A stretch of DNA of 36,072 nt from Akkermansia muciniphila. GTDB lineage: Bacteria; Verrucomicrobiota; Verrucomicrobiia; Limisphaerales; UBA9464. The stretch lies in assembly GCA_945861075.1 (NCBI GenBank), contig CAMATE010000002.1, forward strand, positions 1-36,072, written 5' to 3'. The notes beneath the pieces are model-generated. The model searched no databases, was not told the DNA's origin, and saw only the letters and a list, made by a program, of their open reading frames with translations. Below are positions 1 through 36,072 of this stretch, piece after piece (position 1 is the stretch's first letter; each line of letters opens with the position of its first letter). Made by a program: the position numbers and the translations under genes.

Positions 1-709
1 GACGTTGACGAGCCTCGGAGCGTGTCACCAAGCGCCCACCGTGAAAGGCGTCGATGAGCCATTCGCCCTGGGCATCCTGATAACGGCACAGAAAATGGCC
101 CGGCATACCAATACCCACCACCGGCAGACCCAGACGACGAGCCACGAACTGATACACACAACACAGCGTGATGGGGATGCCGCGACGCCGATCGATGACG
201 CGGTCCATGTAGCTGTTGTCGGGATCGAAGTACTGCTCGGAATTGCCCCGGAATCCTTGTTCTCCGAAGAGCACCGCATTCAGGGCGGAAACCACTCCAG
301 CCCCATCCGTAGCGGATTCCACCGTGGGAGCCGCCGCCTGGGCCCACCAATCCAACTGCGCCTGATAGGCTTCGATCGGGGCCTCGGGGTTGCGGGTCTT
401 GGCCAGCAGCCAAACGGCCTCTTCGAGGTCGAAGTGCTCCCCGTGGCCGGCGCAGAATTCGAGAAACTCCCGGTCGGCATCGATCCGCGCCTGGGCATCC
501 CACAGTTCCCGAACCCGGGCCCGGATCACCGGATCGCCATGGAGTCGGTGGGCCTTTAACCACGCTTGCGGCCGCCCCTTCGGAGCCAACTGTTTCAGGA
601 TCGACTCGACCACCGCTCCATCTTCATCCGCCAGCAAGGTCAACAATGCCTGCTGTCGGGTGGCCGACGGAACAGGCTCGCTGCCGGTGGTGGATCCATC
701 GAGGCTCAT
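1..709 (-). CDS. SirB1-like transglutaminase-like family protein; N-terminal part only, the ORF runs off the window start
   Basis: Absent from the track because it has no stop inside the window. My minus-strand translation from ATG 709..707 stays open to base 2: MSLDGSTTGSEPVPSATRQQALLTLLADEDGAVVESILKQL...FRGNSEQYFDPDNSYMDRVIDRRRGIPITLCCVYQFVARRLGLPVVGIGMPGHFLCRYQDAQGEWLIDAFHGG. This matches the SirB1/UPF0162 core as I recall it (DPxNS...RxGIPIxL...GxPGHFLxRY). Its ATG overlaps the upstream stop (ATGA at 706-709). The + ORF 5..559 is its antisense shadow. Confidence 0.75.
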   Translation of the reverse strand, partial: MSLDGSTTGSEPVPSATRQQALLTLLADEDGAVVESILKQLAPKGRPQAWLKAHRLHGDPVIRARVRELWDAQARIDADREFLEFCAGHGEHFDLEEAVWLLAKTRNPEAPIEAYQAQLDWWAQAAAPTVESATDGAGVVSALNAVLFGEQGFRGNSEQYFDPDNSYMDRVIDRRRGIPITLCCVYQFVARRLGLPVVGIGMPGHFLCRYQDAQGEWLIDAFHGGRLVTRSEARQR

Positions 710-2091
710 GCAACGTCGAACATCTTTCCGGGATTGAGAATCCCCTGCGGATCGAGCTCCCGACGCAACCCCCGCATCACCCGCATGGAGGCATCGCCCA
801 AAAACTTCGGCAGGAAATCCTTCTTGGCCACCCCAACACCGTGCTCACCGGTGATGGTGCCACCGAGGCGGATGGCCTCATCGAAGATCTCCTGAAAGGC
901 CACGTGAACCCGGTGCATTTCGTCGGTATTCCGCTCATCGGTGAGGAAGGTCGGATGGAGATTACCGTCCCCCATGTGACCAAAGGTGCCAATGCGGAGC
1001 CGGTGCTTCTTGGCCACCTGATCGACGAAACGGATCATTCGGGCCAGCTCGCTGCGGGGCACGGTGGCGTCTTCCAGAATGGTGGTCGGCGACACCCGGG
1101 CCAGCGCGCTGAAGGCCGATCGACGCGCGCCGGCCAGTGCATTGGCCTCGGCTTCCGTAGCCGCCTTGCGAACTGCTAGGCAGCCGTTGGCCCGCGCAAT
1201 TTCCTCCATCCGAGCGGCCTCTTCAGCCACCTGAGCCGGATGACCGTCGGTTTCCATGAGCAGCAGGGCCTCGCAATCGGGGAGCCCGATCTTGGCGTAG
1301 TCTTCGACGCAGCGGAGGGTGGTTCGGTCGAGGAACTCCAGGGTGCAGGGAATGATCTTGGCCGCGATGATGTCGGAAACCGTCTGGGCCGCGGCGTCCA
1401 TGGCATCGAACGTGGCCATCAAGGTCTGCTTGGCAGCAGGCGGCGGAATGATCCGCAGGAGCACCCGTGTGATCACGCCCAAGGTTCCCTCGCTGCCGAT
1501 GAACAAGTCCTTCAGGGAATACCCGGCGACGTCCTTCACGCACTTGTTGCCCGTGAAAAGGATTTCCCCGTCGGGCAGCACGACTTCCAAGCCCATGACG
1601 TAGTTGCGGGTGATGCCGTATTTGAGCCCGCGCAGGCCCCCGGAATTCTCAGCCACATTGCCGCCGATGGTGCTGATTTTCATCGAGCCCGGATCGGGCG
1701 GGTAGAACAAGCCGGCCGCCGCCGCGGCTTCAGCGATTTGCAACGTGGTCGCGCCGGGCTCGGCCAGCAGGGTCAGGTTGGCGCGGTCGACCTCCAGGAT
1801 GCGGTTCATGTGCACCGTGCACAGGACGATGCACCCCGGCACCGGTAGCGATCCCCCGCTCAGGCCCGTGCCGGAGCCGCGAGTGACCACGGGAGTCTTT
1901 GTGCGTTGGGCCAGCCGCAAAACGGCCTGGATGTCGGCCGCTGTCCGCACGAACACCACACAACCGGGTTGCTGGCTCAAAGCGGCCGTACCGTCAAAAG
2001 CGTAGACCAACAAATCTTCGGCGGAGGTGAGGACCGATCCGGGCCCAAGAAGCCCAACGAGTTCAGTGATGATTTCCGGGGAGCAGGCCAT
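706..2091 (-). CDS. glcD: FAD-linked oxidase, GlcD / D-lactate dehydrogenase family
   Basis: 461-aa ORF. It has an N-terminal FAD-binding PCMH-type region (VVTRGSGTGLSGGSLP) and the C-terminal signature GTITGEHGVGVAKKDFL...LDPQGILNPGKMF. No glcE or glcF lies adjacent, so the symbol is less certain than the family. Confidence 0.85.
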   Translation of the reverse strand: MACSPEIITELVGLLGPGSVLTSAEDLLVYAFDGTAALSQQPGCVVFVRTAADIQAVLRLAQRTKTPVVTRGSGTGLSGGSLPVPGCIVLCTVHMNRILEVDRANLTLLAEPGATTLQIAEAAAAAGLFYPPDPGSMKISTIGGNVAENSGGLRGLKYGITRNYVMGLEVVLPDGEILFTGNKCVKDVAGYSLKDLFIGSEGTLGVITRVLLRIIPPPAAKQTLMATFDAMDAAAQTVSDIIAAKIIPCTLEFLDRTTLRCVEDYAKIGLPDCEALLLMETDGHPAQVAEEAARMEEIARANGCLAVRKAATEAEANALAGARRSAFSALARVSPTTILEDATVPRSELARMIRFVDQVAKKHRLRIGTFGHMGDGNLHPTFLTDERNTDEMHRVHVAFQEIFDEAIRLGGTITGEHGVGVAKKDFLPKFLGDASMRVMRGLRRELDPQGILNPGKMFDVA

Positions 2092-2095
2092 GGAT

Positions 2096-2749
2096 TCAGG
2101 ATTGTTTGGAGTTGGCTTTGCGAGCTTTCCACGCTTCCCACACCACGGGCAGCACCGACACGAAGATGATTCCGAGCACGATCACTTCGAAGCGTTTCTT
2201 CACGAATTCCAACTGCCCCAGAAACCAACCCGCCGGCAGGATCAGCCCCACCCAGGCAACGGCTCCAACCGCGTTGAAGAACATGAAGCGCGACCGATTC
2301 ATCGCACCCATGCCCGCCACGAACGGAGCGAAGGTCCGAACGATGGGAACAAACCGGGCCAGGATGACCGTCTTGCCGCCGTACACCTCGAAAAAATGTT
2401 GGGTTTTCTGAAGGTACTCGGGCCGGATGATTTTCGGAAATCTTCGAGTCAGATAACCACCCGCAAACTGCCCCACGGAATAGTTCACCGCGTCTCCGAT
2501 CACGGCGGCGATGATCATCAGGGCTCCGGCCACCCAGACATTGAGGCCTGAAGCCGGGTTGGCCGCCACCGCGCCCACGGCGAAGAGCAGCGAATCGCCC
2601 GGAAGCACCGGCGTCAGCACCAGACCGGTCTCGGCGAAGATGATCAGAAAGAGAATACCATAGACCCACGCACCGTGATCACTGGTGAGTCGATAGAGGT
2701 GATCCTGCAGATGCAGCACCACGTCGAGGAAGGCTTTGATAAGGTCCAT
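2096..2749 (-). CDS. DedA family membrane protein
   Basis: MDLIKAFLDVVLHLQDHL...GILFLIIFAETGLVLTPVLPGDSLLFAVGAVAA and ILARFVPIVRTFAPFVAGMGAMNRSRF are typical DedA/SNARE-associated motifs. The track start at 2779 is TTG; the ATG at 2749 (MDLIK) is preferred. Confidence 0.85.
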   Translation of the reverse strand: MDLIKAFLDVVLHLQDHLYRLTSDHGAWVYGILFLIIFAETGLVLTPVLPGDSLLFAVGAVAANPASGLNVWVAGALMIIAAVIGDAVNYSVGQFAGGYLTRRFPKIIRPEYLQKTQHFFEVYGGKTVILARFVPIVRTFAPFVAGMGAMNRSRFMFFNAVGAVAWVGLILPAGWFLGQLEFVKKRFEVIVLGIIFVSVLPVVWEAWKARKANSKQS

Positions 2750-2782
2750 GCAGGGGCGGTGTTGGCGGTTTGCAGCCAATGG

Positions 2783-3109
2783 TCAGCGACCTTCAGTGAT
2801 CGTCCCAGCCGATCCCCGAACCTCGTCGACTTCCCGCGTCTCCAACCGAATCGAGCGCCGGATGAACACCCAGGCGATGGCCCAAACGAAGGGAAAGAAC
2901 AACACGCCCAGCACCAACCACGACCACGTGAAGCCAGCGACACGCCGCGCCATGAGTTCCGGGGCCAGATAATTCAGGAGCGGCAACCCCACCAACGCCA
3001 CCAAGAACGCACTCGCGCAGAGGATGGACAAGGACAACTGCCGCCGCATCAAACGGTGGAGGAAGGCCTCGGAATGAATGTCCCCTTGGGGATCGGCAGG
3101 GTCGGACAT
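2783..3109 (-). CDS. DUF485-like small two-TM membrane protein
   Basis: 108 aa with an ATG start. The pattern F-HRLMRRQLSLSIL, then TM1, then GFTWSWLVLGVLFFPFVWAIAWVFIRRS resembles YjcH/DUF485 as I recall it. Assignment from memory only. Confidence 0.5.
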   Translation of the reverse strand: MSDPADPQGDIHSEAFLHRLMRRQLSLSILCASAFLVALVGLPLLNYLAPELMARRVAGFTWSWLVLGVLFFPFVWAIAWVFIRRSIRLETREVDEVRGSAGTITEGR

Positions 3110-3271
3110 GGGCTCAGGATGGAATGAAACAGCAACCGCCGTCCAGCAACCCTGCCCGAAATGTCCTACCCAAAAGAGTTAAGCCCCAACGCGGCCGAGA
3201 AACCGTCGCCCAACGAGGCAAAACGCGGTTCCCCCTTGCAGCCAGCCCGGCGACGGACAGAGGCTCACTTC

Positions 3272-5176
3272 ATGGAGTTCGTGCAACGCCTGTGGACAAC
3301 CCTCCTGTCGGCCGCCCTCTGCCTCACCTCGCTCACCTCCCTCGGTGACACGCCTGCCGATCCCAACGCCGCCTGGTTGGCCGAGCATTACACCAAGTAC
3401 GAGCATCGCATCCCCATGCGGGACGGAGTCCGGCTCTTCACCCGGGTGTATGTGCCCAAGGACGATGCCACCACGTATCCCATCCTGCTGACGAGGACGC
3501 CCTATACGGTGAAGCCGTACGGCGTGGACAACTACAACGACCCGGACGGCACCTTCGCCGCGCTCGCCAAGGACCGATTCATCATGGTGTCCCAAGACGT
3601 GCGCGGGCGGTTCGGCTCCGAGGGAACCTTCGTGCACATGCGGCCCTTCCAACCGAACAAGGGCCCGAAGGACACCGATGAGAGCACCGACGCCTGGGAC
3701 ACCATCGACTGGTTGGTAAAAAACGCCCCCAACAACAACGGCAAGGTGGGCATGTTCGGCATCTCGTACCCAGGCTTTTACACCTCCATGGGCATGATCG
3801 ACTCGCATCCTGCGCTCAAGGCGGCCAGCCCGCAGGCCCCGATCACCGACTGGTTCATCGGCGACGACATCCACCACAACGGCGCGTTCTTCCTCTCGCA
3901 GAACTTCGGTTTCTTCTGGTGGTTCGAATTGCCCAGCGAAGATCCCCTGAGGGATGCCGGCCGGAAGTTCGTCTTCAACAACGCCGACGGCTACGACTTC
4001 TTCCTGCGGATGGGGTCGCTCGGGAACTCCGAATCGCTGCATTTCAAAAAACGCGTGCCGATCTGGACCGAGTTTCTCGACCACCCCAACTACGACGCCT
4101 ACTGGCAAGCCCGCAACATCCGGCCGCACCTCAAGAACGTGCGCTGCGCGGTGCTCACCGTGGGCGGATGGTTCGATGGGGAGGACTTGTTTGGAGCCCT
4201 CGAGACCTATCGATGGACCGAGAAGCTCAACCCGGGAATCACCAACCTGCTGGTGATGGGGCCCTGGACCCACGGGCAATGGAGTCATGGTCCGGGCAAT
4301 CGGGTGGGTGACGTCGATTTCCACGTGAAGACCGGAGAGCATTATCGGGAGAAGATCGAACTGCCCTTCTTCCGCCAGTTCCTCAAGGGCGACACCAACC
4401 GCTTTCAACCCGAGGCGCAGATGTTTGAGACCGGCACCCACCGCTGGCGCCGCTTCGAATCCTGGCCACCAGCCCAGGCGGCCGCTCGCACCCTCTACTT
4501 CCACCCGGGAGGCCGACTGGTGCTGGGAACACCCTCACCGGCCGCCGAAGTCGGCCACGACGAATTCCCGAGCGATCCGGGCAAACCGGTTCCGTTTTCG
4601 CAGGAGGTCACCACCGACTACCCGCGTGGGTATCCCACCCACGATCAACGCTTCGCCGCGTCACGCCCCGACGTGCTCGTGTACGAGACCGAACCGCTCG
4701 AGGAGGACCTGACCCTGGCAGGTCCCATCCAAGCTTCCCTCCACGTGACCACCACGGGCACGGATGCCGATTGGGTGGTGAAGATCATTGATGTGTACCC
4801 GCCGGACTTTCCGGACCCGCAACCCAATCCGGCCCACTTGCGGATGGGCGGTTACCAACAACTCATCCGCGGTGATGTGATGCGCAGCCGCTTCCGCAAG
4901 AGCTTCGAACACCCGGAACCCATGACACCCAACCAAGTCACTCCGGTGGAGTTCACCCTACCGGACACCTTGCACACCTTCCGCCGCGGCCATCGGTTGC
5001 AAGTTCAGGTGCAGAGCAGTTGGTTCCCCTTGGTCGACCGCAATCCGCAGACCTTCGTGCCCAACATCGCCCGAGCCCAGGCATCGGACTTTCGCAAGGC
5101 ACTCCACCAATTGCACCGCACACCCCAGGCACCCTCGGCTCTGACGGTGCGGGTGCTGCCAAACAGCGGAAACTGA
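3272..5176 (+). CDS. CocE/NonD family hydrolase (S15 X-Pro dipeptidyl-peptidase-like), secreted
   Basis: Starts at the internal ATG 3272, which gives the signal peptide MEFVQRLWTTLLSAALCLTSLTSLG. LLTRTPY, the nucleophile motif GISYPGF and the C-terminal beta-sandwich (FRRGHRLQVQVQSSWFPLVDRNPQTF) are characteristic of the family. Confidence 0.85.
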   Translation: MEFVQRLWTTLLSAALCLTSLTSLGDTPADPNAAWLAEHYTKYEHRIPMRDGVRLFTRVYVPKDDATTYPILLTRTPYTVKPYGVDNYNDPDGTFAALAKDRFIMVSQDVRGRFGSEGTFVHMRPFQPNKGPKDTDESTDAWDTIDWLVKNAPNNNGKVGMFGISYPGFYTSMGMIDSHPALKAASPQAPITDWFIGDDIHHNGAFFLSQNFGFFWWFELPSEDPLRDAGRKFVFNNADGYDFFLRMGSLGNSESLHFKKRVPIWTEFLDHPNYDAYWQARNIRPHLKNVRCAVLTVGGWFDGEDLFGALETYRWTEKLNPGITNLLVMGPWTHGQWSHGPGNRVGDVDFHVKTGEHYREKIELPFFRQFLKGDTNRFQPEAQMFETGTHRWRRFESWPPAQAAARTLYFHPGGRLVLGTPSPAAEVGHDEFPSDPGKPVPFSQEVTTDYPRGYPTHDQRFAASRPDVLVYETEPLEEDLTLAGPIQASLHVTTTGTDADWVVKIIDVYPPDFPDPQPNPAHLRMGGYQQLIRGDVMRSRFRKSFEHPEPMTPNQVTPVEFTLPDTLHTFRRGHRLQVQVQSSWFPLVDRNPQTFVPNIARAQASDFRKALHQLHRTPQAPSALTVRVLPNSGN

Positions 5177-5280
5177 CTGACCGCTCAGCGGACCGGCTGA
5201 ACAGCTGGGCGACCCCGTTGCTTTCTAGCTTGGCTCGCGGGCGGTATCGGCGCTCAATCTGCGTACTCCCGTCCCGCAGA

Positions 5281-6639
5281 ATGAGCACCGACTCGCCCCA
5301 TTTTCTGTCCCGTGAAGCCACTGTGGCAGGTCCTGGATTTTCACGGTGGCTGGTGCCGCCGGCGGCCATTGCCGTGCACATGTGCATTGGTGAAGTCTAC
5401 GGTTTCAGTGTTTTCAATGAACCCCTGAGCCGACTCCTCGGAGGTGCCGCCCACGATCCCACGCGGGATTGGACCATCCCGCAAATCGGTTGGATTTACT
5501 CCATTGCCTTGGTCCTGCTCGGACTTTCTGCGGCCGTCTTCGGCAAATGGGTGGAGCGCAGCGGTCCCCGCAAAGTGATGGTCGCCAGCGCCACTTGTTT
5601 TTGTTCCGGACTGGTGTTGTCGGGCATCGGAGTGCAGCAGCACTGGCTGTGGTTGGTGTATTTGGGATACGGCGTGATCGGCGGCATCGGGCTGGGCTTG
5701 GGCTACATCGCTCCGGTCTCCACGCTGATGAAGTGGTTTCCAGATCGCCCGGGAATGGCCACGGGGATGGCCATCATGGGCTTCGGCGGCGGTGCCCTCA
5801 TCGGTGCGCCTCTGGGCGTCACCCTGATGTCGTTCTTCAAGACGGCCACCAACCCCGGGGTCGCTTCCGCTTTCTTCACCATGGCCGGACTTTACGCAGC
5901 CTGGATGCTCTTTGGGGCCTGGCTTGTCCGGGTTCCCGCGGCCGACTGGAAGCCAGCCGGTTGGCAGCCCACCGCCTCCGGCTCCAAGGCCGGCCCCGGC
6001 AAGGCGGTCTCGGTGGACACCGCTTGGAAAACGCCCCAATTCTGGCTGCTGTGGATCGTCCTGTGCATGAACGTCAGCGCGGGCATCGGCATCCTCGGAC
6101 AGGCCTCTCTGATGTGTCAGGATCTCTTCGGCGTCAGTGCCGCGGTGGGCGGTGGGTTCGCCGGCTTGTTGTCGCTCTTCAACATGGGAGGCCGTTTCTT
6201 CTGGTCCTCAGTCTCGGACCTCACTGGCCGCAAAACCGTGTACGGAATCTACTTCCTCCTCGGCGCGCTGCTGTATGCGCTGGTCCCGTGGACGCAGAAG
6301 ATCGGCAGCAAATCGCTCTTCGTGGCGGTCACGGCTCTTATCATCTCCATGTACGGCGGAGGCTTCGCCACCATTCCGGCCTATCTCCGGGATCTCTTCG
6401 GAACCCATCAGGTGGGAGCCATCCACGGACGCCTCATCACCGCCTGGTCGCTGGCAGCCATCGTGGGCCCCCAGCTCATCAACTACATTTCCACCGCGAA
6501 GAAAAAAGCCGGAGTACCAGCCGCTGAAGCCTACAACAGCACTCTGTACTTGATGTGCGGCCTGCTGCTGGTCGGACTCATGGCCAACCTACTGGTGCGT
6601 CCAGTGGACGCACGGCATCATCTGAAGACGCAGCCCTGA
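5281..6639 (+). CDS. OFA (oxalate/formate antiporter-like) family MFS transporter
   Basis: From ATG 5281: MSTDSPHFLSREATVAGPGFSRWLVPPAAIAVHMCIGEVYGFSVFNEPL, followed by 12 hydrophobic segments. MGGRFFWSSVSDLTGRK is the MFS loop motif. The track start at 5020 is an upstream extension overlapping the peptidase gene. Confidence 0.85.
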   Translation: MSTDSPHFLSREATVAGPGFSRWLVPPAAIAVHMCIGEVYGFSVFNEPLSRLLGGAAHDPTRDWTIPQIGWIYSIALVLLGLSAAVFGKWVERSGPRKVMVASATCFCSGLVLSGIGVQQHWLWLVYLGYGVIGGIGLGLGYIAPVSTLMKWFPDRPGMATGMAIMGFGGGALIGAPLGVTLMSFFKTATNPGVASAFFTMAGLYAAWMLFGAWLVRVPAADWKPAGWQPTASGSKAGPGKAVSVDTAWKTPQFWLLWIVLCMNVSAGIGILGQASLMCQDLFGVSAAVGGGFAGLLSLFNMGGRFFWSSVSDLTGRKTVYGIYFLLGALLYALVPWTQKIGSKSLFVAVTALIISMYGGGFATIPAYLRDLFGTHQVGAIHGRLITAWSLAAIVGPQLINYISTAKKKAGVPAAEAYNSTLYLMCGLLLVGLMANLLVRPVDARHHLKTQP

Positions 6640-6651
6640 GTTTCGAACGCC

Positions 6652-6825
6652 ATGCAACGACTCCTGTTCATCATCGCCTGGATCCTGGTGATCACCCCGC
6701 TCTCCTGGGGGGTGGCCCGATCGATTCAGCGGTCGATGCCGCTCTTCACGGCGGGGACACCCATCCAGGCTCCTCAAGCCGGAGCAGCAAGCCCCACCCA
6801 ACCGACCGCACCGTCCAGGCCGTGA
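6652..6825 (+). CDS. MFS transporter small subunit-like single-TM protein (57 aa)
   Basis: Below the track size cut-off; translated by hand as MQRLLFIIAWILVITPLSWGVARSIQRSMPLFTAGTPIQAPQAGAASPTQPTAPSRP*. It starts 12 nt after the OFA transporter stop. The W-x-x-V-x-x-PL-x-WGV-x-x-S...MPLF pattern resembles the short proteins found just downstream of OFA transporters (from memory). Confidence 0.6.
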   Translation: MQRLLFIIAWILVITPLSWGVARSIQRSMPLFTAGTPIQAPQAGAASPTQPTAPSRP

Positions 6826-6866
6826 TCGCGTCGAAAACCTTTCTCCCACCTCATTCAAACCTACCG

Positions 6867-8222
6867 ATGAAAATCCTCACTCCACTCCTGCTCGCTTCCG
6901 CCCTGTCGCTGACTGCGGTGGCCGCCGAACCCAAACACAACACCGCCCTTCCCGGCGGCAAACTGCCCAAGCCCGTCAAGCTGTCCCTCGTGAAGGTCGC
7001 TGGCGGCTTCGTGGACCCGGTCCGCGTTTCTTTGGCTCCGGGCGACAACAACCGGCTGTTTGTCTGCGAACGAACCGGCGTGGTGAAACTCATCAAGAAC
7101 GGCAAGGTTCAGGACAAGCCCTTCCTCGACATCCACGAAACGGTGGTCAGCTCGTTCCTGGAGCAGGGCCTCTACGACCTCGAATTTCATCCGAAATACG
7201 CCGAAAACGGCAAATTCTACGTCCACTACTCCGACATGTGGTTCAACGGTGCGGGCTTCATCGTCGAGTACCAGGTCTCCAAGACCAACCCCGACAAGGC
7301 TGATCCGGAATCGGCCCGCGTGGTGTTCCAAATGCCCCGCCCGTACGCCAACCACAACGGCGGCGAGATCGCCTTCGGCCCGGATGGCTACCTGTACATC
7401 GGCAGCGGCGACGGTGGCTGGGAAGGTGACGTGCTGGGTGCCGGCCAAGACCTGAGCACCTGGCTGGCGAAGATCCTGCGCATCGATGTCAACCCGTCCC
7501 AACCCGACCGCGGCTATTCCATCCCCAAGGACAACCCGTTCATCACCCCCGGCTCCCAGATGAAACTCTTCGGCGTGACCGAGGAGGCCTTCAACAAGAT
7601 CCACCCCAACGCGAAGCCGGAGATCTGGAGCTACGGACTGCGTAACCCGTGGAGTTTCCAGTTCGACCCGAAGACCGGCGACATGTACATCGCCGACATC
7701 GGTCAGAACCACTTCGAAGAGGTCAATTTCGAGCCCCGCGGCAAGGCTGGCGTGAATTACGGCTGGAAGTTCATGTGCGGCACGCACCCGTTCCCGCTGC
7801 CGCTCGACGCCAGCGGCAAGCCCGATCTCGACGCGGTCAAGGATGCTCCGAAGGTCGGTGAGCCGCCGATTTGCGAATACAGCCACGTAGACCAGGGCAA
7901 CTGCGTCATCGGCTTCGGCGTGTACCGCGGCACCAAGTATCCCCAGATGGATGGCACGTATTTCTTTGGCGACTGGGGCTCTGGCAAGGTCTGGGGATCG
8001 GCACGCGACGCTCAAGGCAAGTGGCAGATGCAGGAACTGCTCAACTCCAAGCTGATGTTCACCGGCGGCGGCCAAGGCTCCGACGGCACCCTCTACGTCA
8101 CCGACGCCAAGGCCAACTACGGAGGCCCGGCTGACCCCGCGCAGAATGAGCGCGGCGCGGTCTGGATGCTCGTGCCGGCCGACAAGGTACCGGCCGGCGC
8201 GGAGGTGGCTCCTCTGGAGTGA
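6867..8222 (+). CDS. PQQ-dependent sugar (glucose/sorbosone) dehydrogenase family beta-propeller, secreted
   Basis: ATG 6867 gives the signal peptide MKILTPLLLASALSLTAVAA. HNGGEIAFGPDGYLYIGSGDGG, GLRNPWSFQFD and YIADIGQNHFEEVN are typical of the soluble GSDH family. The track start at 6555 is an extension. Confidence 0.85.
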   Translation: MKILTPLLLASALSLTAVAAEPKHNTALPGGKLPKPVKLSLVKVAGGFVDPVRVSLAPGDNNRLFVCERTGVVKLIKNGKVQDKPFLDIHETVVSSFLEQGLYDLEFHPKYAENGKFYVHYSDMWFNGAGFIVEYQVSKTNPDKADPESARVVFQMPRPYANHNGGEIAFGPDGYLYIGSGDGGWEGDVLGAGQDLSTWLAKILRIDVNPSQPDRGYSIPKDNPFITPGSQMKLFGVTEEAFNKIHPNAKPEIWSYGLRNPWSFQFDPKTGDMYIADIGQNHFEEVNFEPRGKAGVNYGWKFMCGTHPFPLPLDASGKPDLDAVKDAPKVGEPPICEYSHVDQGNCVIGFGVYRGTKYPQMDGTYFFGDWGSGKVWGSARDAQGKWQMQELLNSKLMFTGGGQGSDGTLYVTDAKANYGGPADPAQNERGAVWMLVPADKVPAGAEVAPLE

Positions 8223-8260
8223 TCCGCCAGTCGCAGAACCCTTCTCAACTCACACCGTCA

Positions 8261-8299
8261 CCCGGGGGCAAAGCTCAGGCTTGGCCCCCGGGCCTTTTT
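8261..8299 (+). terminator. Rho-independent terminator after the PQQ dehydrogenase gene
   Basis: CCCGGGGGC (8261-8269) pairs perfectly with GCCCCCGGG (8284-8292). An inner AAGC/GCTT stem carries a TCAG loop. The hairpin is followed by CCTTTTT (8293-8299). It begins 39 nt after the stop at 8222. Confidence 0.75.
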
Positions 8300-8332
8300 G
8301 GGGATCTTATTGCCGCCAACCAACTGAACGCC

Positions 8333-8935
8333 ATGTTCCGTCCATTCGCCCTCGCCTGTGTCTTCGCCAGTGCTTTCACGCTGACTCCGCTGCTTCGAGC
8401 TGCCGATGCCCCAGCGCCCGCCGCCGGTCACGACCACGGTGCACCCGCCAGCGAATCCAAGGCGGCAGAACCCAAGGAATCGATGTTCCTGTCGGTGGAT
8501 CCCAAGGAACCAAAGACCGCCCGACTGGTCGTGGTCTCGGCCTACAACTCGGTGAACTACGGGATGAACTTCAACGGCTTCGCCAAGGGCGGGGCCCGCT
8601 ATACCATCCCGCAAGGCTGGACCGTATCGGTGGTTTTCACCAACAACAGCCCGGTGCCCCATAGTGCCATCGTGGTGGAGAAGCCCGTGGTGAAGAAACT
8701 CCAGATGGGCGAACCTGCCTTCAAGGGAGCTTCCACTCCTTACCCGGTCCGCGGCACCACCGGCAAGGTGGGTGTGCCATTCCAATTCACCGCCGACGAA
8801 GCCGGAGAATTCGCCATCGCCTGTGGCTTCCCATCCCATTCAGCCAATGGCCATTGGATCGCCTTCGATGTCAGCGCCACGGCGACCGCTCCCAGCCTCC
8901 AGTTTGGAGACAAGGCCCCTTACGTGGCCCGCTGA
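8333..8935 (+). CDS. Sulfocyanin-like cupredoxin-fold protein, secreted
   Basis: ATG 8333 gives the signal peptide MFRPFALACVFASAFTLTPLLRA. NYGMNFNGFAKGGARYTIPQGWTVSVVFTNNSPVPHSAIVV and the C-terminal GEFAIACGFPSHSANGHW resemble the sulfocyanin (SoxE-like) blue-copper layout with C-x4-H-x4-[M] spacing. Confidence 0.65.
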   Translation: MFRPFALACVFASAFTLTPLLRAADAPAPAAGHDHGAPASESKAAEPKESMFLSVDPKEPKTARLVVVSAYNSVNYGMNFNGFAKGGARYTIPQGWTVSVVFTNNSPVPHSAIVVEKPVVKKLQMGEPAFKGASTPYPVRGTTGKVGVPFQFTADEAGEFAIACGFPSHSANGHWIAFDVSATATAPSLQFGDKAPYVAR

Positions 8936-9861
8936 TGCCTGTGCCCCTACTGACCACCCCCCGACCGTTCGGGACACACGGGGTTTGTTTGGCCTTGGGT
9001 TTTTTCGATGGCATCCACCTCGGCCATCAGCATGTCATCCGACAAGCGAAGATGGATGCCCGGACGCGAGGAGCGTCGACGGTGGTGGCCACCTTCGATC
9101 CGCACCCATTGACCGTGGTCCGGCCCGACAAAGCCCCACGACTCCTGCAATCTCTGCCCCAACGCATCGCCGCCATCGAGGCTCAGGGTGCTGACGCGGT
9201 GCTGGTGCTTGGCTTTGACGAAGTGCTGAGCCAGAAGACTGGGGAAGCCTTTGTCAGGGATTTGGTCCACGGATTCGGCGGTCTCCGCAGCTTCACCGTG
9301 GGTCAGGGATTCCACTTTGGTCATGGTCGTAGCGGCAATGTTCCGCTCCTGCGAACCCTGGGCCGCGAACTGGGGTTCTCGGTCAACGCCGTGGCTCCCA
9401 TTCACATCGGTGCCGAGATCGTCAGTAGCACCCGCGTGCGCAGCGCCTTGCGAGACGGAAAGTTGAACCAAGTTGCCGAACTCCTGGGTCGTCCGTACAG
9501 CATCGCGGGCACCGTCGTCCGTGGAGACCAACTAGGGCAGTCTCTCGGATTCCCCACAGCGAACATTCCGGTCGACGGACTCGAACTACCGCCCTTCGGG
9601 GTCTATGCCGCGCGCGCGCGCCATGCCGGCGGTGAATTCCCGGCGGCGGTCAACCTGGGTCTGCGCCCCACCCTCCAGTCGGCACAACCTCAACTCCGGT
9701 TCGAGGCTCACCTGCTGGGGTTCCAGGGCGATTTGTACGGGAAAGATCTCAGCGTGGAGTTGGTCAGCTTTCTGCGTCCGGAGCGGCGATTCGCCCACCT
9801 CGAAGCCCTCAAGGCGCAAATCGTCAAAGACATCGCCGCAGCCGAAAAGGCGATGAGCTAA
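8935..9861 (+). CDS. ribF: Bifunctional riboflavin kinase / FMN adenylyltransferase
   Basis: MPVPLLTTPRPFGTHGVCLALGFFDGIHLGHQHVI, STRVRSAL and GFPTANI...GVYA...NLG.RPT match RibF throughout. The ATG shares one base with the upstream TGA (TGATG, 8933-8937). Confidence 0.9.
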   Translation: MPVPLLTTPRPFGTHGVCLALGFFDGIHLGHQHVIRQAKMDARTRGASTVVATFDPHPLTVVRPDKAPRLLQSLPQRIAAIEAQGADAVLVLGFDEVLSQKTGEAFVRDLVHGFGGLRSFTVGQGFHFGHGRSGNVPLLRTLGRELGFSVNAVAPIHIGAEIVSSTRVRSALRDGKLNQVAELLGRPYSIAGTVVRGDQLGQSLGFPTANIPVDGLELPPFGVYAARARHAGGEFPAAVNLGLRPTLQSAQPQLRFEAHLLGFQGDLYGKDLSVELVSFLRPERRFAHLEALKAQIVKDIAAAEKAMS

Positions 9862-9902
9862 CCCCAAGCTCAGACCCTCCTTCCTTTCCGGTATTGCGTC
9901 GG

Positions 9903-9919
9903 TGGACCCGGCCGGTCCA
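9903..9919 (+). terminator. Weak hairpin after ribF (possible terminator)
   Basis: TGGACC-cggcc-GGTCCA, a 6-bp stem followed by GCGTTTG. The T tract is short, so this is tentative. Confidence 0.3.
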
Positions 9920-9930
9920 GCGTTTGAGGC

Positions 9931-10632
9931 ATGAAAGCCCGTCCTCTCGCAACGTTCCTCCTGTGCCTGTCCCTCGGTTCGACCGCCCAGAGTGCGGATG
10001 CTCCGAAGGCAACCGGCTCCGGCAAGCCCATTCCTTGGATCGCACTCTTCAACGGCCAATCCACTGCGGGATGGCGAGGATTCGGCAAACCCACCTTTCC
10101 GGAACAAGGTTGGAAGGTGGAAGACGGTTGGCTCACACATGTGGCCAAAGGCGGCGGTGGAGACATCATCACCGACCGGCTCTTCACCGACTTTGAACTC
10201 CGCTTCGAATGGAAGATCTCAGCTGGCGGCAACAGTGGCGTGAAGTACTTCATCGACGAGGCCCGCAAGGCGGCCATTGGTCATGAATATCAAGTCATCG
10301 ATGACGCCGCCCATCCCGATGCGAAGATTGGTCCTAAACGCCAAACGGCCGGGCTCTATGACGCCATGCCGGCCCAATCGCCCCGGGTCAAGCCAGCCGG
10401 AGAGATCAACGAGTCGGCCATCATCGTCCGCGGAGACTCCGTCGAACACTGGCTCAACGGCGACTGCGTGCTGAAGTACCGCATCGGTTCGCCGGAACTG
10501 GCCGCCGCCAAGGCTGCCAGCAAATTCAAGAACGAGCCCAAGTGGGGCACCCGATTCCCGACACCCATCCTGCTTCAGGATCACAGCGATGCCGTGAGTT
10601 TCCGCAATATCCGCATTCGTGAGCTGAAATAG
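9931..10632 (+). CDS. DUF1080 (3-keto-disaccharide hydrolase-like) domain protein, secreted
   Basis: Signal peptide MKARPLATFLLCLSLGSTAQSA. Then LFNGQSTAGWRGFG...GWKVEDGWL...DIITDRLFTDFELRFEWKISAGGNSGVKY...ILLQDHSDAVSFRNIRIREL, the canonical DUF1080 pattern. Confidence 0.9.
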   Translation: MKARPLATFLLCLSLGSTAQSADAPKATGSGKPIPWIALFNGQSTAGWRGFGKPTFPEQGWKVEDGWLTHVAKGGGGDIITDRLFTDFELRFEWKISAGGNSGVKYFIDEARKAAIGHEYQVIDDAAHPDAKIGPKRQTAGLYDAMPAQSPRVKPAGEINESAIIVRGDSVEHWLNGDCVLKYRIGSPELAAAKAASKFKNEPKWGTRFPTPILLQDHSDAVSFRNIRIRELK

Positions 10633-10665
10633 CCCTCTTGCGGAATCATTCCCATCCCAAGGCCC

Positions 10666-10693
10666 GTTCGCTCGACCTCGTTCGCTCGACCTC
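10666..10693. repeat. Perfect tandem duplication, 2 x 14 bp (GTTCGCTCGACCTC)
   Basis: 10666-10679 and 10680-10693 are identical and contiguous. Confidence 0.95.
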
Positions 10694-10695
10694 GT

Positions 10696-10784
10696 TAGCC
10701 TGTCCCTAGCCTGTCCGTCCCTAGCCTGTCCCTAGCCCTAGCCTGTCCACTAGCCTATCCCTAGATCCTGCGATAGCCTGTCCC
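10696..10784. repeat. Imperfect tandem array of about 8 units based on the 11-mer TAGCCTGTCCC
   Basis: Units read directly: TAGCCTGTCCC (10696), TAGCCTGTCCGTCCC (10707), TAGCCTGTCCC (10722), TAGCCC (10733), TAGCCTGTCCAC (10739), TAGCCTATCCC (10751), TAGATCCTGCGA (10762), TAGCCTGTCCC (10774). The array ends 3 nt before ATG 10788. Confidence 0.95.
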
Positions 10785-10787
10785 TCG

Positions 10788-12491
10788 ATGAACCGTCTCC
10801 GAAAACTGCTGGGCCACCTCATCGTGTGGCTTTGCCTTGGTTTGGGTCAGGTATGTGCCGATGGCGCCGATGACGCCTTCATTCGCATTTACAACCTCAT
10901 CCAGCAGGCCGATGCGAATCGGGAGACAGGCCAGTGGTCTTCGGCCCGCGACGCGTACACCGAGGCCAAATCCGGCCTGGAGGTGCTCCGCCGCAACTAC
11001 CCAACCTGGAACGAGCGGGTGGTGGCCTATCGGATCCGTTACGTAACCGAACGGCTGGAAACCCTGAAAACCAAGCCAGAAGCCTCTGAAAAACCTGTGA
11101 CCGCTCCGGGAACGGGGGCACCGGTCGCATCCAATGCGGCACCGGCCACGGCTCTGGCACCGAATGGCGAAGTCATCGCCCAATTCGAGCAATTGAACCT
11201 GCAAATCCAGCGCCTCTCGTCCGACAAGCAATTGCTCGAAGCCAAGCTGCGCGAAGCCCTGACCGCCCAACCTGCGCCCGTCGATCCCAAGGAATTCCAG
11301 TCGGCCATTGAGCGGATCACTGCCCTTCAAACCACCAACAAGGTGCTGCTGGCCTCACTCGAGCAGCAACAAATCGAGCGCCGCAATCTGGTCGACAAAG
11401 TCGTCGCCGATGAAGCCCGTGCCGCCCTGAACGAGGCCAGCAAGAACCTGCTGGAACAAAAGGTCGCCGCCAGCCGCATCGAAAAGCAGAAGCAAGAGGT
11501 CGAAACCAAACTCAAGGAACTGCAAGACGGAGCACTGCAAAACCTCCAAAAGGAGAACTCCACCCTGAAGCAGCAGGTCACCGAACTCAAATCGGACACT
11601 GAGCGCGGCAAACAAGTTGCGGACCTATCCGCCAAATTGACCCAACTCCAAATCGACCTCGACGACACCAAAAAGCGCAACACGGCCTTGAACTCCGAAA
11701 AGGCAGGGCTGGAAAAGCAATTGGCCGAATTGCAGGCCCGATCCTCCGAGGAAAGCCTGGCCAAGATCCGACAACTCGAAAACTCCCTGGCCCTGGCCAA
11801 GGCCAACACCGAACGCAGCATGGCCAACGCCGAATTGATCGCCGGCACGTTGGCCAAGGAAAAACAGGCCCGCACGGACCTGGAACTGTCCAATCAGGCA
11901 CTCAAGACCAAGGTCAGCGAACTGACTCGGGGAGCCGATCAGCGAGCCGAAGCCGTGAAGACCCTGGAAACGGCCTTGGCCGCAGAAAAGACCGAACGCG
12001 AGGTCATTCGAGCAGAACTCGTTGCCACGGAACGCAAGTTGGCCGCGGCCACCAGCGCTGCCACCAACTCGACCGCCGTGGATGCGAATGTCCGTGCCAC
12101 CGAAGTCTCCACCCTCCGGACCGAGGTTTGGAAACTCCGAGCTTCACTCAAGGAAGGATCAGCCCGTGAGGTGGAGCTTCGATCTGCCTTGTCCACCGAG
12201 CGCGAATTCCGTGAGCGACTGGCCCGTGAAAAGGCCGCACTCGAAAAACGTCTGGCAACCGCCCTAAAAGCAACCCCAGCCACCGAATCCCCCATCACGT
12301 CCAAAGACACCTCGAAGGCTTTGGCCAAAATGGAAAATCGGGTCCGGAAACTGGAAGAAGAGCGCGATGCTCTTGAGCAGCGCCTTCAGAAACTGAGCCA
12401 GACCACCCAGAACCGATTGCCCACCGGAGCGGTCTGGCGGGCGGTGACCGCCCGGGAACAAGTCGAAGAGTTCCATCGCCGGCGCCGCTGA
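10788..12491 (+). CDS. Secreted or anchored long coiled-coil protein, function unknown
   Basis: 567 aa. N-terminal signal/anchor MNRLRKLLGHLIVWLCLGLGQVCA. About 70 aa of helical, TPR-like sequence follows (AFIRIYNLIQQADANRETGQWSSARDAYTEAKSGLEVLRRNYP). Then a P/A/T-rich linker, about 400 aa of E/K/Q/L/A-rich heptad-like sequence, and a basic tail HRRRR. I recognise no family. Confidence 0.7.
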   Translation: MNRLRKLLGHLIVWLCLGLGQVCADGADDAFIRIYNLIQQADANRETGQWSSARDAYTEAKSGLEVLRRNYPTWNERVVAYRIRYVTERLETLKTKPEASEKPVTAPGTGAPVASNAAPATALAPNGEVIAQFEQLNLQIQRLSSDKQLLEAKLREALTAQPAPVDPKEFQSAIERITALQTTNKVLLASLEQQQIERRNLVDKVVADEARAALNEASKNLLEQKVAASRIEKQKQEVETKLKELQDGALQNLQKENSTLKQQVTELKSDTERGKQVADLSAKLTQLQIDLDDTKKRNTALNSEKAGLEKQLAELQARSSEESLAKIRQLENSLALAKANTERSMANAELIAGTLAKEKQARTDLELSNQALKTKVSELTRGADQRAEAVKTLETALAAEKTEREVIRAELVATERKLAAATSAATNSTAVDANVRATEVSTLRTEVWKLRASLKEGSAREVELRSALSTEREFRERLAREKAALEKRLATALKATPATESPITSKDTSKALAKMENRVRKLEEERDALEQRLQKLSQTTQNRLPTGAVWRAVTAREQVEEFHRRRR

Positions 12492-12513
12492 CCCACCCAC
12501 TCTCCCAGGTCTT

Positions 12514-13242
12514 ATGGCCAGCAAGTTCTTTGTTCCCGGCACCGAACGAGCCCCCAAGGTAGGGGATCTCTTTGCCGCCATCGCGCCCCGTTACGATGTC
12601 ATCAACGACCTCCAGAGCTTCGGGATGCACCGGCTTTGGAAACATCAAATGGTGGCAGCGGCCGCCCTCCAACCAGGGGACCACGCTCTGGACGTTTGCT
12701 GCGGAACGGGCGATGTCACCTTCCGATTGGCCCGAACCGGAGCCGACACCGTGGGCTTCGACTTCAGCCAACCCATGCTGGATGTAGCGAAAGGACGAGC
12801 CGCCCAAGTCCCCCTCCCCGCCGGCTCCGGCACCGTAGAATTCCAACAAGGAGACGCCCTCAACCTCCCTTTTGCCGACCGATCCTTCGACGTGGTGACC
12901 ATTAGTTATGGTCTTCGCAATCTCGCCGACTTCCAGCGGGGCCTGCGGGAGTTGACCCGAGTGCTCAAGCCCGGGGGCCGACTGCTGGTCCTCGATTTCG
13001 GCAAACCCGACTTCCTGCCCTGGCGCTGGGTTTATTACCAATACCTCGAACGCATCTGCCCGCTGTTTGGGAAGATTTTCTGTGGGGATGGCGACACCCA
13101 CGGCTACATCCTCGATTCGCTCAAAGCCTATCCCGCGCAACACGGTGTGGACTCTGGCCTTCGGGAATTGGGTTTCACTGAAACCCGCATCCAGACCTTC
13201 CTGGGCGGCACCATGACCCTGAACATCGGCCGGCGCCGCTGA
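12514..13242 (+). CDS. ubiE: Demethylmenaquinone / ubiquinone-precursor C-methyltransferase
   Basis: VGDLFAAIAPRYDVINDLQSFGMHRLWK, the SAM motif ALDVCCGTGD, ISYGLRN and LKPGGRLLVLDF match UbiE/MenG. Confidence 0.9.
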   Translation: MASKFFVPGTERAPKVGDLFAAIAPRYDVINDLQSFGMHRLWKHQMVAAAALQPGDHALDVCCGTGDVTFRLARTGADTVGFDFSQPMLDVAKGRAAQVPLPAGSGTVEFQQGDALNLPFADRSFDVVTISYGLRNLADFQRGLRELTRVLKPGGRLLVLDFGKPDFLPWRWVYYQYLERICPLFGKIFCGDGDTHGYILDSLKAYPAQHGVDSGLRELGFTETRIQTFLGGTMTLNIGRRR

Positions 13243-13340
13243 CGCCCAATACCCTGATGTCCCAATGACCTCCCCGGCCGGCGGGATTGAATTCCCGTCT
13301 GGCGATTCGTTCGAAGATCCCTAACCTCACAATCAGTGCG

Positions 13341-13769
13341 ATGAAGATCCTCTTCCTCAATGGTCCCAACTTGAATTTGCTGGGCACCCGACAACCGGAG
13401 ATCTACGGCCGGGATACTTTGGCCAGCATCGAAGCCTCTGTTCAGGAGAGGGCCCGAACCTTGGGAGTGTCGGTGGAGTTCCGGCAAACCAACGATGAAG
13501 GCCAACTCGTCACCTGGATCCAGCAGGCCAAAGGCGCGGCCCATGCCATCGCGTTGAATGCAGCGGCCTACACTCATACCAGCATCGCCCTGCGCGACGC
13601 CATTGCCGCCGTTGAACTCCCGGTCATCGAGTTGCACCTGTCCAACATCCACGCCCGCGAGCCGTTTCGACACCACTCCATGATCGCTCCGGTTTGCCGC
13701 GGACAAATCAGTGGATTCGGCGCTTTGTCCTACATTCTGGCTCTGGAAGCTGCCGTTAATGTTAACTAA
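13341..13769 (+). CDS. aroQ: Type II 3-dehydroquinate dehydratase
   Basis: [23 protein letters not shown]...[15 protein letters not shown]...[17 protein letters not shown] is the canonical AroQ sequence. The ATG at 13341 is preferred over the track start at 13287. Confidence 0.92.
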
Positions 13770-13942
13770 ACCGCGTAAACCTCGGTTTTGACCGAAGTTG
13801 ACGCAAAAACCGCAAGAAGTGGCACTTGACCTGATCAGCCAAACTTCCCTAGCTTGCCCTTGCTTCGACACGAAACTGTCACCTGAAGAAATCTCTTCAG
13901 TTCGGCTTCGGTTCTGGCACTCACGATCATCTTGAGGCGTTC

Positions 13943-13962
13943 CGCTCCAATTCCTTGGAGCG
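13943..13962 (+). promoter_or_regulatory. Perfect 8-bp stem-loop in the accB leader
   Basis: CGCTCCAA-ttcc-TTGGAGCG, 26 nt upstream of the preferred accB GTG. A second AU-rich 7-bp hairpin, CTGAAGA-aatc-TCTTCAG, lies at 13883-13900. Confidence 0.35.
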
Positions 13963-13988
13963 ACCCCAACACAAAAAAGCACTGCACT

Positions 13989-14465
13989 GTGGACCTGAAA
14001 GAAATCAAATCGATCATCGACCTGATGAAGAAGAACTCCCTGTCGGAGTTCGAACTCGAGGAGAAAGACTTCAAGATCAAGCTCAAGCGTCCCATCGGAG
14101 GATCCGGCCCCATGCTGGGAGGACCCGTGGATGATCCCGAGCTCACGGCCTACTCGGCACTGGCGCGGCAGTCCGCAGCAACACTGCCTGCGGCACCGAC
14201 CGCTTCGGCCTCACCTTCCGGTCCTGAAACGGAAATCCGGAGCCCGATGATCGGAACCTTCTACAACACCCCTTCTCCGGACGCAGCGCCCTACGTCGAG
14301 ATCGGCAGCGAAGTCGGCCCCGACACCGTGGTCTGCATCCTGGAGGCCATGAAGGTCATGAATGAGATCAAGGCCGAAGCCCGAGGCATCATCACGGCCA
14401 TGGTCGCGGAGAACGGCAAACCGGTTGAGTTTGGTCAGGTTCTGTTCAAGATTCGCCCGCTTTGA
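13989..14465 (+). CDS. accB: Acetyl-CoA carboxylase biotin carboxyl carrier protein
   Basis: VDLKEIKSIIDLMKKNSLSEFELEEKDFKIKLKR, a P/A linker, and the biotinylation motif LEAMKVMNEI. The start is uncertain: GTG 13989 fits the usual AccB N-terminus, while the track uses TTG 13932. Confidence 0.9.
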   Translation: MDLKEIKSIIDLMKKNSLSEFELEEKDFKIKLKRPIGGSGPMLGGPVDDPELTAYSALARQSAATLPAAPTASASPSGPETEIRSPMIGTFYNTPSPDAAPYVEIGSEVGPDTVVCILEAMKVMNEIKAEARGIITAMVAENGKPVEFGQVLFKIRPL

Positions 14466-14560
14466 ATCAGTGGCCGACCGGAGCACACGCTCTGAGGCAT
14501 TCCTAATTCCGGGCAGGCCCGAACCATCGGGCCATCCACCGGAAGGTTCCTTTACCTGTC

Positions 14561-15946
14561 ATGTTTGAAAAGATCCTGATCGCCAACCGCGGTGAAATCG
14601 CCATGCGCATCATCCGCGCCTGCCGCGAGATGAACATCAAGACGGTGGCCGTCTATTCCAAGGCGGACGCCAATTCGATGCATGTGCAGGTCGCCGACGA
14701 GGCCATTTGCATCGGCGACGGTCCCTCGACCGACAGCTATTTGCGGATCGACCGGCTGATTTCCGCCGCTGAGATCACCGACGTGGATGCCATCCATCCC
14801 GGCTACGGTTTCTTGAGCGAAAACGCCCACTTCGCGGACGTTTGCGAAAGCTGCAACATCCGCTTCATCGGGCCTCGCTCGGCAGCCATGAACGCGCTGC
14901 ATGACAAATCCAGCAGCCGTGATCTGGCCAAGCGAGCCAAGGTGCCGACGCCCCCGGGATCCGACGGACTGGTCCAAACCGAACAAGAAGCCCTGACGGT
15001 GGCCAAGCGCATCGGCTACCCGGTCATGATCAAGGCCATCGCCGGCGGCGGTGGCCGCGGCATGCGGGCCGCCCACAACGACATTTCTCTGGTCAAGGGT
15101 TACCACACGGCCCGCACCGAGGCCGAAAAGGCCTTCGGCAACTCCGGGGTGTACATCGAGAAATTCATCGAGAACCCGCACCACATCGAGTTCCAGATCC
15201 TCGGCGACACCCGGGGCAACATCATTCATTTGGGTGAGCGCGACTGCTCCATCCAGCGCCGCAACCAAAAGGTCATCGAGGAAACCCCCTCACCACTGCT
15301 CGACCGAAAAGACCTCAAGGATCTGCGCAAGAAGATGGGCAAGGCGGCACTGGCCATCGCCGAGATGGCCGGCTATTCGAATGCCGGTACCGTGGAATTC
15401 ATCGCCGACGACTCGGGCAACTTCTACTTCCTCGAGGTCAACAAGCGCATCCAGGTCGAACACCCCATCACCGAAGAGGTCACGGGCGTGGACCTCGTCA
15501 AGCAGCAGATCCTCATTGCGGCCGGTGAAAAGCTCTCCATCAGCCAAAGTGACGTGACCATCAAAGGGCACGCCATCGAGTGCCGGATCAACGCCGAAGA
15601 CCCCTTCAACGACTTCCGCCCGAGCCCGGGTCGCATCGAGATGTACTACCCGCCGGGAGGCCCCGGCATACGCCTCGATTCCCACGCCTATGCGGGTTAC
15701 ACCATCCCGCCCTATTACGACTCGATGATCGGCAAGCTCATCGCCGTGGGCAAAGATCGGACGGACGCCCTGAACAAGATGACCCGCGCGTTGAGCGAAT
15801 TCATGGTCACCGGAATCAAGACGACCATTCCGTTCGAGTTGGCCATCTTGCAGGATCCGGATTTCCGCCGCGGCAACTACACGACGAACTTCGTCGAACG
15901 GTTTCTCGGCGGCGCTCGCCGCGAGTTGATCCAGGACAAGGCCTGA
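14561..15946 (+). CDS. accC: Acetyl-CoA carboxylase biotin carboxylase subunit
   Basis: [33 protein letters not shown]...[10 protein letters not shown]...[14 protein letters not shown]...EMNKR-type motif ([15 protein letters not shown]). Full-length AccC. Confidence 0.95.
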
Positions 15947-15951
15947 ACGGT

Positions 15952-15982
15952 TGGGGCGGAGATGATCAAACCTCGCCCCAAG
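15952..15982 (+). terminator. GC-rich hairpin after accC (possible terminator, no U tract)
   Basis: TTGGGGCGGAG-atgatcaaac-CTCGCCCCAA, 8 bp plus 2 bp with one bulge, beginning 6 nt after the stop. Confidence 0.35.
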
Positions 15983-16054
15983 CCTTGGCCCGCGAGAAAA
16001 ATCGCTACTCCGGCTCACTCGCTGCTTGGTCTTGAAGGGCCCGTTGGCTAAACC

Positions 16055-17578
16055 GTGGGGGTGTCTTCCGCCCACCCAACGGCAGCAACCCCATCCGCCT
16101 CCTCGGATTCGTTCCCGCCGCAGATCAAGTACATCATCAGCAACGAGGCTTGCGAGCGGTTCAGCTTCTACGGGATGCGCAGCATCCTGACCCTCTACAT
16201 CGCCAAGCACCTCGGCCAAGGATCCTCGAAAGCCTCGGAAGTCGTCCACCTGTTTGTCTTCGGTGTGTACTTCATGCCCCTGTTCGGAGCCTGGCTCTCC
16301 GACCGCGTCCTGGGCCGCTACAAGACCATCCTCTTCATTTCCCTGTTCTACTGCCTCGGACACGGAGTGTTGGCCTTGGCGGATCTGGTGCAGACCCAGG
16401 AGAACAAGCTCTGGCTTTTGTACGCGGGATTGGCGCTGATCTCCTTCGGCGGCGGCGGCATCAAACCCTGCGTCTCAGCCTTCGTGGGTGACCAGTTCCA
16501 CGCCGGCCAAGGCCACCTGCTCCAGCGGGCGTACGGCCTGTTCTACTGGAGCATCAACTTCGGATCCTTCTTCTCGTTCCTGGTCATCCCCCGCGTCGCC
16601 AAGGACTACGGATACGGTTGGGCCTTTGGTGTCCCGGGCATTTTCATGGCCTTGGCCACGCTCCTATTCTGGATGGGCCGCAAGCATTACATCCATGTAC
16701 CTCCGGCCGGACCGAAGGGGGGGAGCTTCTGGGAAATGCTCTGGTACGCCCTGACTCATTCGGCGGGCCGTAGGCAAGGTTCGGGATTCTGGAGCGCTTG
16801 CGAGAATCGCTACTCGTTCGAACAAGTCCATGCCGCCAAGGCCGCCACCAAAGTGGCCGGTGTCTTCGCATTGATCCCCTTCTTCTGGGCGCTCTGGGAC
16901 CAGAACAGCACCACCTGGGTCTTGCAGGGTGACAAGATGACCCCCTACATCTTCAGCGAAGGAACACTCCACTTTCCGATCGTGGGACCCATCCTGCGCT
17001 TCATCATCGGCGACCGCATCGGTGCGGAGCAAATGCAGTCCATGAATGCACTGCTGGTGATGCTCATGGTCCCGATCTTCACCTACGTGCTCTTCCCGGT
17101 GACCGAGAAGTCGGGCCTTCGGGTGACCACCCTGCGCCGCATGGGAGCGGGCCTTTTCATGACGGCCATTTCCTTCGTCATGGTGTCGGTGATCGACCAA
17201 CGGGTGGCTGGCGGCGAGAAACTCAGCGTCCTCTGGCAAACCGTGCCCTACATCGTCTTAACCGCGGGCGAGGTGCTGGTTTCCAACACTGGACTGGAGT
17301 TCGCCTTCCGGGAAGCCCCCGCAACGATGCGCAGCACGATGATGAGCTTCTGGTTGCTGACCACCGCCTTGGGCAACCTCGCCATCGCCAAGGTCTTCGG
17401 ACTGAACGTGAAGGAGCGCTTGGCCGATGGCACCGAGGTGCTGCATGTGTCCGGACCGGCCTTCTTCAACCTCTGCGCCGCGATGCTGTGTGTGGTGGCC
17501 ATCGGTTTCGTCTTCGTGGCCTTGCGTTATCAATACCGAGATTCATCCAAGAACGCTTCGGGCTCTCCGGCCCATTGA
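16055..17578 (+). CDS. POT/PTR2 family proton-dependent oligopeptide transporter
   Basis: GTG start. The PTR2 signature NEACERFSFYGMRSILTLYI and GGGGIKPCVSAFVGDQF are present, with 12 or more hydrophobic segments. Confidence 0.9.
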   Translation: MGVSSAHPTAATPSASSDSFPPQIKYIISNEACERFSFYGMRSILTLYIAKHLGQGSSKASEVVHLFVFGVYFMPLFGAWLSDRVLGRYKTILFISLFYCLGHGVLALADLVQTQENKLWLLYAGLALISFGGGGIKPCVSAFVGDQFHAGQGHLLQRAYGLFYWSINFGSFFSFLVIPRVAKDYGYGWAFGVPGIFMALATLLFWMGRKHYIHVPPAGPKGGSFWEMLWYALTHSAGRRQGSGFWSACENRYSFEQVHAAKAATKVAGVFALIPFFWALWDQNSTTWVLQGDKMTPYIFSEGTLHFPIVGPILRFIIGDRIGAEQMQSMNALLVMLMVPIFTYVLFPVTEKSGLRVTTLRRMGAGLFMTAISFVMVSVIDQRVAGGEKLSVLWQTVPYIVLTAGEVLVSNTGLEFAFREAPATMRSTMMSFWLLTTALGNLAIAKVFGLNVKERLADGTEVLHVSGPAFFNLCAAMLCVVAIGFVFVALRYQYRDSSKNASGSPAH

Positions 17579-17639
17579 ACTGAAGCGACAATCGATCCAC
17601 TGTAGCCGCGGGACTCACGGAAACTTCTTCACACCAGCC

Positions 17640-18338
17640 ATGTACTACATCCAAGGCGCCGATCAGAAAGAATACGGACCGATCTCAGCGGACCAACTCC
17701 GGCAGTGGATCACCGAGAACCGGCTCAATCGGTTTTCCCCGGCGCGTGCCGATGGGGAGTCGCTGTGGAAGACTCTGGGTGATTTTCCGGAGTTCGCCGA
17801 CGTATTGGCTGCGCTCCCCGCGTCGATCGCAGCGCCCCCTGCTTCACCCTCATCGGGAAGCTCAGTAGGATCCTCCCAATCCTCGCCCTACGGCAGCGGT
17901 TTCCGCCCATCCACCCCGGGCATCTCCGAGTCGGTCATCGACCAAAAGCTGAAGATTCCGGCGATCGGCATCATCACCACCGGAGCTCTGGCTGGTTTGC
18001 TTTCCCTGGCGGGAGTCATCGCCACGTTGTCAGGTTCCAGCAAGAACACCGAACTCCCGCCCGGACTGCCACCCGAGGCAGCAGGCTTCCTCAAGAGCTA
18101 CCTGGCGATGATGGAGACCTTCAATCTCCCGCTCAACCTGCTGGCGCTGGTCATGTCGGTGCTGACGTTGATGGCAGGCATCCGCATGCTCCAACGTCGT
18201 TCCTATGGTCTGGTGATGACGGGCGTGATCATCGGAATGGTTCCGTGCCTGAGTGCCTGCTGCTGCACCGGTCTGCCCTTCGGCATTTGGGCGCTGGTCG
18301 TCCTCAGCAATGAGGAAGTCCGCAAATCCTTCCACTGA
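17640..18338 (+). CDS. GYF_2 (DUF4339)-domain membrane protein
   Basis: ATG 17640 gives MYYIQGADQKEYGPISADQLRQWITENRLNRFSPARADGESLWKTLGDFPEF, a GYF-like domain. A P/S-rich linker and 3 predicted TM segments follow, ending in CLSACCCTGLPFGIWALVVLSNEEVRKSF. Confidence 0.7.
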   Translation: MYYIQGADQKEYGPISADQLRQWITENRLNRFSPARADGESLWKTLGDFPEFADVLAALPASIAAPPASPSSGSSVGSSQSSPYGSGFRPSTPGISESVIDQKLKIPAIGIITTGALAGLLSLAGVIATLSGSSKNTELPPGLPPEAAGFLKSYLAMMETFNLPLNLLALVMSVLTLMAGIRMLQRRSYGLVMTGVIIGMVPCLSACCCTGLPFGIWALVVLSNEEVRKSFH

Positions 18339-18366
18339 GACCACTCATCGCCAGTCGCCAGGGACC

Positions 18367-18831
18367 ATGAAGGCACCGCCTGTGTTGCCCGGCTCCCCGG
18401 AGCCAGCGCCCTCACCGTCAACGGCCATGGGGGAGCCGACCGCTTTGAAAATGGGGGCGAACCGGTGGAATGTGGCGCTGGTTTCAGCGATCGCCTGCTC
18501 ATCACTCATCGCCTTGGCGCTGCTCTGGCGCTTTGAACCCCAGGGGCAAATCTTCTTTCCGCGCTGCACGTTTCACCAGGTCACCGGACTGCTCTGCCCA
18601 GGATGCGGCGGATTGAGGGCCACTCATGCGCTCCTCCACGGAGACCTCCGCTCGGCGTGGCGACTCAACCCATTGTTCGTGGCTTTGCTGCCGGTGGGCG
18701 CCTACTGTTTCGGCGCTTGGGCCATCCAACGAATGACCGGGCGGCGTCTCCCTCAACCGCTGGAGTTCCGCTACCTGTGGGTGGTCATGCTGGTGTTGAT
18801 CCTGGGTTTCGGCATCGTCCGGAATGGGTGA
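18367..18831 (+). CDS. DUF2752 domain membrane protein
   Basis: FPRCTFHQVTGLLCPGCGGLRATHALLHGDL...NPL is the DUF2752 hallmark (CPxCGxxRA). The start is ambiguous: ATG 18367, or the downstream ATGs giving MGEPTA or MGANRW. Confidence 0.75.
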   Translation: MKAPPVLPGSPEPAPSPSTAMGEPTALKMGANRWNVALVSAIACSSLIALALLWRFEPQGQIFFPRCTFHQVTGLLCPGCGGLRATHALLHGDLRSAWRLNPLFVALLPVGAYCFGAWAIQRMTGRRLPQPLEFRYLWVVMLVLILGFGIVRNG

Positions 18832-18844
18832 CGGATGCCGATAA

Positions 18845-19813
18845 TCAGGCCCGCTGCGTTCCGCGATGGCGTTCGTAGGCGTGAACGATGCGTTGCACCA
18901 GCGGGTGCCGGACCACGTCTTTCTTCTCGAAGCGGATCAGGGACACACCCTCGACCCCTTGTAAGGCCGTCTCCGCTTCCACCAGACCACTGCGCTTGCT
19001 GTTGGGCAGATCGATCTGGGAGGGATCCCCGGTGATGACGGCCTTCGATCCGAAACCCAACCGGGTCAGGAACATGAGCATTTGTTCGGCCGTGGTGTTC
19101 TGGGCTTCGTCCAGCACGATGAACGATTGGTTCAGGGTACGGCCGCGCATGTAGGCCAAGGGGGCGATCTCGATGACCCCACGCTCCATGTTCTTCTGGA
19201 TTTCTTCTGCAGGCATCATGTCCTGAAGGGCGTCGTGCAGCGGACGCAAATACGGATCGAGCTTCTGGTACAAATCGCCCGGCAGGAACCCCAGGGCCTC
19301 GCCCGCTTCGACAGCCGGACGGGTCAGAATGATACGGCCCACGCGGGACTCCTTGAGCGCGTTCACGGCCATGGCCATGGCGAGGTAGGTCTTGCCTGTG
19401 CCGGCCGGACCAATGCCAAAGGTGACATCATGCTCCCGAATCGCTGTGACATAGCGTTGTTGCCCGACGGTCTTGGGCGTGATGGACGCCTTCTTGGTCG
19501 AGGTGCTGATCTTCTGGTGGAACAGCGCCTGAAGGGCGGCGGCTCCATCATGCTTCACCACGTGCAAGGCATGGGTGAAGTCTCGGGCTTTGACTGGCGC
19601 TCCGTCTTTCTGGGCTGCCTCGAGCAACTGGAACAACTTGACCCCACGGGACACGTCTTCGGCTTCCCCTTCCAAACGGATCCACCCATCGCGTGCCGCC
19701 GCCTTGAGTCCCAGTTCTTTTTCAAGAGCGTGCAAGTTGCGTTCATCGCCCCCGAGCAACTGCAGTGCTGCCCGGGCGTTCTCGAAATGGAGAGTCTCAG
19801 TGGTGATGGCCAT
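18845..19813 (-). CDS. phoH: PhoH family ATPase
   Basis: Walker A GPAGTGKTYLAMAMAV, ILTRPAVEAGE.LGFLPGD and VLDEAQN match PhoH. The ATG at 19813 (MAITTETLHF) is preferred over the GTG at 19873. Confidence 0.9.
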   Translation of the reverse strand: MAITTETLHFENARAALQLLGGDERNLHALEKELGLKAAARDGWIRLEGEAEDVSRGVKLFQLLEAAQKDGAPVKARDFTHALHVVKHDGAAALQALFHQKISTSTKKASITPKTVGQQRYVTAIREHDVTFGIGPAGTGKTYLAMAMAVNALKESRVGRIILTRPAVEAGEALGFLPGDLYQKLDPYLRPLHDALQDMMPAEEIQKNMERGVIEIAPLAYMRGRTLNQSFIVLDEAQNTTAEQMLMFLTRLGFGSKAVITGDPSQIDLPNSKRSGLVEAETALQGVEGVSLIRFEKKDVVRHPLVQRIVHAYERHRGTQRA

Positions 19814-19873
19814 GTCTTGTTTCCCCGCGAATATCGGCTCCTTGGGAAGTTTGGTCACGGAAAAGGAAACCAC

Positions 19874-21283
19874 TCACCGCCGTGACGACTCCGCTTCGGC
19901 CAGAGATCGGATGTGGTTCAGCACCCGGGCGTGGATCCGGTGCAAAACGGCGTCGGACCACAGGCGCCAGTAGGACTCGGGCAGCAGCCCATGCTGATAC
20001 CAAGTGGTGCCCACCAACCGGGTGCCGCCGTCGTCGGTCGGCTTGAGTTCAAACTGCCCACGCTTGGAAACCAGAAACCCATCCAGGTGGGGCGGATGGA
20101 TGTGGCGATACGGCGTCCACTCCTCCATCGGAGCCGGATAGGCAGTCACCGAGAAGGCCAGCCTGCGCGGCTCGTCCCAGACTTCGATGGGCTCCACGAA
20201 GGGCCCCGTGGAGAACTCGCAATACCGGATGGCACCCACACCGCGCCCTTCGAGTCGCGCCCGGATCGGATAGGCGATGCCCGTCTGGAACATCCACTCG
20301 GTCGGCGGCGGCAGGTCTGAGAAAGACACCACGTGCCGCCACACCGTCTCCGGCGGTGCGGCGATCGTCACTTCGGTAACCACCGGGCGGATCTCCGGCG
20401 GACTTCGAAAACCCCACTCCGTGGCCACGACCAGCGGCAGGAACAAGATGCCCGCGCTGAAAAGCCGCCCTTCCTGCATGCGACGAACCCAGCGCTGTGA
20501 AACAAGCATTTGAGCCAGCGTGCTGCCGATCACGGCCAAGACCACCGCGATGGGGGAAGCCATCAGGAGGCAGATCAACCCCTCGATGGCTGCCATGATC
20601 AGGATCCCACCCAACAAGGCCAAAGCCGCCAGGGTGGCCAGGATCGATTCCCGGGGCGTCCGGAGTTCATGGTGGTTGTGAACCAGGGTGGTCAGGAAAC
20701 CGATCAGCAGGGGCAGCGCGACGAAAAGCGCCCATCCATAGGCTTCCAAAAATTGGGTGATCAGAAAAATCGACAAGGCACCGAACACGGCCGAAAGGAG
20801 GGCTCCGACGGCGGCCGCTCCCCATCGACCCCGAGGAATCCATCCAAACCACCGGGACGCCTCCCCCGACAAACGGGGTGGGATGGGAGCATTCACCCCT
20901 GCGGCATCGGGCAGAGCAACAAGCAGCAGTGCGAAGAGGAACTTCACCACGGGCACGAAAAACAACAACGCCCAAGCCACGGATCGCCCCATCGCCCGGA
21001 GGCGGCCGGCAGTCAGCGCGAGTCCAGCCCAGACAAACGGCAAGGAAGCCGCCAGCAATGGCCCTGCCCAAGACAAGTCCTCGCGGTTTGGCAGGACTCC
21101 GCCCATCACCACGCCCCAGATGTGCCCATTGAAAGAACGCCCCAAACTCTGGAGCACCCACCGATCCACCCCTTGCTTGAGAACCAAGCACACCAGCAGT
21201 GCCACGAAGAATTCCAAACGGCTGACCGATGCCTGGAAGCGCAGAACGCTCGACACCCATCGGAGGCGGGACCACGGTTTCAT
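19874..21283 (-). CDS. Polytopic membrane protein: DUF805-like N-terminus fused to a C-terminal SRPBCC domain
   Basis: The ATG at 21283 overlaps the upstream stop (ATGA 21280-21283), giving 469 aa. N-terminus: SRLEFFVALL...LALTAGRLRAMGRSVAWALLFFVPVVKFLFALLLVALP (DUF805-like). About 4 more TM segments follow. Then VVTEVTIAAPPETVWRHVVSFSDLPPP...IRYCEFSTGPFVEPIEVWDEPRRLAFSV...GGTRLVGTTWY, a START/polyketide-cyclase-like fold. Confidence 0.7.
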   Translation of the reverse strand: MKPWSRLRWVSSVLRFQASVSRLEFFVALLVCLVLKQGVDRWVLQSLGRSFNGHIWGVVMGGVLPNREDLSWAGPLLAASLPFVWAGLALTAGRLRAMGRSVAWALLFFVPVVKFLFALLLVALPDAAGVNAPIPPRLSGEASRWFGWIPRGRWGAAAVGALLSAVFGALSIFLITQFLEAYGWALFVALPLLIGFLTTLVHNHHELRTPRESILATLAALALLGGILIMAAIEGLICLLMASPIAVVLAVIGSTLAQMLVSQRWVRRMQEGRLFSAGILFLPLVVATEWGFRSPPEIRPVVTEVTIAAPPETVWRHVVSFSDLPPPTEWMFQTGIAYPIRARLEGRGVGAIRYCEFSTGPFVEPIEVWDEPRRLAFSVTAYPAPMEEWTPYRHIHPPHLDGFLVSKRGQFELKPTDDGGTRLVGTTWYQHGLLPESYWRLWSDAVLHRIHARVLNHIRSLAEAESSRR

Positions 21284-21726
21284 GGAGTTTCCAAGAAGGT
21301 GGTGGCGGCCAAGTGACGGCGGCGAGTCAGTTCCAGCGGGGGCAATGAGCAGACGTCTCCCAGGCAATAGCGGTTTCGGGCGACCCACTGGTAGACCCAT
21401 CGGGTCATTGCATGGAGACCTGGGGTCACCATGAGCACGCCCAGGGGCCACAGCCAAGCCACACGCCGGCACATCCAGGCGATGGCGACGGGCCCTCCCA
21501 GGATCCGACCATCCGGAGTGAGGAGCTTCATTTCTCCGGGAAGTTCACCGACCGCCAATCCCAACCGTTCCCGGACCCAAGGAGACTGAAGGGCTGCAAA
21601 CTCGATGTGCCGCGCCTCGAAAACCCGCCTCCAACGGCCAATGGTCGCCCGGCACACGGGGCAACGGTGGTCATAAAAGGCCCACGCGCCCGACGGCATC
21701 GAGACTGGGACGTTTTTTTCGGTCAT
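21280..21726 (-). CDS. DCC1-like thiol-disulfide oxidoreductase (DUF393)
   Basis: WAFYDHRCPVCRATIGRW carries the family's YDxxCxxC motif near the N-terminus. Size (148 aa) and the C-terminal Y.WVARNRY pattern also fit. Confidence 0.8.
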   Translation of the reverse strand: MTEKNVPVSMPSGAWAFYDHRCPVCRATIGRWRRVFEARHIEFAALQSPWVRERLGLAVGELPGEMKLLTPDGRILGGPVAIAWMCRRVAWLWPLGVLMVTPGLHAMTRWVYQWVARNRYCLGDVCSLPPLELTRRRHLAATTFLETP

Positions 21727-21757
21727 GACAGAAATGGTTTGGACGGAATGGACTGGT

Positions 21758-22303
21758 TCATTCGGAGGTTAATCCCAGGAGCTTGCGCGCCTTGTCACCC
21801 ATGCCAAAAAAGCGCTTCAGGACCGACGTGGGCCAACCCCGGAACGTGGCGTACCAACCGGCGGTGGTCGCCAGGAAATTGTGCATCTCGCGCAGGCGAT
21901 CCTCACTGTAGCCGCCGGTAGCCGCATCCTTTTCGGCCTCGGCGATGCATTCCCGCAGAACCGCCATCGTGGGGTCAAACTCACGCCGTTTGCGTTCTTC
22001 CACCACAATCCGGAACATTTCCCAGACATCCTTGAGACTCTCGAAATGGTCGCGCCGATCGCCGGGCAAATGAACCAGCCGGACGATGCCCCATCCTTGG
22101 AGTTCCTTGAGGCTGGTGCTCACGTTGGAGCGGGCCACTTCCAGTACCGCTTGGATTTGCTCGGCATTGAGCGGTTCCGGTGACAAGTAGAGCAGCGCAT
22201 GCACTTGGGCCACCGTGCGATTAATGCCCCATTTGGTGCCCATCTCACCCCAATGAAGAATGAAGCGCCGTTCGGCATTGGAGAGTTGGCTTAGCGACTT
22301 CAT
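21758..22303 (-). CDS. GbsR/MarR-type winged-helix transcriptional regulator
   Basis: FILHWGEMGTKWGINRTVAQVHALLYLSPEPLNAEQIQAVLEVARSNVSTSLKELQGWGIVRLVHLPGDRRDHFE matches the GbsR-family N-terminal wHTH pattern. Confidence 0.8.
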   Translation of the reverse strand: MKSLSQLSNAERRFILHWGEMGTKWGINRTVAQVHALLYLSPEPLNAEQIQAVLEVARSNVSTSLKELQGWGIVRLVHLPGDRRDHFESLKDVWEMFRIVVEERKRREFDPTMAVLRECIAEAEKDAATGGYSEDRLREMHNFLATTAGWYATFRGWPTSVLKRFFGMGDKARKLLGLTSE

Positions 22304-22320
22304 TTCTGTCTCTACAGAAA
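22303..22320. promoter_or_regulatory. Inverted repeat TTTCTGT-ctct-ACAGAAA abutting the regulator start codon (candidate operator or leader hairpin)
   Basis: 7-bp perfect arms read directly. AT-rich in a GC-rich genome. The first T is part of the regulator's ATG. Repeats of this size are expected by chance several times per window, so only the position supports it. Confidence 0.25.
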
Positions 22321-22596
22321 CATCTGACTCAACCTAAGTCAACCCACGCCGCGCACCGGAGAGGCTAAACCCAAAGCCGGTCCCAATCGGAGGAATGTCT
22401 AACTCGATCCGAAATGGCCCTTCGACGGCGTCTGGGCTGAGTGGAAAACCATCGAAGCTCAAGACCACACCCTGTCTTCAACGGATGGCCAACAATGACG
22501 CTGGAAAGCTCGGGGTTCCTTGATTTCTTCATTGCAGCAACGGTGCTCCTGATTGTTCTTTGAGGGACTGCCAATGCGCCGACTCGACTTTACGAC

Positions 22597-23886
22597 GTGA
22601 AACCCACCGACCTGCGGGGCATCCTCCGCTACATTCCGCGCTTCCGGGAAAAGGTCTTCGTCCTGGCCATCGATGGATCCATCGTCACCGACGACAATTT
22701 TCCCAACCTCCTGCTGGATATCGCGGTCCTACGCTCGCTGAACATCCGGATCCTCCTGGTGCATGGAGCGGCCAAGCAAATCGCGGCGATGGCAGTGGAA
22801 CGCGGGGTCAAGGCCTCCAACCTCGACGGCACCGGCATCACGGATGCGGAAACCCTCCAACTCTCCCTCAATGCGGCCAATCGACTGACCCATGAAATCC
22901 TGGAGGGATTGTCGGCCAACGATCTCCGTGCTGTGTCCACCAATGCGGTCATCGCCCACCCGCTGGGCATTGTGGGCGGCGTCGATCATCAGTTCACCGG
23001 CAAGGTGGAACGAATCGATGTCGAGATGCTCCAGAGCCTGCTGACACAAGGCATCGTGCCTGTCATTCCGCCTTTGGGTTTCGACGGTGACGGAAAGACC
23101 TACCGGGTGAATTCCGACACCATCGCCTTCGCCCTAGCCGAGCAACTCAAGGCGACCAAGCTCATTTTCCTCACTACGGTGGACGGGCTCACCCGCGGTG
23201 GACAATTGATCCGGCAGATCATCGTCGGCGAACTCAAGCAAATGCTCAGCCCGACGCCGTCAGACTGGCCCATCAATTTGATTTCCAAGGCCCGCCAGGC
23301 CGTGGCCGCCTGTGAAGCGGGAGTGCCTCGTGTGCACATCATCAACGGCGAGGTGGATGAAGGTCTCTTGGCCGAGGTATTCAGCAATGAGGGCATCGGC
23401 ACGCTGGTGTACGCCAACGAGTACACTCAGATCCGGCGCGCCCTGAAAAAAGACATCCGGGCCCTGCTCAACCTCACCAAGAATTCCGTCGCTTCCGAGG
23501 AATTGGTCAAGCGGTCCCGGACCTCGATTGAAAAACAAGTCAGCGACTACTACTTGTACGAAATCGACCGGAACCCGGTGGCCTGTGTGGCCTTGCACCA
23601 CTATCCGGAGCAGAACAAAGGGGAGCTGGCCTTCCTGTACGTGGCTCCCAGCCATGAAAACATGGGCATCGGCTCCAAGCTCATCCATTTCGTGGAAGCC
23701 AGGGCCCGGGAACAGGGATTGGCCGAACTCATCACCCTCAGCACCCAAGCCTTCACCTATTTCATTTCCAAGGGAGGGTTCATCGAGGGCAGTCCGGACG
23801 ATTTGCCGCCCTCTCGACGGGAGCGCTACGACGCCAGCGGCCGCAAATCCAAGGTGCTCATCAAGCGCCTCCGACCGGCCACATGA
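22597..23886 (+). CDS. argA: Amino-acid N-acetyltransferase (N-acetylglutamate synthase)
   Basis: GTG start. LRYIPRFREKVFVLAIDGSIV...LRSLNIRILLVHGA is an amino-acid-kinase-like domain. The C-terminal GNAT region reads ELAFLYVAPSHENMGIGSKLIHFVEARARE. The architecture and N-terminus parallel E. coli ArgA. Confidence 0.88.
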   Translation: MKPTDLRGILRYIPRFREKVFVLAIDGSIVTDDNFPNLLLDIAVLRSLNIRILLVHGAAKQIAAMAVERGVKASNLDGTGITDAETLQLSLNAANRLTHEILEGLSANDLRAVSTNAVIAHPLGIVGGVDHQFTGKVERIDVEMLQSLLTQGIVPVIPPLGFDGDGKTYRVNSDTIAFALAEQLKATKLIFLTTVDGLTRGGQLIRQIIVGELKQMLSPTPSDWPINLISKARQAVAACEAGVPRVHIINGEVDEGLLAEVFSNEGIGTLVYANEYTQIRRALKKDIRALLNLTKNSVASEELVKRSRTSIEKQVSDYYLYEIDRNPVACVALHHYPEQNKGELAFLYVAPSHENMGIGSKLIHFVEARAREQGLAELITLSTQAFTYFISKGGFIEGSPDDLPPSRRERYDASGRKSKVLIKRLRPAT

Positions 23887-25190
23887 GTGGGCCGAATCGT
23901 TGGCCGGTGATGCTCATCCTCATCACGGCGCTCTGCGGCCTCGGCTGGAATGCGCTCGGAGCCGCCAATCCGGAATCTTATCCGCAACCTGCGTCCAAGA
24001 AGGGGCTTCAGGTGCAAATGGTGGACGACGCGATCGCCTTGGGCATCCGTCATGCCGCGCTCAATTTCAATTGGGCCCAACTGGTGGATCCACGGGGCGA
24101 CACGAACAATCCCGGGCTCACCCGCCAGGGACAGACCTACCGCTTCCAGCGGGGATACGTCGCGGCCATGGACCACCAAATCCGGACCTTGTCCGAACGC
24201 GGTATTGTGGTGTCGCTGATCTTGCTCAATTACGAGAGCGCCGACCCCGACCTGCGCCGCATCCTTCTCCATCCGGGGTACAGCACGAATTGCCCGAACC
24301 ACTTATCGGCCTTCAACACGGTGACGCCCGAGGGACGGGCTTGGTACGAGGCCTCCATCGAGTTTCTGGCCGAACGGTGGAACCGGCCCGACGGCCGTCA
24401 CGGCCGGGTCTGGAACTGGATCGTGGGCAACGAGGTCAATTCGCACTGGTTCTGGTCCAACCTCGGACTCAGCTCCTCCGATGCGTTTGCCATCGACTAT
24501 GAACGCACCGTCCGACTGACCCATCAGGCCGTCCGCAAGCATTCCAAGAACGGGCGTGTGTTCCTCTCCCTCGAACATCATTGGAACATCGCCTACCCCG
24601 GCGGGAAGCAGGGACAGGTCTTCCCAGGGCGGCCGTTCCTCGAAGCGTTCGCCCAAAAGGCCCGTTCGGGCGGCGATTACGACTGGCACCTCGCTTACCA
24701 CCCCTACCCTGAAGACCTCTTCAACCCGCGCTCCTGGCGGGATTCCAGTGCCCAACCCGATTGGAAAACCACCCCTCGGATTACCTTCCGGAACCTGCCG
24801 GCCCTCGGTGCTTTCCTCAGCCAACCCGCGCTGCAGTTTCAGGGACGCAATCGCCGCGTGATCTTGAGTGAGCAAGGCTTCCACACGCCTGACGGCCCGG
24901 ATGGCGAGACCGTGCAAGCGGCGGCCTACTGTTACGCGTGGCATCAAGTTGCCGCCGAGACTGGCATCGACGCCTTCATCCTCCACCGCCACGTGGACCA
25001 CGCCCAAGAAGGCGGACTGCGTCTCGGGCTGTGGACGCATACTCCCGGTTCGGTGGCCACTCCGGAACGCCGCAAGCCGATTTACGAAGTGTTCCGCCGG
25101 GCGGATACCCCAGAGCGCGATGCAGCCTTTGCCTTCGCTCTACCCGTCTTGGGAATTTCCTCCTGGGAAGAACGAGCCCGGGCCCGCTGA
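23883..25190 (+). CDS. Secreted or anchored TIM-barrel glycoside-hydrolase-like protein (DUF5722-like; GH clan-A motifs)
   Basis: The ATG overlaps the argA stop (ATGA 23883-23886). N-terminal anchor WPVMLILITALCGLGW. WNWIVGNEVNSHWFW is an N-E acid/base-type motif. RVILSEQGF, 146 residues later, is a nucleophile-type Glu. The DUF5722 name is from memory and unverified. Confidence 0.6.
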   Translation: MSGPNRWPVMLILITALCGLGWNALGAANPESYPQPASKKGLQVQMVDDAIALGIRHAALNFNWAQLVDPRGDTNNPGLTRQGQTYRFQRGYVAAMDHQIRTLSERGIVVSLILLNYESADPDLRRILLHPGYSTNCPNHLSAFNTVTPEGRAWYEASIEFLAERWNRPDGRHGRVWNWIVGNEVNSHWFWSNLGLSSSDAFAIDYERTVRLTHQAVRKHSKNGRVFLSLEHHWNIAYPGGKQGQVFPGRPFLEAFAQKARSGGDYDWHLAYHPYPEDLFNPRSWRDSSAQPDWKTTPRITFRNLPALGAFLSQPALQFQGRNRRVILSEQGFHTPDGPDGETVQAAAYCYAWHQVAAETGIDAFILHRHVDHAQEGGLRLGLWTHTPGSVATPERRKPIYEVFRRADTPERDAAFAFALPVLGISSWEERARAR

Positions 25191-25970
25191 AGACGTTTCA
25201 GAACGTGCGGCGCGCGACTCCGGCGTCGGAGCAAACGGATCTGCAAACCAAGGCACCTGCTGGCCGGCGGCAAACTCCAAAAACCACGATTCGGGTGCGG
25301 CCACGAAACCGCATTCTGAACCCTTCCACGGAAACCACAGCCGCTCGGCATGGAGGGCGTGGAACGGAACTTGAAGGCGTTGCTGCTGTGACTCCGTGAG
25401 CTGACCCACCACAAAATCGAGGTAAATCCGCTCATCCAACCCGTAGACTTTGTCGCCCACGATCGGGTAGCCGAGGTGCGAGAGGTGGATGCGGATTTGA
25501 TGCTTCCGGCCGGTGTCCAACCAGACCCGAACCCACGAATACACCCCGTCGGGTCGCTCGAAGTGTCTCTCGCAGCGCCAACGAGTCCGGGCGGAAGCCC
25601 CATCGGACCGGACGCAATCCTTGATGGCCACCGCGCTGGAAACATCGCGGCCCAGAGGCGCGTCCAAGGCGCCGTCTCCCAGAGGCATGCGACCGTGGAC
25701 CAGAGCGACGTACTCCTTGGTGACCAACCCCGCCGCCCACAAGGCCCGCAACTCCGCTCCAGCCTCGTCTGTCTTGGTGAAGACCATCACCCCGCCCGTC
25801 TCCCGGTCGAGGCGGTGGATCATGTGGGGCTCGAATCCCAAGTGGATGCGAACCCGACTGACCAGGCTCGAATACTCGTCCCCTTTGGTCGGATGACAGA
25901 CCAAGCCCGCCGGTTTGCGCAAGACCAGGAGGTCTGCGTCCTCGTGCAAGATCTCGAAGAGACTCACCAT
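25140..25970 (-). CDS. RluA family pseudouridine synthase (no S4 domain)
   Basis: ILHEDADLLVLRKPAGLVCHP, the catalytic motif HRLDRETGG, and KHQIRIHLSHLGYPIVGDKVYG. The ATG at 25970 is preferred. The last 51 nt overlap the convergent gene ending at 25190. Confidence 0.88.
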   Translation of the reverse strand: MVSLFEILHEDADLLVLRKPAGLVCHPTKGDEYSSLVSRVRIHLGFEPHMIHRLDRETGGVMVFTKTDEAGAELRALWAAGLVTKEYVALVHGRMPLGDGALDAPLGRDVSSAVAIKDCVRSDGASARTRWRCERHFERPDGVYSWVRVWLDTGRKHQIRIHLSHLGYPIVGDKVYGLDERIYLDFVVGQLTESQQQRLQVPFHALHAERLWFPWKGSECGFVAAPESWFLEFAAGQQVPWFADPFAPTPESRAARSETSSAGPGSFFPGGNSQDG

Positions 25971-26749
25971 CCCGGGTGGCCGCCGGTCATAGCCCGGTCG
26001 AGGTGGGTGTAACCGCCATCGACATGGATCCACTGCCCCGTGATATGGCTCGCCCGAGGGGACGCCAGAAAGACGAGCATCGCAGCCATCTCAGCCGGCG
26101 TGGTCAATCGACGCCCCAAAGGCACCATCCGCTCAATGGTGGCGCGAGCCGCCTGCGGATCCGGCTGCGCGGCAAACCAACGCTGGTACTGATCGGTGTC
26201 GCATTCGGCCGGAATGACAGCATTGACCCGAACTCCATGCGGTGCGAGGGCCACGGCCCATTCCCGGGTCAATGCGTTGACGGCTCCCTTGGCAGCGGCA
26301 TACCCGGAGGTCCCGCCCTGCCCCGTCTCCGCCACCTTGGAACTGAGGTTCAGGATGCACCCACGCGACTGGCACAAGGCCTCCTGCGCGTGGTGAGCCA
26401 AGGCGAAGACGTGCAACAAATTGCGACGTAACGAGGCCATGAAGTCGGTCGGAGACCCGCTCAGGGAAACGCTGTCATTGACGCCCGCATTGTTGACGAG
26501 CACGTCCAGACGTCCCGCCTCCCGCAACACGGAAGAAACAAGTTCCGAGCAGAAGATGGGGTCGGCCAAGTCTCCTTCGGCGAAGACCGATCGAGGCACC
26601 TCGGCCGCCAACGCCCGACCTCGGTCGGCGTTCCGGTCGGCAAACCACACGATCGCCCCTTCGGCCGCGAAGGCCCGTACCGTGGCCTCGCCAATGCCCG
26701 CCGCGCCACCGGTGATGAGCACCACCCGGTCCTTGAGTTCAAGATTCAT
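25964..26749 (-). CDS. SDR family oxidoreductase
   Basis: Classical SDR motifs are present: TGGAAGIG, NNAG and YAAAKGAV (YxxxK). Substrate unknown. Confidence 0.88.
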   Translation of the reverse strand: MNLELKDRVVLITGGAAGIGEATVRAFAAEGAIVWFADRNADRGRALAAEVPRSVFAEGDLADPIFCSELVSSVLREAGRLDVLVNNAGVNDSVSLSGSPTDFMASLRRNLLHVFALAHHAQEALCQSRGCILNLSSKVAETGQGGTSGYAAAKGAVNALTREWAVALAPHGVRVNAVIPAECDTDQYQRWFAAQPDPQAARATIERMVPLGRRLTTPAEMAAMLVFLASPRASHITGQWIHVDGGYTHLDRAMTGGHPGW

Positions 26750-26770
26750 GGGAAAGGTTCAACAACACTG

Positions 26771-26813
26771 AAACCAAACAAATCCAAGAGGCCCCGTCCG
26801 ACCCGTCCGCCTC
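26771..26813 (-). terminator. Weak candidate terminator after thyA
   Basis: On the minus strand GAGGC ... GCCTC forms a 5-bp stem with a large G-rich loop. It is followed by the T-rich tract TTGGATTTGTTTGGTTT. Weak. Confidence 0.25.
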
Positions 26814-26861
26814 GTCTGCGGTCCCCACGCGAGCAATGGTCTATTCAATGGGGAACACCGC

Positions 26862-27656
26862 TCAGACCGCAACGGGTGCCTTGATGGCCGGATACGGATC
26901 ATAGCCCGACAAAACAAAGTCTTCGTAGACGAACTCGCGGAGCTCTTTGCGTTGCGGATTCAGGGTCAACGTCGGCAGCGGACGCGGCTCGCGGGCCAAC
27001 TGCTCCTTCACCTGTTCGAGGTGATTCGAGTAGAGGTGAAGATCACCGAAGGTGTGCACGAAATCGCCCACCTTCAACCCGGCGACCTGAGCCACCATGT
27101 GGGTCAGGAGTGCATAGCTGGCGATGTTGAAGGGCACACCCAGGAACAAATCGGCACTGCGCTGGTACAACTGACAACTGAGCTTCCCCTCGCTGACGTA
27201 GAACTGGAAGAGCGTGTGGCACGGCGGCAGCGCCATGGAATCCACTTCGGAGGGATTCCAGGCGCTGACGATGAGCCGGCGGCTATCCGGGTTCTTGCGA
27301 ATTTGGGCGACCACCTGATCGATTTGATGAATCGAACGGCCGTCGGCACTCCGCCAATCGGTCCATTGGGCACCGTACACGCGCCCCAAATTACCATCCG
27401 CATCGGCCCACTCGTTCCAAATGCTCACCCCGTGCTCCTGCAGCCAGCGCACGTTGGTGTCGCCCCGGAGGAACCAGAGCAACTCGTAGGCGACACTCTT
27501 GAAGTGGACCTTCTTGGTCGTGATCAGCGGAAACCCCTCCGACAACCGGAAGCGCGTCTGCGCCCCGAAGACCGAATACGTGCCCGTGCCGGTTCGGTCC
27601 GGCTTGAAGGTTCCCTGATCGAGAACCAACCGGAGCAAGTCGTGGTAGGCGCGCAT
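26862..27656 (-). CDS. thyA: Thymidylate synthase
   Basis: [31 protein letters not shown]...[11 protein letters not shown]...[13 protein letters not shown]...[12 protein letters not shown] aligns by eye with E. coli ThyA along its full length (264 aa). Confidence 0.97.
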
Positions 27657-27696
27657 GGTCTGAAGGAATCCGCGGGATCGTTGGAATCAGGACCGT

Positions 27697-28815
27697 TTAG
27701 TCCTGGATGTTCACCATCTCCAAAGCGCCCACGCCACCCGGGTTCCAGGCGGTGAAGAGGATGTACACCTTGGCGCTGCGACCCTTGCCGACGACATACC
27801 AGCAGGCGTCATGCATGTGCTGGGCGTATCCGTAGCCAAGGTCTTCCTTGGGCTTGATGGTGCTGACCACGGCCTTGGTCTTGAGGTTGATGATGTAAAT
27901 GGGGCCCGGGGTGTTGTTCGGGCCGGTGAGGCAGGGCACCAGGAGGTAATCGCCCCAGAGATCAGTGTCGCAGGCGGCACTGCCCTTGGGCAACTGATGG
28001 ACAGCCAGAGCCTTGCGGGTCTTGGGCGACCACTCGTGGACCTGAGCCTCCGGCCGGGCCGAGACATAGAGCTCGTTGCGCTTCGGATCAAAGGTGATGC
28101 CGTGCGGCGTCTGGCTCATGCTGTCGCCACCGTAGAAATTGCCCCGGTACTTCATGGGCTTGGCATCGGCATCCATGAACCAGTGACGACCGTAGCCGTC
28201 GGTCACCCACAAGGTCTTGTCGCCGGCGAACGCTGCGTCGGTCGGAGCCCAGCCCTTCTTGTCGGCGTAAGGACCACCATCGGGGATCTTGAGCTTTTCC
28301 ACCGTGCGGAAGGTCGTGTCGGACAAGAGGATCTCGCCCTCGACATTGTCGGCCGCGACCACCAGCGGGAGCTGGCCCTTGCGCGGGAAGAGGTCGGCCC
28401 CGTGCAAGTTGCCCGAGGCGATGGACGGATCACCCTTCACCACCCAGGAGGTCTTGAGACGATCGCTGAAACCCACCCAACCCACCTTCTCGAGGCCCCA
28501 GTACACCACATCGCGCTCGCTATCCACGATGAGTGTGCCGTGAGCACCCTTCACGAAGGATTGAGCTTCGACCGGCACGGGCATCGCGTTGGTGACCGGG
28601 GCGAATTTCCAGAAACCCTGACCGCTGACATGCGACACGGCCGACTTGGCCTGGGCTGCGGGCGCCTTCACCGGACCCTTCTTCTCGACCTGAAAGGTCA
28701 CGGGCACCGCGGACGGTCCGTGGTCGTGGGGCTTAGATCCCGTGTCATGAGCCAGGAGAACGGGGGCGGAAGCCAAGGCGGCATACGCCACGGCCAGAGT
28801 GAGGGAGGTCTTCAT
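27697..28815 (-). CDS. Secreted beta-propeller (NHL/six-bladed-like) protein, function unknown
   Basis: ATG 28815 gives the signal peptide MKTSLTLAVAYAALASAPVLLA, followed by HDTGSKPHDHG. Repeated blade-like segments are visible (LHGADLF, WVTDGYG, PHGITFDPKRNELYVS, YIINLKT). The fold call comes from pattern only. Confidence 0.5.
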   Translation of the reverse strand: MKTSLTLAVAYAALASAPVLLAHDTGSKPHDHGPSAVPVTFQVEKKGPVKAPAAQAKSAVSHVSGQGFWKFAPVTNAMPVPVEAQSFVKGAHGTLIVDSERDVVYWGLEKVGWVGFSDRLKTSWVVKGDPSIASGNLHGADLFPRKGQLPLVVAADNVEGEILLSDTTFRTVEKLKIPDGGPYADKKGWAPTDAAFAGDKTLWVTDGYGRHWFMDADAKPMKYRGNFYGGDSMSQTPHGITFDPKRNELYVSARPEAQVHEWSPKTRKALAVHQLPKGSAACDTDLWGDYLLVPCLTGPNNTPGPIYIINLKTKAVVSTIKPKEDLGYGYAQHMHDACWYVVGKGRSAKVYILFTAWNPGGVGALEMVNIQD

Positions 28816-28888
28816 AGGCGACGTGCAATCTTTCAACAGCCGATCGGATTCTGTCGAGGCTCAGAAAGAACGGATCCGAGGAGACAGT

Positions 28889-29278
28889 TCAGAACGGATC
28901 GCGCAAGGATCCGTAGCCTTTGGATTGAACCCAACTCGATCCCGAACGCGACACGTCCAGCGGACGCTTGCCGAACAGGCGCATCAGGAAGGCCAGTGGC
29001 ACCACCGCAATTCCATACACTCCCAGCAACAGCAGGAACACCAGCCGCCCACCCAGCCAGGATCGCATCCGAGAAAACCCTCGGTGCCAGGGCTCAAAAA
29101 GCGTCGGAAACAACATGCCCAATCCCACCGCCACGGGCATGACCGTAAGATAAACCCGAGGCGAGCCCGGAACCCAACCAGCCCGATTGGCGATCATGAG
29201 CAGAGCCACCGGAGGAATGAGCGACGCGCCGATGGCGAATCGGTCGCGAAAGCTTCTGACGGTTTCGGGTCGGCTCAT
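28889..29278 (-). CDS. SxtJ family small membrane protein
   Basis: 129 aa, starting 2 nt after the carbamoyltransferase stop. Three hydrophobic segments are followed by VYGIAVVPLAFLMRLFGKRPLD. This matches my recollection of the SxtJ family (..P...LMRL.GKDPL). Confidence 0.7.
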   Translation of the reverse strand: MSRPETVRSFRDRFAIGASLIPPVALLMIANRAGWVPGSPRVYLTVMPVAVGLGMLFPTLFEPWHRGFSRMRSWLGGRLVFLLLLGVYGIAVVPLAFLMRLFGKRPLDVSRSGSSWVQSKGYGSLRDPF

Positions 29279-29280
29279 GG

Positions 29281-31107
29281 TCAGTCCGGGATGGCTTCGA
29301 AGCTGCGCGGCAATGCGGCATGCGGTTGCCGTTCACGTTCCAAATAGCAAGGACCGACGGCGAGCACATCGATCTGGGAATTGATGAAGCACCGATAGGC
29401 ATCCTCTGCGGAGCCCACCACCGGTTCCCCCCGCACATTGAAAGAAGTGTTGATGAGCACCGGGCAACCGGTCCTCGCCTCGAACCGCTTCAGCAAGGCA
29501 TGGAACTGCGGGTTGCGCTCCGCATCCACCGTCTGGACCCTGGCCGATCCGTCCACATGGGTCACCGCCGGCAGGGTCGAACGCACCTGCTTCAGACGAT
29601 CCAAGCCCTCGGCCTCGCGGGCCACGGGAATGCGTTGGGCATCGGCCACCGGAGCCACCAACAACATGTAGGGCGACTCGCCTGAGAGTCCGAAGAATTC
29701 CACCGACCTCTCGGCCAGCACGGCCGGGGCAAAGGGCCGAAACGATTCGCGAAACTTCACCTTCAAGTTCATGCGCGACTGCATGTCGGGGCTGCGCGGA
29801 TCCCCCAGAATGGAGCGGTGCCCCAGCGCGCGCGGACCAAATTCCATGCGCCCTTGAACCCATCCCACCACCTTGCCGGCGATCAACGCGTCAACAACGC
29901 GCTCCGGCAACGCCTCCGCGTCCAGTCGTTCCCAGACCGCGTCCAAACGTTTCAAGGAAGCCTCCACCGCTTCCGGAGATTCTTCTGGCCCCAGGAATCC
30001 CCCGCCCATGGAGTCGGAGGCGGTCGGGGTTCGCGGAGCGGCCAAGCCACCGCGTTCCAGCGGCCCATACCAGGCTGCCAAGGCGGCACCCAGGGCAGCC
30101 CCGGCGTCGCCGGCAGCGGGCTGGATCCAAAGTTTCTCAAACGGCCCCTCCCGCAGAATCCGACCATTGGCCACGCAGTTCAGGGCCACCCCACCGGCCA
30201 GACACAAGTGGGCCGAGCCGGTTTGTTTGTGGGCGCGTCGGGCCAGTCCCAAAAGGGCCCGTTCGGTCACCCCTTGGATGGATCGCGCCAAGTCGAGATG
30301 GCGTTTTTCCAGAGGCTCATCCGGACGACGGGGCGGCCCACCGAACCGGTCATGAAAACGCGCATTCGTCAGGTGATCCTCGGCCAGTGGATCCAAGTAC
30401 TCCAAATTGAGCCGGAAGGAACCGTCCTCATGCAGGGAAATCACCTCTTCCAAAAGGGTCTCCACCCAGCATGGCTCGCCATACGGTGCCAGGCCCATGA
30501 GCTTGTACTCGCCGGAGTTGACGCGGAATCCGCAGTAGGCGGTGAACGCCGAGTACAAAAGCCCCAGCGAATGGGGAAAATGGATCTCCTCCAAGGGCTC
30601 AATTTGGGCACCGGATCCTCGGGCGATGGCGGTGGTGGCCCATTCTCCGACGCCATCCACCGTCAAGATGGCCGCCTCAGGAAAGGGCGACGCAAGGAAC
30701 GCACTGGCCGCATGCGCCTCATGATGGGTGGTGAAGAGGATCGGGCACTCAGACCGCAGCCCGGGCAGCGCGGATCGGATGCGTCCACGAAGGTCCAAGC
30801 GTCCGCCCAACCAATCCGGAATAGCCCGGGCAAAAGCGCGACCTCCCCGAGGGGCCCAACCCAAAAACACCTCCAAAGTCCGGCTGAACTTCAGGATGGG
30901 TTTCTCGTAGAAGGCCACGGCTTCCAAATCGCGGGCGGTGATACCCGCCTGATCCAGACAGGACCGAATGGAACGTTCTGGAAACCGCGCATCATTCTTG
31001 CGACGCGACAATCGTTCCTCCTGCACCGCCGCCAGAATCCGTCCATCACCCAAGAGGGCTGCGGCCGAGTCGTGGTACAAGCCCGAGATGCCGAGGACGT
31101 ATCGCAT
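29281..31107 (-). CDS. NodU/CmcH-family carbamoyltransferase (SxtI/TobZ-like)
   Basis: MRYVLGISGLYHDSAAALLGDGRILAAVQEERLSRRKNDARFPERSI, the metal-site motif TTHHEAHAASAF, LAGGVALNCVANG and the C-terminal INTSFNVRGEPVV are the family's hallmarks. 608 aa. Confidence 0.92.
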   Translation of the reverse strand: MRYVLGISGLYHDSAAALLGDGRILAAVQEERLSRRKNDARFPERSIRSCLDQAGITARDLEAVAFYEKPILKFSRTLEVFLGWAPRGGRAFARAIPDWLGGRLDLRGRIRSALPGLRSECPILFTTHHEAHAASAFLASPFPEAAILTVDGVGEWATTAIARGSGAQIEPLEEIHFPHSLGLLYSAFTAYCGFRVNSGEYKLMGLAPYGEPCWVETLLEEVISLHEDGSFRLNLEYLDPLAEDHLTNARFHDRFGGPPRRPDEPLEKRHLDLARSIQGVTERALLGLARRAHKQTGSAHLCLAGGVALNCVANGRILREGPFEKLWIQPAAGDAGAALGAALAAWYGPLERGGLAAPRTPTASDSMGGGFLGPEESPEAVEASLKRLDAVWERLDAEALPERVVDALIAGKVVGWVQGRMEFGPRALGHRSILGDPRSPDMQSRMNLKVKFRESFRPFAPAVLAERSVEFFGLSGESPYMLLVAPVADAQRIPVAREAEGLDRLKQVRSTLPAVTHVDGSARVQTVDAERNPQFHALLKRFEARTGCPVLINTSFNVRGEPVVGSAEDAYRCFINSQIDVLAVGPCYLERERQPHAALPRSFEAIPD

Positions 31108-31128
31108 GGTGAGCCGTGGATCCGCGGT

Positions 31129-31281
31129 TCAGAGGAAGGGGTACAAAAAGGGCGCGACCGCCGAGCTGGACGAAAAGACCACCACCGCCCCAATCAACAG
31201 CAGGATCAGGATCAGAGGCGCGAGCCACCATTTTTTCTCCCGACCGAGGAATCGGGCAAAATCTCGAAGGAGGGACCACAT
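31129..31281 (-). CDS. DUF5989 (SxtK-like) small single-TM protein, 50 aa
   Basis: Below the track cut-off; hand-translated base by base as MWSLLRDFARFLGREKKWWLAPLILILLLIGAVVVFSSSSAVAPFLYPFL*. The pattern F.+.RKKWWL.P....LLL.G.L......SAVAPFIY matches the DUF5989 family as I recall it. Its ATG shares one base with the upstream stop (TGATG, 31279-31283). Confidence 0.75.
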   Translation of the reverse strand: MWSLLRDFARFLGREKKWWLAPLILILLLIGAVVVFSSSSAVAPFLYPFL

Positions 31282-33677
31282 CAGCGTTTGCGGGTGTTGG
31301 AAGTTTGCGGTGCGGTGGAAAGCATGCTGCGGGCCCGCTCCAAATAAGTTCGAGCCGAGGCATTGCCCGGTTGAGCGCGCAAGGCCGCCTCGAACTCCAC
31401 GATGGCATCGGCGAAGCGAGTCTGCCGAGCCAAGGCCACACCCAGATCCGTGCGAACGGACGCATTCAAAGGATCCAACTGAGCGGCACGACGCAGGACC
31501 GCCTCAGCCTGAGTCGGGCGATCGGCCCGCCCCAGTTCTCCGGCCAATCGCTGCAAGATCACCAGATTGGAAGGCTCACGACGAACGGCTTCTTCGAAGG
31601 CCGCAACGGCCGCGGGGTATTCCTTGCGACTCGACAGCAATTCGCCCAATCGGACGCACGGCAGTGTCGACTGGGAATGCTCGGTCATGGCCCGCGACAA
31701 CAAGGGCACCGATTCATTCCGACGACCCATGGCTTCCAGCGTCACTGCCTTGTTGATGAGCGCCTCCAAATTTTTCGGATCCCGTTTGAGGCTTTGGTCG
31801 AAGACCGCGATCGACTCCGGGAACCGACCCAATTCGCCATACAACTGCCCCAGCGCCAAAGCTGCCTCGACAAAATCCGGACGCAGCGCCAAGGCGCGCG
31901 ACTGGGATTCGACCGCCGCGCTACGAGCACCCACTTGAGCCTGAGCCTCGCCGAGGAAATGCCAGGCCACCACATGATCCGGAGCCCCCTCAACGACCCG
32001 ATTCCAGGCCTCAACCGCATTGGTCCAACGTCGCCCCTGACGCAGCAGCCGGGCCGACTGTTCGGCCAGTTGCCAATCATTGGGATGCTTCGTCAATACG
32101 GCCTCGACTCCCTGAATGGATGCACCCAAACCCACTTTTCGGGCTCCACCATTGGCCTCGGCCAACCGGTCGTCCAAGAATCGGTCCCGCGCCTCCCGGT
32201 GGCTTTGCAGCGAAAACGGCGGCTTCTGGCACAACGACCGGATTTGCGTCCACAAACGAACCTCGGCATGCGGATTCCAACCCAGACGCGTGCGGCACAA
32301 TGCCTCAGCAGCCACAACCGGGGGCTTTGCAGCGCCAGGTTCGGGCAACCGCCCCACCAAGGCCTGGGTGAACAAACGGGCCAACCGATCATTGCCTTCG
32401 GGCCTCAAGTGGACGTGCTCGAAGAAGAGGTCCGCACCCGGAGGACGTTGCGGATCTTCCCCTTTGAGTTGGGCTGCCGCATCCACCAGCAGCACCTGAG
32501 TCGAAGCCGCCGCGGCCGCCACCTCACGGGTGATGGCCACGATGCGGGAATCGGCACGAAACCGCAGCGTGTCCAGATCGCGGGCCGCCTCGAGATCGGC
32601 GGTTCCTCGAGCCATGTCCCCGGCGTTGAGTCGCGCCAAACCCAATTGGAAACGGCTCTCCGCATGGCGCGGCACGAGGGCCACAGCCTTGCTCCAGTTT
32701 TCGACCGCTCCAGCCCAGTCACCGGCCGCATCCTGAGAGCGGGCATGGTCCGACAAGGCTTTCCAGTCGTTGAGCAAAGCACCTGAACCCTCGATGGGCA
32801 CCGACCCAAACGGCGGACAATCCGGGAGGTTCACGGCCATGGTTCCCAGCAGCACCTGCGCCCCGGACTCGACACCGAAGCGCACCAAGTCGGTCAGGTT
32901 GCGTCGGTAAGCCTCACGCACGGCTTCCAAACGCGGGTCATCGGCGGCGATGTGATTCTTGGAAAAGGTCTCGAGCCCAGCCCAGCGTGGGGCCAGCGAC
33001 ATGCCATCGCCCTGTCCCTCCTGGATCCGGAAAATCCACTGGCCCAAAGCCGTGCTGCGCAGCAACAAACCGGCGCGAACCACGGCCAGCGACGGAGCCT
33101 TGCCCAGTGGATTGCTTGCCGGACCAAAGGGGCCGTGAACCTCGTTGTTGCCGGGATAAACCACCCAAACGTCGGCTCCCAACCGCGCAGAATCCGCGGC
33201 AATGCGGCGCAGCGCATGGGAATTCAAGGCCGTGATCGCCGCGTTGAGAACCTCGACCTTGCGCCCCGGAAATCGCGACTCCAATTGCGCCTGGAGAAAG
33301 CGCGGCATGCCAAATCCCGGTTCGGGATCCCCCAAGGCCGCGGATTCACCCAAGACCAGGACCCGCAGCGTACCCGTTTCCTTCTTCTCACGGATCTTCA
33401 GCGGCCGGGGCATTCGCGCCAAAGTCTCGCCGACATACGGAGCACCAAAAGCCGGATTGGCCCGGAGCATTCCCTCACCGGCCTCCAACCAGAAGGCGGT
33501 GGGCCTGTAATGTCCCAGAGCCCTCAACGTCAGTTCGGCACCCAACAACGCCAGCACCGGCGCCAAAACGGCCAATCCACGGAAGATCCAGAGCCGCCGG
33601 GAATCCGGAGCGGCGCGGGTTTCCACGGAGGCTGGAGAACCATCGGAGGGCATGGCCTCAGAGGATTCTGGAGCCAC
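31281..33677 (-). CDS. N-terminally anchored SGNH/GDSL-like domain protein with TPR repeats
   Basis: 798 aa, starting at GTG 33677 or ATG 33653. TM anchor LWIFRGLAVLAPVLALLGA. SGNH-like blocks: RVLVLGESAALGD (block I), VVYPGNNE (block III) and FFEHVHLRPEGNDRLA (block V-like). TPR-like helices lie between the blocks (aa ~305-370), and about 7 TPR-like repeats occupy aa ~530-785. Confidence 0.7.
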   Translation of the reverse strand: MAPESSEAMPSDGSPASVETRAAPDSRRLWIFRGLAVLAPVLALLGAELTLRALGHYRPTAFWLEAGEGMLRANPAFGAPYVGETLARMPRPLKIREKKETGTLRVLVLGESAALGDPEPGFGMPRFLQAQLESRFPGRKVEVLNAAITALNSHALRRIAADSARLGADVWVVYPGNNEVHGPFGPASNPLGKAPSLAVVRAGLLLRSTALGQWIFRIQEGQGDGMSLAPRWAGLETFSKNHIAADDPRLEAVREAYRRNLTDLVRFGVESGAQVLLGTMAVNLPDCPPFGSVPIEGSGALLNDWKALSDHARSQDAAGDWAGAVENWSKAVALVPRHAESRFQLGLARLNAGDMARGTADLEAARDLDTLRFRADSRIVAITREVAAAAASTQVLLVDAAAQLKGEDPQRPPGADLFFEHVHLRPEGNDRLARLFTQALVGRLPEPGAAKPPVVAAEALCRTRLGWNPHAEVRLWTQIRSLCQKPPFSLQSHREARDRFLDDRLAEANGGARKVGLGASIQGVEAVLTKHPNDWQLAEQSARLLRQGRRWTNAVEAWNRVVEGAPDHVVAWHFLGEAQAQVGARSAAVESQSRALALRPDFVEAALALGQLYGELGRFPESIAVFDQSLKRDPKNLEALINKAVTLEAMGRRNESVPLLSRAMTEHSQSTLPCVRLGELLSSRKEYPAAVAAFEEAVRREPSNLVILQRLAGELGRADRPTQAEAVLRRAAQLDPLNASVRTDLGVALARQTRFADAIVEFEAALRAQPGNASARTYLERARSMLSTAPQTSNTRKR

Positions 33678-33693
33678 CCCTCCGGCTGCAAGC

Positions 33694-34416
33694 CTACTCG
33701 TAGGATTTGAGCTTCAGGAAGGGGATGATGCGCTTTTCGAGCATGGGCAAATCCCACTGCAGGATTTCCGAAAGCGGCGCGGCATCGGCCACATCGAAGC
33801 GACCGCTGGTGACGCGGCGCAACCGAGTGAGGTGGGCTCCGCAGGCCAACTTCTGACCAAGATCATGAGCCAAGCTCCGGATGTAGGTCCCCTTGGTGCA
33901 ACTCACCCGGAAATACGCAAACGGTTCTTCGTAGTCGTCGAACCGATAGGTGTACACATGGATGGGTCGAGGCACACGGGCGACCTCTTGTCCCTTGCGG
34001 GCCAACTTGTAAAGAGGGGTGCCACCGATCTTGACCGCACTAACCATGGGCGGGGTCTGAAGGATGTCTCCGGTGAAGGCAACCGCCGCTTCGTTCAAAT
34101 CGTTCAACGACAGCGGGGGCACCGGCATGGAGTCCACCAGTTCTCCGTCGGCGTCGTAGGAATCGGTTGTTTCACCCAACCGCATGACGCCCTCGTACAC
34201 CTTGTCCGAAGACATCAGGCGCTCCGAATATTTGGTCGCCTTGCCCAGCACCAGAATGAGCAGGCCCGTGGCCATTGGATCCAGCGTTCCACAGTGACCC
34301 ACCTTGGGCAGGCGGAAGTGGTTGCGCAATTTGGCGACCACGTCATGGGAGGTCCATGTCGCAGGCTTGTCGACCAATAGAGCCCCATCGAGGGGCGAGA
34401 GAGTGGGAATGGCCAT
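33694..34416 (-). CDS. truB: tRNA pseudouridine(55) synthase
   Basis: GALLVDKPATWTSHDVVAKLRNHFRLPKVGHCGTLDPMATGLLILVLGKATK...QTPPMVSAVK match TruB. Confidence 0.93.
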   Translation of the reverse strand: MAIPTLSPLDGALLVDKPATWTSHDVVAKLRNHFRLPKVGHCGTLDPMATGLLILVLGKATKYSERLMSSDKVYEGVMRLGETTDSYDADGELVDSMPVPPLSLNDLNEAAVAFTGDILQTPPMVSAVKIGGTPLYKLARKGQEVARVPRPIHVYTYRFDDYEEPFAYFRVSCTKGTYIRSLAHDLGQKLACGAHLTRLRRVTSGRFDVADAAPLSEILQWDLPMLEKRIIPFLKLKSYE

Positions 34417-34481
34417 CGGAAACTTGAAAATCAGGACGGAAGAATGCGCTCAGGCGACGATCTCTACGCGGCAACCCTCGC

Positions 34482-35471
34482 TCAGGCCGAAGCCTTGAGG
34501 GATTTGCGGACCTCATTGAGGACCCGCCTCTGAACCCCCAAGGGCCGCCCCTCGATGCGAGCACCCGCCGCCGCCTTGTGTCCGCCACCACCGAATCGTT
34601 GGGCAATGGCAGCCACATCGACGCGGGCCGACTTGGAACGCCAACTCACCCGGGTCACTTCGTCGCTCACTTCCTCGAAGACCATGGCCACCACCACGCC
34701 ATCGATGGCCCGGATATGATCAATGAGACCTTCGCTTTCTTCGGTGGACGCTCCAGCGCGGGCGTAATCCCGCTTTTTGAGCCAGAAGTAGGCCGTCTGA
34801 CCGCCATCCGAAAGCCGGAATTGTGTGTAGACGTGACGCAAGAGGCGAACCCGTGTCATGGGGTAGCTCTGGTAGACCTCCTGACAAATGCGACCCAAAC
34901 CTGCTCCGCGTTCCACCAACTCGGCGGCTGTGCGAAGGGTGTCCGGAGTGGTGCTGGGGTACTGGAAGCTGCCCGTATCGGTGCTGACCGCGGTGAACAG
35001 ACAATCAGCCATCGGCTGCGTCACCTTCCAACCGGCCCACTTGCAGAGGTCGAAGATCAATTCGCCGGTGCTCGGTTCCCGCGGGGAAACCCAATTGAGC
35101 TTGCCGTAGCGGGTGTTGGAGGCGTGGTGGTCGATGTTGACCAACGTGACATCCTCCGCGAGGAAATCAGTGATCCGGCCCATGCGATCGAGAGCCGCAC
35201 AGTCGGTGGCGATCACCAGATCAAATTGACGGCCCGCACAGGGCTTACGGACCCGCTTGTCCGGATCGAGAAAACGAAGCTTGTCGGGAACCGGATCCTG
35301 ATTCCAAACCGTGACCTCTTTGCCAGCCCCTTCCAGCGCCATGGCCAACCCCACCTGACTGCCGATGCAGTCGCCATCCGGCCGGATGTGACCGACCACG
35401 AGGATGGATTGCGCAGCATCAATGGCGGCCAGGATATTCTCCACCGCCTTGGGCATTTCAGAGGAAGGCAT
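34482..35471 (-). CDS. nrnA: DHH/DHHA1 family oligoribonuclease / pAp phosphatase
   Basis: VVGHIRPDGDCIGS, VIATDCA, NIDHHASN and the C-terminal FGGGGHKAAAG are the DHH and DHHA1 motifs. The rbfA-nrnA adjacency is known from other bacteria. Confidence 0.88.
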   Translation of the reverse strand: MPSSEMPKAVENILAAIDAAQSILVVGHIRPDGDCIGSQVGLAMALEGAGKEVTVWNQDPVPDKLRFLDPDKRVRKPCAGRQFDLVIATDCAALDRMGRITDFLAEDVTLVNIDHHASNTRYGKLNWVSPREPSTGELIFDLCKWAGWKVTQPMADCLFTAVSTDTGSFQYPSTTPDTLRTAAELVERGAGLGRICQEVYQSYPMTRVRLLRHVYTQFRLSDGGQTAYFWLKKRDYARAGASTEESEGLIDHIRAIDGVVVAMVFEEVSDEVTRVSWRSKSARVDVAAIAQRFGGGGHKAAAGARIEGRPLGVQRRVLNEVRKSLKASA

Positions 35472-35497
35472 GGCTCGGGGACAGGGTTTACCAAGGC

Positions 35498-35878
35498 TCA
35501 GGCACCGGGCTTCTGACCTTGATCAAGACTTTCGAGAATGGCCAACACCCGATTCCCCTTCTCGACGGACTCATCGAGCAAGAAGTTGAGGACCGGAGTC
35601 CACTTCATGCTCAACTGGGAGCCGAGCATCATCTGGATGTGCTTGGCGCGTTGGCCGAGCTTGTCAGAGGCTGCCGACCGCTGCTGGCGGTTGCCCACGA
35701 AGCCAACGAACACGGTGGCCGTCTTCAGATCAGGGGCAACCTTGACCTCATTGACCGACAGCAACCCCACTTCTTGGACATTCAGTTCACGTCGCAGCAA
35801 CTCGCTGACTTCCCGCTTCAGAAGCTCGGTGACACGCTGCAAACGCCGACTCGGGGCCGGTGGAACATGGGAGGGCAC
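35498..35878 (-). CDS. rbfA: Ribosome-binding factor A
   Basis: RRLQRVTELLKREVSELLRRELN...LSVNEVKVAPDLKTATVFV matches RbfA. GTG start 10 nt after the infB stop. Confidence 0.9.
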   Translation of the reverse strand: MPSHVPPAPSRRLQRVTELLKREVSELLRRELNVQEVGLLSVNEVKVAPDLKTATVFVGFVGNRQQRSAASDKLGQRAKHIQMMLGSQLSMKWTPVLNFLLDESVEKGNRVLAILESLDQGQKPGA

Positions 35879-35887
35879 GGCTTGCGA

Positions 35888-36072
35888 TTATTCGAGTTTG
35901 GCGGCGATCTTCTCCACCGAGTAGCACTCGATGAGGTCGCCCTCCTGATAGTCGTCGAAACCATCGAGGCGCACACCGCACTCCATGCCCGAGCGAACTT
36001 CGTTCACCTCGTCTTGGAAGCGCTTGAGGGTGAGCGAAACACCTTCGTACACCAGGTTACCCCGGCGACGCA
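35888..36072 (-). CDS. infB: Translation initiation factor IF-2, C-terminal 60 aa only (runs off the window end)
   Basis: Hand translation of the minus strand: RRRGNLVYEGVSLTLKRFQDEVNEVRSGMECGVRLDGFDDYQEGDLIECYSVEKIAAKLE*. This is the conserved IF-2 C-terminus (LKRFKDDV.EV..G.ECG....F.D...GD.IE.Y). Stop TAA at 35888-35890. Confidence 0.88.
   Translation of the reverse strand, partial: RRRGNLVYEGVSLTLKRFQDEVNEVRSGMECGVRLDGFDDYQEGDLIECYSVEKIAAKLE

Follow-up and report, generated by a model that had tools for sequence, protein, structure and literature searches.

Among the NodU/CmcH/TobZ-type carbamoyltransferases, TobZ is known to form a carbamoyl-adenylate from carbamoyl phosphate and ATP, and to our knowledge every characterised relative (TobZ, NodU, CmcH) carbamoylates its final acceptor directly. 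MBOAT-SGNH relays are known from DltA/C-DltB-DltX-DltD in teichoic acid D-alanylation, from PatA/PatB in peptidoglycan O-acetylation, and from AlgI/J/F/X; AlgJ, AlgX and PatB1 are SGNH partners in these relays. An acyl-shuttle motif, FXYXXF, has been defined for DltX and PatA, with FIYANF in NgPatA (PMC12148441).

In the saxitoxin cluster, published gene tables list sxtI (1839 bp), sxtJ (405 bp), sxtK (165 bp), and sxtL (1281 bp, a 426-aa GDSL lipase following sxtK), in that order. The sxt literature treats SxtJ and SxtK as working "in conjunction" with SxtI or as regulatory; the role proposed for SxtL is that of a decarbamoylase, not a transferase.

Organization of the Locus

The window (the whole 36,072-nt stretch of DNA analysed here) carries on its minus strand, between positions 27697 and 33677, five tightly packed open reading frames encoding proteins of 798, 50, 608, 129, and 379 aa (Table 1). 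A TGATG stop/start overlap at 31279–31283, read directly from the sequence, joins the SGNH-TPR gene to the DUF5989 gene, which is separated by 21 nt from the carbamoyltransferase (CT) gene; the SxtJ-like gene follows CT after 2 nt, as it also does in loci L001, L005, and L006, and the 379-aa gene comes next, at a distance of 52 nt if it starts at TTG and of 73 nt if it starts at ATG. These ORFs and junctions are all as an initial sequence-only reading had described them. Dense packing is not peculiar to the five genes. On the same strand, 16 nt separate the end of truB from the SGNH gene that follows it, and 40 nt separate the 379-aa gene from the start of thyA further downstream. A promoter and terminator scan of the region gave background-level results.

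The remaining window genes are housekeeping genes (infB, rbfA, DHH, truB, thyA, ribF, accC, PhoH, argA-like) with no other sxt genes among them, in keeping with the earlier claim that the set lies outside any toxin cluster. Neither the 36-kb window nor the 25.6-kb contig from a close relative, L088, contains biosynthetic genes; L088 is syntenic across the entire infB-to-PhoH region, and its SxtJ protein is 82% identical.

Table 1. Features of the locus, in window coordinates.
Feature	Position	Strand	Basis
Membrane-anchored SGNH enzyme with C-terminal TPR repeats	31281..33677	−	Pfam TPR, AF2, Foldseek, family profile
N-terminal hydrophobic helix, ~residues 26–53	33519..33602	−	AF2 helix 26–53; read as signal anchor
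SGNH catalytic domain, ~residues 95–445, helical TPR-like insert	32343..33395	−	Invariant blocks
C-terminal TPR array, ~residues 520–798	31284..32120	−	Pfam TPR_2/11/16/19
DUF5989 microprotein, 50 aa, one TM helix	31129..31281	−	PF19451, E = 2.4e-18
C-terminal hexapeptide F45-L-Y47-P-F-L50	31132..31149	−	Family form F-I-Y-T-L-F
NodU/CmcH/TobZ-type carbamoyltransferase, 608 aa, SxtI counterpart	29281..31107	−	Carbam_trans_N + Carbam_trans_C
Membrane protein of 129 aa with three hydrophobic segments, divergent member of the SxtJ family	28889..29278	−	Transitive profile matches
Neighbouring 379-aa protein, signal-like N-terminus	27697..28836	−	Weak NHL match; not a conserved module member

Proteins Encoded by the Locus

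The carbamoyltransferase and DUF5989 assignments made from the letters alone both held. CT matches both of its Pfam domains strongly (E = 1.9e-82 for the N-terminal and 3e-70 for the C-terminal domain) and is 52–63% identical to homologues in many bacterial phyla, its match to NCBIfam NodU being partial (135 bits; cut-off 1000). The DUF5989 protein, SxtK-like by size and position, has a basic N-terminus, a single TM helix, and a short C-tail without charge. Residues F11, K16, K17, W19, L20, P22, and Y47 are invariant in the family; of 67 family tails compared, 66 have Tyr at −4, 59 fit F.Y..[FLM]$, and 44 end in FIYTLF or FIYTIF. The family tail matches the FXYXXF acyl-shuttle motif, a likeness of motif and architecture only; the window tail, FLYPFL, has Leu in place of the final Phe. 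No sequence homology between DUF5989 and DltX was detectable: against PDB sequences the DUF5989 profile gave a single chance-level match (E = 2.6), with DltX chains absent from the result, and 26 members searched against Pfam gave no convincing match outside DUF5989.

For the 129-aa protein, previously called SxtJ-like, the direct HMM test failed (no Pfam SxtJ or NCBIfam match, even at E ≤ 10) but a family link emerged through intermediates. A profile built from the protein found 52 relatives, and PF19588 (SxtJ) is matched by 33 of the 41 sequences in an alignment of the protein, profile-found relatives, and three locus orthologues; we regard it as a putative SxtJ by transitive membership only. 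Its AF2 model (pLDDT 76.7) predicts three membrane helices, and no His is invariant in the SxtJ family. For all module proteins, topology is what we infer.

The SGNH-TPR protein is 798 aa long if translated from a GTG; its database relatives begin at the ATG at 33653, which gives a length of 790 aa. Its TPR repeats give strong Pfam matches, with partial NCBIfam matches of the array to PrsT, PgaA, BcsC, and LapB-type TPR scaffolds; Pfam GDSL is matched at E about 2e-3 only. The predicted SGNH fold is confirmed by an AF2 model of residues 1–520 (pLDDT 82.8), for which Foldseek returned GDSL esterases, acetyl-xylan esterases, and PatB (TM-score on target 0.57–0.72). Blocks I (G110-E-S112), III (G176-N-N-E), and V (E420-H-V-H423) are invariant in 28 relatives, and in a cross-phylum family of SGNH proteins that accompany CT elsewhere, Gly and Ser of block I and His of block V vary hardly or not at all. 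A profile of the non-TPR members of this family matches the window protein (E = 1e-12), which is, by that measure, a member of a family of ~400-aa anchored AlgJ/AlgX-like SGNH proteins; fusion to TPRs is limited to Verrucomicrobia-type loci. An N-terminal hydrophobic segment is present in 29 of 31 family members, with more K/R in the N-flank (2.9) than in the C-flank (1.8); its orientation is inferred. Among PDB sequences the family profile matches AlgJ (7.8e-14), AlgX (7.9e-10), and PatB1 (8.8e-5), and 12 of 22 members match Pfam ALGX. The anchored SGNH-TPR protein first proposed is upheld, structure model and profiles placing an anchored SGNH domain ahead of the TPRs.

The fifth gene had been read as a signal-peptide beta-propeller belonging to the set. 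A signal-like hydrophobic N-terminus is visible by eye, but the fold was not substantiated: Pfam gave a single NHL repeat below threshold (E = 4.5e-3), and the PDB yielded no sequence match. An orthologue is present only in syntenic L088; in L001, L005, and L006 other genes occupy the position. We do not count the 379-aa protein among the module members.

Conservation of the Module Across Phyla

Eighty genome loci spread over many bacterial phyla show CT, SxtJ, and DUF5989 in tight linkage. When the count is restricted to the 62 genome loci in which CT is flanked by 900 nt or more on each side, both small genes lie within 1.5 kb of it in 47 and at least one does in 57. This conservation of the set next to CT in other genomes supports the sequence-only reading. 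The sole recurrent extra neighbour family is the anchored SGNH, with 41 proteins (median 411 aa) spread over 35 of 88 loci and 28 of the 41 encoded immediately alongside; in 27 genome loci its gene lies no more than 400 nt from the I/J/K block. Within 7 kb it turns up in no more than about 60% of the well-flanked I/J/K loci, so the CT/J/K core can work without an adjacent SGNH gene. The SxtI/J/K-like triad first described stands as three linked genes, but the SGNH protein, then taken as an extra, is a fourth conserved member of what is better called a tetrad. We consider it very probable that the four genes are one conserved functional module corresponding to sxtIJKL, the SGNH gene being probably the SxtL counterpart, going by the published sxt gene tables. 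The module is widespread and uncharacterised; as had been supposed, the searchable literature offers no characterised function for it.

Elsewhere the commonest gene order is I-J-K, often with SGNH next; the arrangement seen in the window, SGNH-K-I-J, represents a variant of Verrucomicrobia type. Across 36 loci with all four genes, pairwise identity averages 61% for CT, 51% for K, 28% for J, and 19% for SGNH, a gradient that suggests a constant donor side and a variable acceptor side. Two gene fusions were seen, an in-frame CT::SxtJ in L085 and an SxtJ::TM::SGNH in P0252, each a single instance from a metagenome. The three-helix SxtJ model is hard to square with both fusions unless one segment is not membrane-spanning. 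Glycan or exopolysaccharide genes surround some module copies, as in L003, and exosortase/EpsI genes do so on a Planctomyces plasmid.

Possible Function of the Module

Overall, the observation that opened this work is partly confirmed and its interpretation partly supported. The evidence agrees with the suggested cross-membrane modification pathway, which the DUF5989 Tyr motif makes more specific. Our best reading, held tentatively at a probability of roughly 45%, is an MBOAT-less, Dlt-like relay that would carbamoylate an extracytoplasmic acceptor by means of a cytoplasmic CT, a polytopic SxtJ, a single-pass DUF5989 protein, and a membrane-anchored extracytoplasmic SGNH protein. As in the TobZ family, CT would turn carbamoyl phosphate and ATP into carbamoyl-adenylate while docked at the membrane by SxtJ, a role that the CT::SxtJ fusion supports. 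The carbamoyl group would pass to the invariant Tyr in the FXYXXF-type C-tail of DUF5989, the resulting aryl carbamate would carbamoylate catalytic Ser112 of the SGNH domain, and the SGNH-TPR protein, the proposed terminal transferase, would deliver the group to an exported envelope polymer, at a hydroxyl or an amine, with its TPR array possibly serving as a scaffold. In favour of this reading we count the linkage of the genes, the conserved Ser and His and the AlgJ/AlgX/PatB1 affinity of the SGNH family, the DUF5989 tail motif, the conservation gradient, the two fusions, the sxt parallel, and the glycan-gene surroundings of some copies. The relay leaves membrane crossing unexplained: the module holds no MBOAT or other evident conduit, and with no invariant His in SxtJ there is no obvious route from cytoplasmic carbamoyl-AMP to an extracytoplasmic Tyr. 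Also counting against it are the window tail FLYPFL and the Verrucomicrobia-type DUF5989 tails, mostly ALYPFL, which depart from FXYXXF; the lack of detectable homology between DUF5989 and DltX; the single occurrence of each fusion and the poor fit of both to the SxtJ model; the I/J/K loci with no SGNH gene nearby; and, in saxitoxin biosynthesis, a small-molecule acceptor and an SxtL proposed to remove carbamoyl groups.

Direct O-carbamoylation by CT of one conserved membrane-bound or lipid-linked substrate at the cytoplasmic face is somewhat unlikely in our judgement. SxtJ and DUF5989 would then merely tether or activate CT, and the SGNH protein would be a separate hydrolase outside, either a decarbamoylase, as for SxtL, or a de-O-acylase freeing the acceptor hydroxyl. 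Direct transfer is what family knowledge of TobZ, NodU, and CmcH would predict, the sxt literature casts SxtL as a decarbamoylase and SxtJ/K as assisting SxtI or regulatory, and the SGNH domain finds its best structural matches among hydrolases; the CT::SxtJ fusion is compatible with a simple tether, and about 40% of well-flanked I/J/K loci have no nearby SGNH gene. Left unexplained, however, are the Tyr at −4 of an uncharged, probably extracytoplasmic DUF5989 tail and the AlgJ/AlgX/PatB-type affinity of the SGNH family, and a mere tether need not be 51% identical across phyla where the esterase is 19%. That the secreted 379-aa protein is a functional fifth component, for example an acceptor-binding or processing beta-propeller, seems improbable. 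Its gene lies on the same strand close downstream of SxtJ and the arrangement is kept in L088 with its 82% identical SxtJ, but this retention says little given synteny over the whole infB-PhoH region; unrelated genes take that position in more distant Verrucomicrobia and all other phyla, and the putative propeller rests on a weak NHL match with none in the PDB. Tailoring of a small molecule as in saxitoxin, with the rest of a cluster beyond the window, would follow the only studied I/J/K/L instance, a toxin cluster, yet is very improbable, as neither the window nor the relative's contig contains biosynthetic genes, the neighbours serve translation and nucleotide metabolism, and the module recurs in many bacterial phyla in unrelated contexts.

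Comparison With Known Systems

The sxtI-J-K-L products match the module in protein type and size (O-carbamoyltransferase ~610 aa, SxtJ ~134, SxtK ~54, SxtL ~426), and their published order matches the commonest non-toxin order; for SxtK and SxtL the likeness is drawn from size, position, and annotation. The window differs in its housekeeping context without other sxt genes, its SGNH-K-I-J order, the TPR fusion on SGNH, and an SxtJ that has diverged beyond the reach of the Pfam model.

With MBOAT-SGNH relays the module shares a cytoplasmic ATP-dependent activating enzyme, a ~50-aa one-TM microprotein whose last six residues are of FXYXXF type and include an invariant Tyr, and an N-terminally anchored SGNH-fold partner with Ser/His and sequence affinity to AlgJ, AlgX, and PatB1. 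Unlike those relays, it has no MBOAT, its SxtJ has no counterpart there, its proposed cargo is carbamoyl rather than acyl, and it is known from sequence. CT itself resembles TobZ, NodU, CmcH, and NovN in combining Carbam_trans_N (Kae1/ASKHA-like) with Carbam_trans_C (YrdC-like). Unlike those soluble, stand-alone enzymes, which transfer directly to small-molecule acceptors, the module CT clade is unusually conserved (mean 61% across phyla) and nearly always accompanied by two small membrane proteins.

Gene Organization and Genomic Setting

ORF calling located all five minus-strand genes proposed by the sequence-only reading, and the junctions it had described were the same in the sequence: the first is a TGATG overlap, and the next three genes follow at distances of 21 nt, 2 nt, and 52 or 73 nt. 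Close packing extends beyond these five genes, with thyA starting 40 nt downstream on the same strand, and all genes of the infB-rbfA-DHH-truB-...-thyA stretch run in one direction. From the truB stop codon it is 16 nt to the GTG and 40 nt to the ATG of the SGNH-TPR gene (33653-33694, same strand), and with so short a distance the module may share a transcript with the infB-rbfA-truB housekeeping genes in this lineage. A promoter and terminator scan gave counts no higher than those of shuffled sequence and was uninformative on operon structure.

Genes of the carbamoyltransferase module and its 379-aa neighbor
Gene	Position	Strand	Product
SGNH-TPR (SxtL-like)	31281-33677	-	798 aa from GTG; 790 aa from ATG at 33653 (start in database relatives)
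DUF5989 (SxtK-like, K)	31129-31281	-	50 aa
Carbamoyltransferase (CT; SxtI-like, I)	29281-31107	-	608 aa
SxtJ-like (J)	28889-29278	-	129 aa
379-aa protein	27697-28836	-	379 aa

Protein relatives belonged to Verrucomicrobiota (Pedosphaera and Limisphaerales names), and the G+C content of the window is ∼62%. The view that a CT/SxtJ/DUF5989 carbamoylation module stands here outside a toxin cluster was borne out: the remaining ORFs of the window are housekeeping genes, as they are on the contig of the syntenic close relative L088, with no SxtA-type PKS, amidinotransferase, or dioxygenases among them. Elsewhere in the window, a 567-aa ORF (10788-12491, plus strand) was left unmatched by Pfam at E ≤ 1e-5; the 1-kb bin around it (11001-12000) showed a strong AT skew of 0.40. 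A 532-aa ORF (19874-21472, minus strand), followed directly by a PhoH-like gene of the same orientation, had a C-terminal SRPBCC/Polyketide_cyc2 domain (E 1e-6) as its sole Pfam match.

The 379-aa gene had been counted as a member of the cluster encoding a secreted beta-propeller, a membership that the comparison did not uphold: unrelated genes occupy the same place in three loci around CT relatives (L001, L005, and L006), and the gene was kept only in L088, which is syntenic over the whole region. By eye the protein has a signal-like N-terminus, and it carries one NHL repeat (E 4.5e-3, 17.4 bits against a cut-off of 20). A search against PDB sequences returned no match, so that these sequence methods neither support nor exclude the propeller fold. 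Beyond the weak NHL repeat this putative secreted protein could be assigned to no family, its L088 ortholog likewise had no Pfam match, and it is effectively an orphan family.

The Carbamoyltransferase and the SxtJ-Like Protein

Both domains expected of a NodU/CmcH/TobZ-type enzyme were found in the same CT chain by HMM search, namely the Kae1-like N-terminal domain PF02543 (residues 4-343, E 1.9e-82) and the YrdC-like C-terminal domain PF16861 (residues 406-590, E 3e-70). Enzymes of this family convert carbamoyl phosphate and ATP to carbamoyl-AMP and then transfer the carbamoyl group onto an acceptor hydroxyl, a reaction predicted for CT from its family membership. Since CT scored 135 bits against the NodU equivalog NF041651 (NCBIfam), far under its curated cut-off of 1000, it is, as judged by this profile, not a NodU ortholog. 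The searchable literature held nothing on what the CT of this module modifies.

The 129-aa SxtJ-like protein had no match to PF19588 (SxtJ) in Pfam even at E ≤ 10, and likewise none in NCBIfam. A profile of this protein and its close homologs, searched against 1.8 billion representatives, retrieved 52 relatives at E ≤ 1e-3. When the window protein was aligned with 37 of these relatives and three locus orthologs (alignment A3), 33 of the 41 sequences matched PF19588 (best E 1.8e-15), from which the 129-aa protein is predicted, transitively and via intermediates only, to be a divergent SxtJ-family member. The earlier assignment thus stood through these intermediates and through a conserved position beside CT, 2 nt after it, and not through a direct Pfam match. 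Our family SxtJ HMM scores the window protein at 5e-32, a value that is not independent because the window sequence is within the model.

The Tyrosine Tail of DUF5989

The 50-aa protein matched PF19451 at 66.4 bits (gathering cut-off 27; E 2.4e-18), in agreement with its earlier assignment to DUF5989. In all proteins of this family, a basic N-terminus carrying the motif R/K-K-K-W-W-L-x-P precedes a single TM helix, and the C-terminal ∼14 residues form an uncharged tail that reaches the protein end. The final hexapeptide was FIYTLF in 32 and FIYTIF in 12 of 67 tails, the remainder being near variants. Tyrosine stands at position −4 in 66 of the 67 tails and is shifted by one in the other, and the pattern F.Y..[FLM]$ fits 59/67. 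The window protein ends in FLYPFL, with Leu at the final position, and five Verrucomicrobia-type copies end in ALYPFL.

The DUF5989 tail matches the hexapeptide FXYXXF, which is the “acyl shuttle” motif of DltX and is also C-terminal in PatA-type MBOATs, such as NgPatA with FIYANF (PMC12148441). In the Dlt and Pat systems, an invariant extracytoplasmic Tyr accepts the acyl group from the MBOAT and hands it to the SGNH partner, DltD or PatB, at its catalytic Ser (PMC12148441). A search for sequence homology between DUF5989 and DltX found none: the DUF5989 profile gave one chance-level match against PDB sequences (E 2.6), which was not a DltX chain, and 26 members searched against Pfam at E ≤ 10 returned no convincing family besides DUF5989 and no DltX family. 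The link is one of motif and architecture only.

An Anchored SGNH Family as a Probable Fourth Member

The 798-aa protein gave strong TPR matches in Pfam and a GDSL match of only E ∼2e-3, and its TPR array resembles scaffolds of polysaccharide export systems (NCBIfam). An AF2 model of residues 1-520 (pLDDT 82.8) has an N-terminal helix (26-53) followed by an alpha/beta domain, for which Foldseek returned GDSL esterases, acetyl-xylan esterases, and the peptidoglycan O-acetyltransferase PatB. Across 28 relatives there is no variation in the motifs G-E-S112 (block I Ser), G176-N-N178-E (block III Asn), and E420-H-V-H423 (block V His). Model, structural matches, and alignment agree with the SGNH domain proposed by the sequence-only reading.

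Clustering of up to three genes per side of the I/J/K block at 88 loci revealed one large recurrent family alone, comprising 41 proteins at 35 loci (median 411 aa), 28 of them immediately adjacent to the block. It unites Verrucomicrobial SGNH-TPR proteins with ∼400-aa TPR-less proteins of other phyla, and a profile from 31 TPR-less members only matched the window protein at E 1e-12. With this profile, an SGNH gene was found ≤400 nt from the I/J/K block in 27 genome loci and anywhere in the locus in 37/68 loci with J or K; a nearby SGNH gene was absent from ∼40% of well-flanked I/J/K loci. Across the family, Gly and Ser of block I and His of block V vary little or not at all, and 29/31 members have an N-terminal hydrophobic anchor whose N-flank is richer in K/R, a weak positive-inside bias.

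A PDB search with the full-length SGNH-TPR alignment was dominated by TPR proteins and was repeated with the non-TPR family. The best matches were generic GDSL esterases, and AlgJ (7.8e-14), AlgX (7.9e-10), and Bacillus cereus PatB1 (8.8e-5) were also retrieved. In Pfam, Lipase_GDSL_2 was matched by 19/22 and ALGX by 12/22 family members. Two or three SGNH paralogs occur beside one I/J/K set at some loci, in tandem (L002:5394-8022 and L013:5862-8212) or on both strands (L083:8833-12976), which hints at several acceptors fed by one donor system.

Published sxt gene tables list sxtI (1839 bp), sxtJ (405 bp), sxtK (165 bp), and sxtL (1281 bp) in that order, and the sxt literature calls sxtL a “GDSL-lipase” and gives it a putative part in decarbamoylation. 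Given this order and annotation, the window SGNH gene is most simply the sxtL counterpart, by size, annotation, and position alone, and the module is therefore most simply a tetrad rather than a triad. DUF5989 is matched to SxtK on the same three grounds and is its putative counterpart. The sequence-only reading was largely correct in its observation and right in spirit about a membrane-spanning carbamoylation module; it missed the SGNH gene as an SxtL-like fourth member.

Conservation and Linkage Across Genomes

An alignment of six CTs associated with the module served as query against genomes sampled at one per GTDB species. This gave at least 600 candidate stretches, 598 of 600 confirmed, and we analyzed the best 80 loci. 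CTs at these loci were 52-63% identical to that of the window and came from Verrucomicrobiota, Gemmatimonadota, Acidobacteriota, Nitrospirota, Planctomycetota, Bacteroidota, Rhodothermota, Alpha-, Beta-, and Gammaproteobacteria, Deltaproteobacteria-type lineages, Chloroflexota, Omnitrophota, Cyanobacteria, and one Paceibacterota genome. With ∼60% identity from Verrucomicrobia to Proteobacteria, Nitrospira, Gemmatimonadota, Planctomycetes, Chloroflexi, and the candidate-phylum Paceibacterota genome, CT is among the most conserved accessory enzymes in the data examined.

Linkage was counted with HMMs built in this analysis at the 62 of the best 80 loci that extend at least 900 nt either side of CT. 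SxtJ and DUF5989 both lay ≤1.5 kb from CT in 47 of them, SxtJ alone in eight, DUF5989 alone in two, and neither in five. The three genes co-occur across phyla in varied order: among the best 80 loci the order was I-J-K in 32, J-K-I in 12, and K-I-J, that of the window, in four, plus partial sets and rarer orders. The only cyanobacterial member among these loci is a solitary Planktothrix CT of the same clade (L076:6989-8926; 53% identical), with neither SxtJ nor DUF5989 nor an SGNH gene within 5-7 kb. A Nitrospira locus carries a second, more divergent CT paralog (L034:10506-12350; E 2e-90 to the CT profile) ∼1 kb downstream of I-J-K.

Two fusions were encountered, each as a single instance. 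In a Pyrinomonadaceae genome, CT and SxtJ share one frame of 739 codons with no stop between them (L085:6998-9214), which is either a true fusion or an assembly error. A 531-aa protein from the representative-library search (P0252) joins an SxtJ domain (27-125), a basic linker, a further TM helix, and an SGNH domain that matches the module family at 7e-16 and has the motifs GGS, GTND, and DSVH. Jointly, the two fusions imply a cytoplasmic location of both SxtJ termini. The AF2 model of SxtJ has three membrane helices, the third running on into an amphipathic segment, and hydropathy, ambiguous charge counts, and this model disagree when set against the fusions.

RefSeq already labels the trio on a Planctomyces plasmid as carbamoyltransferase, SxtJ family membrane protein, and DUF5989 family protein, next to exosortase and EpsI genes, and another copy (L003) lies amid sugar epimerase, aminotransferase, and sulfate-activation genes. 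In a Cyclobacteriaceae contig (L007:1948-3412), genes for a UbiA-family prenyltransferase and a HAD hydrolase follow an I-K-J set, which may point to a lipid or polyprenyl setting. Sinorhizobium meliloti 1021 pSymB holds a complete module at ∼482.2-486.4 kb, consisting of a divergently transcribed SGNH gene and then J-K-I. There (L090; NC_003078.1, 477586-493364) a HisKA_3 histidine kinase and a GerE/NarL-type response regulator adjoin the module, and the same pair occurs at the Verrucomicrobial loci L005:1-2230 and L006:3569-5676. With both partners in only 3 of ∼90 loci, we rejected a two-component system as a feature of the module.

A Possible Extracytoplasmic Carbamoyl Relay

We tentatively propose, with a probability of about 0.3, that DUF5989/SxtK shuttles carbamoyl on its tyrosine in the manner of DltX and that terminal carbamoyl transfer is the task of the SxtL-type SGNH protein, the two forming with SxtI and SxtJ an MBOAT-independent extracytoplasmic relay in many phyla. 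SxtJ-aided CT would make the carbamoyl group in the cytoplasm, the outward-facing DUF5989 Tyr would receive it, and the resulting aryl carbamate would be a competent carbamoyl donor to the SGNH serine hydrolase. Carbamoyl-serine enzymes, familiar from carbamate inhibitors, hydrolyze slowly, which would favor transfer over hydrolysis. For PatB, acetyl-FIYANF has been tested as a donor peptide. Mean pairwise identity at 36 four-gene loci was 61% for CT, 51% for DUF5989, 28% for SxtJ, and 19% for the SGNH protein, a gradient expected if the direct partner or substrate of CT is constant and the SGNH enzyme adapts to differing acceptors. To our knowledge, divergence is far greater among carbamoyltransferases that modify varied acceptors directly than it is in the CT of this module.

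A simpler explanation is that CT acts directly at the inner leaflet, where SxtJ and SxtK tether or activate it, and that the SGNH protein is an editing esterase. There is no evident conduit from a cytoplasmic carbamoyl group to an outward Tyr, with no MBOAT and no invariant His across the SxtJ family alignment. Also at odds with the relay are the inconsistent topology of SxtJ between AF2 model and fusions, the I/J/K loci that lack a nearby SGNH gene, and solitary CTs of the clade such as that of Planktothrix; the inner-leaflet explanation therefore remains a live rival.

If the relay is true, carbamoylation would join the short list of extracytoplasmic envelope modifications, and the acyl-Tyr shuttle principle would work without an MBOAT. 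By extension, saxitoxin producers would carry out the last step (dcSTX to STX) outside the cytoplasm, with SxtL no longer read as a decarbamoylase; this would also account for SxtJ and SxtK, whose roles have lacked an explanation since the cluster was described. The tetrad, conservation gradient, fusions, and Tyr tail together make concrete roles for SxtJ, SxtK, and SxtL directly testable, and because S. meliloti 1021 carries a complete module, genetics and mass spectrometry are feasible in a model organism.

Comparison with Known Systems

Existing annotation covers the gene families and the adjacency of I, J, and K, and the triad is not new. Reviews from 2009 to 2020 label SxtJ, SxtK, and SxtL as unknown, regulatory, or decarbamoylase, and our literature searches found no paper that mentions DUF5989, treats the SxtJ family outside sxt clusters, or joins the shuttle motif with carbamoylation. 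As far as these searches show, previous work does not describe the tetrad across phyla, the gradient of conservation, the fusions, or the DltX/PatA-type Tyr tail.

Genes of the sxt cluster run I-J-K-L, whereas the window has SGNH-K-I-J; the commonest order elsewhere is I-J-K, as in sxt. Further sxt functions (SxtA-type PKS, amidinotransferase, and dioxygenases) accompany the cluster and not the window module. Dlt, Pat, and Alg relays include an MBOAT, whereas the module has none in the scope searched: Pfam returned no MBOAT match among the five window proteins, and only the SGNH family was recurrent in the flanks of the 88 loci. The SGNH family, whose best matches are generic esterases, also shows profile affinity to the Alg and Pat partners AlgJ, AlgX, and PatB1 and would be a candidate transferase, and DUF5989, although it has no detectable sequence homology to DltX, is like it in size, architecture, motif, and genomic pairing with an anchored SGNH protein.
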